Source: an uncultured Actinomycetes bacterium (lineage in GTDB: Bacteria > Actinomycetota > UBA4738 > HRBIN12). From it: a stretch of DNA of 64,000 nt. Location: NCBI GenBank assembly GCA_963810915.1, contig CAWEPH010000002.1, forward strand, positions 57,002 through 121,001, given 5' to 3'. This document shows, one piece after another, positions 1 to 64,000 of the stretch (position 1 is the stretch's first letter; the number at the start of each line of letters is the position of its first letter). A model generated the notes under the pieces. That model ran no database searches, was not told the origin of the DNA, and worked only from the letters and a program-made list of their open reading frames with translations. Made by a program: the position numbers and the translations under genes.

Positions 1-610
1 CCAGGGCAGGTTTGGTCAGGCGCCTGAGGCCGCTCCCATCCGCGTCCATCACCCACACCGCCGAAAGGAAACCGCCTCGGTTGCTGTCGAAGACGATGCG
101 CGTTCCGTCAGGCGAATAGTGGGGGTTGTTGTTGACCCAGTGGCCGCCCAGGATCTTCCTCATGCCCGTTCCGTCGGCGTTCATGACGTCGATGTCGCAG
201 TACGCGACGAACCCGAAGGGGATGCCGCAATGCGAGAACACGATCTTGCGAGCATCAGGCGACCAGCTCGGGTTGTGGTTCTCGAAGCCAGCCTGATCGG
301 TCAGTTGGCGCTTGCCGCTGCCGTCTCGATCCATGACCCAGATCTGACCGTCGATCGTGAAGACGATCTCGCGTCCGTCCGGCGACCAGTTCGGTGCGCT
401 GGCAGCGCTCCCCGAGCTCACGTGCGTCAGTTGCTTCAGACCGCCTCCATCCGATCCGACCGTGAACACCTGTGGGGTGTCGCTCTGGTCGGTGGAGAAC
501 GCGATCCTGCCGTTCCTCCCGGGGAACGCAGACGAAGCCGGTGACGCGGTAGCGAAGAGTCCCACGAGCGTCATCCCCGTGATCGCTATCATGGCGATCG
601 ATCGCCTCAT
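1..610 (-). CDS. Secreted TolB-like/PD40-repeat beta-propeller protein, runs off the window edge
   Basis: Not in the ORF track because there is no stop in the window. Manual translation gives a signal peptide (MRRSIAMIAITGMTLVGLFATASPASSA), FPGRNGRIAF, and repeats PNWSPDGREIVF, PSWSPDARKIVF, PHYSPDGTRIVFDSNR. Alternative start GTG at 619. Confidence 0.9.
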   Translation of the reverse strand, partial: MRRSIAMIAITGMTLVGLFATASPASSAFPGRNGRIAFSTDQSDTPQVFTVGSDGGGLKQLTHVSSGSAASAPNWSPDGREIVFTIDGQIWVMDRDGSGKRQLTDQAGFENHNPSWSPDARKIVFSHCGIPFGFVAYCDIDVMNADGTGMRKILGGHWVNNNPHYSPDGTRIVFDSNRGGFLSAVWVMDADGSGLRRLTKPAL

Positions 611-775
611 CACGAACACCCCCCTCTCGAGCACGCCCCCGGGTACCCAACACTCAGGGCCTGGAACCGGGGCGGGCGACGGTTTCGGGACTGTGATAGG
701 CCAAGACCGGGGCCGGATCTCCGCCAACAATCCGCCCATCTTCGCGTTGAGTCAACCTCAGGGTTGCACGCCTGA

Positions 776-813
776 ACCAACCTCGAGCGGGATGCCAGCC
801 GCTCGAGGTTGGT
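776..813. terminator. 15-bp perfect inverted repeat, probable terminator of the ACT-domain gene
   Basis: ACCAACCTCGAGCGG (776-790) and CCGCTCGAGGTTGGT (799-813) with an 8-nt loop, 38 nt downstream of the stop at 851. Confidence 0.7.
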
Positions 814-850
814 CTCGAACCTGTTCCGTGTCCCGGGCCCGATCGCCCAC

Positions 851-1237
851 CTACATCTGCGCGATGAGCTCCATCATCTTCGCGTTGTCGTCGGTCACCA
901 TCACGACGCGCGAGTTCGTGGCCAGGTAGACGGAGCGGATGTTGATCCCCGCGTCCGCGATCTGCCGCGTCATCGCGCCCATCGTCCCGGGCGTGTCCGC
1001 GCCGGCCACGGGCTCCCCGAGGATCGCGTCGGACTCGCCCTCCACCTTGATGCCCGCGCCCTCGAGCGCGCTGCGAGCCGCTGCGCCGTCCTGCACGCAG
1101 ACGTGGATCATGCCGCGACCCTCGAAGCCGTGGCCGCAGACGCCCTCGACGTTGATCCCCGCGCTGCCGAGCGCCTGGCCGATGGACGCGAGCCCACCCG
1201 GCCGGTCCTCCACGGAGATCGTCAGATCGGTCGCCAT
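851..1237 (-). CDS. Tandem ACT-domain protein
   Basis: VEDRPGGLASIGQALGSAGINV and DTPGTMGAMTRQIADAGINI ACT signatures; SD GAAGGGG upstream. Confidence 0.9.
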   Translation of the reverse strand: MATDLTISVEDRPGGLASIGQALGSAGINVEGVCGHGFEGRGMIHVCVQDGAAARSALEGAGIKVEGESDAILGEPVAGADTPGTMGAMTRQIADAGINIRSVYLATNSRVVMVTDDNAKMMELIAQM

Positions 1238-1317
1238 CGCTTCCCCCTTCCGTCGATGAACCTCTCCGGGATACGCCGGTCGTCCTCATCGGTCAAATCG
1301 AGGGGCGGACGGGCGTC

Positions 1318-2113
1318 TCACCCCGGTTCGGTCGGCCGCACCCAGACCTCCCACTCGGCGACCTCGCGGAAGCCGAGCTGCGCATACAAGCCCTGGGCTC
1401 CCTCGGCCGCGTGCAGCCACGCGAGGTCGGCCGGGAACGCCCGCGCGGCCATCACCGAGAGCGCCGACGCGATCCCTCGCCCACGCGCGCGGGGGATCAC
1501 CCCGACGCCCAGGATCCCGATGGCGCCCTCGCGCAGGTGCGCGGACGCGGTGCCGACGGGCTCGTCGTCTTCCCAGGCGACGAACGCGCGCGCGCCCTCC
1601 ACGCCGTAGGAGGCGGGGCCGTAGAAGTCCTCCGCGATGCGGGAGCCCGCCTTCACGTCGGACGGATCGAGTAGGCCGCGCTCGACACGAGCGACGGCGG
1701 ACGCGCCTTGCGCGTCGCGCACCGGCTCCACCCGAACACCGTCGGGCAGCGGTCGCTCGGGGAGGTCCTCGACGCGCACGGCCATCGCCGGCCAGGAGAA
1801 GAGCAGCGAGAGACGCGCCGAACGGATCGCCTCGTCGACGCTCGGGTGCCGCCCCACGGCGACGTCCATCCCGAACGCTCGGTCGCGTGACTCGGAACTC
1901 CGCCTCCGCTCTGGCCAGGGCCGCCGCCGGGTCGCTCGGCTCCGAGATCACGAGGACCGAATTGACGGGCGGATCGGGGACGTTCGCGAAGGCGAGCAGG
2001 AGGCCGTCCACCTCCAGGACCTCGGCGCCGGGGACGTTGGCGCGCCGCTGACGCTCGGCCTCCACGAACCCCAGCGCGATCCGTTCCCCGACCTCCTGCA
2101 CGCGGTGGAGCAT
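1318..2113 (-). CDS. GNAT family N-acetyltransferase (apparent frameshift near 1890)
   Basis: N-terminus MLHRVQEVGERIALGF lies in one frame. The C-terminal frame has VGVIPRARGRGIASAL (acetyl-CoA motif A) and LYAQLGF. Confidence 0.8.
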
Positions 2114-2145
2114 GCCAGGAAGGTCACCGCGACGCTCCCGACATC

Positions 2146-2190
2146 TCATCCCGCGGGAGGAGGGCACGGCCCGCCGGAGTTGGTTAGCGT
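2146..2190 (+). promoter_or_regulatory. Putative response-regulator box and -10 element of the leaderless kinase gene
   Basis: TCATCC-CGCG-GGAGGA (2146-2161), 23 nt before TAGCGT (2185-2190), which lies 7 nt before GTG 2198. Confidence 0.5.
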
Positions 2191-2197
2191 CCATCGC

Positions 2198-3325
2198 GTG
2201 AGCCGATCGACCTGGTGGGAACGCGTGCGGCGGGTGAACCCGCTCGTCTGGGACACGTTGCTCGCAGCCGTCCTCGTGGCGATCACCGCCGCGTCCGTCG
2301 CCGGCGAGGACGGCGTCCACGGCGTTACCGCGTGGGCCCTGATCGCGGTGGCGTGCGTCCCGCTCGCCTTCCGGCGTCGGGCGCCGCTGGTCGTCCTGGC
2401 GATCGTGAGCGGCGCGACCGTGGCGTTCGCGGTCGCCGGCGACGGCGCGTCGCCCGAGCCGGCGCTGGCCCTTGCGATCTACACGGTCGCGGCGCACGAA
2501 CCGTGGCGCCGCGTGGTAACCATCGGGCTCCCGCTCGCGTTCGCCGCCGGTCTGACTTCGCAGGTCGCGACGCAGACGCACGGCAACTGGATCGAGGTGC
2601 TGGTCGGCCTCACGTTCGTGGTGGGCCTTCCGGTCCTCCTGGGTCGGATCGGGTTCAACCGGCGGAGGCGGCTGGCCGACGACCGCGAGCTGGCTGCGCG
2701 CGAGGCGGTCGCCCAGGAACGGACGCGCATCGCCCGGGAGCTGCACGACGTCGTCGCGCACGCGATCAGCGTCATGGTCGTGCAGGCCGGCGCCGCACGC
2801 ACCGTCGTGGACCGCGATCCCGGCGCCGCGAAGGAGGCGATCGGCCGCGTGGAGGAGTCCGGCCGCGCGGGGCTCGCCGAGATGCGACGGCTGATCCGGG
2901 TGCTGACCGACGACGACGCATCGCCATCGACGTCGCCGCAACCGGGGCTCGCCGAGCTGGACCCGCTGGTCGAGACGGTGCGCGCCGCCGGCTTGCCGGT
3001 GGAGGTCGTCCGCACCGGGCGGCCTCGGGCGCTGCCCTCCGGCGCCGACCTCGCCGCGTACCGCGTGATCCAGGAGTCGTTGACGAACACGCTGAAGCAC
3101 GCGGGGAGCGCGAACGCACGGGTCGCGCTCGGCTACGCGCCGGACCGCCTCGTGATCGAGGTGACCGACGACGGCCGCGGGATCGCGGTCGAGCCCAGGG
3201 TCGGGCACGGCCTGATCGGGATGCGGGAACGGGTCGGCCTGTTCGGCGGCACGGTCGAGACGTCGTCGCGACCCGGCGGCGGCTTCGTGGTGCACGCCGA
3301 GATCCCCGTCGAGGACCCGGCGTGA
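2198..3325 (+). CDS. Membrane sensor histidine kinase (HisKA_3, NarX/DesK type)
   Basis: Several TM helices, ERTRIARELHDVVAH H-box, QESLTNTLKH N-box, DDGRG and GHGLIGMRER. Confidence 0.95.
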   Translation: MSRSTWWERVRRVNPLVWDTLLAAVLVAITAASVAGEDGVHGVTAWALIAVACVPLAFRRRAPLVVLAIVSGATVAFAVAGDGASPEPALALAIYTVAAHEPWRRVVTIGLPLAFAAGLTSQVATQTHGNWIEVLVGLTFVVGLPVLLGRIGFNRRRRLADDRELAAREAVAQERTRIARELHDVVAHAISVMVVQAGAARTVVDRDPGAAKEAIGRVEESGRAGLAEMRRLIRVLTDDDASPSTSPQPGLAELDPLVETVRAAGLPVEVVRTGRPRALPSGADLAAYRVIQESLTNTLKHAGSANARVALGYAPDRLVIEVTDDGRGIAVEPRVGHGLIGMRERVGLFGGTVETSSRPGGGFVVHAEIPVEDPA

Positions 3326-3981
3326 CGATCCGGATCGTAGTGGCGGACGACCAGGCCCTGATGCGCGGGGGGTTCCGGATGATCCTCGACGCCGAGGAGG
3401 ATCTCGAGGTAATCGGCGAGGCGATCGACGGGACCGACGCGATCCGCGCGGTGGAGCGGCTGGCGCCCGACGTCGTCGTGATGGACGTGCGCATGCCCGC
3501 GATGGACGGGATCGAGGCGACCCGGCGGATCACCGCGTTCGACGCGCCCCCGAAGGTGCTGATCCTCACCACGTTCGATCTGGACGAGTACGTGTACGAC
3601 GCGCTGCGGGCCGGCGCCAGCGGGTTCCTGCTCAAGGACCGGCCGCCCGAGGAGCTCGTGGCCGCCGTGCGGGTCGTCGCGTCGGGCGACGCGCTCCTCG
3701 CGCCCTCGGTCACGAGACGGTTGATCGCGGAGTTCGCGAGCCGGCCCGAACCGGTGACCCCGCCCGCAGGTCTCGACGAGTTGACGGAGCGCGAGCGCGA
3801 GGTCCTCGTGCTCATGGCCCAGGGTGCATCCAACGCCGAGGTCGCGCGTCGGCTCTTCGTGGCCGAGACCACCGTGAAGACCCATGTCGGACACGTGCTG
3901 CGCAAGCTCGGCGTGCGCGATCGTGCCCAGGCCGTCGTGTTCGCCTACGAGTCGGGCCTCGTGCGACCCGGCTCCTCCTGA
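3322..3981 (+). CDS. NarL/LuxR family response regulator
   Basis: VVADDQ, MDVRMP, LTTFD, GASGFLLK and LTEREREVL...TVKTHV HTH; GTGA overlap with the kinase. Confidence 0.95.
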   Translation: MTIRIVVADDQALMRGGFRMILDAEEDLEVIGEAIDGTDAIRAVERLAPDVVVMDVRMPAMDGIEATRRITAFDAPPKVLILTTFDLDEYVYDALRAGASGFLLKDRPPEELVAAVRVVASGDALLAPSVTRRLIAEFASRPEPVTPPAGLDELTEREREVLVLMAQGASNAEVARRLFVAETTVKTHVGHVLRKLGVRDRAQAVVFAYESGLVRPGSS

Positions 3982-3991
3982 GGTCGACCCC

Positions 3992-4060
3992 TCCTCCTCC
4001 AGGAGGACTCCCAGAACCGTTCCACGGGTGGACGTCGGTGGGGCGTCCCGTCCCTAGCGT
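3992..4060 (+). promoter_or_regulatory. Tandem putative response-regulator boxes and -10 element upstream of the ABC exporter
   Basis: TCCTCC-TCCA-GGAGGA (3992-4007) and CCGTTC-CACG-GGTGGA (4017-4032), the latter 22 nt before TAGCGT (4055-4060); same layout as at 2146-2190. Confidence 0.5.
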
Positions 4061-4096
4061 CGGAGGTGCAGGGAACCCGACCGAAGGGAGACCGAG

Positions 4097-4858
4097 ATGG
4101 ACACGAGGGTGGAGGGTCCGGGCGCCGTTGGCACTGTAGCGACGCCCGCGATCGTCGCGCGGAACCTCACGAAGCGATTCGGATCCGTGACGGCGGTCGA
4201 CGCCCTGAGCTTCGAGGTCGTGCCGGGGCGGGTGACGGGGTTCGTGGGTCCGAACGGCGCGGGGAAGAGCACCACGCTGCGGATGCTGCTGGGGCTCGTG
4301 GAGCCGAGCGATGGGAGCGCGACGGTGTTGGGATCGCCGTACGCGAGCCTCGAACGGCCGATGACCGCCGTGGGCGCGGTCCTGGAGGTCCAGAGCTTCC
4401 ATCCGCTGCGGACCGGACGGAACCACCTCCGGGTGCTCGCGGCCGCGTCGGGGATCGACGACGCCCGCGTGGACGCGGTGCTCGACCTCGTGGATCTGAG
4501 GCAAGCGGCTCGGCGCAAGGCCGGCGGCTATTCGCTGGGCATGCGGCAACGGCTCGGACTCGCCGGCGCCCTCCTGGGCGATCCGTCGGTGCTGATCCTC
4601 GACGAGCCGGCGAACGGGTTGGACCCGCACGGGATCCGGTGGCTGCGCACGACGCTCCGCGCGGTCGCCGATGACGGCAAGGCCGTCCTGGTGTCGAGCC
4701 ATCTGCTCGCGGAGATGGCGCGCGTGGCGGACGACGTGATCGTGATCGACCGCGGTCGACTGCTGCGGCGGGGCGACATCGACGAGCTGACGGACGGTGG
4801 AGCGACGAGCCTCGAGGACGTGTTCCTCGAACTGACCGATGGAAGGAGCGTCCGATGA
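4097..4858 (+). CDS. ABC transporter ATP-binding protein (exporter/resistance type)
   Basis: GPNGAGKST, YSLGMRQR, LILDEP, SSH. Confidence 0.95.
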   Translation: MDTRVEGPGAVGTVATPAIVARNLTKRFGSVTAVDALSFEVVPGRVTGFVGPNGAGKSTTLRMLLGLVEPSDGSATVLGSPYASLERPMTAVGAVLEVQSFHPLRTGRNHLRVLAAASGIDDARVDAVLDLVDLRQAARRKAGGYSLGMRQRLGLAGALLGDPSVLILDEPANGLDPHGIRWLRTTLRAVADDGKAVLVSSHLLAEMARVADDVIVIDRGRLLRRGDIDELTDGGATSLEDVFLELTDGRSVR

Positions 4859-5595
4859 ACGACGCGATCCGTTCCGAGTTCCGGAAACTGCGCACCACCC
4901 GCACGGCGTTCGGGCTGTTGGCGGGCGTCGTCGTGCTGACGGGGCTCGCGCTCTGGGGATCCCTCGGGGGCGCCACCCACGCGGAGCTGGCCGCCGGGCT
5001 CTCGTCGCCGTACGGCTACGCAGGCGTGTTGATCGTGGTGGCGTTGTTCGTCCTGGTGTTCGCGATCCGCTCCTACACCGACGAGGTCCGGCACGGGTCG
5101 ATCGTGCCGACCTTCCTGGCGACGCCGAACCGGCTGCGGGTGCTCGCGGCGAAGGGCGTGGTGGCCGCTGTGGGCGCTGCGGTGTTCGCGGTCGCGGCGC
5201 TCGCGGCGGGGATCGGCGTGATCGCCTGGTACCTCGCGGCCCACGGGTTCGCCGTGTCCGCCGCGGTCGGGACGCTGGCCGGGCTGTTCGGCAGGGGGAT
5301 CCTGATCGCCGTGCTGTGGTCGGCGATCGGCCTCTCGATCGGGGTCGTCGTCCGCCACCAGGTCGCGGCGATCGTCGGGACCCTCGCGTGGCTCTTCGTG
5401 GCGGAGAACATCGTCGGGTCGCTCGCGCCCAGCGTCGGGCACTGGTTGCCGGCTTCGGCAGCGGGGACCGCCGCGGGCATCTCGAACCCGGACGCCCTGA
5501 TGACACCGTTGGTCGGGATGCTCGTGCTCGCCGCGTGGGCGGCGGGCGCGGTCGGTCTCGCCGCGACCGTCATCACCCGTCGCGACGTCTCGTGA
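4855..5595 (+). CDS. ABC-2 type permease
   Basis: SEFRKLRTTRT N-terminus, about 6 TM helices, C-terminal RRDVS; ATGA overlap. Confidence 0.9.
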   Translation: MNDAIRSEFRKLRTTRTAFGLLAGVVVLTGLALWGSLGGATHAELAAGLSSPYGYAGVLIVVALFVLVFAIRSYTDEVRHGSIVPTFLATPNRLRVLAAKGVVAAVGAAVFAVAALAAGIGVIAWYLAAHGFAVSAAVGTLAGLFGRGILIAVLWSAIGLSIGVVVRHQVAAIVGTLAWLFVAENIVGSLAPSVGHWLPASAAGTAAGISNPDALMTPLVGMLVLAAWAAGAVGLAATVITRRDVS

Positions 5596-5609
5596 AGGGG
5601 TGGACGTGC

Positions 5610-6902
5610 CTATGTTCCCGTGGGTCGGTTCCGGCGGGCCACCGCGTCGATCGTCACGGCCACGAGGAGGACGAGCGCGGTGACCATGTACCGCGCAGCG
5701 GCCTGGAAACCCAAGAGGCCCATGCCGTTGTCGATCGCCGCGATCACGATCCCACCGAGCAAGCCATGAACGGCCTTCCCGCGTCCTCCGAACAGGCTGG
5801 TGCCGCCGATCACGGCGGCCGCCACCGCGTAGAGGACGAGGGTGCCGCCATCCACCGCGCTGGAGACCGAACGCAGCCGCGACACGTACACCACGCCGGC
5901 GATCCCGGCCGTGAACGAACACAGGATGAAGGCGATCGTGCGGATCCTCTTCAGGTTGATGCCCGCGCGTCGCGCTCCTTCGGCGTTGCCGCCGATCGCG
6001 TAGACGTAGCGCCCGAACTTCGTCCGCCCCAACAAGAACGTCCAGGCCAGGAGCACGCCGAGCACCAGCACGACGACCCAGGGCACGCCGTAGATCGGGA
6101 CGATGCGGCCGCGATCGGCGTTGCACAGCAGGACGAGCGCCACCCCGCCCGCCAGGACGCCCAGGATCTTCGCCAGCGTCAGCGTCGGCGGCGGCGCCAC
6201 GAGGCCCGCGGCGCGGCGCCGGGCGTCGCGACGCCACGTCCGGAACGCGAAGAGCCCGACGAGCGCGAGCATCACGAGCCAGCTCGCGAGACGGGTCATG
6301 TTGCCGCTGGCGATGCCGTTGATCACGTTGTCCTGGACCAAGATCGAGCCCGACTCGCCGACGATCCTGATCAACACGCCCTGCCAGAAGAGCAGCCCGG
6401 CCAACGTGACCACGAACGACGGCAGGCCGAGCCGCGTGATCAGCGATCCCTGCGCGAGGCCGATCAGGGCGCACGCGATCAAGCCCGTGGCGATCGACGC
6501 CCACCAGGGCCAGCCGACCGTGGGCTTGACCAGCTCGGCCATGATCACGCCCCCGATGGCGCTCACGAACCCGATCGACAGGTCGATCTCACCCAGGAGC
6601 AGGGCGAACACCTCACCCATCGCCAGCAGGCTGAAGAGGGCCGATTGCACCAGGAGGTTGACGAGGTTGCCGACCGTCAAGAAATGGTCGTTCGCCGATT
6701 GGAACAGGATCGAGACCAGCAGCAGTCCGGCGACCACCGGGAGGACGCCGGTCTCGCCGCCCTTGAGCCGCGCCAGGGACGCCCGGATGTAGTCACCGAC
6801 GGAATCCGAAACGAGTTCGGCCGGCACCGCCGCGTCGGCGGCACGCGCGCCGTCGGGCCCCTCGGTCTCCGGCGTCGGGACGGGTTCCTCGACCTTGGCC
6901 AC
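5610..6902 (-). CDS. Sugar ABC transporter permease (XylH-like)
   Basis: GEIDLSIG, PSFVVTLAG, TKFGRYVYAIGGN, AVIGGTSLFGGRG. Confidence 0.95.
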   Translation of the reverse strand: MAKVEEPVPTPETEGPDGARAADAAVPAELVSDSVGDYIRASLARLKGGETGVLPVVAGLLLVSILFQSANDHFLTVGNLVNLLVQSALFSLLAMGEVFALLLGEIDLSIGFVSAIGGVIMAELVKPTVGWPWWASIATGLIACALIGLAQGSLITRLGLPSFVVTLAGLLFWQGVLIRIVGESGSILVQDNVINGIASGNMTRLASWLVMLALVGLFAFRTWRRDARRRAAGLVAPPPTLTLAKILGVLAGGVALVLLCNADRGRIVPIYGVPWVVVLVLGVLLAWTFLLGRTKFGRYVYAIGGNAEGARRAGINLKRIRTIAFILCSFTAGIAGVVYVSRLRSVSSAVDGGTLVLYAVAAAVIGGTSLFGGRGKAVHGLLGGIVIAAIDNGMGLLGFQAAARYMVTALVLLVAVTIDAVARRNRPTGT

Positions 6903-6905
6903 GGC

Positions 6906-7727
6906 CTAGACCTCCCCCTCGCGCGGCGTCGCCGTCCGGGTCGACGCGCCCGTCGTCATGAGATCCACCACGATCTGGCGGTCGAGCTCGGACACCGGGC
7001 GCACGGCGACCATCCTGCCGAGGTGCAGGACCGCGATCCGGTCGGCGACCTCGAAGACGTCGTTCATGTTGTGGGAGATGAGGAGCACGGCGTGTCCGCG
7101 ATCGGCGAGCCTGCGCACGAGCGCCAGGACCATCTCTGTCTGCGCCACGCCGAGGGCGGCCGTCGGCTCGTCCATGATCACGAGCTTGGAGTTCCACAGG
7201 ACCGCTTTCGCGATCGCGACGGACTGGCGCTGCCCGCCGGAGAGCGACGCGACCGGCTGGCGGATGGACCGGACGGTCGTGACGGCGAGGCTCGTAAGCG
7301 TCTCCTTCGCCGCCGTCTCCATGGACTCCTCGTCCAGCGTGATCCCGCGCGTGCGCTCCCGACCGAGGAACATGTTCTGCACGATGTCCAGGTTGTCGCA
7401 GAGCGCGAGGTCCTGATAGACGGTCTCGATCCCGAGCGCCGCCGCGTCCGCCGGGGTGCGCATGGTCACCGGGACGCCATCCCACGACATCTGCCCACCG
7501 TCGGGCGCATGGATCCCGGAGATGCACTTGACGAGGACCGACTTCCCGGCTCCGTTGTCTCCGGCCAGCGACGTCACCTGGCCGCTCGGGATGTCGAGGT
7601 CGACGTCGGAGAGGGCCCGCACGGCACCGAAGTGTTTGCTGATGCCGCGGAGGCTCAGGAGCGGTTGTGCCTCGGTGCCCGCGGGCGAAGGTGGAGGCGC
7701 GCCACCGTCGGCGATCGTTCCGTCCGT
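6906..7727 (-). CDS. Sugar ABC transporter ATP-binding protein (start codon uncertain)
   Basis: GDNGAGKS, LSGGQRQ, IMDEPTAALG. The frame is open upstream of GTG 7622 through LLSLRGISKHFG to an ACG at 7727 that follows AGGAGG. Confidence 0.9.
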   Translation of the reverse strand, partial: TDGTIADGGAPPPSPAGTEAQPLLSLRGISKHFGAVRALSDVDLDIPSGQVTSLAGDNGAGKSVLVKCISGIHAPDGGQMSWDGVPVTMRTPADAAALGIETVYQDLALCDNLDIVQNMFLGRERTRGITLDEESMETAAKETLTSLAVTTVRSIRQPVASLSGGQRQSVAIAKAVLWNSKLVIMDEPTAALGVAQTEMVLALVRRLADRGHAVLLISHNMNDVFEVADRIAVLHLGRMVAVRPVSELDRQIVVDLMTTGASTRTATPREGEV

Positions 7728-7761
7728 GAGGTCCTCCTGGTCTCCGGTGGGCGGGAACGGA

Positions 7762-7791
7762 GGTCGAGCCGCACGCGTGTGCGGCCCGACC
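7762..7791 (-). other. Intercistronic stem-loop between the binding-protein and ATPase genes
   Basis: GGTCGAGCCGCAC / GTGCGGCCCGACC, 13 bp with one G-U pair on the minus-strand RNA; typical position of an mRNA-stabilising hairpin. Confidence 0.65.
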
Positions 7792-7806
7792 CCCTTCGCT
7801 TCGTGG

Positions 7807-9033
7807 CTAGCTTATCCCTGCCTTCGTGCACGCGCTCTGCACCGCGCCGGTGCAGATGTCGGCCGCGGTCGGTCCGATCCCCGTCGTAGTGGAGTCCGCG
7901 ACGACCGTGTCCGCCATGTTGTCGGAGGTGACCCAAACCGGCGTCGTGTAGACGGACGCGATGTCCGCGCCGATCTCCGTGTCCTGCGTCGTCGAGTTCA
8001 CCAAGGTGGACGGAGGCGTTTCCCCGGCGCGCAGGTAGAGCGCCAACGCCACGGCGGCCTGCGCCTCCGCGTAGATGGGCTTGTACACCGTGCCGCACTG
8101 GTACCCCTTGAGGATGTTCTGCAGCCCCGGCAGCGACGCATCCTGACCGGTGGTCGGGAAGGAGTTCGCCGGGATCTGGTTCTTCTGCAGCACCGAGATC
8201 ACGGCGTTCGCGTTGTCGTCGTTCGGCGTCACGACCGCGTTGATCTCCGGGTGGGCCGTGAACTGCTGCTCGAACGTCGTCTGGGCGGTCGGCGGATCCC
8301 ACGTGCCGGCCGGCTCGCCGACCTTGGTGTAGGAACCGTCGTCGAAGTGCGCCTTCAGCACGCCGTTATAGCCCTGCGCGAAGAGCTTCGCGTTGTTGTC
8401 CGTTGGGTCGCCGTCCATGATGAGGAGGTGCGGGTCCTTGACCTTCCAGGACTCGATGCAGCTCACCTCTCCGTCACCGATCAGCTTGCCGACCTGCACG
8501 TTGTTGAAGCTCACGTAGTAGCGGTCGGCGGGCCCCCCCGTGACGAGGCGGTCGTAGTCGATCACCTTCACGCCCGCGGCCTCGGCCTTGGACTCGATCG
8601 CCGCGCCGCTCCCCGGATCGAGGGGGTCGATCAGCAGGACGGAGGCGCCGGCGCTGATGTCGGCCTCGGCCTGGGTCTGCATCGTGGCCGTTTTGCCCTC
8701 CGCGTTGTCGATCTTGTACTGGTCCGACGACAGGCCCGCGGCCTCGAACGCCTTCTTCAGGAACGGGGCGTCGTACTGCGTGTAGCGGGTCGACGTCGTG
8801 GTGTCCGGCAGGAGCACCCCGATCAGGCCGTCGCCCTGTGCGGCGAGGTCCTTCAGCTGGCTCATCACCGCGAAGTCGGCGGTGAAGTCGCCCGCGTTGA
8901 TCTGCGGCACCGACGCCGACGCGGACGTCGTCGAGGACGACGTGTTGTCGTTCGAACTGCTGCACGCCGCCAGCACGACTGCAAACAGCAGCAGCGTGCC
9001 GATCAGCGCCAGCGGTTTCCGTATGGATCTCAT
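7807..9033 (-). CDS. Sugar ABC substrate-binding lipoprotein (XylF/ChvE-like)
   Basis: Lipobox VLAAC, IDYDRL, PTDNNA, TGQDA, TVYKP; SD AGGGAGG before ATG 9033. Confidence 0.92.
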   Translation of the reverse strand: MRSIRKPLALIGTLLLFAVVLAACSSSNDNTSSSTTSASASVPQINAGDFTADFAVMSQLKDLAAQGDGLIGVLLPDTTTSTRYTQYDAPFLKKAFEAAGLSSDQYKIDNAEGKTATMQTQAEADISAGASVLLIDPLDPGSGAAIESKAEAAGVKVIDYDRLVTGGPADRYYVSFNNVQVGKLIGDGEVSCIESWKVKDPHLLIMDGDPTDNNAKLFAQGYNGVLKAHFDDGSYTKVGEPAGTWDPPTAQTTFEQQFTAHPEINAVVTPNDDNANAVISVLQKNQIPANSFPTTGQDASLPGLQNILKGYQCGTVYKPIYAEAQAAVALALYLRAGETPPSTLVNSTTQDTEIGADIASVYTTPVWVTSDNMADTVVADSTTTGIGPTAADICTGAVQSACTKAGIS

Positions 9034-9334
9034 GGACCGCACCTCCCTGGTGGCGATGATTCGCATCACCACCCTAGACCTATCCGTCGTTTCGTACTTA
9101 CACACTCCCCCTCGCATCCTCGTTCCTTCAGACCCCGGTGCGATGGGCCGTCCGTCCCTCCATTACTTGGGATACGGGCCCCGCGGCTCTCAAGGACGGC
9201 GTTCGCCCGCATTCGAGACGCGGGTGAGCCAGCTCCCGTGTCTGGGGGCTTCCCCCGTCGCGGCTCGCGCTCGGGGTCAGTGACCACGGTGCATCTCGGT
9301 CTCCCGATCTTCCAACGCGTGCGAGAGTCATGAG

Positions 9335-9523
9335 ATGCGCTGGGGTCGGGTCCTCACAGGGGTCGCGTTACTCGGCGTCGGCGCCGTGTGGACGTTCCAG
9401 GGACTCGGCACGCTCACGGGCAGCTTCATGACCGGCTCCCCGTTCTGGATGTGGATCGGGATCGCGTGCGTCGTCCTCGGCGTGGTGGCGCTGCTGACAT
9501 CTCGGTCCGCACGAGACCGATGA
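9335..9523 (+). CDS. Small two-TM membrane protein
   Basis: 62 aa with GAVWTFQGLG..GSFMTG..W, a pattern typical of small actinobacterial membrane proteins. Confidence 0.75.
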   Translation: MRWGRVLTGVALLGVGAVWTFQGLGTLTGSFMTGSPFWMWIGIACVVLGVVALLTSRSARDR

Positions 9524-9581
9524 GGACGGCGCACCCCCGCGCTTGACATCGGCACAGCGGGGTCCCGGAAAGGAACCCGTT

Positions 9582-10220
9582 TCAGCGAGGGACCCAGCAG
9601 GCGATCGCCAGACGGTTCGTGCTATAGAAGCGAGTCCGCGAAGGACATCGGCGCCGGGCCAAGCGCCCTCGGATCCAGGGCCCGGAGTGGGTCGTCGGGA
9701 GGAGGATCTGCTCGATCACGACGGCGTTGTCCGTCGGTCGACAGCCGGCGTCTGCCCTCCAGGTGAGGCTGTTCCCGTGGATCCTGCCGCAGTCACCCGC
9801 CCCCGGCCCCCACGGATCCGTCGCCACGCCGACGATCGTCTTCACGTGCACCGGACTGGCCGCAGGATCGCCGGGAGCATAGGTCGGGACCTCTGGCGCC
9901 GAGGAACCTCCCGTGTACGCACGGGATGATCCGTACGCGGCCACACCGATCGTGAGGACCAGGAGCACGAGGTTCAAGCCGCCGAAGACCACGAGGAACG
10001 TGGGCTCGGGTTTCTCTCCACGCCGCCAGGCCCGATAGCGGGCCAAGGCGAACCAACCGGGGATCGTGAGTAGGTAGAAGAACGCGCAGACGACGCCCGT
10101 GATGGCGAGGAGCCTCTTCCAATCGGGGGTGTCCGTCACCGCTCGCGACTCGGGCCGCGGCACGGGACTTTCCGGCAGGATGGGAGGCGGAGGCGGCATG
10201 AATCGACCGGCCGAAGACAT
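9582..10220 (-). CDS. Hypothetical membrane protein with Pro-rich N-terminus
   Basis: MSSAGRFMPPPPP, two TM segments and a Cys-containing external part; C-terminus may be frameshifted. Confidence 0.55.
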   Translation of the reverse strand: MSSAGRFMPPPPPILPESPVPRPESRAVTDTPDWKRLLAITGVVCAFFYLLTIPGWFALARYRAWRRGEKPEPTFLVVFGGLNLVLLVLTIGVAAYGSSRAYTGGSSAPEVPTYAPGDPAASPVHVKTIVGVATDPWGPGAGDCGRIHGNSLTWRADAGCRPTDNAVVIEQILLPTTHSGPWIRGRLARRRCPSRTRFYSTNRLAIACWVPR

Positions 10221-10354
10221 CGGATAGCATTGTGACACAACCCCTCCCCGGCGCGGTCCCGGATCGGTCGCGAGACTTTCGTTTCCGAGACCGCTCATAC
10301 TCGTCGTTTGACCGACGGGCATCGCCCCGAGCACCGAGCGAAAGGGAGGTCTCC

Positions 10355-10879
10355 ATGAGACGGACCAGAACACTGATCGCCGGAATCGTCATCGCGATCG
10401 TCGTGATCGGAGCCTTGCCGGCGGCGCTCGCCACACTGCACGTCACGCGGGCGCCGCTCGCGGACTGCACGCGGAACCAGCTCGGCGTTCGGCCCAACGG
10501 CACCGAGGGCGCCGCCGGCACGATCTACGGCGCCTGGGTGTTCACGAACCTGTCGAAGACGACGTGCAAGCTCAACGGCTACCCGGACATCCGGCTGTTC
10601 GGCAAGCAAGGGCGACCGATCACCACCCACGTGCAGACGGATCTCAAGCCCGCTCCCACCAACGTGCGGCTCGCGTCCGGCGACTCCGCCACGTTCCGCA
10701 CGAGCTACAGCGACGTCTCCTCCGGGGGCCGGTGCCCGACATCGAGCGTCGCGCAGATCACGCCGCCGAACGCCGCCGCGCCCCTGTTCATCCCGGCCGT
10801 GCTTGCAGCCGTGCGATGGCGTGGTGCATGTCTCGGCCGTGCGCCCCGGGGTGCATCACCGATGATCGAGTCGGGCTAG
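10355..10879 (+). CDS. Secreted DUF4232-like protein
   Basis: SD GGGAGGT, signal peptide, C...L...EGAAG...FTN...C.L.GYP...ITPP pattern; probable indel near 10808 (expected end CDGVVHVSAV). Confidence 0.8.
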   Translation: MRRTRTLIAGIVIAIVVIGALPAALATLHVTRAPLADCTRNQLGVRPNGTEGAAGTIYGAWVFTNLSKTTCKLNGYPDIRLFGKQGRPITTHVQTDLKPAPTNVRLASGDSATFRTSYSDVSSGGRCPTSSVAQITPPNAAAPLFIPAVLAAVRWRGACLGRAPRGASPMIESG

Positions 10880-10980
10880 ATCCAGACGCGCGTCTGCGGG
10901 TCGATCGTGCGAACCGGATGTTGAAGGGCTGCGTTCAGATGAACTAGGTTGAGCCGATCCCGATCGGAAAGGGCGACTCC

Positions 10981-11307
10981 ATGCTCGCGTTCGCGGCTCC
11001 ATTGGTGCCAGGGAAAGACGACGACTTCAAGACGTTCGCGGGCGATCTGCATGCGTCGCGCGCGGCGGACTTCGCCGCCCTGAACGAACGCCACGGCCTG
11101 ACGATGCATCAGGCCTGGCTGCAGCCGAACCCGGACGGCAGCAAACTCGTCGTCGTCGTGCTCGACGGTGATGGTGCCAAAGGGTTCTTCGCAGCGATCG
11201 CGAAGAGCGACGACCCCGACGACCAGTGGTTCCGGGATGTCATCTCGAACGTGCACGGGTTCGATCTCTCGCAGCCTCCTCCCCCGCCGAACGAACGCGT
11301 CGTGTAG
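10981..11307 (+). CDS. Hypothetical protein (possible alpha+beta barrel)
   Basis: SD GAAAGGG, GC3-rich codons, 108 aa. Confidence 0.75.
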   Translation: MLAFAAPLVPGKDDDFKTFAGDLHASRAADFAALNERHGLTMHQAWLQPNPDGSKLVVVVLDGDGAKGFFAAIAKSDDPDDQWFRDVISNVHGFDLSQPPPPPNERVV

Positions 11308-11327
11308 CGCGCGCGGCGATCCCGAGC

Positions 11328-11882
11328 GTGCGGGGCCTGAGGATCGATGAGTCGTTCGTGCTCCGGTGGAGCGACCGGTACCTCGAGGACGTCTCGGAGG
11401 CCGATGCCGCGTTCGAGGAACACCTCTTCTCGGACGTGTCCGCGGCCGTGCGGGCCCGCGGCCACCTCACGCGCGGGGAGTTCCTGACGATCGCCACGTG
11501 GAAGTCGGCGCGCGCTCGCTCACGCCTCGAGCGGAACGACGCGCGACGCGTCCGAGCGATCACGTCGCGCGCGTTCGCGCCGGACGCCGTCGAACGAGCG
11601 TCGGTGCTGACCTCGCTCTCCGGCGTGGGCGAGCCCATCGCGTCGGCGATCCTCGCCGTGTGGGATCCGCGCCGCTACACGGTCTTCGACTGGCGCGCGA
11701 CCGAGACCCTGCAGGCCGCGGGGCTGTTCCGTCCGAGCGGAGGACACGTCACCTTGGGGCTGTACCTCGCGGTGTGTCGCGAGCTCGCCGACGGGCTCGA
11801 CATGCCCGACGCGGGCGTCCCGACCCTGCGGCTCCTCGACCGCGCGCTCTGGGCGTACAGCGCACACGGAGCTGCCAGGTAG
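11328..11882 (+). CDS. Helix-hairpin-helix (HhH-GPD-like) hypothetical protein
   Basis: IATWKS, LTSLSGVGEPIASAIL (HhH), YTVFDWRA, LRLLDRALW. Confidence 0.7.
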   Translation: MRGLRIDESFVLRWSDRYLEDVSEADAAFEEHLFSDVSAAVRARGHLTRGEFLTIATWKSARARSRLERNDARRVRAITSRAFAPDAVERASVLTSLSGVGEPIASAILAVWDPRRYTVFDWRATETLQAAGLFRPSGGHVTLGLYLAVCRELADGLDMPDAGVPTLRLLDRALWAYSAHGAAR

Positions 11883-11892
11883 CATCGACCCC

Positions 11893-13311
11893 GTGGACCG
11901 TCCCGATCCCGCCGAGATCGACGCCGTCATCGAGCTCACCGCGCGCGAGGCCGCCGCGTACCTGAAGGGCATCGCCGATCGACCGGTGCGCGATCCTCGG
12001 GCCGACGAGGTCGCCGCGGGGTTCGGCGGCCCGCTCCCCGAGCAGGGCATCGGCGCCGTCGGCGCGCTCGAGGAGCTGCTCGGCGGCATCGACGGCGCGG
12101 TGCACTCCGCGGGTCCCAAGTTCTTCCACTTCGTCGACGGCGGGACGACGCCCGCCGCGCTCGGGGCGGACTGGCTCACCTCGGCGCTCGACCAGAACCC
12201 CGGCGCCTGGGTCTCCTCCCCCCTCGCCGGTCGGCTCGAGCAGGTGGCGATCGAATGGCTCAAGGAGCTGTTCGGCCTGCCGGCTACGTGGGGCGGCGTG
12301 CTCACGACCGGCGCGACGATGGCCAACTTCGTGGCCCTCGCGTGCGCGCGACGATGGTGCGCCGAGCGGGCCGGCGTCGACGTCGACGAGCTCGGCCTGG
12401 CCGCGGCGCCGCCGATCACGGTGTTCGGGAGCGGGTACACCCACCCGAGCGACGTCAAGGCGCTCGGGATGCTGGGGGTCGGGCGCGCGAACGTGCGCAA
12501 GCTGAGCCGCGACGCCGTGGGACGCGTCGACCTCGCCGCGATGGAGGCGGCGCTCGCCGCGCTGGACGGCGCGCCCGCGATCGTGATCGGCAGCGCGGGC
12601 GAGGTGAACGCCGGCGACTTCGACCCGCTCGTCGAGATGGCGGAGCTCGCCGCGCGCCACGGGGCCTGGTTCCACGTGGACGGCGCCTTCGGGCTGTTCG
12701 CCGCGCTCTCGCCGCGGACCGCGCACCTGGTGGAGGGCGTCGAGCGCGCCGACTCGGTGATCGCCGACGGCCACAAGTGGCTGAACGTGCCCTACGAGAA
12801 CGGGTTCGCGTTCGTGCGCGACCCGAAGCTGCTCCCGGCGGTCTTCGGCTCCGGCGCCGCCTATCTCCCCGACATCGACGAGCCCCAGCCGAACTGGGGC
12901 TACCTCGGTCCGGAGATGTCGCGACGGGCGCGCGCGTTCCCGGTCTGGGCGACGCTGCGCGCCTACGGGCGCGAGGGACATCGCGCGATCGTCGAGCACG
13001 ACCTGGATCTCGCGCAGCGCCTGGCGGCGGCCGTGGACGCGGCGCCCGACCTCGAGCGCCTGGCGGAGGTGCCGCTGAACATCGTCTGCTTCCGCTACCG
13101 GCCGCCCGGATCGACGGACGGTCCCGAGCTCGACGACCTGAACCGGCGGATCGGCGAGGCGGCGCTCGAGGACGGCCGCGTCTTCTTCGGTTCCACCGAC
13201 TACGGCGGCCGGGTGGCGTTCCGTCCGGCGCTCGTGAACTGGCGGACCCGCGAGGAAGACGTGGACCTGGTGCCCCAGGTCGTCCGCGAGCTCGGCGCGA
13301 AGCTCGCGTAG
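11893..13311 (+). CDS. Group II PLP-dependent amino-acid decarboxylase
   Basis: GVLTTGATMAN, WFHVDGAFG, DGHKWLNVPY (PLP lysine), EMSRRAR, NIVCFRY. Confidence 0.95.
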   Translation: MDRPDPAEIDAVIELTAREAAAYLKGIADRPVRDPRADEVAAGFGGPLPEQGIGAVGALEELLGGIDGAVHSAGPKFFHFVDGGTTPAALGADWLTSALDQNPGAWVSSPLAGRLEQVAIEWLKELFGLPATWGGVLTTGATMANFVALACARRWCAERAGVDVDELGLAAAPPITVFGSGYTHPSDVKALGMLGVGRANVRKLSRDAVGRVDLAAMEAALAALDGAPAIVIGSAGEVNAGDFDPLVEMAELAARHGAWFHVDGAFGLFAALSPRTAHLVEGVERADSVIADGHKWLNVPYENGFAFVRDPKLLPAVFGSGAAYLPDIDEPQPNWGYLGPEMSRRARAFPVWATLRAYGREGHRAIVEHDLDLAQRLAAAVDAAPDLERLAEVPLNIVCFRYRPPGSTDGPELDDLNRRIGEAALEDGRVFFGSTDYGGRVAFRPALVNWRTREEDVDLVPQVVRELGAKLA

Positions 13312-13331
13312 GAACCCGCCCACCTCCGTTG

Positions 13332-13360
13332 TTGCCTTAGCGCCCGACCTGCCGCACCAT
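13332..13360 (+). promoter_or_regulatory. Putative sigma70-type promoter for the intergenic RNA/mini-ORF
   Basis: TTGCCT (13332-13337), 17-nt spacer, CACCAT (13355-13360); predicted start near 13367. Confidence 0.45.
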
Positions 13361-13391
13361 GTCGGGTACGAGAGGAAGGAGGTGGTCCAAC

Positions 13392-13433
13392 TTGCATGAA
13401 CAGCAGGAGACCCTCGAGGTGACTGGCTGTTAG
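13392..13433 (+). CDS. Mini-ORF, 13 aa MHEQQETLEVTGC
   Basis: TTG start directly after an extended SD, TAG stop inside a small hairpin; alternative ATG 13396-13422 gives MNSRRPSR. Confidence 0.4.
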   Translation: MHEQQETLEVTGC

Positions 13434-13582
13434 CCGTCCCTCGCGGGCCAGGGCCACCCGCCCAGCCCGCTTGCCGGGCGACCGGCAGAATCCACACCAG
13501 CTCACCGACCTCACGGGTTCCGGCTGGTCTACCGGACGAAGCCTCCTCGGAGGCCGAAGTATCCGTGAGGCTGATAGGCAGC

Positions 13583-13617
13583 GAACGGGTCGGGTCCGAC
13601 ACGGACCCGGCCCGTTC
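13583..13617. terminator. 16-bp hairpin, probable bidirectional terminator
   Basis: GAACGGGTCGGGTCCG-ACA-CGGACCCGGCCCGTTC, 3 nt from the convergent stop at 13620. Confidence 0.75.
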
Positions 13618-13619
13618 CG

Positions 13620-14273
13620 CTACCCGATCGGGTCGCCGCCGGGGGGGATCGGCGACGAACCGGCCATCGAGGGAGCGCTCCGGGCGTCGGCGACGCGACG
13701 CGCCCGCCGGGAGCGCACCTGTAGGACGACGAGGAACGTGGACGCCGCGATCGCCGCGTCCACCCAGATCACCCGCCTGAGGTTGACAAGGGCCGCGAGC
13801 GTCCTCTGGATCAGGGCCAGCCGCGGGCTCGTCGGCATCAGCTGCTCGTGCTCATCGATCCAGACGTAGGCGGGGACGAACACCCACTGCGTCAATACGG
13901 CCGCGAGGAGCAGCATCACGACGGCACCGGCTATCAGGGCCCGCACCTCGGCGGTGGTCAAGGGGCGCACCTCGATCCACGACAGGAGTCCTACCGCCGC
14001 ACCAGCCACCCATGCGAGTCCGGCGACGACGCATCCGAGCGTGATCGAATCGACGGTCGCGACGGGCCCGCCGCCTCCGCCGGCCAGCGTGCCCCCTACC
14101 AGCCCGGCGAGCCCAAGGAGCCCCGCGAGGCCGATCGTCTTGGCCGATCCGTAGCCTGTCCACCCGGAGAGCATCAACCCGAGCGCCACCACGAACCAGC
14201 CCAGCACGAGGAAGAGCGAGACGAAGAAGAGGTGATCCCCCGAGGCGACGGCGCCCGCTGCGAAGAGCATCAA
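13620..14273 (-). CDS. Hypothetical multi-pass membrane protein
   Basis: About 5 hydrophobic segments; SD GAGGAAGG upstream. Confidence 0.65.
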   Translation of the reverse strand: MMLFAAGAVASGDHLFFVSLFLVLGWFVVALGLMLSGWTGYGSAKTIGLAGLLGLAGLVGGTLAGGGGGPVATVDSITLGCVVAGLAWVAGAAVGLLSWIEVRPLTTAEVRALIAGAVVMLLLAAVLTQWVFVPAYVWIDEHEQLMPTSPRLALIQRTLAALVNLRRVIWVDAAIAASTFLVVLQVRSRRARRVADARSAPSMAGSSPIPPGGDPIG

Positions 14274-14365
14274 CGGCAGCCTTCCTCACCGAGCGGTTGC
14301 GGGGGAAGGGCATCCACGCGAGCACCACGCAACCGTCACGGTCCCGCCACAAGTGACCGGTGTGA

Positions 14366-15571
14366 CTACCCCAGGTACCGCACGACGTACCGGCCGCCCG
14401 AGACGACGATCTTCCCGTGCGCGACGCGGACATCTGTGGCCTGCCCCGGCGCCCCCGCCGTGTGCGTGTAGCCGGTCCCCGCGAAGGTCGTGTCGCGCGC
14501 TCCCGACGACGTCAGTCGCTCCACCCCGAAGCAGTACCCGTGTTGACCGTCGTCGCAGTAGTCGTCGATGCCGACGATGACCGTCTTCCCGCCCTGCAGG
14601 GCGACGCCGAACGGGTAGGAATCGGAGGATCCCCCGCCCGCGTCGTCGCCGAAGTACACGTTGCCGTCGAACCCGGCGTCGAGCGTTCCCGCCGGCGTGA
14701 AGCGCGCGACGAAACTACCGTCGTGATCACAGAAGTCGCGGCAGATCTCGCCCACCATCGAGACCCGGCCGGTCGTGGCGGAGACCGCAACATCTGTCGC
14801 CGTCGACGAGTCGTGCTGCGTGGCCGCCGCGGGATCGAGCCATGCGTACCCGGCAGATCCGTAGCTCGTGTCGAGCGATCCGCTCGGGAGGTACCGACCC
14901 ACGACGGCGCTGTTCCAATCCGGGGTCGCGCTCGGGAGGGCGCTCCCGGCCACGTAAACGGAGGCCGGGGAGACGGCGAGGGCGGTGACCTGACCGCAGA
15001 CGCCGCCGCCACCGAGACAGATCGACGAGATCTTGAACGCGCTACCGGAAGGCGACACCTTGGCCAGGCCGGTCCTCCCCACCGCGAACGTCCTCCCGTG
15101 CGGATCGACATCCATATCGACCAGTGGGATCCCGGTGTCGACGACGCCGGCGTCGCCGAACGTCCGGTCGAGCGAGCCGTTCGCGTTCAGCCGTTCGATC
15201 TGGCCGCCCTGAACACCGACGAGGACCTTGCGACCGATGACGGCGAGGCCCACCACGCGACCGGTCCCGGGAAGGAATCGCTTGCCCCAGACGGGATCGA
15301 CCGCGCCGTCGGCCGTGAAGCGGACCACGACCGGGCCCTTGGCGGAGGGGCTGAAGCCGCCGAGCAGGACGCGGTCGCGCTCGTCCACCTGGACGGACGT
15401 GTCGGCGTGGCTGACGTGGAAGAAGACGATGGCCGGCGCCACGACACCGCTCCTCACGATCCCGTCGCCACCGAACGTGGTATCGAGGTCACCCGCTGCA
15501 GCCTGCGCCGTTCCGGGCGGGACGCAGAGCACCAAGGCCAGGGTCCCGATCAGTGCGAGACGTCGTTTCAC
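14366..15571 (-). CDS. Secreted delta-60 repeat (beta-propeller) protein
   Basis: Signal peptide MKRRLALIG...AQA and repeats GDLDTTFGGDG, NGSLDRTFGDAG, GSLDTSYGSAG, GTLDAGFDG, GARDTTFAGTG; SD GGAGG. Confidence 0.9.
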   Translation of the reverse strand: MKRRLALIGTLALVLCVPPGTAQAAAGDLDTTFGGDGIVRSGVVAPAIVFFHVSHADTSVQVDERDRVLLGGFSPSAKGPVVVRFTADGAVDPVWGKRFLPGTGRVVGLAVIGRKVLVGVQGGQIERLNANGSLDRTFGDAGVVDTGIPLVDMDVDPHGRTFAVGRTGLAKVSPSGSAFKISSICLGGGGVCGQVTALAVSPASVYVAGSALPSATPDWNSAVVGRYLPSGSLDTSYGSAGYAWLDPAAATQHDSSTATDVAVSATTGRVSMVGEICRDFCDHDGSFVARFTPAGTLDAGFDGNVYFGDDAGGGSSDSYPFGVALQGGKTVIVGIDDYCDDGQHGYCFGVERLTSSGARDTTFAGTGYTHTAGAPGQATDVRVAHGKIVVSGGRYVVRYLG

Positions 15572-15753
15572 GGACCCGCCTCCCTGCCGACACCCTAGAT
15601 CTCCCTCATCCCACCGCACGAGTCGGACGAATGGGGGGCCTCGGTTCTTGCCCGCGCCTGGGCCTCCCTTAGGGCGGCCCTTACCTTCGCGGGCGTGTGA
15701 TGGACCCCGGCGGCGCATCGGCCGTCGCGCGATCCGGCTTGGGAGGCGGCAGC

Positions 15754-16284
15754 ATGGTGCAGAAGCAGCAGGTCCGCAAGACGACCCCGGTCATCGAGAC
15801 GGTCCCCGAGGCGGTCCCCCAGGCGGGACCGGAGCAGCCGAGGGCGATGCCTTGGCTGATCGGCGCGCTGATCTTCACGACGTTGGCGTTCCTGGCGCTC
15901 GCCGGCTGGACGGCCTATCAGCGCTACCACCGGACGACCGCCGAGCACGTGGTCCAGAACGCGGTGACCGCGTGGGATGCGGCGACTCCGGCCGCGCTCG
16001 CCGACGCGTACGCGCCCGACGCCGTCGTGGTCGAGGCCGACGGCACGAGGGTGGTGGGCATCAAGGCCATCGTCACCGACGCGCGCGGCAAGGGACCGGC
16101 GTTCTCGTTGACGCAGGTGGGCGACATCGCCACCACACCCGACGGGGCGTTCACGACGTTCGCCTACCGCTACACGGGCCACGGCCGAGGCTCCGGCATC
16201 GCGGTGGTGAAGATCGCGAGCGGCAAGATCGTCCGCCAATGGAACTTCGAGTCGGGCACGGTTCCCGCTCCATCGACGAAGTGA
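15754..16284 (+). CDS. Membrane-anchored SnoaL/NTF2-like protein
   Basis: SD GGAGG, one TM, then AW...ALADAYAPDAVV...G...I and SGKIVRQW. Confidence 0.75.
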   Translation: MVQKQQVRKTTPVIETVPEAVPQAGPEQPRAMPWLIGALIFTTLAFLALAGWTAYQRYHRTTAEHVVQNAVTAWDAATPAALADAYAPDAVVVEADGTRVVGIKAIVTDARGKGPAFSLTQVGDIATTPDGAFTTFAYRYTGHGRGSGIAVVKIASGKIVRQWNFESGTVPAPSTK

Positions 16285-16349
16285 CCGGGACATGCCCTCA
16301 CGCAACCGGGGGATGACCGTGCACGAACGGCGCATGGCATCATCGGGCG

Positions 16350-16865
16350 ATGACTGCTCCCAAGAAGCCCAAGGTGAACAAGGCGGGCCGACTGAGCGCC
16401 GGGATCCTCCTGTGGCGCCGGCGCGACGGACGCCTCGAGGTCCTCCTCGGTCATCCCGGCAGCCCGTACTTCGCGCGGAAGAACGACGACGACGATTGGA
16501 CCGTGCTGAAGGGCGAGGTCGAGCCCGGTGAGGAACTGATCGACGTCGCGCGGCGCGAGTTCGCGGAGGAGGCGGGACATCCGATCGACGCCGACGCCCT
16601 CACGATCGAGCTGGGCGACATCCGTCAGAAGTCGGGGAAGCGCGTGGTCGCGTGGGCGGTCGAGGGCGACCTGGACCCCGCGACCGCGGTGAGCAACACG
16701 TTCGAGATGGAATGGCCGCCTCGGTCGGGGAAGATGCAGACATTCCCGGAGATCGATCGCGTGGCGTGGTTCGGGTTGAAGGTGGCACGGGTCAAGATCA
16801 AGGCAGCGCAGGCGGCGTTCCTCGACCGCCTCGAGGCGGCCGTGGCGGCGCGAGGCACCGACTGA
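16350..16865 (+). CDS. NUDIX hydrolase
   Basis: Nudix box GEVEPGEELIDVARREFAEEAG; SAGILL, EWPPRSG, FPEIDR. Confidence 0.92.
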   Translation: MTAPKKPKVNKAGRLSAGILLWRRRDGRLEVLLGHPGSPYFARKNDDDDWTVLKGEVEPGEELIDVARREFAEEAGHPIDADALTIELGDIRQKSGKRVVAWAVEGDLDPATAVSNTFEMEWPPRSGKMQTFPEIDRVAWFGLKVARVKIKAAQAAFLDRLEAAVAARGTD

Positions 16866-16876
16866 GGGAAGCCGAC

Positions 16877-17623
16877 CTACCGTCCCCGCAGGAGCGCGAG
16901 GAGCCTGAGCACCTCGAGGTAGAGCCAGACCAGCGTGGTCAGGAGCCCGAATGCTCCGAACCACGCCATGACCTTCGGCGCCCCGCTCGTCACCCCGCCT
17001 TCGATGAACGCGAAGTCGATCAGCAGGTTCGCGGCCGCGAGCAGACAGATGCCGACGCTGATCGCGATCCCGACGGCGTTGGGCTGCGTCCAGAACAGCA
17101 GGTCGACCCCGAAGATGCTGAAGAGCCACCCCACCAGGTACATCAGCGCGATCCCGGCCGTGGCGATCACGACGATCTTGACGAACCTGCCGGTCACCCG
17201 GATCGCCCGCGATGCATAGAGGAGGAGGGCCGCCAGGAATGTGGTGACCGAGGCCAGCAGGGCTTGCCCAACGATGCCGTCGTAGTAGGTCTCGTAGAGG
17301 TGCGAGATCGAGCCCATCCAGAACCCCATCAGCACGCCGTAGAAGATCCCGGCGACCATGGCGAGCTTGGGGTTCTTCGCCGCCGCGATCGAGATCGCGA
17401 TGAGCAGGATGTAGCCGAGGAAGAACCACATGCCCGATGACGGCCGCTTGTCGGCGGCGGCCCGCCAGCCGAGCGCCGCGAACCCCACGGTGATGGCGAG
17501 GAGGAACAGCGTGCGCACCACGACGCTGCCGTAGGTCATGGTCTGGGTGACCTCGCGGCCGCCCGTCACTTCGCGTGCGGTGTCGGCCGAGAAGGATCGC
17601 TCGTTCAGGATCTGGGCGGACAT
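16877..17623 (-). CDS. Bax inhibitor-1/YccA family membrane protein
   Basis: Seven TM helices, [34 protein letters not shown]. Confidence 0.9.
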
Positions 17624-17707
17624 GGTGAGGGAGCCTACACGGCACCGGCCCTGCCGCTCGCGCGTTCTCGCTCACGGGTCCCATGCACGCCCGGCTATCC
17701 TTCGCCC

Positions 17708-18743
17708 GTGCGCATCGGGATCCACGTTCGCCACTGGGAGGGGACCCCGCACGACGTGGTGCCGCTCGCGCGCGAGGCGGAGCGCCTGGGTCTCGACTCC
17801 GTGTGGGCCTCGGAGACCTGGGGCTCCGACGCGATGGTGCTCGCCACGTGGATGGCGGCGCACACCGAGCGCATCGGGATCGGTGTCGGCGTGGCGCAGA
17901 TGCCCGCCCGCACCCCCGCCAACGCGGGGATGGCCGCTTGCACGATCGATCACCTGAGCGGCGGTCGCTTCCGCCTCGGCCTCGGCACGTCGGGGCCGCA
18001 GGTGGCCGAGGGCTGGCATGGCGTGGTCTTCGACGATCCCCTCGAGCGCACGCGCGCGTACGTCGACATCGTGCGCGCGGTCGTGGCGCGCGAGGCGCCC
18101 GTGGCCTACGACGGCCGCCACTACCGTCTGCCGGCGGCCGGAGGGACCGGGCTGGGGAAGCCGCTGAAGACCAACGTCAAGCCGCTCCGGTCCGCGATCC
18201 CCGTCTACCTCGCCGCGATGGGGCCGCGCAACGTCGCCCTCGCCGCCGAGATCGCCGACGGGTGGATGCCGATCCTCTTCTCGCCCGACCGGCCCGACGC
18301 GTTCGCGGAGCCGCTGCGTGACGGTGCGGCCCGGCGCGACCCGGCGCGGGGCGCGCTCGACGTGGCGCCGATGGTGTGGGTCGCGATCGACGACGACCTC
18401 GCGGCCTGCCGCGACGCGATGCGGGCCACGATCGCTCGCTACGTGGGCGCGTTCGGATCGAAGGAGGCCAACTTCTACAACGCCCTGGTGGCGCGCTATG
18501 GCTACGCGGCCGAGGCGGCACGCGTCCAGGAGCACTCCCTGGCCGGCGACACGCGCGGAGGCCACCGCGGCCGTGACCGACGCGATGGTGGACGAGCTCA
18601 CGCTCGTGGGACCCGTGGCGCGGGTGGCCGAGCGCCTGCAGGCCTATCGCGACGCGGGGGTCACGACGCTGCTCGCCCAGACCACGGACGTGGACACGAT
18701 CCGCGCGGTCGCCGAGGCGGCCGAGCGAGGAGGCGTCGCGTGA
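17708..18743 (+). CDS. LLM class (probably F420-dependent) oxidoreductase (apparent frameshift near 18555)
   Basis: [49 protein letters not shown]; C-terminus [19 protein letters not shown] lies in another frame. Confidence 0.9.
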
Positions 18744-19910
18744 GGACCCCGCCCACCGATCCCGACGTCGAGCGCGAGCTCGTCGCCCTCGCGCACACGT
18801 TCGCCGAGCGCGAGATCCGCCCCGTGGCCGCCGCGCTGGACGAGGCGGAGACCTTCCCGTGGGAGGTCTTCCACGCGGCATGCGCGCTGGGTCTCGCGAG
18901 CATCGACATCCCCGTCGCGTACGGGGGCGGAGGCATCGAGAGCCTGCTCACGGCCTGCCTCGTCACCGAGGAGCTGACGTGGGGCGACAGCGGCGTGTCC
19001 GCCGTGATCAGCGGGAACGCGTTCTTCGCCGGCCCGATCCTCGCGCTCGGCACCGAGGAGCAGAAGCGGCGATGGGTCACGCCCCTCACCCTGCCCGACT
19101 CCCCCGCGGCCGCGCTCGCGCTCACCGAGCCGGGCGCCGGCTCCGACGCCGCCGCCATCATCACGCACGCCCGCCGCACCGAGGGCGGCTACGTGCTGAA
19201 CGGCTCCAAGACGTGGATCTCGAACGCGCCCGACGCGGACCGCTACCTCGTGTACGCGACCGTCGAGCCCGGATCGCGTTCGCGCGGCATCACGACCTTC
19301 GTGGTGGCCAAGGGCGACGAGGGCTTCGCGCTGGGCAAGAAGATCCCCAAGATGGGCACCCGGTGCTGTCCGAGCGGCGAGCTGTTCTTCTCCGACTGCT
19401 TCGTGGCGGAGGATCGTCGGATCGGCGACGAGGGCCAGGGGTTCCACGGGGTGCTGGAGTGGTTCGACCGCTCGCGCGTGCTGCTCGCCGCGGGATCGTG
19501 CGGGGTCGGGCGCGCCGCGCTCGAGCACGCCGTCGCCTACGCGAAGGAGCGGGAGGCGTTCGGCCGGAAGATCCACGGGTTCCAGGCGGTCTCGTTCCGC
19601 CTGGTCGACGCGAAGATGAAGCTCGACCAGGCGCGGCTGCTCACGCACCACGCCGCGCGCCTCGCCGACGCCGGCGAGCCCTACACGACCGAGTCGGCGA
19701 TGGCGAAGGTCGCCGCGAGCGAGGCCGCGTTCTTCGCCGCCTGGGCCGCGATGCAGACGCTCGGCGGCAACGGCTACTCGCGCGAGTACCCGGTGGAGAA
19801 GCTGCTGCGCGACGCGAAGCTCGACGAGATCTGGGAGGGCACGAGCGACATCCAGCGCCTGATCGTGGCGCGTTCGATGTTCCGCGACGAGGTGGGGCGC
19901 GGATGGCTGA
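18740..19910 (+). CDS. Acyl-CoA dehydrogenase (in-frame stop apparently lost to an indel)
   Basis: [63 protein letters not shown]; SD GAGGAGG and GTGA overlap. Confidence 0.92.
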
Positions 19911-19976
19911 AGGGTCGCGTTTGCTCCATCCTGGGGCCGCGGCGTAGCGTGGTCGTGACCTCGGGAGGAGCTCCGC

Positions 19977-21222
19977 ATGACCATCGCAACTCACCCCGCT
20001 CACGTCCGTACCATCCGCACCGTCACCCTGCTGACCACGATCCTCGTGCTCGCTGCCGGATCTTGGACCCCGCCAGCCCAGGCTGCGCCCGCCCCCGCGC
20101 CCGCCTGGCACCGGCAGGCCGGCTTCCAGGCGAACGCGGTGGCCGTGGACAAGGACCGCAACGTCTACGTGGTCGGCTCGCTCAAGCCGGGGCCACGGTG
20201 GACCCTGATGCTGCGGAAGTACGCGCTCGACGGCAGCCTGATCTGGGCGCGGAACTGGCGCCCGGCGAAGGCGGGCTACGTGAACGGGCGCGACGTGGCC
20301 CTCGCCCCCGACGGCGGCGTCTACGTGGTGGGCGACGTCGCGATCCCCGGGTCCGAGGGCAGCGGATGGTTCATCGCCCGCTACGCCCCCGACGGCCGGC
20401 GCCGCTGGGTGCACGACGAGCCCGGCTGGGAGTCGGGGAAGCTCGCCGACTCCTACGGATCGGTGGCCGTGGCCGGCGACCGCCTGATCGTGGCCGGGAA
20501 CCGCTTCGGTTGCTGCGGGAACCCCTTCAACCACGGCTACCTGCGCTCCTACACCACCGGAGGGAAGCCCGTCTGGCGGATCCCCTTCGACGCGCCCGCC
20601 ATCGACCCGAAGTTCTACGACGGCGCGACCGGGGTGGCCGGGGGCACCTCGGGCATGTTCTTCGTCACGGGGTGGGCGGCCACGGCCCTGCAGATGGGCG
20701 AGACCGACTTCGTGGACCAGGACGTGGTGATCCAGGCCGTCACGTCCGGGGGTCACGTGGCGTGGACACGCGTCCTCGGCGATCACGGCACGCGCGACGT
20801 GGATCGCGGGACCGCGATCGCGGTGCGAGGCGACCGCCTCGCCGTCACCGGCGACGTCGACCAGCGCGGGTTCGTGCGGAGCCACGCGTGGCTCGGCGCC
20901 TTCACGCTTGGACGGGAGTCCCCTGTGGTCCCAGGGGTGGGGTGCGACCAAGCACGGCAACCAGTCGACAACCGCGGGTGTCTCGTTCGCGCCCGACGGG
21001 GCCGTGTACGTGGCGGGCTCGCGCCGCGACAAGTCCGATGGCGGATGGGACATCGTCGTGCGCCGGTTCGGCGCGGGGGGCGCGCTGATCTGGCAGAGCG
21101 TCCTGGAGCAGGGCATCCGGACGCTGCTGGCGAGTGATGTCGGGGCTGCGCCCGTGAAGGGCGCCTACGTCGCCGGTTCCAACAGCGACGGCGGCGGCCA
21201 CCTCTGGCGCTACAGCACCTAG
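19977..21222 (+). CDS. Secreted beta-propeller repeat protein (SBBP-like; apparent frameshift near 20910)
   Basis: Signal peptide; repeats [45 protein letters not shown]. Confidence 0.8.
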
Positions 21223-21237
21223 ACAGGGCGCGGCGAC

Positions 21238-21801
21238 TCAGCGCGCACCGAGGATGTCGCGGACGAACGCAGCGCGCTCCGCCACTGTGGCTCGCGGCAC
21301 CTCGACGAGCGTGTAGCCGGTCCTCGAGTAGGCATCCACGAGGGCCTCGTGGAAGGCGATCGTGTCCGCGAAGGGCATCGTCCGCTCGTCGTCGGTCGTG
21401 TAGATCTCTTCCCACGGCGCGAGCACGAGGACCTCGTGGTGGTACCGGTACTCCTCGGCGGCTCGGAGGCTCGGCGCAAGATCGATCCCGAAGAGCACCG
21501 CGTAGGCGATGCAGTCCGGGATGCCCCGGTCGAAGACCACCGGGCCCGCCCGCCGTCCGGCCGCGCCGTGCTTCTCGATCGACCGCTCGAGGAGGAGCTC
21601 CACGAACCGCACGGGGTCGCGGTCCCAGGTGCCCGCACCACCGACGGTCCTTTGCTCCGCGAGGATCTCTCGGGCCGGTTCACGCACCAGATGGATGCCC
21701 TGGCCGATCCCGTCGAGGACGGCGGTCTTCCCGGTGCCGGGCGCGCCCGTGAGGATATGGAGATGGTGGGCCGGTGATGTCGTGTGCGACTCGAGGGACA
21801 T
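21238..21801 (-). CDS. AAA_28/NadR-like P-loop ATPase or kinase
   Basis: ILTGAPGTGKT, EPAR, FDRGIPD, PWEEIY..D.ER. Confidence 0.88.
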   Translation of the reverse strand: MSLESHTTSPAHHLHILTGAPGTGKTAVLDGIGQGIHLVREPAREILAEQRTVGGAGTWDRDPVRFVELLLERSIEKHGAAGRRAGPVVFDRGIPDCIAYAVLFGIDLAPSLRAAEEYRYHHEVLVLAPWEEIYTTDDERTMPFADTIAFHEALVDAYSRTGYTLVEVPRATVAERAAFVRDILGAR

Positions 21802-22238
21802 CAGTCGTCGGAGTCGGCCCACGCGATCCAGCGTTCGGGTCGAAGCACGAGCGTGAGCGAACCCTCGTACACCTCGTCGTCCGGATCAGCCGACTCCCGC
21901 ACGTAGCGGCGATCCAGCGAGGCGAGGTCCGATCGCGCGACATGCTCCTCGATGTCGACCGGCCCCTCGACCGTCACGTAGCGGCGCTCGGCGCCGACCG
22001 TGGTAGCCACGCAGAGCGTGCCGCGGCGGGTCCGCTGCACGTTCCGGTACTTCACCGAATCTCGCTCGGCGATGAAGCGCAGCGCCCCGTCGCGCCGGAA
22101 GAAATGCACGGGGACCGAGTGGATCCACCCACCCCCCGCGAGGGTGGAGAAGACGCCGGGGAGCGGGAGATCGAGCAGCTCGTCGCGTTCGGCCTCCGTG
22201 AGCGGCCGCCGGCCGAACACGTCCTCAGGCTCCGACAT
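21801..22238 (-). CDS. Pyridoxamine 5'-phosphate oxidase-like (PPOX/FDOR) protein
   Basis: STL..G..HSVPV.F, SVKYRNVQR, YVTVEG, LRPER. Confidence 0.85.
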   Translation of the reverse strand: MSEPEDVFGRRPLTEAERDELLDLPLPGVFSTLAGGGWIHSVPVHFFRRDGALRFIAERDSVKYRNVQRTRRGTLCVATTVGAERRYVTVEGPVDIEEHVARSDLASLDRRYVRESADPDDEVYEGSLTLVLRPERWIAWADSDD

Positions 22239-22309
22239 CCGGCCGAGTGTAGACGCAGTGTCCTGGGCCGTGGGAACGGCCCGTCGGAGGGCGCCCCTAG
22301 AGTGGGTGG

Positions 22310-24401
22310 ATGAGCGACCTCGCCACCGACGCCCTCGCGCACCTCCGCGAGATGCTCGGACCCGACGCCGACTTCCGTCCGGGGCAGCTCGAGGCGATCG
22401 AGGCGGTCGCGCGCGACCGCAGCCGCGTCCTGCTCGTGCAGCGCACCGGGTGGGGCAAGAGCGCCGTCTACTTCATCGCCACGAAGCTGCTGCGCGAGCA
22501 GGGCGCCGGGCCCACGCTGCTTGGTCTCGCCGCTGCTGGCGCTGATGCGCAACCAGATCGAGATGGCCGGGCGCATCGGCGTGCGCGCCGAGACGATCAA
22601 CCGCACGAACCCCGACGAGTTCGAGCCGATCGTGCAGCGTCTCGCTCGACGGACGAGATCGACCTGCTGCTGGTCTCGCCCGAGCGGTTCGCGAACGAGC
22701 GCTTCCGCGACGAGATGCTCTCGCGTGATCGCGCGCACGGTCGGGCTGCTCGTGGTCGACGAGGCGCACTGCATCAGCGACTGGGGCCACGACTTCCGGC
22801 CCGACTACCGGCGCATCGTGCGCGTGCTCGAGGCGCTGCCCGCCGGACGTGCCCGTGCTCTGCACCACCGCCACCGCGAACGACCGCGTGATCGCCGACA
22901 TCACCGACCAGCTCGGCGACGTCGCTGCAGACCTTCCGCGGCACGCTCGACCGCGAGAGCCTGGCGCTCGCCGTCGCCGACGTGCCGAGCCAGGCCGAGC
23001 GCCTGGCCTGGCTCGCCGAGACGATCCCCGGCGCTCGCCGGCTCGGGCATCGTGTACGTGCTCACGATCGCCGACGGCGAGCGGGTGGCCGCCTTCCTGC
23101 GCCGCCAGGGCATCGAGGCCGAGGCCTACAGCGGCGCCACCGACCACGACGACCGCATCCGCCTCGAGCAGGCGCTGCTCGCGAACGAGCTGAAGGTGCT
23201 GGTCGCGACCTCGGCGCTCGGCATGGGCTTCGACAAGCCCGACCTCGGCTTCGTGATCCACTACCAGTCGCCCGGCTCGCCGATCGCCTACTACCAGCAG
23301 GTCGGCGCGCCGGCCGCGCGCTCGACCACGCGCCGGCGGTGCTGCTGTGCGGCGTCGAGGACCGCGAGATCCAGGACTACTTCATCGAGACCGCGTTCCC
23401 GCCGCAGCGACCAGGCCGAGGCGATCGTGGCGCTGCTCGGCCGGCGCCGACGCGCCGATGTCGCTGAACGAGCTGATGGCGGCGGTGAACGTGCGCCGCG
23501 GCCGGCTCGAGTCGATGCTGAAGGTGCTCGAGGTGGAGGGCGCCGTCGCGCGCGAGCGCGGCGGGTACGTGCGCACGGCCGAGGCGTGGGCGTACCCGAC
23601 CGAGCGCATCGAGCACATCACCGCGCTCCGCCGGCACGAGCAGGAGGCGATGCGCCGGTACGCCGCACCACGACGGCTGCCTGATGGAGTTCCTGCGCCA
23701 CGAGCTCGACGACCCGGGCGCCGAGCCGTGCGGGCGCTGCATGAAGTGCACCGGCACGCCGCTGCGTCGTGGAGGTCCGCCGCAGGCGCTGCGCGTGGCC
23801 GCACGCGAGCACCTGCGCGGGTTCGACCTGTTCGTGGAGCCGCGGAAGCAGTGGCCGTCGGGGCTGGCGGCGTCGATGCCGAAGGGCCGGATCGCCGAGG
23901 AGGAGCGGCCGCTGGCCGGCCGCGCGCTCTCGGTGATGGGCGACGGCGGCTGGGGACGGCTGGTGGCGACCGGCCGCGGCGAGGACGAGCGCTTCGCCGA
24001 CGAGCTGGTGACGGCGTCCGCCGCGCTGATCCGCGAGCGCTGGCGGCCCGAGCCCGCGCCCACGTGGGTGACGTGCGTGCCCTCGATGACGCACCCCGAC
24101 CTCGTGCCGGACTTCGCCGCGCGGCTCGCGGACGCGCTGGACCTGCCGTTCCACGAGGTGGTGCGCAAGGTCGGCCAGAACCAGCCGCAGGCCGCGATGC
24201 AGAACAGCGCCCAGCAGGTGCGCAACGTGTGGGACGCGTTCGAGGTCGTCCCAAGGCCGACCTGCCGCGACGGCCCGGTGCTCCTCGTCGACGACCTCGC
24301 CGACTCGAAGTGGACGCTCACGGTGGTGGCGCGCGCCCTGCCGCCAGGCCGGCAGCGGCCCCGTGCACCCGTTCGTGCTCGCCACGGCGATCGCCGGCTG
24401 A
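22310..24401 (+). CDS. recQ: RecQ family ATP-dependent DNA helicase with C-terminal PRTase/ComF-like domain (multiple apparent frameshifts)
   Basis: FRPGQ, QRTGWGKS, SPLLALMRNQ, VDEAHCISDWGHDFRPDY, TATA, ATSALGMGFDKPD, YYQQVG, CGRCMKC Zn site, VLLVDD..DS.WTL, spread over several frames. Confidence 0.9.
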
Positions 24402-24502
24402 GAGCGAGCCGGCAAGACTCGTTTGACCTCCGCGGGCCCCGGGCAGAGACTCGTGGGCATCCCCGGACGCGACCACGGCGGCCGGGTCGGGAAGGGGGAT
24501 CC

Positions 24503-25051
24503 ATGAAACGGATCGCGGTCGGCACGGCTGCTTTCGGGTTCGTCATCGCGATGGCACTGTCGGCGCCGGGCGCGGCCGGCGTCATGGAATCATCGGGCGT
24601 CGCGCGGTTCACGTGCACGATCACCGGCACCGGCCACGGCGACACGATCCACGGGACCTCCGGCAGAGACGTGATCTGCGGCAAGGATGGGAACGACCTG
24701 ATCTACGGCGGTGGCGGCGCCGACATCCTGTCGGGCGGTGGAGGGACCGATCTCCTCATGGGACAGGTGGGGGCCGACGTCCTCCTGGGCGGCAACGGCA
24801 ACGACAACCTCTGGGGTGGGCTGGGTCGCGATGCCCTGGTGGCCGGGTTCGGACGGGACATCGCGGTCGGCCAGCAGGGCCTCGACATCATCGCCGGCGG
24901 GACGGGCGACGACATCTGCCTCTCGGGCATCGATCATCAGGCGGGCGACCGGATCCGCGGCGGACCCGGACACGACCGGGGCGACTCCGACGCCGGCGAC
25001 TCCCTGACCTCGGTGGAGGATCCCGTGACGTTCCGCTGCTACGGCGGGTAG
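24503..25051 (+). CDS. Secreted hemolysin-type (RTX) calcium-binding repeat protein
   Basis: Signal peptide, CTITGT...D.I.GT.G.DVICG, many GGxGxD nonapeptides; SD GAAGGGGG. Confidence 0.9.
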   Translation: MKRIAVGTAAFGFVIAMALSAPGAAGVMESSGVARFTCTITGTGHGDTIHGTSGRDVICGKDGNDLIYGGGGADILSGGGGTDLLMGQVGADVLLGGNGNDNLWGGLGRDALVAGFGRDIAVGQQGLDIIAGGTGDDICLSGIDHQAGDRIRGGPGHDRGDSDAGDSLTSVEDPVTFRCYGG

Positions 25052-25064
25052 GCATCGGTCGCGC

Positions 25065-26695
25065 GTGGGGCCAGCGGAGTCGACGATCCAACGAGCGCGC
25101 GACGCGCTGGCACGGGGCGCTTGGGCGGAGGCGTACGAGGGGTTGCACGAGGCCGATCGCTCGTCGATGACCGCGAACGACCTCGAGGGCCTCGCGGACG
25201 CGGCCTGGTGGAACTCACGACTGGAGGAGTCGCTCGAGGCGCGGCAGAAGGCGTACGCGGCCTACGCCGCCGCGGGGGACGAGCGCGCCGCGGGTGCGGT
25301 GGCCGCGCGCCTCGCGATCGAGCACCTCGTCCGCGATGAGACGTCGATCGGCACCGGCTACCTGATGCGGGCCCACCGCCACCTGCAGGACCTCCCCGCG
25401 TGCAGGGAGCAGGGGTTCCTCGACGTGGTCGAGGCCAACGCCGCCCGGTTCGCGGGTGAGCTCGACCGCACGCTCGCATTGGCGCGGCGGGCCATCGAGC
25501 TCGGTCGGCGCTTCGACGACCGCGATATCGTCGCGATCGCGATCCACACCGAGGGCCTCGCCCTGATCGACGCAGGCGAGGTCCGGGAGGGCCTCGCCCT
25601 CCTCGACGAGGCGATGACGGCGGTCCTGGCCGGCGATCTGAGCCCGTACTTCACCGGCATCATCTACTGCAACCTGATCCAGGCGTGTCTCGAGCTGAGC
25701 GACGTCCGACGCGCCGGCGAGTGGAGCGACGCGGCGCGCACCTGGTGCGACGCCCTCCAGCCGGACGCGCCGTTCCCGGGCATGTGCCGCGTGAACCGTG
25801 CGGAGGTGGCTCGCCTCCGGGGCGCCTGGCCCGAGGCCGAGGCCGAGGCGGTGCTCGCCTCGGAGGAGATGGCGGCGCTCGACCCGGGGCTCGCCGCGGC
25901 CGCGCTCAACCAGGTCGGCGAGGTTCGCCGTCGCACCGGCGATGTCGAAGGCGCCGAGACGGCGTTCGCCCGCGCGCATGAGCTCGGCGGCGATCCCCAG
26001 CCCGGACTCGCCCTCCTGCGGTTGGCGCAGGGGAAGATCGAGGCGGCGCGGACGGGGTTGCGCCTCACCCTCGGCGCCGAGCATCAGCGGCCGCGGCGGT
26101 CCCGGCTCCTCGCGGCGCAGGTGGAGGTCGCGCTCGCCGCGGGAGATCTCGACGAGGCACGACGCGGCCGTCGACGAGCTGGAGACGATGGCACGCGACG
26201 CCGGCACACCCGCGTTCGCGGCATCGGCGGCGACGGCTGCGGGCGCGCTCCACCTGGCCTCCGGGGAGGTGGACGAGCGCCCTCGATCGGCTCCGCGAGG
26301 CGTGCACGGCGTGGCAGCAGCTGAAGCTCCCCTACGAGACCGCGCGGGCGAGGGTGCTCTACGCGCGGGCGATCCGCGCGGGCGGCGACGAGGAGGGGGC
26401 GCGGCTCGAGCTGCGCGCCGCCCTCGCGGCGTTCGAGCGGCTGGGCGCGCGGCCCGATGCCGACGTCGTCTCCCGGCTCCTGGCGGGACCCGAGGCGCTC
26501 CCGGCCGGGCTCACCGCCCGAGAGGCCGAGGTGCTGCGCCTCGTCGCGGACGGCAAGACGAACCGCGACATCGCGGTGGAGCTGGTGATCAGCGAGCACA
26601 CGGTGGCGCGTCACCTGCAGAACATCTTCGCCAAGATCGACGTCTCCTCACGGTCGGCCGCCACCGCGTTCGCGTTCGAGCACGGCTTGGCCTAG
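25065..26695 (+). CDS. TPR-like helical protein with C-terminal LuxR HTH (apparent frameshifts near 26160 and 26280)
   Basis: [25 protein letters not shown]; C-terminus [23 protein letters not shown]...[12 protein letters not shown]. Confidence 0.88.
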
Positions 26696-26708
26696 GCGAC
26701 GCAGGGCA

Positions 26709-26724
26709 TGGTGCATATGCACCA
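26709..26724. promoter_or_regulatory. Perfect 16-bp palindrome, candidate LuxR-family operator
   Basis: TGGTGCATATGCACCA between the LuxR gene and the FMO gene; TAACGT -10-like box at 26784-26789. Confidence 0.55.
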
Positions 26725-26819
26725 CACGGACCCGACGACCATGTTGGTCACTTCCGTCGATGAAGGCCGGGCCCCCGCGGACCTAACGTCGCTCCCACAC
26801 CGAGTCAGGAGGACGGCAC

Positions 26820-27926
26820 ATGGGTACCGAGAGGTTCGAGACCGTGGTGATCGGCGGGAGTCAGGCAGGTCTGTGGGCGGGTTCGTACCTGCGGGAGACC
26901 GGACGGTCGTTCGTGATCCTGGACGCGAACGCAGCGGCGTGGGCGATGCGTGGCGCAACCGCTACGACTCGCTGCACCTGTTCACGCCGGCGCGCTACGT
27001 CGGACTCGCCGGGGATGCGGTTCCCCGCGAAGGGCTCCGCCATGCCCACGAAGGATCAGATGGCCGACTACCTGGAGGCCTACGCAGAGCGGTTCGCGCT
27101 CCCGGTTCGGACCGGTGTGCGCGTCGACAGCGTGTCGCGAGAGGGCGATACCTACGTCGTGTCGGCCGGCGAGACGCGGTTCGAGACCGCCAACGTGATC
27201 GTCGCGACGGGCGCGCACCAGGAGCCGCGCATCCCGGCGATCGCGCGCGAGCTCGACCCCTCGATCGTGCAGCTGCACTCCAGCGCGTACCGCAACCCCG
27301 CGCAACTCCGCGAGGGCGGCGTGCTGGTGGTCGGCGCGGGTAACTCGGGAGGCGACATCGCGCTGGAGGCGGCGCGCACGCATCCTACGTGGCTCTCGGG
27401 TCCCGAGCTCGGCCACATCCCGTTCGACATCGACGGGCCGTTCGCGCGGATCATCGGCACACGCCTGGTGGTCTTCGCGGGTCGGCACGTCCTGACGCTG
27501 CGGACCCCGCTGGGCCGGCGGGTACACGCGTCCGCCGGCAGCAGCGGCAACCCGTTGGTGCGCGTGAAGCCGAAGCAGCTGGTCGACGCCGGCGTGCAGC
27601 GCGTGCCCCGGACGGTCGCCGTGCGTGACGGCGCCCCCGTGCTGGAGGACGGCCAGGTGCTCGACGTCGCCAACGTGATCTGGGCCACGGGGTTCCGCCA
27701 CGATCTCTCGTGGATCGATCTCCCGATCTTCGGTGAAGACGGCGCGCCGACGCACGAGCGCGGCGTCGTCACCTCCGAGCCCGGCCTCTACTTCGTGGGG
27801 CTCCCGTTCCAGTTCTCCATCGCCTCCGACGTGCTCCCCGGCGTGGGCCGGGACGCCAAGTACGTCGTGGACCAGCTCGTCCGCAGGACGCGCCGGACCA
27901 CGCAGCGTGAGGCCGTCGCCGCCTGA
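26820..27926 (+). CDS. Flavin-containing monooxygenase-like FAD/NAD(P) oxidoreductase (compensating indels near 26930-27010)
   Basis: VIGGSQAGL; GDAWRNRYDSLHLFTP in the shifted frame; LHSSAYRNP, VVGAGNSG, IWATGF, PGLYFVG. Confidence 0.9.
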   Translation: MGTERFETVVIGGSQAGLWAGSYLRETGRSFVILDANAAAWAMRGATATTRCTCSRRRATSDSPGMRFPAKGSAMPTKDQMADYLEAYAERFALPVRTGVRVDSVSREGDTYVVSAGETRFETANVIVATGAHQEPRIPAIARELDPSIVQLHSSAYRNPAQLREGGVLVVGAGNSGGDIALEAARTHPTWLSGPELGHIPFDIDGPFARIIGTRLVVFAGRHVLTLRTPLGRRVHASAGSSGNPLVRVKPKQLVDAGVQRVPRTVAVRDGAPVLEDGQVLDVANVIWATGFRHDLSWIDLPIFGEDGAPTHERGVVTSEPGLYFVGLPFQFSIASDVLPGVGRDAKYVVDQLVRRTRRTTQREAVAA

Positions 27927-27956
27927 GGTCGGGCGTCGGGCGGTACCTTGGTAGGG

Positions 27957-28223
27957 ATGGCTGACTACGTCGAGTGCCCGTGCCGCGGCTATCGGGAATG
28001 CCCGATGTGCAAGGACGTGCGCCCATGTGGCCAGTTCGGACGCAGCCGCTGGTGTCCGCCGTGCCAACGCCTGCGCCGCCAGGGGATGCGTCCTCGCGCC
28101 AAGGGCCGCAACCGCATGCCCGCCGGCAGGATCTGTGCGGGCGAGGGCTGCGGGACGCGCCTGTCCGTGTACAACACCAGCGAGCACTGCGCGCTCTGCG
28201 CCCGGCGCGGTCTGCCGGTCTAG
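27957..28223 (+). CDS. Small Cys-rich putative zinc-binding protein
   Basis: 88 aa, 11 Cys (CPC, CPMC, CPPC, CAGEGC, CALC), basic; TACCTT 7 nt upstream suggests leaderless expression. Confidence 0.7.
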   Translation: MADYVECPCRGYRECPMCKDVRPCGQFGRSRWCPPCQRLRRQGMRPRAKGRNRMPAGRICAGEGCGTRLSVYNTSEHCALCARRGLPV

Positions 28224-28885
28224 TCCTCCCTCGCCCACGCGTACACGACGTCGGAGCGGCGCTCCTCGTCGCGCAGGTGCAGGTCGATCGCGACACTCGT
28301 GACCGCGGCCCACACGCACCACAGCGACGTGAGGCCCCCGACGGTCAGCCACACGAGCAGCATCACCGCGCCGAGGTTCAACACGCCGAAATCGCGGATC
28401 CATCGATCGCTCGACAGGAGCAGGGCGCCGCACGTCGCCGCCCCGTAGAGGAGCCCGATGCTGTCGCCGCCCGGGATGCGAACCAGGTACTCGATGTGAT
28501 GTCCCTCGATGGCGGCGCCGAGCGGGCCGCGCACCACCTCACCGATCAGGACGACCGAGACGATGAGTCCGAATCCCGCTAGCAGCGTCATGAGCTGTCG
28601 CCTGCGCCGGGACGGCTCCACGCCACGCACCGCGACCGGCACCCACAGGGGTAAGAGGAACGCGATCGCGAGGTAGATCCAGACCGCCTTGTCCCCCACC
28701 GCCGTCGGGACCCGGCCCATGAGCCCCCACCACACGAACACCTCGGTGAGTTGATGGACCCCGAACAGGAGGGGCAGGGAGGCAAGGGGCAGCTCCCGAG
28801 GGGTGCGCGTCCGTCGCACCGCGTCGATGCCGACGGCGGTGACGATGATGCCCGCGGTGAGGTCGGCCTCGGCGGAGAAGCACAT
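28220..28885 (-). CDS. DUF6629-like membrane protein
   Basis: MCFSAEAD, LPLLFGVHQLTEVFVW, SLWC.WAA. Confidence 0.85.
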   Translation of the reverse strand: MCFSAEADLTAGIIVTAVGIDAVRRTRTPRELPLASLPLLFGVHQLTEVFVWWGLMGRVPTAVGDKAVWIYLAIAFLLPLWVPVAVRGVEPSRRRRQLMTLLAGFGLIVSVVLIGEVVRGPLGAAIEGHHIEYLVRIPGGDSIGLLYGAATCGALLLSSDRWIRDFGVLNLGAVMLLVWLTVGGLTSLWCVWAAVTSVAIDLHLRDEERRSDVVYAWARED

Positions 28886-28938
28886 CGGACCTTCACCCTG
28901 TCACATCGCTGCGCGAACGCGGCGACGACGCTCAACCA

Positions 28939-30219
28939 TCACCGACCGCGGGGCAACGCGAACCGGAGGATCCGACCCGCCTGGGGCCCCAACTGGAGGC
29001 TTCCGAACACGGCTCCATCCGCGACCACATCGATCATCGCGAAGACGTCCCCTCGACCGACCTTCACGGCCCAGCGCTGTCGTCCGGTCGAGGCGTCGAG
29101 GGCACCGAGCCGCCCCTGCCCGAACGCGAAGCGCCCAACGAACACGAGCCCACGAGCGAGCGCACGTGCCCACCAGAGGGTGGTGCCGTGCTCCTCGTTG
29201 CCGATACGCCGCCAGAGGACGTGGCCGGTGCGGACGTCGAGCGCGACGACGCCTCCACGGTAAAGACCGAATCCCTCTCCCTCGCACCCGGTGATGCATG
29301 TCGCGTGGTTCACGAACACACGCCCGCCGCCCGCGGCGGCGACGGATGCGAAGAAGGGAGCTCTGAACCGCCAGAGGAACCCGCCGTCCTCGAGGGCGAA
29401 CGCGCTCACGATCTCTGTCGGCGCCTCGCTCGAGGGCTGAATCATGAAGATCCGCCCCTCGGCGACGACCGCCGGGTCGCCCGACGCCCGCCTCGACCAG
29501 ATGGTGGATCCGTCTCGCGCGCGCAAGCATACGAGTCGGGCCCCCCGCTCCGTCGACACGGGAACGACCACCCTGCCGCCCGAGAGTCGAACTCCGCCCC
29601 ACCCGACGAGGCGCACGCGGAGTCGTCTCGACCACGCTACGCCCCCACTCGCCACCTCGATCGACCGCAGCCACCGAGCGGCGCCCTTCGACTCCACGAC
29701 CATCAGTTGATGCGCGGCGCGGTCGACCACGGATGGACGGCTGGCGGCCCTGGACCATCGCAGCGTGCCGGTCTGGACATCCAGTGCACGGACCGACGGC
29801 GGACCGGACCCGACACCAACGATCAACGTGGTGTCGTCGGCGGCTACGACCCGTGCCGAGGGATGGAACCGACGGGCCCAGAGCCGGCGGCCCGACGCCT
29901 CTTCGAGCGCGGCGACGATCCCGTACGAAGCCCCGTCGGCAGCCCACGCGGCGAAGACACGGCCGTCATGCACCACCTCGACGTCAGCGACTTGCTCGTA
30001 GATGAAACTCACGTCGGGCCGGATACGCCGGGCCCAGTCCAGCTGCAGCCGGTCCACGTTCGAAGGTCGGATCCGTGTCTCGGAGACGTTGTACCGGCTG
30101 GCGCCGCCATCGAAGCCCGCCTGCGGCCAATCGGCGTCACGCGCTGAGACCACCGACGGAGTGAGCGCAACGGCCAGCGCCAAGAACAGCCCCAGGACCC
30201 GGCGCGCGATGGTCGGCAT
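28939..30219 (-). CDS. Secreted PQQ-binding-like beta-propeller protein
   Basis: Signal peptide, DWPQAGFDG...YN..E, repeated ALD..TG..RW. Confidence 0.88.
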   Translation of the reverse strand: MPTIARRVLGLFLALAVALTPSVVSARDADWPQAGFDGGASRYNVSETRIRPSNVDRLQLDWARRIRPDVSFIYEQVADVEVVHDGRVFAAWAADGASYGIVAALEEASGRRLWARRFHPSARVVAADDTTLIVGVGSGPPSVRALDVQTGTLRWSRAASRPSVVDRAAHQLMVVESKGAARWLRSIEVASGGVAWSRRLRVRLVGWGGVRLSGGRVVVPVSTERGARLVCLRARDGSTIWSRRASGDPAVVAEGRIFMIQPSSEAPTEIVSAFALEDGGFLWRFRAPFFASVAAAGGGRVFVNHATCITGCEGEGFGLYRGGVVALDVRTGHVLWRRIGNEEHGTTLWWARALARGLVFVGRFAFGQGRLGALDASTGRQRWAVKVGRGDVFAMIDVVADGAVFGSLQLGPQAGRILRFALPRGR

Positions 30220-30225
30220 CCCCGG

Positions 30226-31776
30226 TCACCTTCCGACCGTGACGATCGCGCGCACGCCATCGACCTGCGCGCTCGCGTGAGCCGAGCGCGCACGCAGCAG
30301 CACGATCAGACGGTCCCCTCGGTGGGCTTCAGCCGTCACCTGCACGCTGATCCACATGGCCCAGGTTCCGCCAGAGGCCCTCTCCAGCCATGCACGCCCG
30401 CGCAGCACGTCTCGGGTGATCACCTGTCCACCATGCATGTAGGTGACCGCGAACCCCCGGGCGCGCCCGATGCCCTCGACGAAGAGTTGGTCAAGGTGAG
30501 CCGCGTCGTTCTCCAGGCGGACGTAGAAGGCGACGACCGCTCCGCGACCGGCCCGGAGCGAGACCCGTTGGGTGGCACCCGTCGGCTCGTACACGCCATC
30601 CCCCACCCAGGGGCCCGCGGCGGATCGCGCGATCAACGCGTCGGGGCGGCCTCCCGGGTCCGTGCCCTGCAGGCCACGCGCCGCGATCGGGATGGTCCGC
30701 TCGAAGGTTGTGCCGTCGCCGAGCTGACCGCCCTCGTTGTCACCCCAGCACCGCACCGCTCCGCCGGCGGTGAGCGCACAGGTGTGGATGCCTCCCGCCG
30801 AGACCATCGACGCCCCGGAGGACAGCCCCACGACGTCGGCCGGCGACGGGCGATCGAGCAGCGTACCGTCACCGATCTGCCCGAAGTTGTTGGAGCCCCA
30901 GCACTTGACCGCCCCCGCATCGGTCGTGGCGCACGAGAACCCCGAACCGGCCGTCACCGACGCCACGCCGCTCGAGAGACCGACCACGGCTACCGGCGTG
31001 AGCCGGGACTTCTTCGTTCCGTCGCCGAGCTGGCCCCCACCGTTGTAGCCCCAACACAGGATCCCCGCGCCCGCGGTGAGCGCGCAGGTGTGACCACCGC
31101 CCGCCGCCACGGCATCTACGCCGCTCCCGAGACCGACCACGTCGACCGGCGCCAGCCGGGACTTCTTCGTTCCGTCCCCGAGCTGACCCGCGTAGTTCTC
31201 CCCCCAACACTTCAAGCCGTGCGCGCGGGTCAATGCACAGGCGTGATAGCTGCCGACCGAGATCGCCACGACGCCCTTCCTGAGCCCCTTGACTGCGACG
31301 GGCTTCAGCCGACGGTCCCAGGTACCGTCGCCGGTCGGGCTCGCACCCCAGCACTTCACACCGCCGGTGTCGGTGAGCGCGCAAGAACGGTCGCCTGCGG
31401 CCGAGATCGCCGCGACGCCGGATGTCAGCCCAATCACATCGACGGGGTTACGGCGCTGATGCTGGGACCCGTCGCCGAGCTGCCCGCTGAGGTTGTCACC
31501 CCAGCACTTCACACCCCCGCGTCGTGTGAGGGCGCACGTGTGGTTCCCTCCGGTCGTGATCGCGACGACCCCTAAGGGCAGCCCGCGGATCCTCACCCGT
31601 CCTTCGAAGTTCCATCCCCAGCACACCACGCGACCTGATGGGGTAAGCACGCACGTGTCCCCTCCGGCCCGCACCTGCGCGACATGCACGGCAGACGCAG
31701 GCACTTCGCTCATGGCGAGCAACGCCGACGCCACCAGGAAGGCAGCCAGCGCGGACAGCCATCTCTCGGCCCTCAC
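30226..31776 (-). CDS. Secreted RCC1-repeat protein with C-terminal beta-rich domain
   Basis: Signal peptide; about 7 repeats HTCALT..GGVKCWG.N..GQLGDG; SD GGAGGT. Confidence 0.92.
   Translation of the reverse strand: MRAERWLSALAAFLVASALLAMSEVPASAVHVAQVRAGGDTCVLTPSGRVVCWGWNFEGRVRIRGLPLGVVAITTGGNHTCALTRRGGVKCWGDNLSGQLGDGSQHQRRNPVDVIGLTSGVAAISAAGDRSCALTDTGGVKCWGASPTGDGTWDRRLKPVAVKGLRKGVVAISVGSYHACALTRAHGLKCWGENYAGQLGDGTKKSRLAPVDVVGLGSGVDAVAAGGGHTCALTAGAGILCWGYNGGGQLGDGTKKSRLTPVAVVGLSSGVASVTAGSGFSCATTDAGAVKCWGSNNFGQIGDGTLLDRPSPADVVGLSSGASMVSAGGIHTCALTAGGAVRCWGDNEGGQLGDGTTFERTIPIAARGLQGTDPGGRPDALIARSAAGPWVGDGVYEPTGATQRVSLRAGRGAVVAFYVRLENDAAHLDQLFVEGIGRARGFAVTYMHGGQVITRDVLRGRAWLERASGGTWAMWISVQVTAEAHRGDRLIVLLRARSAHASAQVDGVRAIVTVGR
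31001..31185. repeat. Near-identical internal repeat in the RCC1 gene, 153-bp period
   Basis: AGCCGGGACTTCTTCGTTCCGTC(G/C)CCGAGCTG at 31001-31032 and 31154-31185, 31 of 32 nt identical. Confidence 0.8.
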
Positions 31777-31962
31777 CGAACCCACCTCCCTCGCCCGGGA
31801 AGCGACCCGCCACCTCCAATCTGCGGCCGGCCCGGAGGGTGGTTCGGGGCTGGGTGACCCTCGGGCGACGGGACCCCCCCGTGGAGTGCCCCTGCGACGG
31901 AGCCGGCGACGGGCCCGCGCCGTCCGTGTCGGGACCGTGCGTGGCGACCTATCCTTGCGGCC

Positions 31963-33100
31963 GTGACCACCACCGTGCTCGTCCTCGGCGCCGGCTTCGG
32001 GGGCCTCGAGCTCTCCACCCGCCTCGCCGAGGCACTCGGCGACGAGGTGGAGATCACGCTGATCGATCTCGCCGAGGCGTTCGTGTTCGGGTTCTCGAAG
32101 CTGGACGTGATGTTCGGCAAGCGATCGCCCGAGGCCGTGCGCCTGCCCTACGCCGACATCACGACGCCCCACGTCCGGTTCCGCCAAGAGACGGTCGTCG
32201 CGATCGACCCGACGCAGCGGCGCGTCGTCACCGATCTCGACGCCTACGAGGCCGACATCCTGGTGGTGGCGCTGGGTGCCGACCTCGACATCGGGGCAAC
32301 GCCGGGCCTCGCCGAAGCCGGGAACGAGTTCTACACGGTGGAGGGCGCCGAGGCGCTACGCGAGGTGATCCCGGGCTTCCGGACCGGCACGGCCATCGTC
32401 GGCGTCTGCGGGGCTCCCTTCAAGTGCCCGCCCGCGCCGAGCGAGGCGGCGATCCTGCTCGACGACTACCTGCGCGAGCGCGGCGTACCGCGCCGATGTC
32501 CGGATCCGGGTCGTGATCCCGTTCGGCGCCCCCGTCCCGCCCTCGCCCGCCACCTCCGAGGCGATCCTCGCGCGATTCGCCGAGCGCGGCATCGAGTTCG
32601 TGGCCGAGCGCAAGGTGGCGGCGCTGGACCCGGCGACGCATGAGGCCGTGCTCGACGACGGGGAGCGGCTCCCGTACGACCTGTTCCTGGGCGTCCCGGT
32701 GCACCGGGTCCCCGCGGTGATCGAGGACTCCGGCCTGGCGGAGGGGGGTTGGATCCCCGTGGATCCCTCCACGCTCGCGACCCGGTTCCCCGGCGTCTAC
32801 GCCGTGGGCGACGTGACGAGCGTGGGCACCGCCAAGGCGGGAGCGTTCGCCGAGGGGGCGGCGCGTGTCGTGGCCGACCAGCTCATCGCGCGGATCCGCG
32901 GGGACGACGAGCCCTCCGGCTACGATGGCACCGGCTCGTGTTACGTCGAGTTCGGCGATCACGAGGTCGGCCGCGTCGACGTGGACTTCTTCTCGACCCC
33001 CGGCCACCCGATCGGGACGTTCGTCGCCCCCTCGACGGAGACCGCCGACGAGAAGATCGAGTTCGCGTCCAGCCGCCGAGCCCGCTGGTTCGGCCTCTAG
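31963..33100 (+). CDS. Sulfide:quinone oxidoreductase-like flavoprotein (apparent frameshift near 32490)
   Basis: VLGAGFGG, ILVVALGA, PFKCPPAP.E, VYAVGD, KAGAFAE, YDGTGSCYVEFG. Confidence 0.85.
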
Positions 33101-33112
33101 GCTCCCGATCGG

Positions 33113-34754
33113 ATGGCGCCACCGCCGGAGGACTCCCCGACGTTGCTGCACGGAGGCCGGTTGTTCACGGCAGACCGCGGGCGACCGTGGGCGGATGCCG
33201 TCGCCTTCGATAGCTCCGGCATCCTCGCCGTCGGCACGCGACGACGAGGTCGCCGCTCGCGTCCCCGGAGCACGCCGCTCCGACGTCGGCGGCCGGACCG
33301 TCGTCCCGGGCTTCATCGACGCGCACAACCACTTCCTCGCCACCGGAGAGTCCCTCTCGTCGATCGACGTGCGCTACCCCGCCGTCGCATCGTGCGAGGA
33401 CCTGGTGCAAGCGATCGCGGCGGCCGCCGCCACGACGCCGGAAGGCGAGTGGGTCCGCGCGTTCGGGTTCGACCACGCGAAGTACGACCGGGCCCCGACG
33501 CGGTGGGACCTGGACCGCGCGACCTCCCGGCATCCGGTCGTCGTGTACCACGTGTCCGGGCACCACGTGCTCGTGAACTCGGCGCTCCTAGAGCTGCGGG
33601 GGGTGGGCGACGACACTCCCGACCCCGCGGGCGGCGCCCTGGTGCGCGACGGGGGCGGGCGCGTCACCGGCCTCTGCCTGGACGGCGCGATGCACCTCGT
33701 CTTGCCCGTCGCCGTCGATATCGGCAACCACGGACCCAACTTCCACACGCAGGAGCCCGTCGCGGACCTCGTCGATGCGGTCGAGCGCGCCGGAGCGGCG
33801 TTCCTCGAGGCCGGGCTGACGACCGTCTGCGACGCGCAGGTCACCGGCCGGGAGCTCGTCGCCTACCGGGCCGCCGCTGATGGGGGGCGGCTGCCGCTGC
33901 GCACCGTGTGCATGCCGCTGTCGCATCAGCTCGACGCCTTCCGTGCCATCGGGCTCGCCGGCCCGTTCGGCGACGACAGGTTGCGCATCGGCGCGATGAA
34001 GGTCTACGCGGACGGCTCGCTGATCGGTGGCACCGCCGCGTTCGAGGAGCCCTATGGCGAGGACGGTGCGTTCACCGGGTCGCTCTACCACGAACCCGAC
34101 GAGCTCCGCGACCTGATCGTCGGCGCCCACGCCGACGGCTGGCAGATCGGCGTCCACGCGCAGGGCGATCGCGCGATCGGGCTCGTCCTCGATGCGTTCG
34201 AGGCCGCCGCCGAGGCGGCGCCGCGGGAGCACCGACATCGCCTGGAGCATGCGGGGTACCCCACCGCGGATCAGATCCGGCGGATGGCCCGGCTCGGCGT
34301 AGTCACCGTGAACCAGCCGCGCTACCTCTACGACAGCGGCGACGAGTTCCTCGCGCGGCTCGGCGACCGCGCCCACGGGCTCCAACCCCTGCGCCACGAG
34401 ATCGACGCCGGCGTGCGGGTGGTGCTCAGCAGCGACTCGGACGTGGCCTCCTATCGTCCGCTCGACCAGATCGCTTCGGCGCTCGAGCGGCGGACGCGCA
34501 ACGGGGCGCCGATCGGCGCGGATCAAGCGCTCTCGCTCGAGGAGGCGCTGCTGGCCTACACGATCGACGCCGCGTTCGCGCTGCGGCTCGAGGACCGGCT
34601 CGGATCGCTCGAGCCCGGGAAGCGCGCGGACGTGGCCGTGATCGACGGCGACCTGGAGGCGACGCCCGCGGCGGACCTGCCCGCGATGGGGATCTGGAAG
34701 ACGTTCCTCGACGGGCATGCGGTGCACGACGCCGACACGAGCGCGTCCGCTTAG
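33113..34754 (+). CDS. Amidohydrolase (YtcJ/Amidohydro_3; apparent frameshift near 33240)
   Basis: PGFIDAHNH, KVYADGSL, HAQGDRA, HRLEH, SSD, GSLEPGKRAD. Confidence 0.92.
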
Positions 34755-34790
34755 ACTCCCGGCAACGCGAGCACCCAAGGGGAGGAACCG

Positions 34791-35936
34791 ATGTCGCTGC
34801 CCGACCACACGACGCTGAACTGGGGACCCTGGTACCGGAGGTCGCCGTTCTTCGACGCCACCCTGCGCGCCGGCTGCTCCGCCTACGACGTGTATCAGCA
34901 CATGTACCACCCCAACACGTACGGCGATCCCGTCGAGGAGTACTGGGCGCTCGTGAACGACGTGACCCTGTGGGACGTGAGCGTCGAGCGCATCGTCGAG
35001 ATCACCGGCCCGGACGCGGGCGCGTTCACGAACCTCCTCACCTGCCGCGACCTCACGACGTGCGCCGTGAAGCAGGGCAAGTACATGCTCGTCACCGCCC
35101 CCGACGGCGGCATCGTGAACGACCCGGTGCTGCTGCGCGTGGAGGAGGACCGCTGGTGGCTCGCGCTCGCCGACTCCGACGCCGGCCTCTACGCGATGGG
35201 CGTGGCCGTCAACTCCGGGATGGACGTGCAGGTCGGCCACCCCGACGTCTACCCGGTCCAGGTCCAGGGCCCCAAGGCTAAGGACACGATGCGCGATCTC
35301 TTCGGCGACTGGATCCTGGACATGAAGTACTACTGGTGCGACGAGGCGGAACTCGACGGCATCCCCGTCGTGATCAGCCGCACCGGATGGACCGCCGTGG
35401 TCGGCTACGAGATCTACCTGCGCGACCCGAGCCGCGGCGACGACCTGTGGGAGCGGATCCTCGACGCCGGGAAGCCCTACGGTATCCGGGTCACGCCCTC
35501 TTCGGACATCCGGCGCATCGAGGCGGGCATCTTCGACTGGGGCTCGGACATCGGTCTCGCCGACAACCCCTTCGAGGTGACCGGCCTCGAGCGGCTGGTT
35601 GAGGAGCAGGACGCCGACTACGTGGGCAAGGAGGCGCTCGAGCGCATCCGGCGCGAGGGTGTCTCCCGCAAGCTCGTGGGGGTCGAGGTCGAGGGCGAGC
35701 CCGTCGGTCAGCCCACCCAGCACTGGCCCGTCTCGCAGGGAGGCGAGGTGCTCGGGCACGTCACCGACGCCTGCTGGTCACCGCGGCTGGAGAAGAACAT
35801 CGGCTATGTCTGGGTGCCCATCGGACTCGCGACGCCGGGCACGCGCCTAGAGATCGACGCCGACGACGGTGCGCGCACAGGCATCACCGCCGCGCTCCCC
35901 TTCATCGACCCCCAGAAGAAGGTGCCCGCCGCATAG
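34791..35936 (+). CDS. GcvT-family aminomethyltransferase/demethylase, DmdA-like
   Basis: LWDVSVERIVEITGPDA, GGIVNDPVLL, WLALADSD, VQGPKA, SRTGW..GYEIY, RRIEAG, WSPRLEKNIG. Confidence 0.88.
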   Translation: MSLPDHTTLNWGPWYRRSPFFDATLRAGCSAYDVYQHMYHPNTYGDPVEEYWALVNDVTLWDVSVERIVEITGPDAGAFTNLLTCRDLTTCAVKQGKYMLVTAPDGGIVNDPVLLRVEEDRWWLALADSDAGLYAMGVAVNSGMDVQVGHPDVYPVQVQGPKAKDTMRDLFGDWILDMKYYWCDEAELDGIPVVISRTGWTAVVGYEIYLRDPSRGDDLWERILDAGKPYGIRVTPSSDIRRIEAGIFDWGSDIGLADNPFEVTGLERLVEEQDADYVGKEALERIRREGVSRKLVGVEVEGEPVGQPTQHWPVSQGGEVLGHVTDACWSPRLEKNIGYVWVPIGLATPGTRLEIDADDGARTGITAALPFIDPQKKVPAA

Positions 35937-36060
35937 GGGCGCGCCGGAACGGGCTCCGACGGCGCGGATGCCGCGCGCAGTCGCGGCGCAGATGCGTGGG
36001 TAAGGTGGTGACGGGCCGCGACGCACTTCATCTCGCCCGCCGCTGGGCCCCCTCGTGACC

Positions 36061-37467
36061 ATGCCTGCGAGCACAGACGATCGGAACGAACGCGACGGTG
36101 CGCGCACCGTCGCTCGCCAGATCCTGCGCGCGCTCGTCGTCGTCGGGACGCTCGTCGTCGTGGCGGCGGCGTCGATCGCGTTCGCGCTTCGGTTGACACC
36201 GGAACGGTCCGTCTCGGTGCTCGGACAGACCGTTGCCGTGGGAACCGCACCCCCTACCCTCAGCACCGAAGGCCCGGGTGAAGTCGTCCTGTTCGGGCAG
36301 TCCTTGCCGACGCAGGTGCACTTCATCGGCCCGGTCAGGCCACGTCTGGTCCTCACGGACATCAGCATCAACGAACAGTTGGCCGGTCTCGCGCCCGGGT
36401 CGCCGACGGCGAAGGCCGGATTCGGTGACGCCCTCGTGCGCGGCTGGTCGCAGTACTTCGCGTTGGAGGTCGTGTTCGTCGCGTTCGGTGCCCTCCTGCT
36501 CCTCGGAGCGATCGCCGGATGGCGCCGGTACGGGTTGAAGCGAACCCTCGTGACCCTGATCGGTGGCCTCGCGTTCGTCCAGGCCGTGAACCTGAGCGCG
36601 ATCATGGTCACGGCCTACACGGCGCCGGGCATCCTCCGTGAGGTGCACAACCTGAGTCAATTGGTCGGCCGCGAAGAGCGGCGGCCTCTGCCGACCGCTG
36701 CCGGACCGACGCTTCCCCAGATCGAGGCCGTCGTCCTGGGAGACTCTACGGCCGCCGGGCTCGGCGGCCCACCGCTGCCGAACCCCACCCCCGCAGACGA
36801 AGCGTGCCAGCGCAGCGCCTTCGCCTTCGCGGTGACCCTCGCTCGCGTGAACGGCTGGGAGGTCGACAACCTGGGGTGCAGTGGCGCGACGATCGCGGGC
36901 GGGGTCCTCGGGGCACAGTACGCGGGAGATCGCAGGATCCCCGCACAGCTATCCGTCGCCAAGAGGGCGACCGAGGTGAAGGCGGTCATCGTCAGCGTCG
37001 GCGCCAACGACATGCATTGGAGCGTCCTCGTCCACCTCTGTGCTGCATCCGATACGTGCGACAACCGCGCCCTCACGGCGTACTTCCAACGCGCGCTCAA
37101 CGGCTTCACCCAGGACTACTACACGTTGCTCCGTCAACTCACCGCGATGCCCGGAGCGCCGCTCGTCGTGATCAATCAGTACTACGCGCCGTTCGTTCGT
37201 ACGCCTGCCTGTCTCGCGTCATCGGGTCTGACGAGCGCGAAGATCGACGTTCTGCTCGACCGCCTGAACGTCCTCAACGAGGTCCTCGCGAAGGGGGCGG
37301 AGACCTTCGGATTCCAGACGGTCCGGCCGGACTTCAGCGGGCATGAGTTGTGCACCGACCAGTCCTACGTCCAGGGGCTCGAGGAACCTGCGCCTCTGCA
37401 CCCCAACGCGAGGGGGCAACTTGTGATCGCGCTCGCCGATGAGCGTGCCCTGCTCGCCGCCGGCTGA
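36061..37467 (+). CDS. Membrane-anchored SGNH/GDSL hydrolase
   Basis: Three TM segments then LGDSTAAG, CSGAT, SVGAND, LHPN. Confidence 0.88.
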   Translation: MPASTDDRNERDGARTVARQILRALVVVGTLVVVAAASIAFALRLTPERSVSVLGQTVAVGTAPPTLSTEGPGEVVLFGQSLPTQVHFIGPVRPRLVLTDISINEQLAGLAPGSPTAKAGFGDALVRGWSQYFALEVVFVAFGALLLLGAIAGWRRYGLKRTLVTLIGGLAFVQAVNLSAIMVTAYTAPGILREVHNLSQLVGREERRPLPTAAGPTLPQIEAVVLGDSTAAGLGGPPLPNPTPADEACQRSAFAFAVTLARVNGWEVDNLGCSGATIAGGVLGAQYAGDRRIPAQLSVAKRATEVKAVIVSVGANDMHWSVLVHLCAASDTCDNRALTAYFQRALNGFTQDYYTLLRQLTAMPGAPLVVINQYYAPFVRTPACLASSGLTSAKIDVLLDRLNVLNEVLAKGAETFGFQTVRPDFSGHELCTDQSYVQGLEEPAPLHPNARGQLVIALADERALLAAG

Positions 37468-37475
37468 ATCCCCGC

Positions 37476-40250
37476 TCAAGTGAACAGCGCGATGAGCTTC
37501 CGCCCTTCGGAGACCCACAGCACGAAGCTCGAGGCAGCCAGGGCGACGCCCCACTGCGCCGCGCTGAGCGGCACCGTGCCGAACGCCGACTCGAGGAACG
37601 GCACGTAGACGACGGCCACCTGCAGCATGGCCGAGAGCGCAACAGCGCCCCACAGCAACGGATTCGAGAACGGGTGACGGAACGCACTCTGGTGATCCGA
37701 GCGGGAGTTGAACACGTTCACCAGCTGGGCGAGCACCAGGACGGTGAACGCCATCGTGCGAGCGACCTGCTCGCTCCCCGTGCCCTCCACGAGTCCGCCT
37801 GGGAGCTCGAGGTCGAACACGAACAGCGTGGCGGCGGCCATCGCGAGGCCGTTGACCATGATGCTTACCCACATCGGCCCGTCGATCACGCGTTCCGTAC
37901 GCCGCCGCGGCGGGCGCTGCATCATGCGTCCCTCGGGTGGATCCACCCCCACCGCGAGGGCGGGCCCGGCGTCGGTCAGGAGGTTGATCCAGAGGATCTG
38001 AGTGGCGAGCAACGGGCTCACGATCCCCGCGCCTCCGCTCGTCAGGCCGAGGGACGCCGCGAAGACGATCCCGAAGAGCATCGTCAGTACCTCACCGGTG
38101 TTCGACGAGAGCAGGTACCGGATGAACTTCCGGATGTTCGCGAAGATCGAGCGGCCCTCTTCGATGGCGGCCACGATCGTCGCGAAGCGATCGTCGGTGA
38201 GGATCATGTCCGAGGCTTCCTTCGAGACGTCGGTACCGGCGATCCCCATCGCCACACCGATGTCCGCGGTCTTGAGCGCCGGCGCGTCGTTCACACCGTC
38301 GCCGGTCATCGCGACGACGTTGCCACCGCGCCGAAGCGCCCGCACGATCCGGAGCTTGTGCTCAGGGCTCACGCGGGCATACACCGAGACGTCCTCGACG
38401 GTCGCGTCCAACGTCTCCTCGTCCATCCGCTCGAGCTCGACGCCGGTGCTGACCGCTCCATCCCCCACCGCGATGCCCAGCTCGGCGGCGATCGCGCTGG
38501 CGGTGATCGGATGGTCGCCGGTGATCATGATCACGCGGATCCCGGCGCCCTGCGCGGCGGCCACCGACGCCGCGGCTTCCTCACGCGGCGGATCGATCAT
38601 CCCGACGACCCCGAGGAACACGAGCTCGTCCTCGAGATGTTCACCGGGCTCGTCGTAGCCCGTGGCCTCGATCCGACGCTCTCCGACGGCGAGGGTGCGC
38701 ATCGCGCGCGAGGCGAGGTGCTCGACAGCCGCGAGGATCTCGGTCCGTCGTGCCGGCGTGAGCGAGATGACCTCGTCCGCGCAGCGCTCGTCCGAGCATC
38801 GCGCCAGGAGCACGTCGGGCGCGCCTTTCGTGAAGACCCGCAGGGCCCCCGCAGCCTCGACGTCCTCGTGGATCGTGCTCATCAGCTTCCGCTCTGAGGA
38901 GAACGGCACCTCGTCGACGCGCGGGAGCCGCCTGCGGGCCTCGTGCGGAGCCTCGCCCAGCTTTGCCGCTGCGACGAGCAAGGCGCCCTCGGTGGGATCC
39001 CCGCGTACGGTCCAGACTCCCTCGTGTTCCTCGATCGAGGCGTTGGAGGCGAGCGCCGCCGCGCGCAGGAGGCGGCGGACGTCGGCGACACAGGGCGACA
39101 CCTCGAGCGGCGCGCCATCGGGGTCTGTGACGTCGCCGGCCGGTGCGTAGCCGGTGCCGCCGAACAGCGCGGTGCCCGAGGCCGTCACGGCTTCCCGCAC
39201 GGTCATCTCATTCCGTGTCAACGTGCCCGTCTTGTCGGAGCAGATCGTCGTAGCTGAGCCGAGCGTCTCGACCGCCGAGAGCTTCCGGACGATCGCGTTG
39301 CGACGCGCCATGCGTTGGACGCCGAGAGCCAGGACCACCGTGAGGATCGTCGCGAGCCCCTCCGGCACCGCCGCGACGGCGAGCGAGACGCCGATCAGCA
39401 TCACGTCGACCATCCCGGCGGTGCCCTGAACGTCGGAGACGGCCATGAGCGAGGCGATCACCACGATGGCCACCGCGATCACCGCGATGCCGATCACGCG
39501 GCCCGCTCGGGCGATCTCGACCTGCAGGGGCGTCTCAGGCTCCTCGACCATCTCGAGCAAGCCGGCGATCGTGCCGAGCTCGGTCTGCATCCCCGTGGCG
39601 GTGACGATCGCCGCGCCGCGGCCGTAGGTCACCACGGTGCCTCGGAAGACCATGTCGGTCCTGTCTCCCACAGCGAGATCTCGCTCAACCGGCTCGATGC
39701 GTTTCTCAACCGGCTCGCTCTCCCCGGTCAGGGCGCCCTCCGCGGTGCTGAGCGAGATCTCCCGAACGAGTCGGCCGTCGGCGGAGATCGCGTCGCCGGC
39801 TTCCAGCAGCATCAGGTCGCCGGGCACGACTTCACGCGCAGGCACCGTGGCGGATCGTCCTCCCCGCACCACGGTGGCCGTCAACTCCGTCATCGCCCGA
39901 AGCGCGGCGACGGCCTGTTCCGCACGCGCCTCTTGCACGTAGCCGAGCACCGCGTTCAACAGCACGATCGCGAGGATGGCGATGGCCTCGATGGGCAGGC
40001 CGTGTGCGCCCTCCAGCAGCCACACGAGCGCCGAGATCGCCGTGGCGGCGAGCAGCAGCGCAACCAGCGGATCGGCGAACTGGCGAAGGAACCGACGCCA
40101 CCGAGGGACAGGGGGTGCTTCTCGCAGCTCGTTCGGGCCCTCGCGTCCGAGGCGTGCAGCGGCCTCGTCGGGTGCGAGCCCAGCCACGGCGTCGGTATCG
40201 AGCGCCTCCGCGACCGTCGTGACGTCGTGCGAGTGCGGTGCTGCGAGCAT
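37476..40250 (-). CDS. Cation-transporting P-type ATPase (P-IIA, Ca2+-like)
   Basis: LTGES, VAAVPEGL, CSDKTGTLT, KGAPD, TGDGVNDAPAL, QILWINLLTD. Confidence 0.97.
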   Translation of the reverse strand: MLAAPHSHDVTTVAEALDTDAVAGLAPDEAAARLGREGPNELREAPPVPRWRRFLRQFADPLVALLLAATAISALVWLLEGAHGLPIEAIAILAIVLLNAVLGYVQEARAEQAVAALRAMTELTATVVRGGRSATVPAREVVPGDLMLLEAGDAISADGRLVREISLSTAEGALTGESEPVEKRIEPVERDLAVGDRTDMVFRGTVVTYGRGAAIVTATGMQTELGTIAGLLEMVEEPETPLQVEIARAGRVIGIAVIAVAIVVIASLMAVSDVQGTAGMVDVMLIGVSLAVAAVPEGLATILTVVLALGVQRMARRNAIVRKLSAVETLGSATTICSDKTGTLTRNEMTVREAVTASGTALFGGTGYAPAGDVTDPDGAPLEVSPCVADVRRLLRAAALASNASIEEHEGVWTVRGDPTEGALLVAAAKLGEAPHEARRRLPRVDEVPFSSERKLMSTIHEDVEAAGALRVFTKGAPDVLLARCSDERCADEVISLTPARRTEILAAVEHLASRAMRTLAVGERRIEATGYDEPGEHLEDELVFLGVVGMIDPPREEAAASVAAAQGAGIRVIMITGDHPITASAIAAELGIAVGDGAVSTGVELERMDEETLDATVEDVSVYARVSPEHKLRIVRALRRGGNVVAMTGDGVNDAPALKTADIGVAMGIAGTDVSKEASDMILTDDRFATIVAAIEEGRSIFANIRKFIRYLLSSNTGEVLTMLFGIVFAASLGLTSGGAGIVSPLLATQILWINLLTDAGPALAVGVDPPEGRMMQRPPRRRTERVIDGPMWVSIMVNGLAMAAATLFVFDLELPGGLVEGTGSEQVARTMAFTVLVLAQLVNVFNSRSDHQSAFRHPFSNPLLWGAVALSAMLQVAVVYVPFLESAFGTVPLSAAQWGVALAASSFVLWVSEGRKLIALFT

Positions 40251-40276
40251 CGTCACACGACCATACCGGCCGACGC

Positions 40277-41446
40277 TCAGGCGGCCCGCCCGGTGATCGA
40301 GCGCCGCAGCAGCACCGTGGCGATCGCCAGCAGCCCCACCGCATAAGCCGCGAGCACCCACAGATCCGTGCCCACCTCCGTCGGCCGCGCCCCCACCGTG
40401 ATCGAGGCGTTGAGCGCGTCGACCGCCCAGGCGTGCGGGAAGAGGTGCGCGATCCTGAGCATCACCGGCGGGAAGATCTCGAGGGGCACCATGCAGCCGC
40501 CCAACGCCGCGAGCACCAGCCCCAGGAACACCCCCATCGCGCCGGCCTGCGAGGCGTTCTGCAGGAGGGAGCCCATCACCATCGCCGCCCCGGTCGCCGC
40601 CAGCGCGAAGAGCAGCACGACCAGCGTGGTCGTCAGCCGGTTCCCCCAGTCGACCTGGAATAGCAGGACCGTGCCCACGACGATAAGCAGCCCCTGGATC
40701 AGCGCGATCGCGTAACGGCCGAGCGTCTCGCCCACCAGGATGGTGCGCACCGAGGTGGGCGAGGCGAGCATCCGCCGCGTCACGCCGAGGCGCCGCGTCT
40801 CGATCAGCATGGCCGAGGCCGACAGCGATGTGAGGAAGATGAAGAGGATCAGTTCTTGCGCGGCCCCCGTCGCGAACGAGCCCACCGCCGTATCGCCGCC
40901 TGCTGTCCCCGTGGCCACGTCGACGGTGGGCAGGACCGCCGCGACCGCCTTCGCCCGGCCGAGTCCCTCGGCGAAGGTCGGAGCCGCGCCCTCGTCCACG
41001 GCGAAGCGCGCCGCGCGGACCTCTACGTTCTGGGCATCCACCACGGATGCGACGGTCAGCTGCAGCCCCTGATCCGCGGTCGGTCGCGCGATGAAATCGA
41101 TCGGGACCGTCTCGCCCGCGCGGATCCGCTCGTCGTAGCCGGGCGGGATCGTCAGCCCACCTTCCAACTCGCCGCGCTCGATCGCGGTGCGCATGGCGTC
41201 CGCATCGGTGTAGACACGGACGTCGATGCCCTCGGTCGCGGCCAGACGCGTCCGGAGATCCCGCCCGAGCTCACCAGATCGCGCGTCCATCACGCCGAGC
41301 TCGGGCGTGAACCCGGATCCGAAGGCCGCGCCGATCGCCAGGATGATCAGGAACGGGAAGACGAAGACGAAGAAGGCAGCGGTCTTGTCCTTCACCAGCC
41401 GACGGAGGTTCGTCCCCGCGATCGCGAGCGCCTTGCGGAGGTTCAT
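40277..41446 (-). CDS. ABC-2 transporter permease
   Basis: N-terminal TM, large loop, RRMLASP, ALGGCMVP, PHAWA. Confidence 0.9.
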   Translation of the reverse strand: MNLRKALAIAGTNLRRLVKDKTAAFFVFVFPFLIILAIGAAFGSGFTPELGVMDARSGELGRDLRTRLAATEGIDVRVYTDADAMRTAIERGELEGGLTIPPGYDERIRAGETVPIDFIARPTADQGLQLTVASVVDAQNVEVRAARFAVDEGAAPTFAEGLGRAKAVAAVLPTVDVATGTAGGDTAVGSFATGAAQELILFIFLTSLSASAMLIETRRLGVTRRMLASPTSVRTILVGETLGRYAIALIQGLLIVVGTVLLFQVDWGNRLTTTLVVLLFALAATGAAMVMGSLLQNASQAGAMGVFLGLVLAALGGCMVPLEIFPPVMLRIAHLFPHAWAVDALNASITVGARPTEVGTDLWVLAAYAVGLLAIATVLLRRSITGRAA

Positions 41447-42606
41447 CCGGCCACCATCCGCGTCGACCGCGCCCACGCGAGGCCGCCGGTGACGAACGCG
41501 ATCGTGAACACCCCTGCGAGCGCCCCGACCACGTCACGCACCGACGCGCCGTACGCGAGCTTCTGGAAGCCCTCCATCAGCCACCCCTGCGGGGAGAGGA
41601 ACCGGATCGTGCCGAGCAGGCCGGCCTGCGAGATCGGGAAGAAGGTGCCGCCCAACAGCCCTCCCACCACGGCGACGATGGAGACCATGGCGCCGGCCTG
41701 TGCGGTGGTCTTCGCGTAGGTGGCCACCAACGCCGTGACGCCGACCGCGGCCAGCACGCCGCCGAGGATCAGCAGCGCGACGCCGACGGGATCGCCCCAC
41801 TCCGCCTGCAGGAGCCAGGTCGTGGCCAGGACCAGGAGCACCGTGCTCACCAGCCCGACCACCAGGCTCGCGAGGGCCTTCCCGCCGATCACGGACGCCG
41901 GTCGGATCGGCGCCACCAACAGGCGCGAGAGCGTCCCCTCCTCGCGCTCCTCCAACAGGCCCCGCACGCCGAACTCGACCGCGAAGAACAGGAAGAACAC
42001 CGCCATGCCGATCGCGAAGAAGGTCGACTGGGACGCGACCTGATCGGCGGCGTGCACCGTGCGGATCCTGGCCGCGGCCGGCACGGCCTGTGCACGGGTC
42101 GCCAGGTCGGGATCGGGCGCGGGCGCCCCACCTCCGTGCGTCACCGTCGCCACCGAGAGCCCGACCGCATCGAGCTGCGAGGCGAACGAGCGCGCCAGCG
42201 AGACCATCACGAGCGATCCGATGCTCGAATCGGGCGAGCCGATCACGCGGATCGTCGCGCCCTCGCCGGCGCGCACGGCGTCGGAGAACCCTTCCGGAAA
42301 CACGGCCGCCGCGTCGAGGTCGCCGGCCTCCGCCTGTCGGTCGGCCTGTACCGGCGAGTCGACCTGCTCCAGGGTGACGAAGTCGAGGGTCTTCAGGAGG
42401 GCGGTGAAGCTCGCCGGGAGATCACCGCCGGCGTCCTGGTTCACGACCCCGTACGTCACGTCCAAGCCCTGCGTCTCGACGTCGCCGAGCGTGAGGCTGA
42501 AGATCCATGCGAGCCCGAACGGGAGGACCAGAGCGACCAGGATCGCGGTCCGGTCGCGCAGCCGCCTCCGCAGGTCCTTCGTCGCGATCGTCCAGGCATC
42601 GCGCAT
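41443..42606 (-). CDS. ABC-2 transporter permease
   Basis: KDLRRRLRDR, EREEGTLSRLLVAP, LLGGTFFP; ATGA overlap. Confidence 0.9.
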   Translation of the reverse strand: MRDAWTIATKDLRRRLRDRTAILVALVLPFGLAWIFSLTLGDVETQGLDVTYGVVNQDAGGDLPASFTALLKTLDFVTLEQVDSPVQADRQAEAGDLDAAAVFPEGFSDAVRAGEGATIRVIGSPDSSIGSLVMVSLARSFASQLDAVGLSVATVTHGGGAPAPDPDLATRAQAVPAAARIRTVHAADQVASQSTFFAIGMAVFFLFFAVEFGVRGLLEEREEGTLSRLLVAPIRPASVIGGKALASLVVGLVSTVLLVLATTWLLQAEWGDPVGVALLILGGVLAAVGVTALVATYAKTTAQAGAMVSIVAVVGGLLGGTFFPISQAGLLGTIRFLSPQGWLMEGFQKLAYGASVRDVVGALAGVFTIAFVTGGLAWARSTRMVAG

Positions 42607-42610
42607 CGTC

Positions 42611-43555
42611 CTAGCCCTCGTCGCGGAGCGCCTTGCCGGTGAGGTGCAGGAAGACGGCCTCGAGGTTCGGCTCCTGGACCTCCATCGAAGTGATGCCGGT
42701 GCCGGTCGCGTCGATCGAGCGCACGATCTCGGCGAGCGAGGAGCGCACGTCGCGCGCCATCACGTCGATCCCGCCGTCGCGCGGGACGGCCTCCGCCACG
42801 CCGGGTATGCGCATCGTCGCGGCGCACGCAGCCTGGAGATCGCCGCGAGCCTCGATCCGCAGGCGGTCGAGCTCGCCCACCAGCCCGATCAACTCGCGGC
42901 GCGTGCCCTCCGCCTTCAACGTCCCCTCGTCGAGGATCCCGACGCGATCGCAGAGCCGCTCGGCCTCCTCCATGTAGTGGGTGGTGTAGAGCACCGCCAT
43001 GCCCTCCGACGCCAGCGCCTCGACGGAGTCCAGGATCGCGTTCCGGCTCTGCGGATCCACGCCCACGGTGGGCTCGTCCAGGACCAGGAGCGCCGGGTCG
43101 TTCAGCAGGCCGAGACCGATGTTCAGACGACGCTTCATGCCGCCCGAATACCGTTCGGTACGCTCGTCGGCCCGCTCGGCGAGGCCGACGGTCTCCAGGA
43201 CGCGATCCATCCGCCGCTCCAGCTCCTTCCCGGAGAGGTCGTACAGCTTGCCGAAGAACCGCAGGTTCTCCTTCGCGGTCAGGTCCGGGTAGATCGCGAT
43301 CTCCTGCGGCACGAAGCCGATCGCCGCCTTCGCTTCGACGGTGCCGGTGTCGAGCGGGCGGCCCTGCAGGGTGACATGGCCGCCGTCGCGCGACAGCAAG
43401 CCGCAAACCATGGAGATCGTGGTGGTCTTTCCGGCGCCGTTGGGCCCCAGCAGGCCGTAGGTCTCACCCTCCCCGATCGTGAAGCCGACGCCGTCCACGG
43501 CGAGCCGCTCACCGTAGCTCTTGCGAAGGCCTTCACAGGCGAGCACCGCGTCCAT
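42611..43555 (-). CDS. ABC transporter ATP-binding protein (DrrA-like)
   Basis: GPNGAGKTT, YSGGMKRR, LDEPTVGVDPQSR, TTHYMEE, LTGKALRD. Confidence 0.95.
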   Translation of the reverse strand: MDAVLACEGLRKSYGERLAVDGVGFTIGEGETYGLLGPNGAGKTTTISMVCGLLSRDGGHVTLQGRPLDTGTVEAKAAIGFVPQEIAIYPDLTAKENLRFFGKLYDLSGKELERRMDRVLETVGLAERADERTERYSGGMKRRLNIGLGLLNDPALLVLDEPTVGVDPQSRNAILDSVEALASEGMAVLYTTHYMEEAERLCDRVGILDEGTLKAEGTRRELIGLVGELDRLRIEARGDLQAACAATMRIPGVAEAVPRDGGIDVMARDVRSSLAEIVRSIDATGTGITSMEVQEPNLEAVFLHLTGKALRDEG

Positions 43556-43634
43556 ATCCGACCTCCACGCTAGTCCAACGACCCGCGTCGCGGACCACGA
43601 CCGCTCGGGAGCGCAGGTGTGGTCAACTACGGTC

Positions 43635-44201
43635 ATGGCATCCTGGAACGGCACCGTCGTCCTCACGACGCCGCGCTTGCTGCTGCGCACCTTCCGCCGT
43701 GACGACCTCCCGCACTACGCGGCCCTGAACGCCGATCCAGAGGTCGTGCGTTACCTGGGTGGCGAGCCGCTCTCGCGCCAGCACTCCGACGAGATCGCCG
43801 AATGGGCGAACGAGGTCCACGAAGAAGAAGGGATCGGCCTGCTCGCCGTCGAACGCCAGAAGGACGGGGCCTTCCTCGGCATGTGCGGCCTGCACCACCT
43901 GGAGTCCTATCCCGACGACGTCGAGGTGGGGTGGCGGCTCGCGTATGAGCACTGGGGCAAGGGGTACGCCACGGAAGCCGCCACGGCCTGGCTCGATCAC
44001 GCCTTCGGCCCGCTCGATGTGCCGCGCGTGATCTCGACCACGGACCCGCCGAACGTGCGCAGCCTGGCGGTCATGCGACGGCTGGGGATGACCTTCGACC
44101 ACGCCGCCCAGATCACGGACGAGGGCATCGCGTTCGATGCGGTGATCTACAGCATCACGGCGGCCCAGTGGCGCGCACACATCGCCGCCACGGAGCGATG
44201 A
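43635..44201 (+). CDS. GNAT acetyltransferase (RimJ/RimL type)
   Basis: TPRLLLR, EVGWRL...WGKGYATEAA, NVRSLAVMRRLGM. Confidence 0.92.
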   Translation: MASWNGTVVLTTPRLLLRTFRRDDLPHYAALNADPEVVRYLGGEPLSRQHSDEIAEWANEVHEEEGIGLLAVERQKDGAFLGMCGLHHLESYPDDVEVGWRLAYEHWGKGYATEAATAWLDHAFGPLDVPRVISTTDPPNVRSLAVMRRLGMTFDHAAQITDEGIAFDAVIYSITAAQWRAHIAATER

Positions 44202-44244
44202 CCGCCGACCGCATCGCGCGGCCGAACCTATCATCGCGGGCACC

Positions 44245-44871
44245 ATGAGCCAGCCGAACGAGCCGCATCCGCACGTCGACGTCGGGGCCGGGCGCCTCGA
44301 GGCGTTCAGCGATGCGGTGATGGCCGTGATCATCACGATCCTGGCCCTCGAGCTGGGGCCCCCCGGCGGCTCGACGCGGGACGCGGTGGAGGCGTGGCTG
44401 CCGAACCTGTGGATCTATCTCCTCGCCTTCGTGTTCGTCGCGATCTACTGGAACAACCACCATCACCTCCTGCGCGCCACCACGCGCATCAGCGGATCGG
44501 TGATGTGGGCCAACATGTTCCTGCTGTTCTGGTTGTCCCTGGTCCCCGTCCTCACCGAATGGCTGAAGGAGTTCCCGCGCGAGGCGCTGCCGGTGGCGTC
44601 GTTCGGGGTGGTCGCGCTCTGCGCCGCGCTGGCGTACAGCATCCTCGTCCGCGCGATCGTGCGTGCGAACGGTCGGGAGTCGCTGGTCGGCGTGGCGCTC
44701 GGGTCCGACCTGAAAGGGAACATCTCGCTGGTGATGTACGCGGCGGGCGTCGGACTCGCCTACGTCAGCATCTGGCTCGCGTACGCGCTCTACGTCGCGG
44801 TGGCGGTGATGTGGCTCGTGCCCGACCGCCGCTTCATCCGTGCCCATCCTCCCCACGAGCACCACGACTAG
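44245..44871 (+). CDS. TMEM175 family potassium channel (DUF1211)
   Basis: RLEAFSDAVMAVIITI, YWNNHH, N..LLFWLSLVP. Confidence 0.93.
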   Translation: MSQPNEPHPHVDVGAGRLEAFSDAVMAVIITILALELGPPGGSTRDAVEAWLPNLWIYLLAFVFVAIYWNNHHHLLRATTRISGSVMWANMFLLFWLSLVPVLTEWLKEFPREALPVASFGVVALCAALAYSILVRAIVRANGRESLVGVALGSDLKGNISLVMYAAGVGLAYVSIWLAYALYVAVAVMWLVPDRRFIRAHPPHEHHD

Positions 44872-44908
44872 GGTCCCGCCGTTCGCCCTCCGCATAGACT
44901 CGCAACCC

Positions 44909-47900
44909 ATGGGGACGTGCGCGACCTGCGGGGCCACCAACGTCGAAGGAGCTCGCTTCTGCGCGTCCTGCGGCGCTTCGCTCACGGCGACGTGCGCGTC
45001 GTGCGGCGTCCAGCTCCCCGACGATGCCCGGTTCTGTCCCAGCTGCGGGGCACCGGTGGCAGCGCCCGACTCGGCTCCCCTGGGCCAGGAGCGTCGCGTC
45101 CTCACGCTCCTGTTCGCCGACCTCAGCGGCTCCACCGCACTGGGCGAGCGGCTCGATCCCGAGCAGCTGCGCCAGGTCCTCGATCGGTACTTCGCGGCCA
45201 TGCGCGAGGAGATCGAAGCCGAAGGTGGCACCGTGGAGAAGTTCATCGGCGACGCGGTGGTCGCGGGGTTCGGGACACCCGTCGCCCATGAGGACGACGC
45301 TGCCCGCGCCCTGCGCGCGGCCCTGCGGATGCGCGCGCGTCTGCCGGCGGTGAACGCGGAGCTCGACTCCCTGCACGGCGTCACGCTCGAGATCCGGATC
45401 GGCGTGAACACCGGCGAGGTGCTGGCGACACTCGATCCCCTGCCGGGGGAGCCCATGTTCACGGGCGACGCGGTCAACACCGCCGCGCGCTTCGAGCAGC
45501 ACGCGCGACCCGGACAGATCCTCGCCTCGGAGCGCACGGTGCGAGCGGCACGCGGCTTCGCCACCGCCGACGCCGGCCTGATCGAGATGAAGGGCAAAGC
45601 CGAACCCGCGCGGGCTTTCGAGGTCCTTGGCGAGGACGGGTCGGCGCCCGCACGTGGGGTGCCGGGTCTCTCGGCGCCGATGGTGGGGCGCGACGCCGAA
45701 CTCGAACTGCTGGCCTCGATGGCGGCGCGGGTGAGTATCGAGCGTCGACCGCACCTGGTGACGATCTATGGCGAGCCGGGCGTCGGCAAGAGCCGTCTGA
45801 CGCAAGAGTTCCTCACATCGGCGACGCACGGCACGACCGTGCGCGGGCGTTGCCTCCCGTACGGCGACGGCGTCACGTACTGGCCCCTCGCCGAGATCCT
45901 CAAGGGCGTGGCGGGCGTCCTGGACAGCGACCCCCCGAAGCTCGCGTTGGACCGCGTGCACGCCCTGGGGCGCTCGTTGCTCGGCGCGGACGAGGTGGCG
46001 ACGCGCGCGACCGCCGCCTTGGCGTTCACCATGGGGCTCGACGACCCCATGGTTCGGTTCGGCGAGACGGATCCGAAGCAGGTGAACGAGGAGATCGGGC
46101 AGGCCTGGCGCGCGTTCTTCGGCGCGCTGGCGCATGAGGCGCCGGTCCTGGCGCTGATCGAGGACATCCACTGGGCGGACCCGGCGCTCCTCGACCTACT
46201 CGAACGGCTGGCCGAGGAGATCGAGGGACCGGTCCTGTTCCTGTGTCCCGCGCGGCCTGAGCTGCTCGGATCGCGCCCCAACTGGGGAGGCGGCAAGCGC
46301 AACTACAGCGGGCTCTCCCTCGACCCGCTCACGACCGATGAAGCCGAAGATCTGATGCGGGCGCTTCTGAACATCGATGATCTGCCCGCCAGCGTGCACG
46401 GCCAGATCCTGGAGAGGGCGGGTGGCAATCCGTTCTTCTTGGAGGAGATCGTGCGCCAGCTGGCGGATGGTGGGCACGTGGTGCGGGAGGGCGAACGGTG
46501 GCGAGCCACCGGCGACGTCGCAGCCGTTGAGATCCCGGACACGGTGCAGGCTGTCTTGGCCGCGCGGATCGACATGCTGGAGACGGCTCCACGAGGCGCG
46601 CTACAGGCGGCCGCGGTCGTCGGTCGCGTGTTCTGGCCCGGCGCGGTGCGGCGCCTCGTTCGCGATCGAGACGGGCTCGAGGAGGCGTTCGCCCCGCTAC
46701 AGGCGCGCGACCTGATCCGAGCACGACCTGCATCCGCGCTCGCGGGCGAGACCGAGTACATCTTCAAACACGTGCTCACGCGCGATGTCGCCTACGAGAC
46801 GCTGCCCCGCGCCGAACGCGCCGTCGCCCACGCCGCGGTCGCGGCATGGCTCGAGGAGTCGGTGGGCGACCGCTCGAGCGAGTTCCTCGAGTTGCTCGCC
46901 TACCACTACACCGAGGCACACCGTGCGGGTCGCGAAAGCGCGACGGCCGACGTCGACCTCGTCCGGCTGAGGGAGCGCGCCTTCGACCTCAATCTGAGGG
47001 CTGCAGAGGCGGCTCGCGCTCGGCTCGCCTTGCATCGTGCCGAGCGGTACGCGTCACAGTCACTCGACCTCGCGGCAGACGCCGAGGAGCGCTCGCTCGC
47101 CGGGGAGTCACTGGCGGAAGCCTACTTCGAGGGATACCAGGGCACCGAGGCATGGGAGGCGTACGAACGCGCGATCGACGGCGCCCTAGAGGCCTCTGCA
47201 CCCAACGACCTGCGGATCGCACGCCTCTGCGCACGCGCCGTAGCCGTGCCTACCCGATGGCCCGGGTCGATGTATCGGACGCCTCCGGAAGAAGACGTGG
47301 GCCGCCTGATGGAGATCGGGATCGCGCACCTACCACCTGGAGACAGCCTGGAACGGATCCACTTGTTGTCGATCCGATCATCGTGGCCGTTCGCCTTCCC
47401 GTGGCTCGAGATCACCGACGAAGAGCGCGATGCGCTCATCGCGTCCGGCATCGAGGCCGCAGAATCAGCCTTGCGGATGGGTCTCCCCGATCTCGCGTCG
47501 GCTGCGTTCGACAACGCGGCGGGGCCGGCGCTCGTCGCAGGCCGATATGACGTGAGCAGTGAGATCGAGAATCGACGGCTGGGCTTGATCGACCAGCTCC
47601 GCGATCCGCTGGAGATCGGGGACACCTACGGGATGCTGAGCTGGTGCGGTGTGAGTGCTGGACGCTTCGCACAGGGCGTGGCGTTCGCGGAGGAAGGGTT
47701 GAGGGTGACCCGCGGGGCCTCGGCGAGCTCGCCGGTCCACCTGCTCTCCTGGCTCGCATACGCCCACTTCGGACTCGGTGCTTGGGAGGAAGCGCTGGCC
47801 GCCTACGGCGAGCTCAGCGATCTGCTCGGTGATCAGCGCGACGACCCCCCGTATTTCGCCTCGGGCGCCTACGGGGCGGCCGGCATGATCCACCACCTTC

Positions 47901-48463
47901 GGGGAGAGGTGGCCGAGGCCGACCGGCTACTCGACAGCCTCAAGCGTGTCTCCGATAGCGCGGGAAGCGGCCGAGGCTCGATCCGGCCCTGGACCTCTGC
48001 GATGCCCCTCATGGTGGCACGAGGAGAGCTCGAGGGCGCGCGTGCTCGGATGGTGGATCGGGTTCCGGGTTGGCAGGTCCACGGAGACACCCTCTTCGAG
48101 GCAGCTGGTGCATGGGTGGCGGCCGCCGAGGCGTGGGACCGGGCCCCCAGCCTGATCGAGGAGATGCGGACGTTCGCGATCGGCGGTTGCCGGCCGGCTG
48201 CCTGGCATGCCGACCTGCTCGAGGGTCGGTGGCAAGCGGCCGCCGAGCGACCCACCGACGCGGTGGCGGCGTTCGATCGGGCTAGGACGGCGTTCGCGTC
48301 CGCGGGCGCCGTCCGCGACGCCGCGATCTGCGACCTGGAGGTGGCCCGGGTCGTCGGCCTCGGCGCACTCGATCCGGACCGTCAACGGCGTCTGGACGAG
48401 GCCACCGTACTCTTCGAGCGGCTTCGTTCGGTGCGCGATCTCGACCGCGTCCGAGCGCTGTAG
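44909..48463 (+). CDS. Double zinc ribbon, class III adenylate/guanylate cyclase, STAND ATPase and TPR-like protein
   Basis: Four CxxC pairs, LFADLSGST, EKFIGDAV, GDAVNTAAR, GEPGVGKSRL, IEDIHWAD, GGNPFFLEE, FKHVLTRDVAY. Confidence 0.95.
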   Translation: MGTCATCGATNVEGARFCASCGASLTATCASCGVQLPDDARFCPSCGAPVAAPDSAPLGQERRVLTLLFADLSGSTALGERLDPEQLRQVLDRYFAAMREEIEAEGGTVEKFIGDAVVAGFGTPVAHEDDAARALRAALRMRARLPAVNAELDSLHGVTLEIRIGVNTGEVLATLDPLPGEPMFTGDAVNTAARFEQHARPGQILASERTVRAARGFATADAGLIEMKGKAEPARAFEVLGEDGSAPARGVPGLSAPMVGRDAELELLASMAARVSIERRPHLVTIYGEPGVGKSRLTQEFLTSATHGTTVRGRCLPYGDGVTYWPLAEILKGVAGVLDSDPPKLALDRVHALGRSLLGADEVATRATAALAFTMGLDDPMVRFGETDPKQVNEEIGQAWRAFFGALAHEAPVLALIEDIHWADPALLDLLERLAEEIEGPVLFLCPARPELLGSRPNWGGGKRNYSGLSLDPLTTDEAEDLMRALLNIDDLPASVHGQILERAGGNPFFLEEIVRQLADGGHVVREGERWRATGDVAAVEIPDTVQAVLAARIDMLETAPRGALQAAAVVGRVFWPGAVRRLVRDRDGLEEAFAPLQARDLIRARPASALAGETEYIFKHVLTRDVAYETLPRAERAVAHAAVAAWLEESVGDRSSEFLELLAYHYTEAHRAGRESATADVDLVRLRERAFDLNLRAAEAARARLALHRAERYASQSLDLAADAEERSLAGESLAEAYFEGYQGTEAWEAYERAIDGALEASAPNDLRIARLCARAVAVPTRWPGSMYRTPPEEDVGRLMEIGIAHLPPGDSLERIHLLSIRSSWPFAFPWLEITDEERDALIASGIEAAESALRMGLPDLASAAFDNAAGPALVAGRYDVSSEIENRRLGLIDQLRDPLEIGDTYGMLSWCGVSAGRFAQGVAFAEEGLRVTRGASASSPVHLLSWLAYAHFGLGAWEEALAAYGELSDLLGDQRDDPPYFASGAYGAAGMIHHLRGEVAEADRLLDSLKRVSDSAGSGRGSIRPWTSAMPLMVARGELEGARARMVDRVPGWQVHGDTLFEAAGAWVAAAEAWDRAPSLIEEMRTFAIGGCRPAAWHADLLEGRWQAAAERPTDAVAAFDRARTAFASAGAVRDAAICDLEVARVVGLGALDPDRQRRLDEATVLFERLRSVRDLDRVRAL

Positions 48464-48473
48464 CGTCCCCGTC

Positions 48474-49691
48474 ATGGAACGCGTCGACGTCGCGGTGGTG
48501 GGCGGGGGTCAGGCCGGGCTCGCCACGAGCCACGAGCTGACCGCCCGAGGCATCGAGCACATCGTGCTGGAACGGGGACGGGTCGGGCAGACCTGGCGCA
48601 CCCGCTGGGACAGCTTCTGCCTGGTCACCCCCAACTGGGGGATCCGGCTCCCCGGTCACCCCTACGATGGGCCCGATCCGGACGGCTACCTGCCGCGCGA
48701 CGAGATCGTGGCCCACCTCGAGTCTTACGCGTCCGCCGCCCACGTGCCTGTGCGCGAAGGGACCGCCGTCTCGGCCGCGCGTCGCGACGACGACGACGAC
48801 TTCGTGCTGGACACCACGGGCGGGACGGTGCGGGCGCGCCGCCTGGTCGTCGCGAACGGCGCCTACCAGCGTCCGCTCCGTCCCCCCGGCGCCGAGACCC
48901 TCCCGGCGGAACTCACGACGCTCGACGTCGACGGCTTCAAGAACGAAGGCTCCCTTCCCCCGGGTCGCGTCCTGATCGTGGGCAGCGGGCAGTCGGGGTG
49001 TCAGATCGCGGAGGAGCTCCACGAAGCGGGACGCGACGTGGCGCTCGCCTGCGGCCGCGCCCCGTGGGCGCAGCGCCGCATCGGCGGACGCGACGTCTTC
49101 TGGTGGGTGGTGGAGACCGGATACATGGCGCAGACGCTGAGCGCGTTCCCCGACCCGTCGGCGGCGCGCCTGGCCGGGAACATCCTGGCGACCGGCCACG
49201 GCGGCGGGCACGACCTGCACCTGCGGACGTTGCAGGCGATGGGGGTGCGCCTGGTCGGGCGCTTCCTGGGAGCCGAGGCGGGGTCGGCCCGGTTCGCGCA
49301 GGATCTCGGGGAGACGATCGCGTGGAGCGACGCCCGCCACCGCGACCTCATGGACATGGTCCTCGCGACCGCCGTGCGGGAGGGCCTCGAGGCGCCCGAA
49401 GACCCCGAGCCCGGTCCGTTCGACGACCGATCGCCGGAGCGCCTCGGCCTCGCCGGCTTCGGCGCCGTCATCTTCACGGGCGGCTTCCGCCCCGACTACC
49501 GGTCGTGGCTCCCGTGGCCGGAGGCCTTCGACGACGAGGGCTTCCCCCTCCAGGTCGACGGAGCGAGCACCGTCGTCCCGGGCCTGTGGTTCATGGGGGT
49601 GCACTTCCTGCGCACGCGCAAGTCCTCGCTGCTGTTCGGCGTGGGCGAGGACGCCGCCGTGGTGGCCGAGGCGATCGCCGCATCAGGCTGA
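48474..49691 (+). CDS. Flavin-containing monooxygenase-like oxidoreductase
   Basis: VVGGGQAGL, WRTRWDSFCLVTPNW, VGSGQSG.QIAEEL, TGGFRP, GVGEDA. Confidence 0.92.
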   Translation: MERVDVAVVGGGQAGLATSHELTARGIEHIVLERGRVGQTWRTRWDSFCLVTPNWGIRLPGHPYDGPDPDGYLPRDEIVAHLESYASAAHVPVREGTAVSAARRDDDDDFVLDTTGGTVRARRLVVANGAYQRPLRPPGAETLPAELTTLDVDGFKNEGSLPPGRVLIVGSGQSGCQIAEELHEAGRDVALACGRAPWAQRRIGGRDVFWWVVETGYMAQTLSAFPDPSAARLAGNILATGHGGGHDLHLRTLQAMGVRLVGRFLGAEAGSARFAQDLGETIAWSDARHRDLMDMVLATAVREGLEAPEDPEPGPFDDRSPERLGLAGFGAVIFTGGFRPDYRSWLPWPEAFDDEGFPLQVDGASTVVPGLWFMGVHFLRTRKSSLLFGVGEDAAVVAEAIAASG

Positions 49692-49711
49692 GCCGCGAGG
49701 CGGGGAGCCCT

Positions 49712-50338
49712 TCAGGGCGTGCTCGGAGGATCCGTGGGGCTCGGCGGATCGGTGGTGGGCGGATCGGTGGTCGGCGGATCCGTCGTGGGGGGATCCGTGG
49801 TGGGCGGGGTCGTGGTCGGCGGATCCGTCGTCGGCGGCGGCGTGTGGGTCGTGGGGGGTGGCGTGTGCGAGACCGGGGGCGCGGGCGAGGTCACCGTCGG
49901 AGGCACGGAGTGTCCGGAGCCGGAATGCCCATGGTCGGCCCCGCCTGCCGCGGGGTCGGGCGGAGCGGGCGGGAGCTCGATCCCCGACTTCTTCACCGCG
50001 GTGACCGCGTTCTCGAGGAGCTTGGCGAACTCGGGCGTGAGTCCGGTGGCCGACGATCCGTCCGACGTCGCCGAATCGGGAGGCCAGGGCACGGCCTCCG
50101 GGGCCGCCCCGGGCGAGGCCACGCCGAGCGCGGCGGCCGTCTGCCCAGGCTTGTTCGCGAGCAGCAAGGCGACGACGACGAGCGCCGCCATCCCGACGCC
50201 GACCCCGGTCACGGCCTGGAACACCTCGCGCGTGCGACGGCTGCGCCCGCGCGTGAGGACCCCGGCGAGGTGCACGGCGATGTACAACGCGACCGTGACG
50301 GCCAGGGCGAACTCGATGGCTGGTGTGTAATCGCTCAA
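49712..50338 (-). CDS. Membrane protein with Pro/Thr-rich repeat tail
   Basis: Two TM helices, then (PPTTD)n. Confidence 0.7.
   Translation of the reverse strand: MSDYTPAIEFALAVTVALYIAVHLAGVLTRGRSRRTREVFQAVTGVGVGMAALVVVALLLANKPGQTAAALGVASPGAAPEAVPWPPDSATSDGSSATGLTPEFAKLLENAVTAVKKSGIELPPAPPDPAAGGADHGHSGSGHSVPPTVTSPAPPVSHTPPPTTHTPPPTTDPPTTTPPTTDPPTTDPPTTDPPTTDPPSPTDPPSTP
49722..49860 (-). repeat. Degenerate 15-nt tandem repeat encoding PPTTD
   Basis: About 8 units related to GGATCGGTGGTCGGC on the + strand, with synonymous variation. Confidence 0.8.
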
Positions 50339-50525
50339 AGGGGGGTCTGGGCCATTCGGTCTAGGACTTTCGCAGGATGGTACCCCCCATGATGCCGGAG
50401 GGTGGGGACTCGCGTCACCTGTCGATGCGGCGAAGACCCCAACGAACCCTATCTCCGCAGGTCATCGCCCATGGATGCCTCCTCGAAGTTGTCGAACTTT
50501 CCCCCACGCCGGCCCGTCGGACGGC

Positions 50526-51158
50526 TCACATGATGTTGATCGCCCGCGCGATCACGAGGATCGCCGTCACGAGCGAGATCACGGACTCGGCCATCATGGC
50601 CATCTTCGGCCAGGTCCGGACCGGCAGGGTATCCGTGGGGCTGAACGCGGTGGCGTTCGTGAACGAGAGATAGAGGTAGTCGGGGTATCGCGGGATCCAG
50701 CCGTCGGATGCGAGCTCCGGCATCGCATCCTCGGGGAAACCGAAGCTCGCGGCGACACCCGAGCCCGCCGCCCGCTCCGCTGGGCCCCCGCGATCGAGCT
50801 CCCAGTACCAGAGGCTGAACACGATCACGTTCGTGACCCAGAGCGCCGCGCCGCGGCCGAGGAGGTCGGTGGCGTTCACCCCTTGCACGTTCGCGAGGAT
50901 GTCATGGAGCAGGACCAGGAGGCCCGCGAACGTGCCGAGGGTCATGATCACGATCAACGCCAAGGTGAGCCGGCGCCCGGCGACGGTGCGGCGATCGATC
51001 CGGCCGGGGTCCTGGATCGTCACGACCCCGAGCAGGACCACCTCGAGGATCGGGATGATCCACCATCCCCGTATTCGTCCGGCGTGCGGGGTACCCACCT
51101 GCAGCACGACGGCGAGGAGCACCCCCGCGGCCATCGGCCAACGCCGTTCGGCATGCAC
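50526..51158 (-). CDS. DUF1345-like membrane protein
   Basis: WVTNVIVFSLWYWELDRGGP, DYLYLSFTNATAFSPTD, ARAINI. Confidence 0.88.
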   Translation of the reverse strand: MHAERRWPMAAGVLLAVVLQVGTPHAGRIRGWWIIPILEVVLLGVVTIQDPGRIDRRTVAGRRLTLALIVIMTLGTFAGLLVLLHDILANVQGVNATDLLGRGAALWVTNVIVFSLWYWELDRGGPAERAAGSGVAASFGFPEDAMPELASDGWIPRYPDYLYLSFTNATAFSPTDTLPVRTWPKMAMMAESVISLVTAILVIARAINIM

Positions 51159-51161
51159 GGG

Positions 51162-51518
51162 CTAGGACTGCGCCTGGTCGTCGGTGTCGTCGTCCTTCTT
51201 CTCGTCCGCAGATCCCCCGGAGCGGATGGCCTGGCTCGCCTCGTTCACCGTCGCCGTGATCGCGTCGCCGATCGCACTGACCGCCGCGCCCAGGTCCTTG
51301 TTGGCCTGATCGTCGGTGAGGGTCTTGCCCACGGCCGTGAACCCACGGCCGAGCTCGTCGATCAGTTCCTTCGCGGCGCGCTGCAGCTCCCGCTCGGACT
51401 CCTTCGCGGCCTCGGCATCGGTCGAGCCCGCCTCCTTGTAGCGGTCCGCGACCCTGCGTCCCCAGGAGGCGAACTTCTCGCCCACCTCGCCCCACGCGTC
51501 CTTCGCGCTATCCGTCAT
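51162..51518 (-). CDS. Hypothetical helical protein
   Basis: SD AAGGAGGT; MTDSAKDAWGEVGEKF..., 118 aa. Confidence 0.8.
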   Translation of the reverse strand: MTDSAKDAWGEVGEKFASWGRRVADRYKEAGSTDAEAAKESERELQRAAKELIDELGRGFTAVGKTLTDDQANKDLGAAVSAIGDAITATVNEASQAIRSGGSADEKKDDDTDDQAQS

Positions 51519-51577
51519 GTCCCACCTCCTTCGTCGATGCCACTGTAGCGAGGCCGGCCGGACCCGCGCGAGGACGC

Positions 51578-53529
51578 TTAGGACTCCCGCTCGGGGCGCA
51601 GGTGCCGATCGAACCAGGCCTGGGTTCGCCGGATCGCGTCGAGCGCGTGCGCGCGCTCCAACGGCACGTGGCCTTCGCGCGGGTACACGACGAGCTCGAC
51701 CTCGCAACCCGCGGCCGCGAGGGCGCCGTACAGCTCCTCTGCCTGGCTCACCGGCGTGCATCGATCCTCGGCGCCCTGGAGGATCAGGGTCGGCGTCGTG
51801 GAGCGTTGCGCGTGCGTGGTGGGCGAGCGGTCGAGGTACTGGCTGGCGGGGTCGTTCCAGGCTCCCTCCAGGATGGCCTGGTCGTACCACCACACCTCCG
51901 ACGTGAGGTGGAACGACACGTAGTCCGCGACGACGGACATGGCCACAGCGGCCGCGAAGCGGTCCGTCTGCCCCACGGCCCACCCCGCGAGGTAGCCGCC
52001 GTAGGACAGGCCCGCGATGCCGAGCCGCTCCGGGTCCGCGACGCCTTCGGCGATGCAGTGGTCGACCCCGGCCATGATGTCGCGGAAGTCCACGCCGCCC
52101 CCGTCGCCGATCACCGCCTGCGCGAAGGCATGGCCGCGGCCGATGCTGCCCCTCGGGTTGGGCAGGAGGCAGGCGTAGCCCGCCGAGGCGAGCAGCACCG
52201 CGTTCGGCTCCGAGTCGGAGAAGTAGGCGCCCCAGTTCCAGGTGGGCCCGCCGTGCGCGCAGACGATCATCGGCAGCGACCCCTCTGCATCGGGGGGCGT
52301 CATCAGCAGGCCCTCGATCTCGACGCCGCCCTCGCCCGCCCACCGGATCGTGCGGACGTCCGGGAAGACACGACCTTCGACGATGGGATCGTTGAACGAC
52401 GTCCGTCGCGACCACGAGCCGGCCGTGTGTCGAAGCGCGCGAGCTCCGGCGCGAGGCCGTGCGCCTGGTGCGTGGTCCACACGTCGGCGGCGTCGTCGGT
52501 GATCGCGCAGGCCGGGGTCGTGATGGCGTCGCCGATGAACGCGTCGTCGCGCCACCGCTCCTGCTGGCGGCCGTCCAGCCAGACCCGGCCACAGGCGTTG
52601 CCCGTCCCGTCGGTGCCGGCGTACCAGAGCGAATCGGCGTCGCACCAGGAGGCGAGCCCCACGGTCTGGAGGTCGGGCCAAGGGTCTGCCGTCACACCCG
52701 TGGCGAGGTCGATGACCATGATGCTGCCGGCCAGGAGGCCGTGGTCGCTCGCGTACCCCTCTACCACCGCGACGCGGGAACCGTCGGGCGAGAGCGCGAG
52801 GCCCTCCATCTGCCAGACCGGCTCGTAGAGCGTGTGGGCGGTGCGCGCGCCCAGGTCCAGGCGGGCCACGACCGCCTGGTACCAGCCCGAGCCGGAATGG
52901 TCGCGCGAGACGATCGCCACGACCGTCCCGTCGCCGTCCCAGTCGACCTCCCAGACGCTCAGCTCCGGAGGACCGACCTCGTCGACGGCGCCCGACGCGA
53001 GGTCGATCAGGAACAGGCGCCGACGCGCATCACCGGGGCGGCGCACGATCGGGTCGGACGGGGCGGCGGCGCCGTTGACGGCGCGCGCGCTCCAGTCCAG
53101 GCCGTAGGAGCCGGGGTCCGCCGCGAGCACCAGCAGCCGGGCTCCGTCGCTCGACCACGCCACGCTCTCCGCCGAGCCCACGAGCGAGGCCGCGAGCGCG
53201 GGCTCCTCACCGACGGCCGACATGGTGTACGGGAGCTGATGCCCCGGCGTGATCCGATCCGACAGGAACGCGAGCCGCGTGCCGTCGGGAGACCACGCGG
53301 GGGTGCGGTCGCTCCAGGCGCCCTCGGTCAGCCGCACGGGCTCGGCGCCGTCGCGGACCTGCGACACGAACAGGTCGCTCGGCTGGAACGACCCTTCGTC
53401 GGCCACCGTGGCGTGCAACGCGAACGCGAGACGTTCCCCGTCGGGCGAGAACGCGAGCTCGGCGGGCGTGCGGACGCTCAGGAGTAGGTCGGCGGTGGGC
53501 AGGTCGAGACGATCGGCGCGGGCATCCAT
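51578..53529 (-). CDS. S9 family peptidase (acylaminoacyl/dipeptidyl type; apparent frameshifts near 52400-52430)
   Basis: WSPDG propeller repeats, HGGP, NPRGS.G.G, GLSYGG nucleophile elbow, EDR, YPREGH. Confidence 0.92.
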
Positions 53530-53593
53530 GGCGCGTATCTTCCCTCACCGTCTCCGCACAGCGCGAACCGCGACCGTCGCGACCACATCGTGG

Positions 53594-53619
53594 GTGTGAA
53601 GCGTCCGGACCGTGGGTAG
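53594..53619 (+). promoter_or_regulatory. SigB/SigF-type promoter (candidate)
   Basis: GTGT-N16-GGGTAG upstream of the 53673 operon. Confidence 0.5.
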
Positions 53620-53672
53620 ACCTGCCCATGGATCCGCTCCCCCGTGGACGGATCCGTTGGAAGGGAGGAATC

Positions 53673-53949
53673 ATGGAGAAGAGCTCAGGAGCGACCTTCG
53701 TAGGGCTCGGGCTCGTGCTGTTGATCGTCGGCGCGATCATGCGATACGCGGTCACGGTTCACACGAGCGGTTTCAACATCCACACCGCAGGCGTGATCGC
53801 GCTTGATCGCCGGGATCGTGGCAGTGGTGATCGGGCTCGTGATGCTGATGTGGCCGTCGAGGCGTCGCAGTGTCACCAGCGAGCGTTACGTGAACACACC
53901 GGGCGGCCAAGAGCACGTCCAGGAGCGCGATGACTTCGGCTCGCTCTGA
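53673..53949 (+). CDS. DUF6458-like small membrane protein (apparent frameshift near 53805)
   Basis: SD GGGAGGA; GLVLLIVGAIMRYAVT...GFNIHTAGVI..IAGIV. Confidence 0.75.
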
Positions 53950-54010
53950 GGGGACCTCACGCTGAGGGAAACCGCGGCTCCACGGTCAGGAGGAAGGGAA
54001 GGTGAGCGCC

Positions 54011-54103
54011 ATGCTTGCAGCGATCGGTCTGGGCGTCATCGGCACCATCATCGTGGTGGTGTTGGTCGTCGCGGTCGTGCTCTGGCTCCTTCGTAGGGCT
54101 TAG
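54011..54103 (+). CDS. 30-aa single-TM microprotein MLAAIGLGVIGTIIVVVLVVAVVLWLLRRA
   Basis: Below the ORF-track cutoff; SD GAAGGTGA; fills the gap inside the operon. Confidence 0.7.
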   Translation: MLAAIGLGVIGTIIVVVLVVAVVLWLLRRA

Positions 54104-54113
54104 CGGGGCCGCG

Positions 54114-54614
54114 ATGTCGGGGGGCGAGACGGAGAGCGAGCGGCTCGATCGCAAGTTGATCGAGCTGTTGAACGAGCTCCGCGTCGCGCTCCCCGGCGTC
54201 CAGGTCCTGTTCGCGTTTCTCCTGACCCTGCCGTTCAGCAGCGGATTCGCGCGAGACGACGGCGTTCCAACGCGACGTGTACGCGTCATCGCTCGTCTGC
54301 GCGGTGCTCGCATCGATCTTCTTCATCGCTCCGTCGAGCTACCACCGCCATCGATTCCGACGCCTCGACCACGAGACGGTCGAGGACAAGCGCGAGATGA
54401 TCGCCACGCAGGATCGTCTGGCGATCGGCGGCTTCTTGTTCCTCACGCTCGCGGTTCTAGGATCGACGTTCGTCGTGTTCGACACCTTGTTCACGTCGCG
54501 CACGACCGTCATCGTGATCGCGTTCCTCGCCGTCGGCTTCGCATGGTTCTGGTACGCGCTGCCGTTGTCGCGACGGATGCGCGCTTCAAGGCGCGCCGGT
54601 CGACCCGTCCGTGA
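54114..54614 (+). CDS. DUF6328-like membrane protein (apparent frameshifts; end approximate)
   Basis: ETESERLDRKLIELLNELRVALPGVQVLFAFLLTLPF; APSSYHR; WFWYALPL. Confidence 0.85.
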   Translation: MSGGETESERLDRKLIELLNELRVALPGVQVLFAFLLTLPFSSGFARDDGVPTRRVRVIARLRGARIDLLHRSVELPPPSIPTPRPRDGRGQARDDRHAGSSGDRRLLVPHARGSRIDVRRVRHLVHVAHDRHRDRVPRRRLRMVLVRAAVVATDARFKARRSTRP

Positions 54615-54642
54615 GGCCCACCTCCTCGAGCTCGTGGTGGGC

Positions 54643-55073
54643 TCAGACCGAGCCGCTGACGCGACGCTCGTCGTCGTCATCCGGGGTCGTTCGGTCGGTC
54701 GGTCGCGTCCACGATCCGGTCCTGGACCTCGCCGATGCGGGCGACGCCCTTGGAGCGCAGACGGCTCCAGCGATCGACGATCTGCGCGTAGCGGGTTCGC
54801 CCGCCTTGGCACCGAGGATGTAGGCACCACCCGCCGCCAGGAGCGTACCGCCGCGCGGAGCCGATGGGCACCGACCGTTCGTCGTGCCGACATCCGCTCG
54901 ACGGCCTCGAGCAGGCGCTCGAGCTCGCCGCGCTCGCGCCGGGCCTCTTCTTGCAGGGCGCGGTTCTCGATGCGCAGTCGCTCGGCCTCCGGCGGGCAGT
55001 CCGACACCTTGTCCTCCAACCGCTTGCGCTGCAGCATCTGACGTGCTTCGGTCGCGCGCTCGATGATCTCCAT
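54643..55073 (-). CDS. Coiled-coil, YtxH-like hypothetical protein (multiple apparent frameshifts)
   Basis: MEIIERATEARQML..., GGAYILGAKAG-R.RYAQI motif spread over frames. Confidence 0.55.
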
Positions 55074-55118
55074 GGCTCCTCTCTCCCTTCGGTGTGCGAT
55101 GGTGGCTGGGTCGACGTC

Positions 55119-55249
55119 TCACGCCTCGATCGGCGGAGGCTGAGGCGGCGATGGCTGGGGCTCCGGTTGCGGCGGCGGGGGTGGCTCGGGCTCCGGCGTG
55201 GAGTCGGTGTCGGTGGCGGCACGTTCGGATCGACCATCTCGTTTCGCAT
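55119..55249 (-). CDS. Small Pro-rich peptide (apparent frameshift)
   Basis: SD GAGGAG; MRNEMVDPNVPPPTPTP...PEPEPPPPQPEPQPSPPQPPPIEA. Confidence 0.45.
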
Positions 55250-55266
55250 CGCGTGCTCCTCGCTGC

Positions 55267-55597
55267 TCATCGGTCGCCCAACGCCTTCAGCAGCTCGCGC
55301 TTCGACATCTTCGAGCGGCCCCGGATGTTCCGGTCCTTCGCCTCCGCGTACAGCTGATCGTAGGTCCGGCCGCCGGGGCCCTTGTGCGAGCGCAGACCCG
55401 CCCCGCCTCGACGAGGAGATGCCATCCACGGACGTGCGGCTCTTCTCCTCGGATTCGCCGGCGCGTGCGCGCTCCTTGTTCACCGTGCGGGCGGCGATCT
55501 CCTCGGCCGTGTCCTCGGACCGGCCGCGCTCCTCCAACCCGGCCTTGATGTGCTCGTACTGGCGCTCGCGTTTCGCGCTCCAGGCCTTCTGGGGCAT
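55267..55597 (-). CDS. Small basic protein of the actinobacterial 'plasmid stabilization'/Rho-N-like family (apparent frameshift near 55400)
   Basis: WSAKRERQYEHIK, EEIAARTVNKERAR, RTYDQLYAEAK..NI.GRSKMSK.EL. Confidence 0.85.
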
Positions 55598-55637
55598 CAA
55601 CCTCGCCTCCTCCGTCTCGATCGGATATGACCGCTAC

Positions 55638-55699
55638 GTACCCGTTCGAGGACGCCCGAAACGACGCGGCGGCGTTTGGGGTCATCGGTTGCCGGGTAG
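55638..55699. promoter_or_regulatory. Back-to-back SigB/SigF-type promoters
   Basis: Minus strand GTTT(55662-55659)-N15-GGGTAC(55643-55638); plus strand GTTT(55674-55677)-N16-GGGTAG(55694-55699). Confidence 0.75.
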
Positions 55700-55708
55700 C
55701 GGCAGCTC

Positions 55709-56717
55709 ATGATCCGGATGCCCGCACCCCGAGGACCGCTGAGTGACGCGGTCATCGCGCACCTGCTCGGGAGCGACATCGCCAGGAGCCGCCTGGCCCG
55801 TCGTCGAGATCCGCGATCCCCTGGTCGACGATGATCTGCAGCTGGCGTTGACGCTCGCGTACGAGCTGCACTACCAGGGCATCGAGCGCGTCGATCCCGA
55901 GCGTGAATGGGACCCATCCCTGCTCGGCTTCCGCCGGGACCTGGAGCGGACCTTCGAGGACGCGCTGCGGCGCACCGTCGGGCAGGTGCAGGCGCCGGCG
56001 CGGCCCGGGGATCTGAGCCGACGCCTCGTGGCGCTCTCGGAGGCCGAGGCGCGACCCTCGCTCAGCCGATATCTGGCGCGAGACGCGACGGCGGACCAGT
56101 TCCGAGAGTTCGTCATCCACAGGTCGATCTACACCCTGAAGGAGGCGGACCCTCACTCGTTCGCGATCCCGCGCATCGAGGGGGCGGCGAAGGCGGCGTT
56201 CATCGAGATCCAGGCCGACGAGTACGGGGGCGGGGACCCGGAACGGATGCACGCCACCCTCTTCGCGCAGACGATGCACGCGCTCGACCTGGTTTCCACG
56301 TACGGGACATACCTCGACGCGGTGCCCGGCGTGACGCTCGCCACCGTCAACCTCATCAGCCTGTTCGCCCTGCACCGACGGCTGCGGGGCGCGGCGATGG
56401 GACACCTCGCCTTGTTCGAGCTCACATCCGCCGTGCCGAACCGTCGCTACGGCAACGGCCTCCGCCGGCTGGGGTTCGGCTCGGAGGCAACCGACTACTA
56501 CGACGAGCACGTGGAGGCCGATTCCGTCCACGACATGATCGCCGCCTACGACCTGGTGGGCGCCCTGATGCGAGAGGACGCCTCGATGGGCGAGGACATC
56601 CTGTTCGGTGCCCTGGCACTCACCGACGTGGAGGAACGGTTCGCCGCACACCTCCTGGGCGGTTGGGGGGACGGCCGGTCCTCGCTACGCGGGGCGACGC
56701 TCGTCGCCGCCGGTTAG
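55709..56717 (+). CDS. Iron-containing redox enzyme (heme-oxygenase-like diiron fold; apparent frameshift near 55780)
   Basis: MP.PRGPLS, YELHY, HRSIYTLKEADPH, EIQADEYG, HATLF, FELTS, YDEHVEADSVH. Confidence 0.9.
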
Positions 56718-57002
56718 GGCGTCGGTCGTCGTGACGAAGCGGTGGGTCCCGTCACAGAACGTCCGGAGCCGGCTCTTGTGGCACCGGCAGAGCGCCACGG
56801 TGGCGCGAGCGCACGCAACCCGGTTCCCGTCGCGTTCGAGCACTTCCTCTGCGCCGCTCACCAGCACCGGACCCCCCGGATAGGCACGGATCCGCATCGC
56901 CCCACGCCTACCGATCGCCAACCGGTCCCCGACCCGCACGACCTCCAGGTCGTCCTCCTGCCGGATGGTGACGGGGTCTTCGATGCCGAGGCGTTCTCGC
57001 AT
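56685..57002 (-). CDS. CDGSH iron-sulfur domain protein
   Basis: YPGGPVLVSG...VALCRCHKSRLRTFCDGTH. Confidence 0.85.
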   Translation of the reverse strand: MRERLGIEDPVTIRQEDDLEVVRVGDRLAIGRRGAMRIRAYPGGPVLVSGAEEVLERDGNRVACARATVALCRCHKSRLRTFCDGTHRFVTTTDALTGGDERRPA

Positions 57003-57011
57003 GTGGGTGCT

Positions 57012-57036
57012 GTACCCACGGTCCTGCCGGCGAAAC
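57012..57036 (-). promoter_or_regulatory. SigB/SigF-type promoter of the CDGSH gene
   Basis: GTTT(57036-57033)-N15-GGGTAC(57017-57012), 9 nt before ATG 57002. Confidence 0.7.
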
Positions 57037-57153
57037 GCTCGATGACCTCGTGCGACCGCCCGCGGGCGGACTCGACAGACGGCGGAAGTCGATGAGAAGC
57101 TTCGGAACCTCGGATCGACTCCACTCTGGCTCCGCACCCGGCACGGGGGATCG

Positions 57154-59698
57154 ATGACTTCCTCACCAGAACAGATCGATCGACTCGCCGTCCCTCCCCC
57201 GGCCGCCGTCATCATGGCCGACGGCCGGGCCGCCATCCTGGGGTGGAACGCCGGTGCGGAACGCCTGCACGGCTGGCGGGCGGACGAGGTCCTCGGCCGC
57301 AACGCGATCGAGGTGCTCGTCGATCCCCCGGACCTCCCGCGGGCGCGAGACGCCCTGTCGCTCATCGTCGCCGGCCACCCGTGGTCCGGCACGCTTTGGC
57401 TCCGGCACCGCGACGACGAACCGTTCGAGGCCGACGTCGTCGCGCGACCGATCTTCTCCTCGGCGGACGAGGTGGCGGCGATCGTCGCGCTCGTTCGCCC
57501 CGCGGCGGAGGAGGGGGATGCGGGGCGGCATTTCGGCTTCGTCCCTTCGCTCCACGAGCACGAGCGCACACGGCTCGCGCTACACGCGAGCGGTCTGGGC
57601 ACGTGGAGCTGGGACGAGACGACGGGTGAGGTCCGCTGGGACGAGACGATGGAGCGGATCTTCGGCTTCCCGCCGGGCACGTTCGACCGGACCTACGACG
57701 AGCTACCTCGCGGCCCTGCATCCGGGTGATCGCGACGCGGTGACGGACGACGGTGCGGCACTCCCTCGCGACCCGCGGCGAGCATCGGGTGGAGCACCGG
57801 GTCGATCTGGCCGGACGGTTCCGTCCACTGGGTGGAGGGGTGGGGACGCGCGCTCCTCGACGGACGTGGAGAGGCGGTGGGACTCGTCGGCGTCTCGTTG
57901 GACATCACGGAGCGGAGACGTTCGGAGATGCGCCTGCGCCAGCTGCAGCGCGTGACGGCGGCGTTGGCGCGCGCGCGCACGATCGCGGAGGTGGGTCGCG
58001 TCGCCGTGGACGAGCTGCTCTCGGCGACGGACGCGCTCGTATCCACGCTGACGCTCCTCGAGGACGGCGGACGGACGCTCCGCGTGGTCGCCACGTCGGT
58101 GCCAGAGGCCGACCTCCCCGAGGAGTGGCGCACGTTCGACGTCGACGAGCAACCTCACCGCCGCCGAGGCCGTGAGGACAGGCCGCCTCGTGATCCGGGA
58201 CGTCGCCGATGCACAGGGGCCGAGCGCCGTGCTCGCGCGGATGCTGGACGCCGGCGAAGCCACGCAGGTCATGGCGCTCCCGCTCCGTGCCGGAGAACGA
58301 ACCCTCGGCGCGATCACGCTGGCGCTCGATACCCTGGAGCCTGCGGACGAAGGCGTCCAGCACTTCCTGCTCACCCTGGGCACCCAGCTGGGCCAGGCGC
58401 TCGAGCGCGCCGTCCTGCACGAGGGCGAGATGGAGGCCTCGGCGCGGATCCGCCTCCTGGCCGATGCGAGCAGCCTCCTCGGCCGATCGCTCGACTACCG
58501 TCAGACGATCGGACAGGTGGCGCTCGCGGCGGTGCCGGGGTTCGCGGACTGGTGCGGCGTCGATCTGCTCGACGAGCACGGCGAACTCCAGTCCCTGGCG
58601 ATCGCGCACGCGGACCCCGACAAGGTGGAGCTCGCCCGGCGGCTGCGCCTCGAGTATCCGCCCGACCCCGAGGCCAGCCAGCGGGTCACCGGCCGTGGCG
58701 AGGACGGGACGCAGCGAGCTGCTGGGCACCATCCCCAAGGCGCTCATCGAGGGGGCGGTCGCGAAGTACCCGGAGCTCGCCGAGCTGATCGAGGAGCTCC
58801 AGCTCACCTCCGCCATGACCGTACCCCTCATCGCGCGCGAGGCCAGATCCTCGGAACGATGTCCTTCGTCTGGGGAGAATCCGGACGTCACTACGACGAG
58901 ACCGACCTCGCCTTCGCCGAGGAATTGGCGAGCCGCGCCGCGATCGCCATCGACAACGCCCGCCTCTACGACGAACAGCGCACCGTCGCCTCCACGCTGC
59001 AGGCCAGCCTGCGACCTCCCGAGCTGCCCCGCGATCGACGGGCGTGGACCTGGCCGCCGAGTACCGACCCGGGGGCGTCCGCGGCGAGGTCGCCGGCGAC
59101 TTCTACGACGTGTTCCCGCTGCGAGAGGGCAGCTGGCTCGCGGTCGTGGGCGACGTCTGCGGCAAGGGCGTGCCGGCGGCCGCGGTCATGGCCCTCGCCC
59201 GCTACACGATCCGCACGGCCGCCTTGACCCGTTCGCACCCCAACACGATCCTCGCCACCCTGAACGAGGCGCTCCTGCGGTCCGAACTGGATCGGTTCTG
59301 CACGGCGTGCGTCGTGCGCATCGACGAGACGCAGGACGGCCCGCTGAAGATCACGGTGTGCGTCGCGGGCCATCCGCCTCCGGTGCTGATCCGGAAGGAT
59401 GGCGCCTCCTTCCTCGACGTTCGCGGCACGCTCCTCGGCGTCTTCGAGGACCCGGAGCTTCGAGGATCTTCGCCTGGAGCTGGCGCCCGGCGACACGCTC
59501 CTGCTCTACACGGACGGCGTCACCGAGGAACGGCACGAGGGCGAACTCTTCGGGGACGAGCGTCTCATCGAACTGGCCGAGAGCCTCGCCGACCCGCCGG
59601 CAGAGCAGGTCGCCAGGCGGATCGTGGAAGCGGTCGCCGCGTTCCGCCCGGGCCCGCCGGCGGACGACATCGCCGTCCTCGCGCTGCGCAACGCTTGA
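57154..59698 (+). CDS. PAS-PAS-GAF-GAF SpoIIE/RsbU-type PP2C phosphatase (multiple apparent frameshifts)
   Basis: WNAGAERLHGW, GTWSWD, FADWCGVD, AIAIDNARLY, GDFYD, VGDVCGKG, AGHPPP, LYTDGVTE, DDIAVL. Confidence 0.92.
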
Positions 59699-59701
59699 GC
59701 C

Positions 59702-60188
59702 TCAGTCGTCGTCGACGACCCTGGTCTCGTTCACGACGGGCGCGTGACGCTCCGGCGCCCCCCGAAGAAGCCCGCGATCAGCACCAGGACCGCTCCCGCG
59801 AGCGACACCCATGCGCCGACGCCGATCTCGTTGGTGCCCGCCGCCCGATACACCTCGACCGCGAACAGGACGAACCCGATGATGCCGACCACGCCGGCGA
59901 TGCGTGTGAGCCAACCGGTCCCGAAGGCCATGCCGACGATGGCGACCAGGGCCACGACGATCGCGGCGAACCCGATCGTCGCCAGGAACGTGCTCGGTCT
60001 GTCGGAACGTGGGCTTCCAGAGCGCCTCGAGGGCCAACTCGCTGCCCTTCGAGGGGCGCCCACCAGGTCATGAACGCCCCGACGATCAGCGCCGCGGCGC
60101 CCACGAGGGTCAACACCAAGCGCGCGCCGAGCCGACGTAGGGGGTCGCGGTCGTCGTCCGATATGCCATCAGGTACCACCTCCTGCAT
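59702..60188 (-). CDS. Hypothetical four-TM membrane protein (apparent frameshifts)
   Basis: SD GAGGAG; LVLTLVGAAALIVGAFMTW, GWLTRIAG, IGVGAWVSLAGAVL. Confidence 0.7.
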
Positions 60189-60232
60189 CGCGTCTCCTCT
60201 CCGCATCGTGCTGCCGCCTCTCACACCCCGAC

Positions 60233-60259
60233 GTGTGCGGACCGGCTCCGAGTGGGTAG
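60233..60259 (+). promoter_or_regulatory. SigB/SigF-type promoter (candidate)
   Basis: GTGT-N17-GGGTAG upstream of the operon starting at 60305. Confidence 0.45.
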
Positions 60260-60304
60260 GGAGACGCACGAAACCCAGTACCCCGACGGACGAAGGAGAC
60301 CACG

Positions 60305-60566
60305 ATGAAGACGCCAGACCTCGTCGACATGCCCGGAATGCGGACGCGGCCGGCTCGTCGGACATGAGCTTCGACGAGCGAGCACCGCGACGCCGACGCG
60401 CCGATGCGACAGAGGGCGGACAGCCACGAGATCCTCACGTACACCTGCGGCCACACGGTCGTGGGTCGCTCGCTGGCGACCGCCGATCCCCGGCAACTCG
60501 ACGTCGAAGCGCCGCACCTCGGATGAGACGGTCGATCCGGCTCCCGCAGAGGGGGACGTGGCATGA
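60305..60566 (+). CDS. Small Cys-motif protein (reconstructed across indels)
   Basis: SD GAAGGAG; fragments MKTPDLV, TCPECGRGRLV, DMSFDE, ADSHEILTYTCGHTVVG...LDVE, RRTSDETVDP. Confidence 0.55.
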
Positions 60567-60842
60567 GCGCCGCCGTAGGGATCGTACGAGGAGGTTCGGG
60601 CTCGACGTGCGGTGCGTGGCCTGCGGAGATCGATGGACACCCGTCGAAGGCGAACGGTCGTCGCTGCCGTCTGCGGTCGCTCGCTCGCCTCGCGCTCGGG
60701 AGACGCGATCGAGCTGCAGGGACCGATCGAGGCGCTCTCGAGCCGCGAGGACCGCACGGTCGTCACCGCCGGCGTGAACGCTCGCGACTGGCCGACGGGC
60801 GCGCCACGGGTCGGTCGTCGTCGGCTCCCGCCACTCCTGTGA
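60563..60842 (+). CDS. Small putative zinc-ribbon protein (reconstructed across indels)
   Basis: ATGA overlap upstream and GTGA overlap downstream; LDVRCVACGDRW plus further Cys codons near 60665-60685; DAIELQGPIEAL. Confidence 0.45.
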
Positions 60843-62204
60843 GCCGCCGCCGAACGGTTCGAGCTTCGTGATCGGAGGCGGTGCGGCGGGCTCGGAGGCG
60901 GCGTTCCGCCTGGCGAAGGGTGGTCTTCGCGTCGGCCTTGCGGAACGTGACCGCCTGGGCGGCGAGTGCAACCACGATGGATGTGTCCCGACCAAGCTGA
61001 TGCTGCGCGCGGCACAGCTCGCGCGCGCCTGCACCGTGGCCGAACGGTTCGGCGTGCGGCTGACCCAAGTGGCGGTGGATCTCGCCGCGGTCCAGACCCG
61101 CGCGCGCACGGTGATCGACGAACTCTCGGGCGAGGGAACGAGGCCGTTCGAGCGCGAGGGCATCACGGTGTTCGAACAAGAGGCTCGGCTCATCGGTCCG
61201 CACGACCTGGATCTGGCCGACGGTCGCACGATACGAACGGGGCGTGTCGTGCTGGCTACCGGTACCGAACCCGAGGTCCCGCCGATCCCCACCTCGCCGA
61301 GGGGCCCTTCTGGACGAACCACGAGGCGATCTGGGCCCGCACGACGGTCCCGACCTCGCTGGGCGTGATAGGCACCGGCGCGATCGGGCTGGAATTCGCG
61401 CAGATCTACGCACGGTTCGGCGCCCGGGTAAGCGTCCTCGAGTCCGCCGACCGCCCCCTGCCACGCGAAGATGCCGACGCTGCGGAGGTGGCCGTCAAGG
61501 CCCTCAAAGAGGACGGGATCGACGTGCGCGCGGGGGTGGAGGTTCGTGAAGCCGTGCACGCGGACGGCGCCTGGAGGCTCGATGTCGGCGGAGAGGACGT
61601 CGTCGTCGAGGAGCTCCTCGTGGCGACCGGACGGCGCCCCGTGTTCGACGGGCATGACCTCGCTGCCGCCGGGGTAACGCTGGACGACGCCGGCCGGCCC
61701 GTGCTGAACCCGATGCTGCGGACCACGCAGCCGTCGATCTCCGTCATCGGCGATGCGACCGGAGATCTGCTCTTCACGCACGTCGCCACCTATGACGCCG
61801 GCATCGTCACACGCGACATCCTGGGCGACCCTATCCCGGCCGACTACCGCCTCGTCCCGCGCGTGACGTTCTGTGAACCCGAGATCGCCAGCGTCGGTTT
61901 CACCGAGGAGGAAGCACGCTCCGACGGCATCCCGGTCCGCATCGCCATGGTCGAGGCGCGCGCCGCCGAGCGCGCCCTCATCGAGGACGATCCGCCCGGC
62001 CTGGTCAAGCTGGTGGCAGACGCCACGGACGGGCGGATCGTTGGGGGGCACATCGTGATGCGCGAGGCGGGGACCATGATCCACGAGGTGCAAGCGTTGA
62101 TGGCGTCGGGCCAAGACCCCCCGCTCCCGATCCCGTCGGCCGTCCATGCCTACCCCACCCGGTCGGAGGCGCTCGCCGCGGCGCTGGCCGAGCTGTCGCC
62201 ATGA
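60839..62204 (+). CDS. Class I pyridine nucleotide-disulfide oxidoreductase (Lpd/MerA-like family; apparent frameshifts near 60850-60865 and 61290)
   Basis: VIGGGAAG, GGECNHDGCVPTK, VIGTGAIGLEFA, ATGRRP, IGD, HAYPTRSE. Confidence 0.9.
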
Positions 62205-63345
62205 CCGCCGTGATGCCGCGCCCCGCGCGCCTCCATCACCCCGTCCAACCCCGACCCGGATTGGCCGCCGATGCGGTACTGGATCAAAGCCACCGTGGTG
62301 GTCGGTGCTGACGGTAGCGGCCCTGGCGGCGGTCCGCTCGGTGCTCGAACGTCGTGCTCCTCGTCGTGATCGCCGTCGTGCTGGCCGTCGGCATGGAGCC
62401 GGTGGTTGCGTGGCTCACGCGACGCGGGCTGCGCCGAGGCGTGGCCGTGGCGATCCTGCTCTCCTCGACGGCGCTGCTGGTAACGATCGTCGCATCCCTG
62501 ATCGTCCCCCCGCTGCTCCGTCAGGCGAGCGGCCTCGGGGCCGACGTGCCGACCTACCTGTCGGGGCTCGAGGCGCGTGGCGACTGGCTGGGCTCGACGA
62601 TGCGCGCGAACCACGTGACGGAACAGGTGCGCGGCTTCATCGAGCACCTGCCGCAGATGGCCGGCCGCTCCTTCGGGACGATCCTGGGGCTGGCCGGCCG
62701 CGTGGGCGGGCTGGTCTTCGGCGTGGTGACGGTCGTCGTGCTCACGATCTACTTCATGGTGTCGCTGCCCGAGCATGCGGCGCACGGCCACCATCCTCGT
62801 GCGACCGCACCATCGCCACCAAGCGGGACGCGTGATCGACTCGTCGGTCGAGCGGATCGGTGGATACGTGCTTGGGCAACCTGATCACGTCGGTCGTCTG
62901 TGGCACCGTGTCCCTCGCGGCGCTCCTCGCGCTGGGCGTACCGTTCGCGGTTCCGCTTGCTCTCTGGGCCGGGCTCGCCGACATCGTGCCGGCCCTCGGG
63001 TCCTACCTCGGGGCGGCCCCGGCGATCCTGGTTGCGTTCGTCGACTCCCCGCTGAAGGGTCTGCTCGCCCTGGGCTACTTCATCGCCTACCAGCAGTTCG
63101 AGAACTACGTGCTGGTGCCGCGGGTGATGCGGGGTGCGGTGAACCTCTCGCCCGCGGCCGTGATCATCGCGACGCTCGTGGGGGGAAGCCTTGCGGGCCT
63201 GGCCGGTGCGCTGCTGGCGCTGCCGGTGGCCGCCACGATGAAGGTGGTGATCGTGGAGGTGTGGCTCCGCGAGCGGGTGGCCGAGGGCGACCGATTGGCG
63301 CGTGAGCACGTGCAGGCAGAGACGGGCGATACCGAGCGCCCCTGA
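62201..63345 (+). CDS. AI-2E family transporter (multiple apparent frameshifts)
   Basis: P.VAWL.RRG, PLAL.AGLADIVP.LG, YQQFENYVLVPRVM, GALLALPVAA. Confidence 0.9.
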
Positions 63346-63360
63346 CGGAAGGAGTCGACC

Positions 63361-63729
63361 ATGTCCGAGGAAAGCGAACGACGGATGCGAACACGCATCC
63401 CGGCGAGGATCGCGCTCGGCTTCGTGATCGGCGATCGCTCTGGGGGTGGCGATGGGCGCGATCGCGAGCGCCATTCCCTCGACGCCCGCCAGCCCTCGGT
63501 CTCTGGGTGATCGTGATCGCGCTGCGCCATCGTTCGGCGGGCTGGTGGGCGCCCTGATCGGCGGATACGCGTCGCTGGAGTCGCCGAACCCGGGTCGGGA
63601 ACCCTCTGACACCGAGCGCCCGATCGTCGACCGCCCCGGCCTCGTGCGCGAGGAGCACCCGGGCCCCTCGACGCCGGGGACAACGCCCGGACCGCGAGAG
63701 GGTCGGACCGCGAGGCGTCCTTGCTGTGA
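63361..63729 (+). CDS. Hypothetical membrane protein (frameshifted; end uncertain)
   Basis: SD AAGGAG; hydrophobic N-terminus, GGLVGALIGGYASLESPNPGREPSDTERP. Confidence 0.5.
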
Positions 63730-63799
63730 GCCGGACCAGCGTCTCCCGACGGAGCGGGCTGGCGGCCGTTCGGGCCCGCGTCGATCGCTTCGGCGATCC

Positions 63800-64000
63800 G
63801 TTCCTCGAGACGCTCGGCGCCTCTTCTCGATATCGTCGGTCCGACTCATGTTCCGCCCCCACGAGGAGTCGGACGCCTCCGAGAGCGCGTCGATGAGGAC
63901 ATCGAGCTTGAGGTGCAGAGCGGCCGAATCGCGGTTCTGGGTCGACTGGATCACGAAGACCATCAGGAAGGTCAGGACGGTGGTTGCGGTGTTCACCAGG
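63800..64000 (-). CDS. Low-affinity iron permease (Fet4-like) family protein, partial
   Basis: VNTATTVLTFLMVFVIQSTQNRDSAALHLKLD; 5' end outside the window and 3' end approximate. Confidence 0.88.

What the first reader, a model, noticed from the sequence alone, without database searches (positions are those of the whole stretch)
13367..13617. Unannotated structured RNA whose 5' end is a 17-nt complement of the 16S rRNA 3' end
Seen: the 308-nt gap between two convergent genes reads, on the + strand, TTGCCT-N17-CACCAT, then AGGAAGGAGGTGGTCCA (13373-13389), a mini-ORF, a stem with a GCGA (GNRA) tetraloop (13471-13488), a three-way junction (closing stem 13509-13518/13561-13570, arm TCCGG/CCGGA, arm GCCTC-CTCG-GAGGC, each arm followed by CGAA) and a 16-bp terminal hairpin. 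Established: the typical actinobacterial 16S 3' end has the reverse complement AGAAAGGAGGTGATCCA, so the tract could pair over all 17 nt, with both differences being G-U wobbles. Ordinary SD sites are much shorter. Inference: a stand-alone transcript that binds 30S subunits unusually tightly, for example a ribosome-sequestering or dual-function sRNA, or a very stable micropeptide mRNA. I do not recognise it as tmRNA, SRP, RNase P, 6S/Ms1, raiA or a known riboswitch or ribozyme. This organism's own 16S sequence is not in the window.
Basis: partly seen in the sequence, partly recalled or inferred. Interest (0 to 1): 0.85.

Follow-up and report, generated by a model that had tools for sequence, protein, structure and literature searches.

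The report
Ribosome-docking small RNA, known family
This intergenic region encodes a diverged copy of a widespread but uncharacterised actinobacterial small RNA whose first bases are a near-perfect complement of the ribosome's 16S rRNA tail and which carries a tiny conserved reading frame.

Summary
Window 13373-13389 pairs 17/17 (two G-U) with this genome's own 16S 3' tail. It is the only such site in the 3.36-Mb assembly apart from the rDNA antisense strand. The listed stems exist and covary.

The RNA is not a new family. A permissive Rfam scan gives a full-length, sub-threshold match to RF02471, Ms_IGR-5 (33.1 bits, cut-off 45, E 5.7e-6). A model built from this clade finds the bona fide RF02471 loci at identical coordinates. 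It matches 63 of 151 sampled genomes of the phylum.

Family-wide features:
- the 16-nt tail complement starts 6 nt from the 5' end, and only its U-facing positions vary, A<->G;
- a 12-14-codon ORF (here TTG 13392 to TAG 13433, not the ATG frame) keeps start, frame and stop in 54 of 54 published sequences;
- its 3' half forms a covarying long-range helix.

Papers call IGR-5 expressed, ribosome-protected, NAD-capped and uncharacterised.

Best reading: a stand-alone RNA that docks 30S subunits and is remodelled by translation of its mini-ORF. The biological output is unknown. New member of a known kind. Interest 0.5.

The parts
13332..13360 (+). Putative promoter: -35 TTGCCT (13332-13337), 17-nt spacer, -10 CACCAT (13355-13360)
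   Evidence: Read from sequence. Both hexamers are conserved and the spacer is variable in 30 homologs. The E. coli-type consensus scan found none. No transcription start was mapped here.
13368..13619 (+). The sRNA, about 250 nt: a diverged Ms_IGR-5 (RF02471) homolog. The 5' end is inferred at A13368.
   Evidence: cmscan gives 13368-13562, 33.1 bits, E 5.7e-6, model 1-184. Own model R1 gives 168 bits at 13368-13510. Conservation starts here. RNA-library contigs cover 13393-13580.
13373..13389 (+). 5' tract AGGAAGGAGGTGGTCCA, complementary to the last 17 nt of the 16S rRNA
   Evidence: 17/17 pairs with the own 16S tail, -28.9 kcal/mol, unique in the genome. 16 nt are conserved in 54 of 54 published family members, with A<->G variation only at U-facing positions.
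13392..13433 (+). Conserved mini-ORF: TTG...TAG, 13 codons (M/L-HEQQETLEVTGC)
   Evidence: A start-like codon lies 7-13 nt after GGAGG, and a stop lies exactly 3 codons after GAG GTG, in 54 of 54 published sequences (59 of 59 with the unpublished ones). Stops in the variable part: 1 of 43 distinct sequences in this frame, against 35 and 8 of 43 in the other frames.
13384..13412 (+). P0, tentative: GGTC 13384-87 pairs with GACC 13409-12, with the start codon in the loop
   Evidence: 4 pairs, 96.6% of cells paired, but only 1 pair has a double change. Short and mostly invariant.
13418..13506 (+). P1 long-range helix: GGTGACTGG 13418-26 (ORF codons 9-12) pairs with CCAGCTCACC 13497-13506
   Evidence: Helices 2 and 3 are 99.6% and 95.1% paired. 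The fifth pair is AU 34, GC 12, GU 4. The ninth pair is GC 28, CG 6, AU 4, UG 3, UA 1. An anchored count on 42 distinct sequences agrees.
13425..13435 (+). Ha: small hairpin GGCT-GTT-AGCC holding the stop codon
   Evidence: A local hairpin at the stop codon recurs with different stem sequences in other clades. It overlaps P1 by 2 nt.
13443..13470 (+). Hb hairpin. GGGCCACC at 13451-58 (inner-stem 5' strand plus loop) is complementary to GGTGGTCC 13381-88 of the 5' tract.
   Evidence: All stem pairs have compensatory changes (helices 4 and 5). The tract-Hb duplex is -19.2 kcal/mol here. 40 of 53 family members reach -15 or below and 27 of 53 beat 95% of shuffles.
13472..13487 (+). Hc hairpin TGCCGG-GCGA-CCGGCA (GNRA-type loop)
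   Evidence: Helix 6: all 6 of 6 pairs have compensatory changes, 92.9% paired. The loop is GCGA, GTGA or GAGA in most sequences of the genus.
13488..13496 (+). Conserved single-stranded joiner GAATCC(ACA)
   Evidence: Near-invariant across the family, directly before the P1 3' strand.
13509..13570 (+). Three-way junction (3' domain). The arm-1 loop CTGGTCTA carries the conserved GGTC.
   Evidence: RNAalifold on 26 sequences: the closing-stem pairs carry many double changes, for example UA 18 / CG 6 / GC 1 and AU 13 / UA 5 / GC 4. The second arm is an insertion relative to the Rfam model (alignment).
13583..13617 (.). 16-bp GC-rich hairpin without a U tract: the likely terminator, shared with the convergent gene
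   Evidence: Sequence. Compensatory changes in 7 of the 9 predicted pairs. No E. coli-type terminator was called.

Best explanation
This is the local, diverged copy of the actinobacterial sRNA family Ms_IGR-5 (Rfam RF02471). It is a single-copy, stand-alone transcript of about 250 nt with its own promoter and terminator.

Its first 5 nt are followed by a 16-17-nt single-stranded tract that pairs with the whole free 3' tail of the 16S rRNA. The tract therefore docks a 30S subunit at the extreme 5' end.

The docked subunit initiates at a start codon 9 nt downstream and translates a 13-codon ORF. The peptide itself is probably not the product that matters. The 3' half of the ORF is one strand of a conserved long-range helix (P1), and the stop codon sits in a small hairpin. 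Each passage of a ribosome must therefore open the core of the RNA. That frees the P1 partner and the conserved GAAUCC joiner.

In most lineages the tract can also pair with a 16S-tail-like segment in an internal hairpin.

Shown: homology, conservation, covariation, unique 16S complementarity, and conserved ORF boundaries.

Inferred: 30S docking, translation, remodelling by the ribosome, and any downstream regulatory or stabilising effect.
For: Homology:
- Full-length RF02471 match, E 5.7e-6.
- The reciprocal model R1 hits 52 of 53 loci, including the RF02471 loci above the cut-off, at the same coordinates.
- RF02471 matches 44 of 151 sampled genomes of the phylum and R1 matches 63 of 151, nearly always one copy.

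Stand-alone gene:
- Conservation starts after the -10 hexamer.
- Neighbouring genes vary.
- Exact RNA-library contigs from 3 studies cover the body only.

16S pairing:
- 17/17 pairs with the own tail, unique in the genome.
- The tail sequence is found in 114 of 151 genomes of the phylum at 1 mismatch or fewer.
- In 54 published sequences, the six G positions that face C never vary. Five of the six purine positions that face U vary, and four of these five only between A and G.

ORF:
- Start, frame and stop are kept in 54 of 54 sequences despite indels of 1-9 nt.
- Three different stop codons occur.

Structure:
- 94% of cells are paired against 82.8% in shuffles.
- 22 of 29 pairs have double changes.
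- Slid controls reach 48% at most.

Literature:
- Ribosome-protected reads on MS_IGR-5 in M. abscessus and M. smegmatis (passages of PMC4974804).
- Expressed in two Streptomyces species (passages).
- NAD-capped with a +1A start, and called 'uncharacterized' (passages of bioRxiv 10.1101/2021.12.14.472595).
Against: - No binding, translation or phenotype data exist for this RNA or its family in what I could read.
- Rfam's gathering score is not reached (33.1 against 45 bits).
- 10 of 54 sequences have CTG and 1 has ATA at the start position, so initiation may be weak or unnecessary.
- The ORF's conserved half is also RNA helix, so its conservation is confounded.
- The thermodynamic optimum of the window RNA lacks P1. 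Enforcing P1 costs 5.6 kcal/mol, and the optimum partly pairs the GGAGG core.
- The P1 5' strand has several equally good partners by energy alone (median z -1.4).
- The alignment used for the pair counts was fitted to the structure, which favours it.
- Very long SD duplexes are generally thought to slow ribosome escape (recalled, no call).
Confidence: 0.5

Rival explanations
1. 5' stabiliser only. The tract works like STAB-SD: a bound 30S (or stalled initiation complex) six nt from the 5' end blocks 5'-end-dependent decay by RNase J or RNase E. This makes a very stable conventional sRNA whose 3' domain does the regulating. The ORF is incidental.
For: The tract sits at a fixed 6 nt from the 5' end in all 54 sequences. 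RNase J is encoded in this genome (540.7 bits). The STAB-SD mechanism is documented (passages of PMC4113751). The M. smegmatis RNA also carries an NAD cap, another 5' protection.
Against: STAB-SD by definition does not direct initiation. Here a start-like codon at SD spacing and an in-frame stop are kept in 54 of 54 sequences. A 6-8-nt SD would be enough for protection, so 16 nt is unexplained.
Confidence: 0.2
2. Micropeptide mRNA. The product is the 13-aa peptide, and the long SD serves very high or stress-proof translation.
For: ORF boundaries are conserved. Ribosome footprints are reported. E-V is invariant and a T-x-E-V-x-x-x C-terminal pattern is kept.
Against: Residues 2-6 change freely even within the genus (E/S/R/T/K, Q/R/P/K, Q/L/D/H). 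The last three residues change together with the RNA pairing partner (A/T, G/A/V/D, C/R/S/G). GAG GTG never varies at synonymous sites across the phylum, which points to an RNA-level constraint. About 190 nt of conserved, covarying non-coding structure follow the ORF.
Confidence: 0.12
3. 30S sponge or anti-SD mask. The RNA titrates the 16S tail of free 30S subunits and shifts translation away from SD-led mRNAs, for example towards leaderless ones.
For: It is the strongest 16S-tail complement in the genome and is conserved in the family.
Against: It is one gene copy per genome, and I saw no evidence of ribosome-scale abundance. The conserved ORF and stop imply that ribosomes leave by translating. 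The conserved 3' domain is unexplained.
Confidence: 0.1
4. Not a gene: chance structure in GC-rich DNA, or just the 3' UTR and terminator of the flanking genes.
For: The minus strand folds almost as well (z -4.61). One RNA-library contig bridges the end of the upstream gene and the RNA (record 3 of run X1).
Against: 34 of 41 related genomes hold it. It is conserved across the phylum with compensatory changes. Neighbouring genes differ. Conservation begins at the predicted start, not at the upstream stop codon.
Confidence: 0.01

Closest known systems
Ms_IGR-5 sRNA (Rfam RF02471; IGR-5 / ncMSMEG15794c of Mycolicibacterium smegmatis)
   Same: The 5' tract is the same: the model consensus begins ACACAaGGAAGGAgGugGuCc. 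The mini-ORF position, the GAGGUG box, the GAAUCC joiner, the long-range helix and the 3' stem-loop with a GUCC-type loop are also shared. The match is full length and the reciprocal model hits.
   Different: It scores 33.1 bits against a cut-off of 45. The middle holds two hairpins (Hb, Hc) where mycobacteria have one long stem. The 3' domain has an extra arm, making a three-way junction (alignment). No function is described for the family in the papers I could read. The original 2013 paper is not held.
STAB-SD 5' mRNA stabiliser of Bacillus thuringiensis cry3A
   Same: [quoted passage not shown] A bound 30S blocks 5'-to-3' decay by RNase J1 (PMC4113751 passages). RNase J is present here.
   Different: STAB-SD does not direct initiation and sits in the leader of a long mRNA. 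Here a conserved start codon and 13-codon ORF follow, the duplex is about twice as long, and the RNA is a stand-alone sRNA.
Small RNAs that carry a short ORF: attenuator-derived rnTrpL with its 14-codon trpL (PMC6614838, search listing and abstract only); RNAIII/hld, SgrS/SgrT and SR1/SR1P (recalled)
   Same: A short structured RNA with a translated mini-ORF, where translation and RNA structure interact.
   Different: No downstream gene is attenuated (the next gene is convergent and neighbours vary). The peptide is poorly conserved. No base-pairing target is known.
6C (B11) and other C-rich-loop sRNAs of Gram-positive bacteria
   Same: A conserved actinobacterial sRNA built around SD/anti-SD complementarity. 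Hb and the P1 3' strand carry 16S-tail-like CACC(UCC) motifs.
   Different: 6C displays anti-SD-like loops that bind mRNA SD sites (recalled). This RNA's defining element has the opposite polarity: an SD-like tract aimed at the ribosome itself.
tmRNA
   Same: A structured RNA with a short ORF that engages ribosomes.
   Different: ARAGORN calls no tmRNA or tRNA and Rfam gives no tmRNA match. The ORF has its own SD and start codon.

Membership tests
Rfam RF02471 (Ms_IGR-5) | Bit score at or above the curated gathering score (45 bits) | tested here: not met
   33.1 bits. A same-genus genome reaches 41.7. This is an operational cut-off. The shortfall is explained by an inserted arm and a different middle domain (alignment).
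Rfam RF02471 (Ms_IGR-5) | Significant end-to-end alignment to the family model | tested here: met
   Model positions 1-184 of 184. E 5.7e-6 in a 451-nt scan and 1.0e-5 against the whole genome.
Rfam RF02471 (Ms_IGR-5) | Reciprocal homology: a model of this clade finds accepted members at the same place | tested here: met
   R1 hits 52 of 53 loci full length. L042 (68.3 Rfam bits) scores 72.9 bits. L034 (185.6 Rfam bits) scores 30.4 bits, E 2e-5. L039 was missed.
Rfam RF02471 (Ms_IGR-5) | Shared sequence signatures: 5' AGRRRGGAGGTGRTCC tract, GAGGTG box, GAATCC joiner | tested here: met
Rfam RF02471 (Ms_IGR-5) | Expressed as a discrete small RNA | tested here: inconclusive
   Exact contigs in RNA libraries of 3 studies cover 13393-13580 and not the downstream gene. 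Contigs cannot show ends or strand.
STAB-SD-type 5' stabiliser | SD-like sequence near the 5' end that pairs with the 16S 3' end | tested here: met
STAB-SD-type 5' stabiliser | Does not direct translation initiation | tested here: not met
   A start-like codon 7-13 nt downstream and a conserved ORF in 54 of 54 sequences. Actual initiation was not measured.
STAB-SD-type 5' stabiliser | Stabilises the RNA against RNase J | not testable with these tools
   Only the presence of an RNase J gene is shown.
Dual-function (peptide-coding) sRNA | Peptide sequence under purifying selection | tested here: inconclusive
   The N-terminal half is variable. The C-terminal half is conserved but coincides with RNA helices.
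tmRNA | tRNA-like domain and tag ORF without a start codon | tested here: not met
   ARAGORN finds 0 genes in 13000-14000. No Rfam tmRNA match.

The most novel reading that the evidence does not exclude
The RNA is a trans-acting sensor of ribosome availability. Free 30S subunits bind the 16-nt tail complement and translate the mini-ORF. This displaces the tract from its internal 16S-tail mimic (Hb) and opens P1. The RNA's own anti-SD-like segments (CACC/CACCUCC) and the GAAUCC joiner are then exposed to act on other mRNAs or proteins. That would be a feedback link between ribosome supply and translation initiation, conserved across much of the Actinomycetota.
Probability: 0.15. Interest if true: 0.8.

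Novelty: new member of a known kind. Interest (0 to 1): 0.5.

Why it matters
Ms_IGR-5 is found as a single copy in 63 of 151 sampled actinobacterial genomes, across many families. Yet it is still called 'uncharacterized' in the papers I could read.

This analysis shows three things about the family:
- Its defining feature is a wobble-tolerant complement of the entire 16S 3' tail, a few bases from the 5' end.
- A mini-ORF with conserved boundaries runs into a covarying helix.
- Rfam's model misses whole clades, including this one.

That gives specialists concrete, cheap experiments on a conserved RNA in model organisms (M. smegmatis, Streptomyces). It is not a new class of RNA.

Tried and rejected
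- The Rfam gathering scan of the whole window gave no match. The family appears only with the permissive scan.
- A second RF02471 hit in the genome (C6, 20 bits) is an ordinary gene start with a strong SD and a signal peptide, not a paralog.
- The E. coli-type promoter and terminator scan found nothing. This is uninformative for this phylum.
- An energy-only test of P1 failed. The ORF's GGUGR strand finds several equally good partners (median z -1.4 over 59 sequences), and the MFE structure omits P1. P1 rests on covariation only.
- Three RNA-library contigs end at 13393. I do not read this as an RNA end. The preceding 25 nt are shared by many species, and an assembly graph would break there.
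- Parts without contig cover are not evidence of absence.
- ATG 13396 as the ORF start was rejected, because it is not conserved.
- A macrolide-type '+x+' arrest motif and amino-acid-sensing leader codons were looked for by eye. Neither is conserved.
- Synteny gave no functional hint. Neighbours differ, although some clades keep a local convergent gene.
- The search of earlier findings had nothing on this RNA.
- The original paper PMC3527728 is not held, and supplements are closed. I cannot say whether the 16S complementarity or the ORF was noted there.
- My searches 'Ms_IGR-5', 'RF02471', 'IGR-5 + smegmatis' and 'extended Shine-Dalgarno + Actinobacteria + sRNA + small ORF' turned up no functional study.

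Full report
**1. The observation**

The 308-nt gap lies between a PLP-dependent decarboxylase gene (11893-13311, +; Pfam PF00282, E 4e-50) and a convergent 217-aa ORF without Pfam match (13620-14273, -).

- TTGCCT-N17-CACCAT at 13332-13360;
- AGGAAGGAGGTGGTCCA at 13373-13389;
- a hairpin with a GCGA loop at 13472-13487;
- a three-way junction at 13509-13570;
- a 16-bp hairpin at 13583-13617.

The genome's own 16S gene lies on another contig. It ends GGCTGGATCACCTCCTTTCT, so the tract pairs at 17 of 17 positions with two G-U pairs.

I scanned both strands of all 15 contigs (3.36 Mb). Only two sites reach 17/17: the antisense of the rDNA itself and this tract. The predicted duplex is -28.9 kcal/mol, against -30.0 for the perfect complement. 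Nine sites reach 16/17, and the best of those is -23.9.

**2. What it is**

Rfam's gathering thresholds give nothing in the whole window. A permissive scan of 13250-13700 gives one strong candidate. It is RF02471, 'Actinobacteria sRNA Ms_IGR-5', at 13368-13562 on the + strand. The score is 33.1 bits (cut-off 45), E is 5.7e-6, and all 184 model positions are covered.

The family consensus begins ACACAaGGAAGGAgGugGuCc. That is the same 16S-complementary tract.

A DNA search finds the element in 34 of 41 related genomes, including 21 of 24 of the genus. RF02471 itself matches 44 of 151 genomes sampled across the phylum, 19 of them above the cut-off.

I built a covariance model from 25 published sequences of this order (R1: 144 positions, 29 pairs).
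- It hits 52 of 53 loci full length. These include the loci that pass Rfam's cut-off, at identical start coordinates.
- It matches 63 of 151 genomes of the phylum, almost always once per genome.

The low Rfam score has a visible cause. This clade has two hairpins where mycobacteria have one long stem. It also has an extra arm in the 3' domain, which cmscan forces into mismatches (alignment).

The tallies include a few unpublished genomes. All alignments and pair counts below exclude them.

**3. A stand-alone gene**

In 30 aligned homologs the two promoter hexamers are kept and the spacer between them varies freely. Solid conservation begins at the A 7 nt after the -10 hexamer (13368). That position is also where the Rfam model starts.

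Flanking ORFs differ between loci, even within the genus.

Fourteen RNA-library runs from eleven studies hold part of the stretch. I laid four of them on 13000-14000.
- Exact or near-exact short contigs from three studies cover 13393-13556, 13393-13525 and 13393-13580.
- No contig covers 13680-14000.
- Contigs cannot give ends or strand, so this is only a hint of a discrete, comparatively abundant RNA.

ARAGORN finds no tmRNA or tRNA.

**4. Anatomy supported by comparison**

(a) The 5' tract. I compared 54 published sequences.
- Positions 6-21 read R-G-R-R-R-G-G-A-G-G-U-G-R-U-C-C.
- The six G positions that face a C of the 16S tail never vary.
- Five of the six purine positions that face a U vary. 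Four of these five vary only between A and G (for example G 26 / A 28 at position 8); position 6 also shows one C and one U. Both A and G pair with U.
- The 16S tail itself is found in 114 of 151 genomes at 1 mismatch or fewer. The commonest second hit in those genomes is the antisense of this very tract.
- This is the pattern expected if the constraint is pairing to an invariant 16S tail.

(b) The mini-ORF. The conserved frame is TTG 13392 to TAG 13433 (L/M-HEQQETLEVTGC). It is not the ATG 13396 frame, whose ATG is ATA in many relatives.
- In 54 of 54 published sequences (59 of 59 with the unpublished ones), a start-like codon lies 7-13 nt after GGAGG.
- The frame is open, and a stop lies exactly three codons after an invariant GAG GTG.
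- This holds although the distance from the tract to GAGGTG varies from 25 to 34 nt.
- The stop is TAG, TGA or TAA.
- Start codons are canonical in 43 sequences, CTG in 10 and ATA in 1.
- Among 43 distinct variable regions, 1 has a stop in the ORF frame, against 35 and 8 in the other two frames.
- The peptide is poorly conserved in residues 2-6, and in its last three residues it changes together with RNA pairing.

(c) Helices. The pair counts below come from the model-fitted alignment A3, a fit that leans towards the structure.
- 94.0% of cells pair, against 82.8% in shuffles (0 of 500 shuffles reach it).
- 22 of 29 pairs show double changes.
- Slid controls pair at 48% or less.
- The long-range helix P1 joins ORF codons 9-12 (13418-26) to 13497-13506. 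Its fifth pair is AU 34 / GC 12 / GU 4. Its ninth pair is GC 28 / CG 6 / AU 4 / UG 3 / UA 1.
- An alignment-free, anchored count on 42 distinct sequences agrees.
- Hb and Hc covary at every pair.
- P0 (13384-87 / 13409-12) is short and nearly invariant, so it is tentative.
- On a plain MAFFT alignment of 26 sequences, RNAalifold supports the closing stem of the junction and the terminator with many compensatory changes.

(d) An internal partner for the tract. In most lineages the variable hairpin Hb carries a segment complementary to the 5' tract.
- Examples are GGACCACCUCC, GGGAUCACCUCCC and, in one case, all 16 nt.
- 40 of 53 sequences reach -15 kcal/mol or below, and 27 of 53 beat 95% of shuffles.
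- In the window it is GGGCCACC (13451-58), with -19.2 kcal/mol and a shuffle fraction of 0.07.

**5. What is published**

- S. lividans and S. avermitilis transcriptome papers list Ms_IGR-5 as an expressed sRNA (passages read).
- An M. abscessus study notes significant ribosome-protected reads on the MS_IGR-5 homologs of M. abscessus and M. smegmatis (passage).
- A cold-stress study maps IGR-5 to ncMSMEG15794c (passage).
- A preprint finds M. smegmatis IGR-5 NAD-capped, starting at an A, and calls it 'validated but yet uncharacterized' (passages).
- The 2013 discovery paper is not held, and supplements are closed.
- My four searches found no functional study and no mention of the 16S complementarity. 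I cannot say more than that.

**6. Mechanism**

The covariation-supported model leaves the tract and the start codon exposed. It places the second half of the ORF inside P1 and the stop codon in a small hairpin. I therefore favour (0.5) a ribosome-docking RNA whose core is opened each time the mini-ORF is translated. The peptide would be a by-product.

Weaknesses:
- There is no biochemical evidence.
- 11 of 54 sequences have non-canonical starts.
- The ORF's conservation is confounded with helices.
- The MFE structure lacks P1, which costs 5.6 kcal/mol when enforced.
- P1's strand has alternative partners by energy.

Rivals:
- A pure STAB-SD-like 5' stabiliser (0.2). RNase J is present and the mechanism is documented in PMC4113751. 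But STAB-SD does not initiate translation, and 16 nt is excessive for protection.
- A micropeptide mRNA (0.12).
- A 30S sponge (0.1).
- Chance structure or a 3' UTR (0.01).

**7. Verdict**

The element is a diverged member of a known but uncharacterised family, so it is a new member of a known kind.

The family-wide 16S-tail complement, the conserved ORF boundaries and P1 are concrete leads worth testing in model actinobacteria.

Noticed in passing
L002 (G000:C6:650356-650512, minus strand): The second, weak RF02471 hit in the genome (20 bits) is an ordinary gene start: GAAGGAGGTG, then ATG, then a signal-peptide-like N-terminus. It shows that the Rfam model is partly driven by the SD tract.
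   Followed up: yes
G135:C65:23445-23460 (inside that genome's copy of the RNA): One family member carries, about 90 nt into the RNA, a 15-of-16 copy of the 16S 3' tail (GGATCACCTCCCTTCT). It is complementary to that RNA's own 5' tract. This is an extreme case of the internal tail mimic seen in Hb.
   Followed up: partly
Several genomes (for example G143, G048, G092, G172, G095, G051): A recurrent one-mismatch variant, GGCTCACCTCCTTTCT, occurs away from the rDNA and away from this RNA. It may be another conserved element related to the 16S tail.
   Followed up: no
window 13393: Contigs from three independent RNA-library studies all stop at 13393. This is most likely an assembly-graph break after the 5' segment shared between species, not an RNA end.
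   Followed up: no
window 13620-14273 (-) and 14366-15718 (-): The convergent 217-aa ORF is hydrophobic and has no Pfam match. The next gene has DUF5122 beta-propeller repeats.
   Followed up: no
G061 (C17 and C126) and G024 (C12 and C13): Two genomes show two copies of the RNA on separate contigs. They could be true duplications or assembly redundancy.
   Followed up: no
L057, L058 (family f9) and L045-L054 (family f14): Within some families the RNA keeps one convergent neighbour: a LigA-like C-terminus in f9 and a conserved unnamed gene in f14. Across the phylum the neighbours differ.
   Followed up: partly
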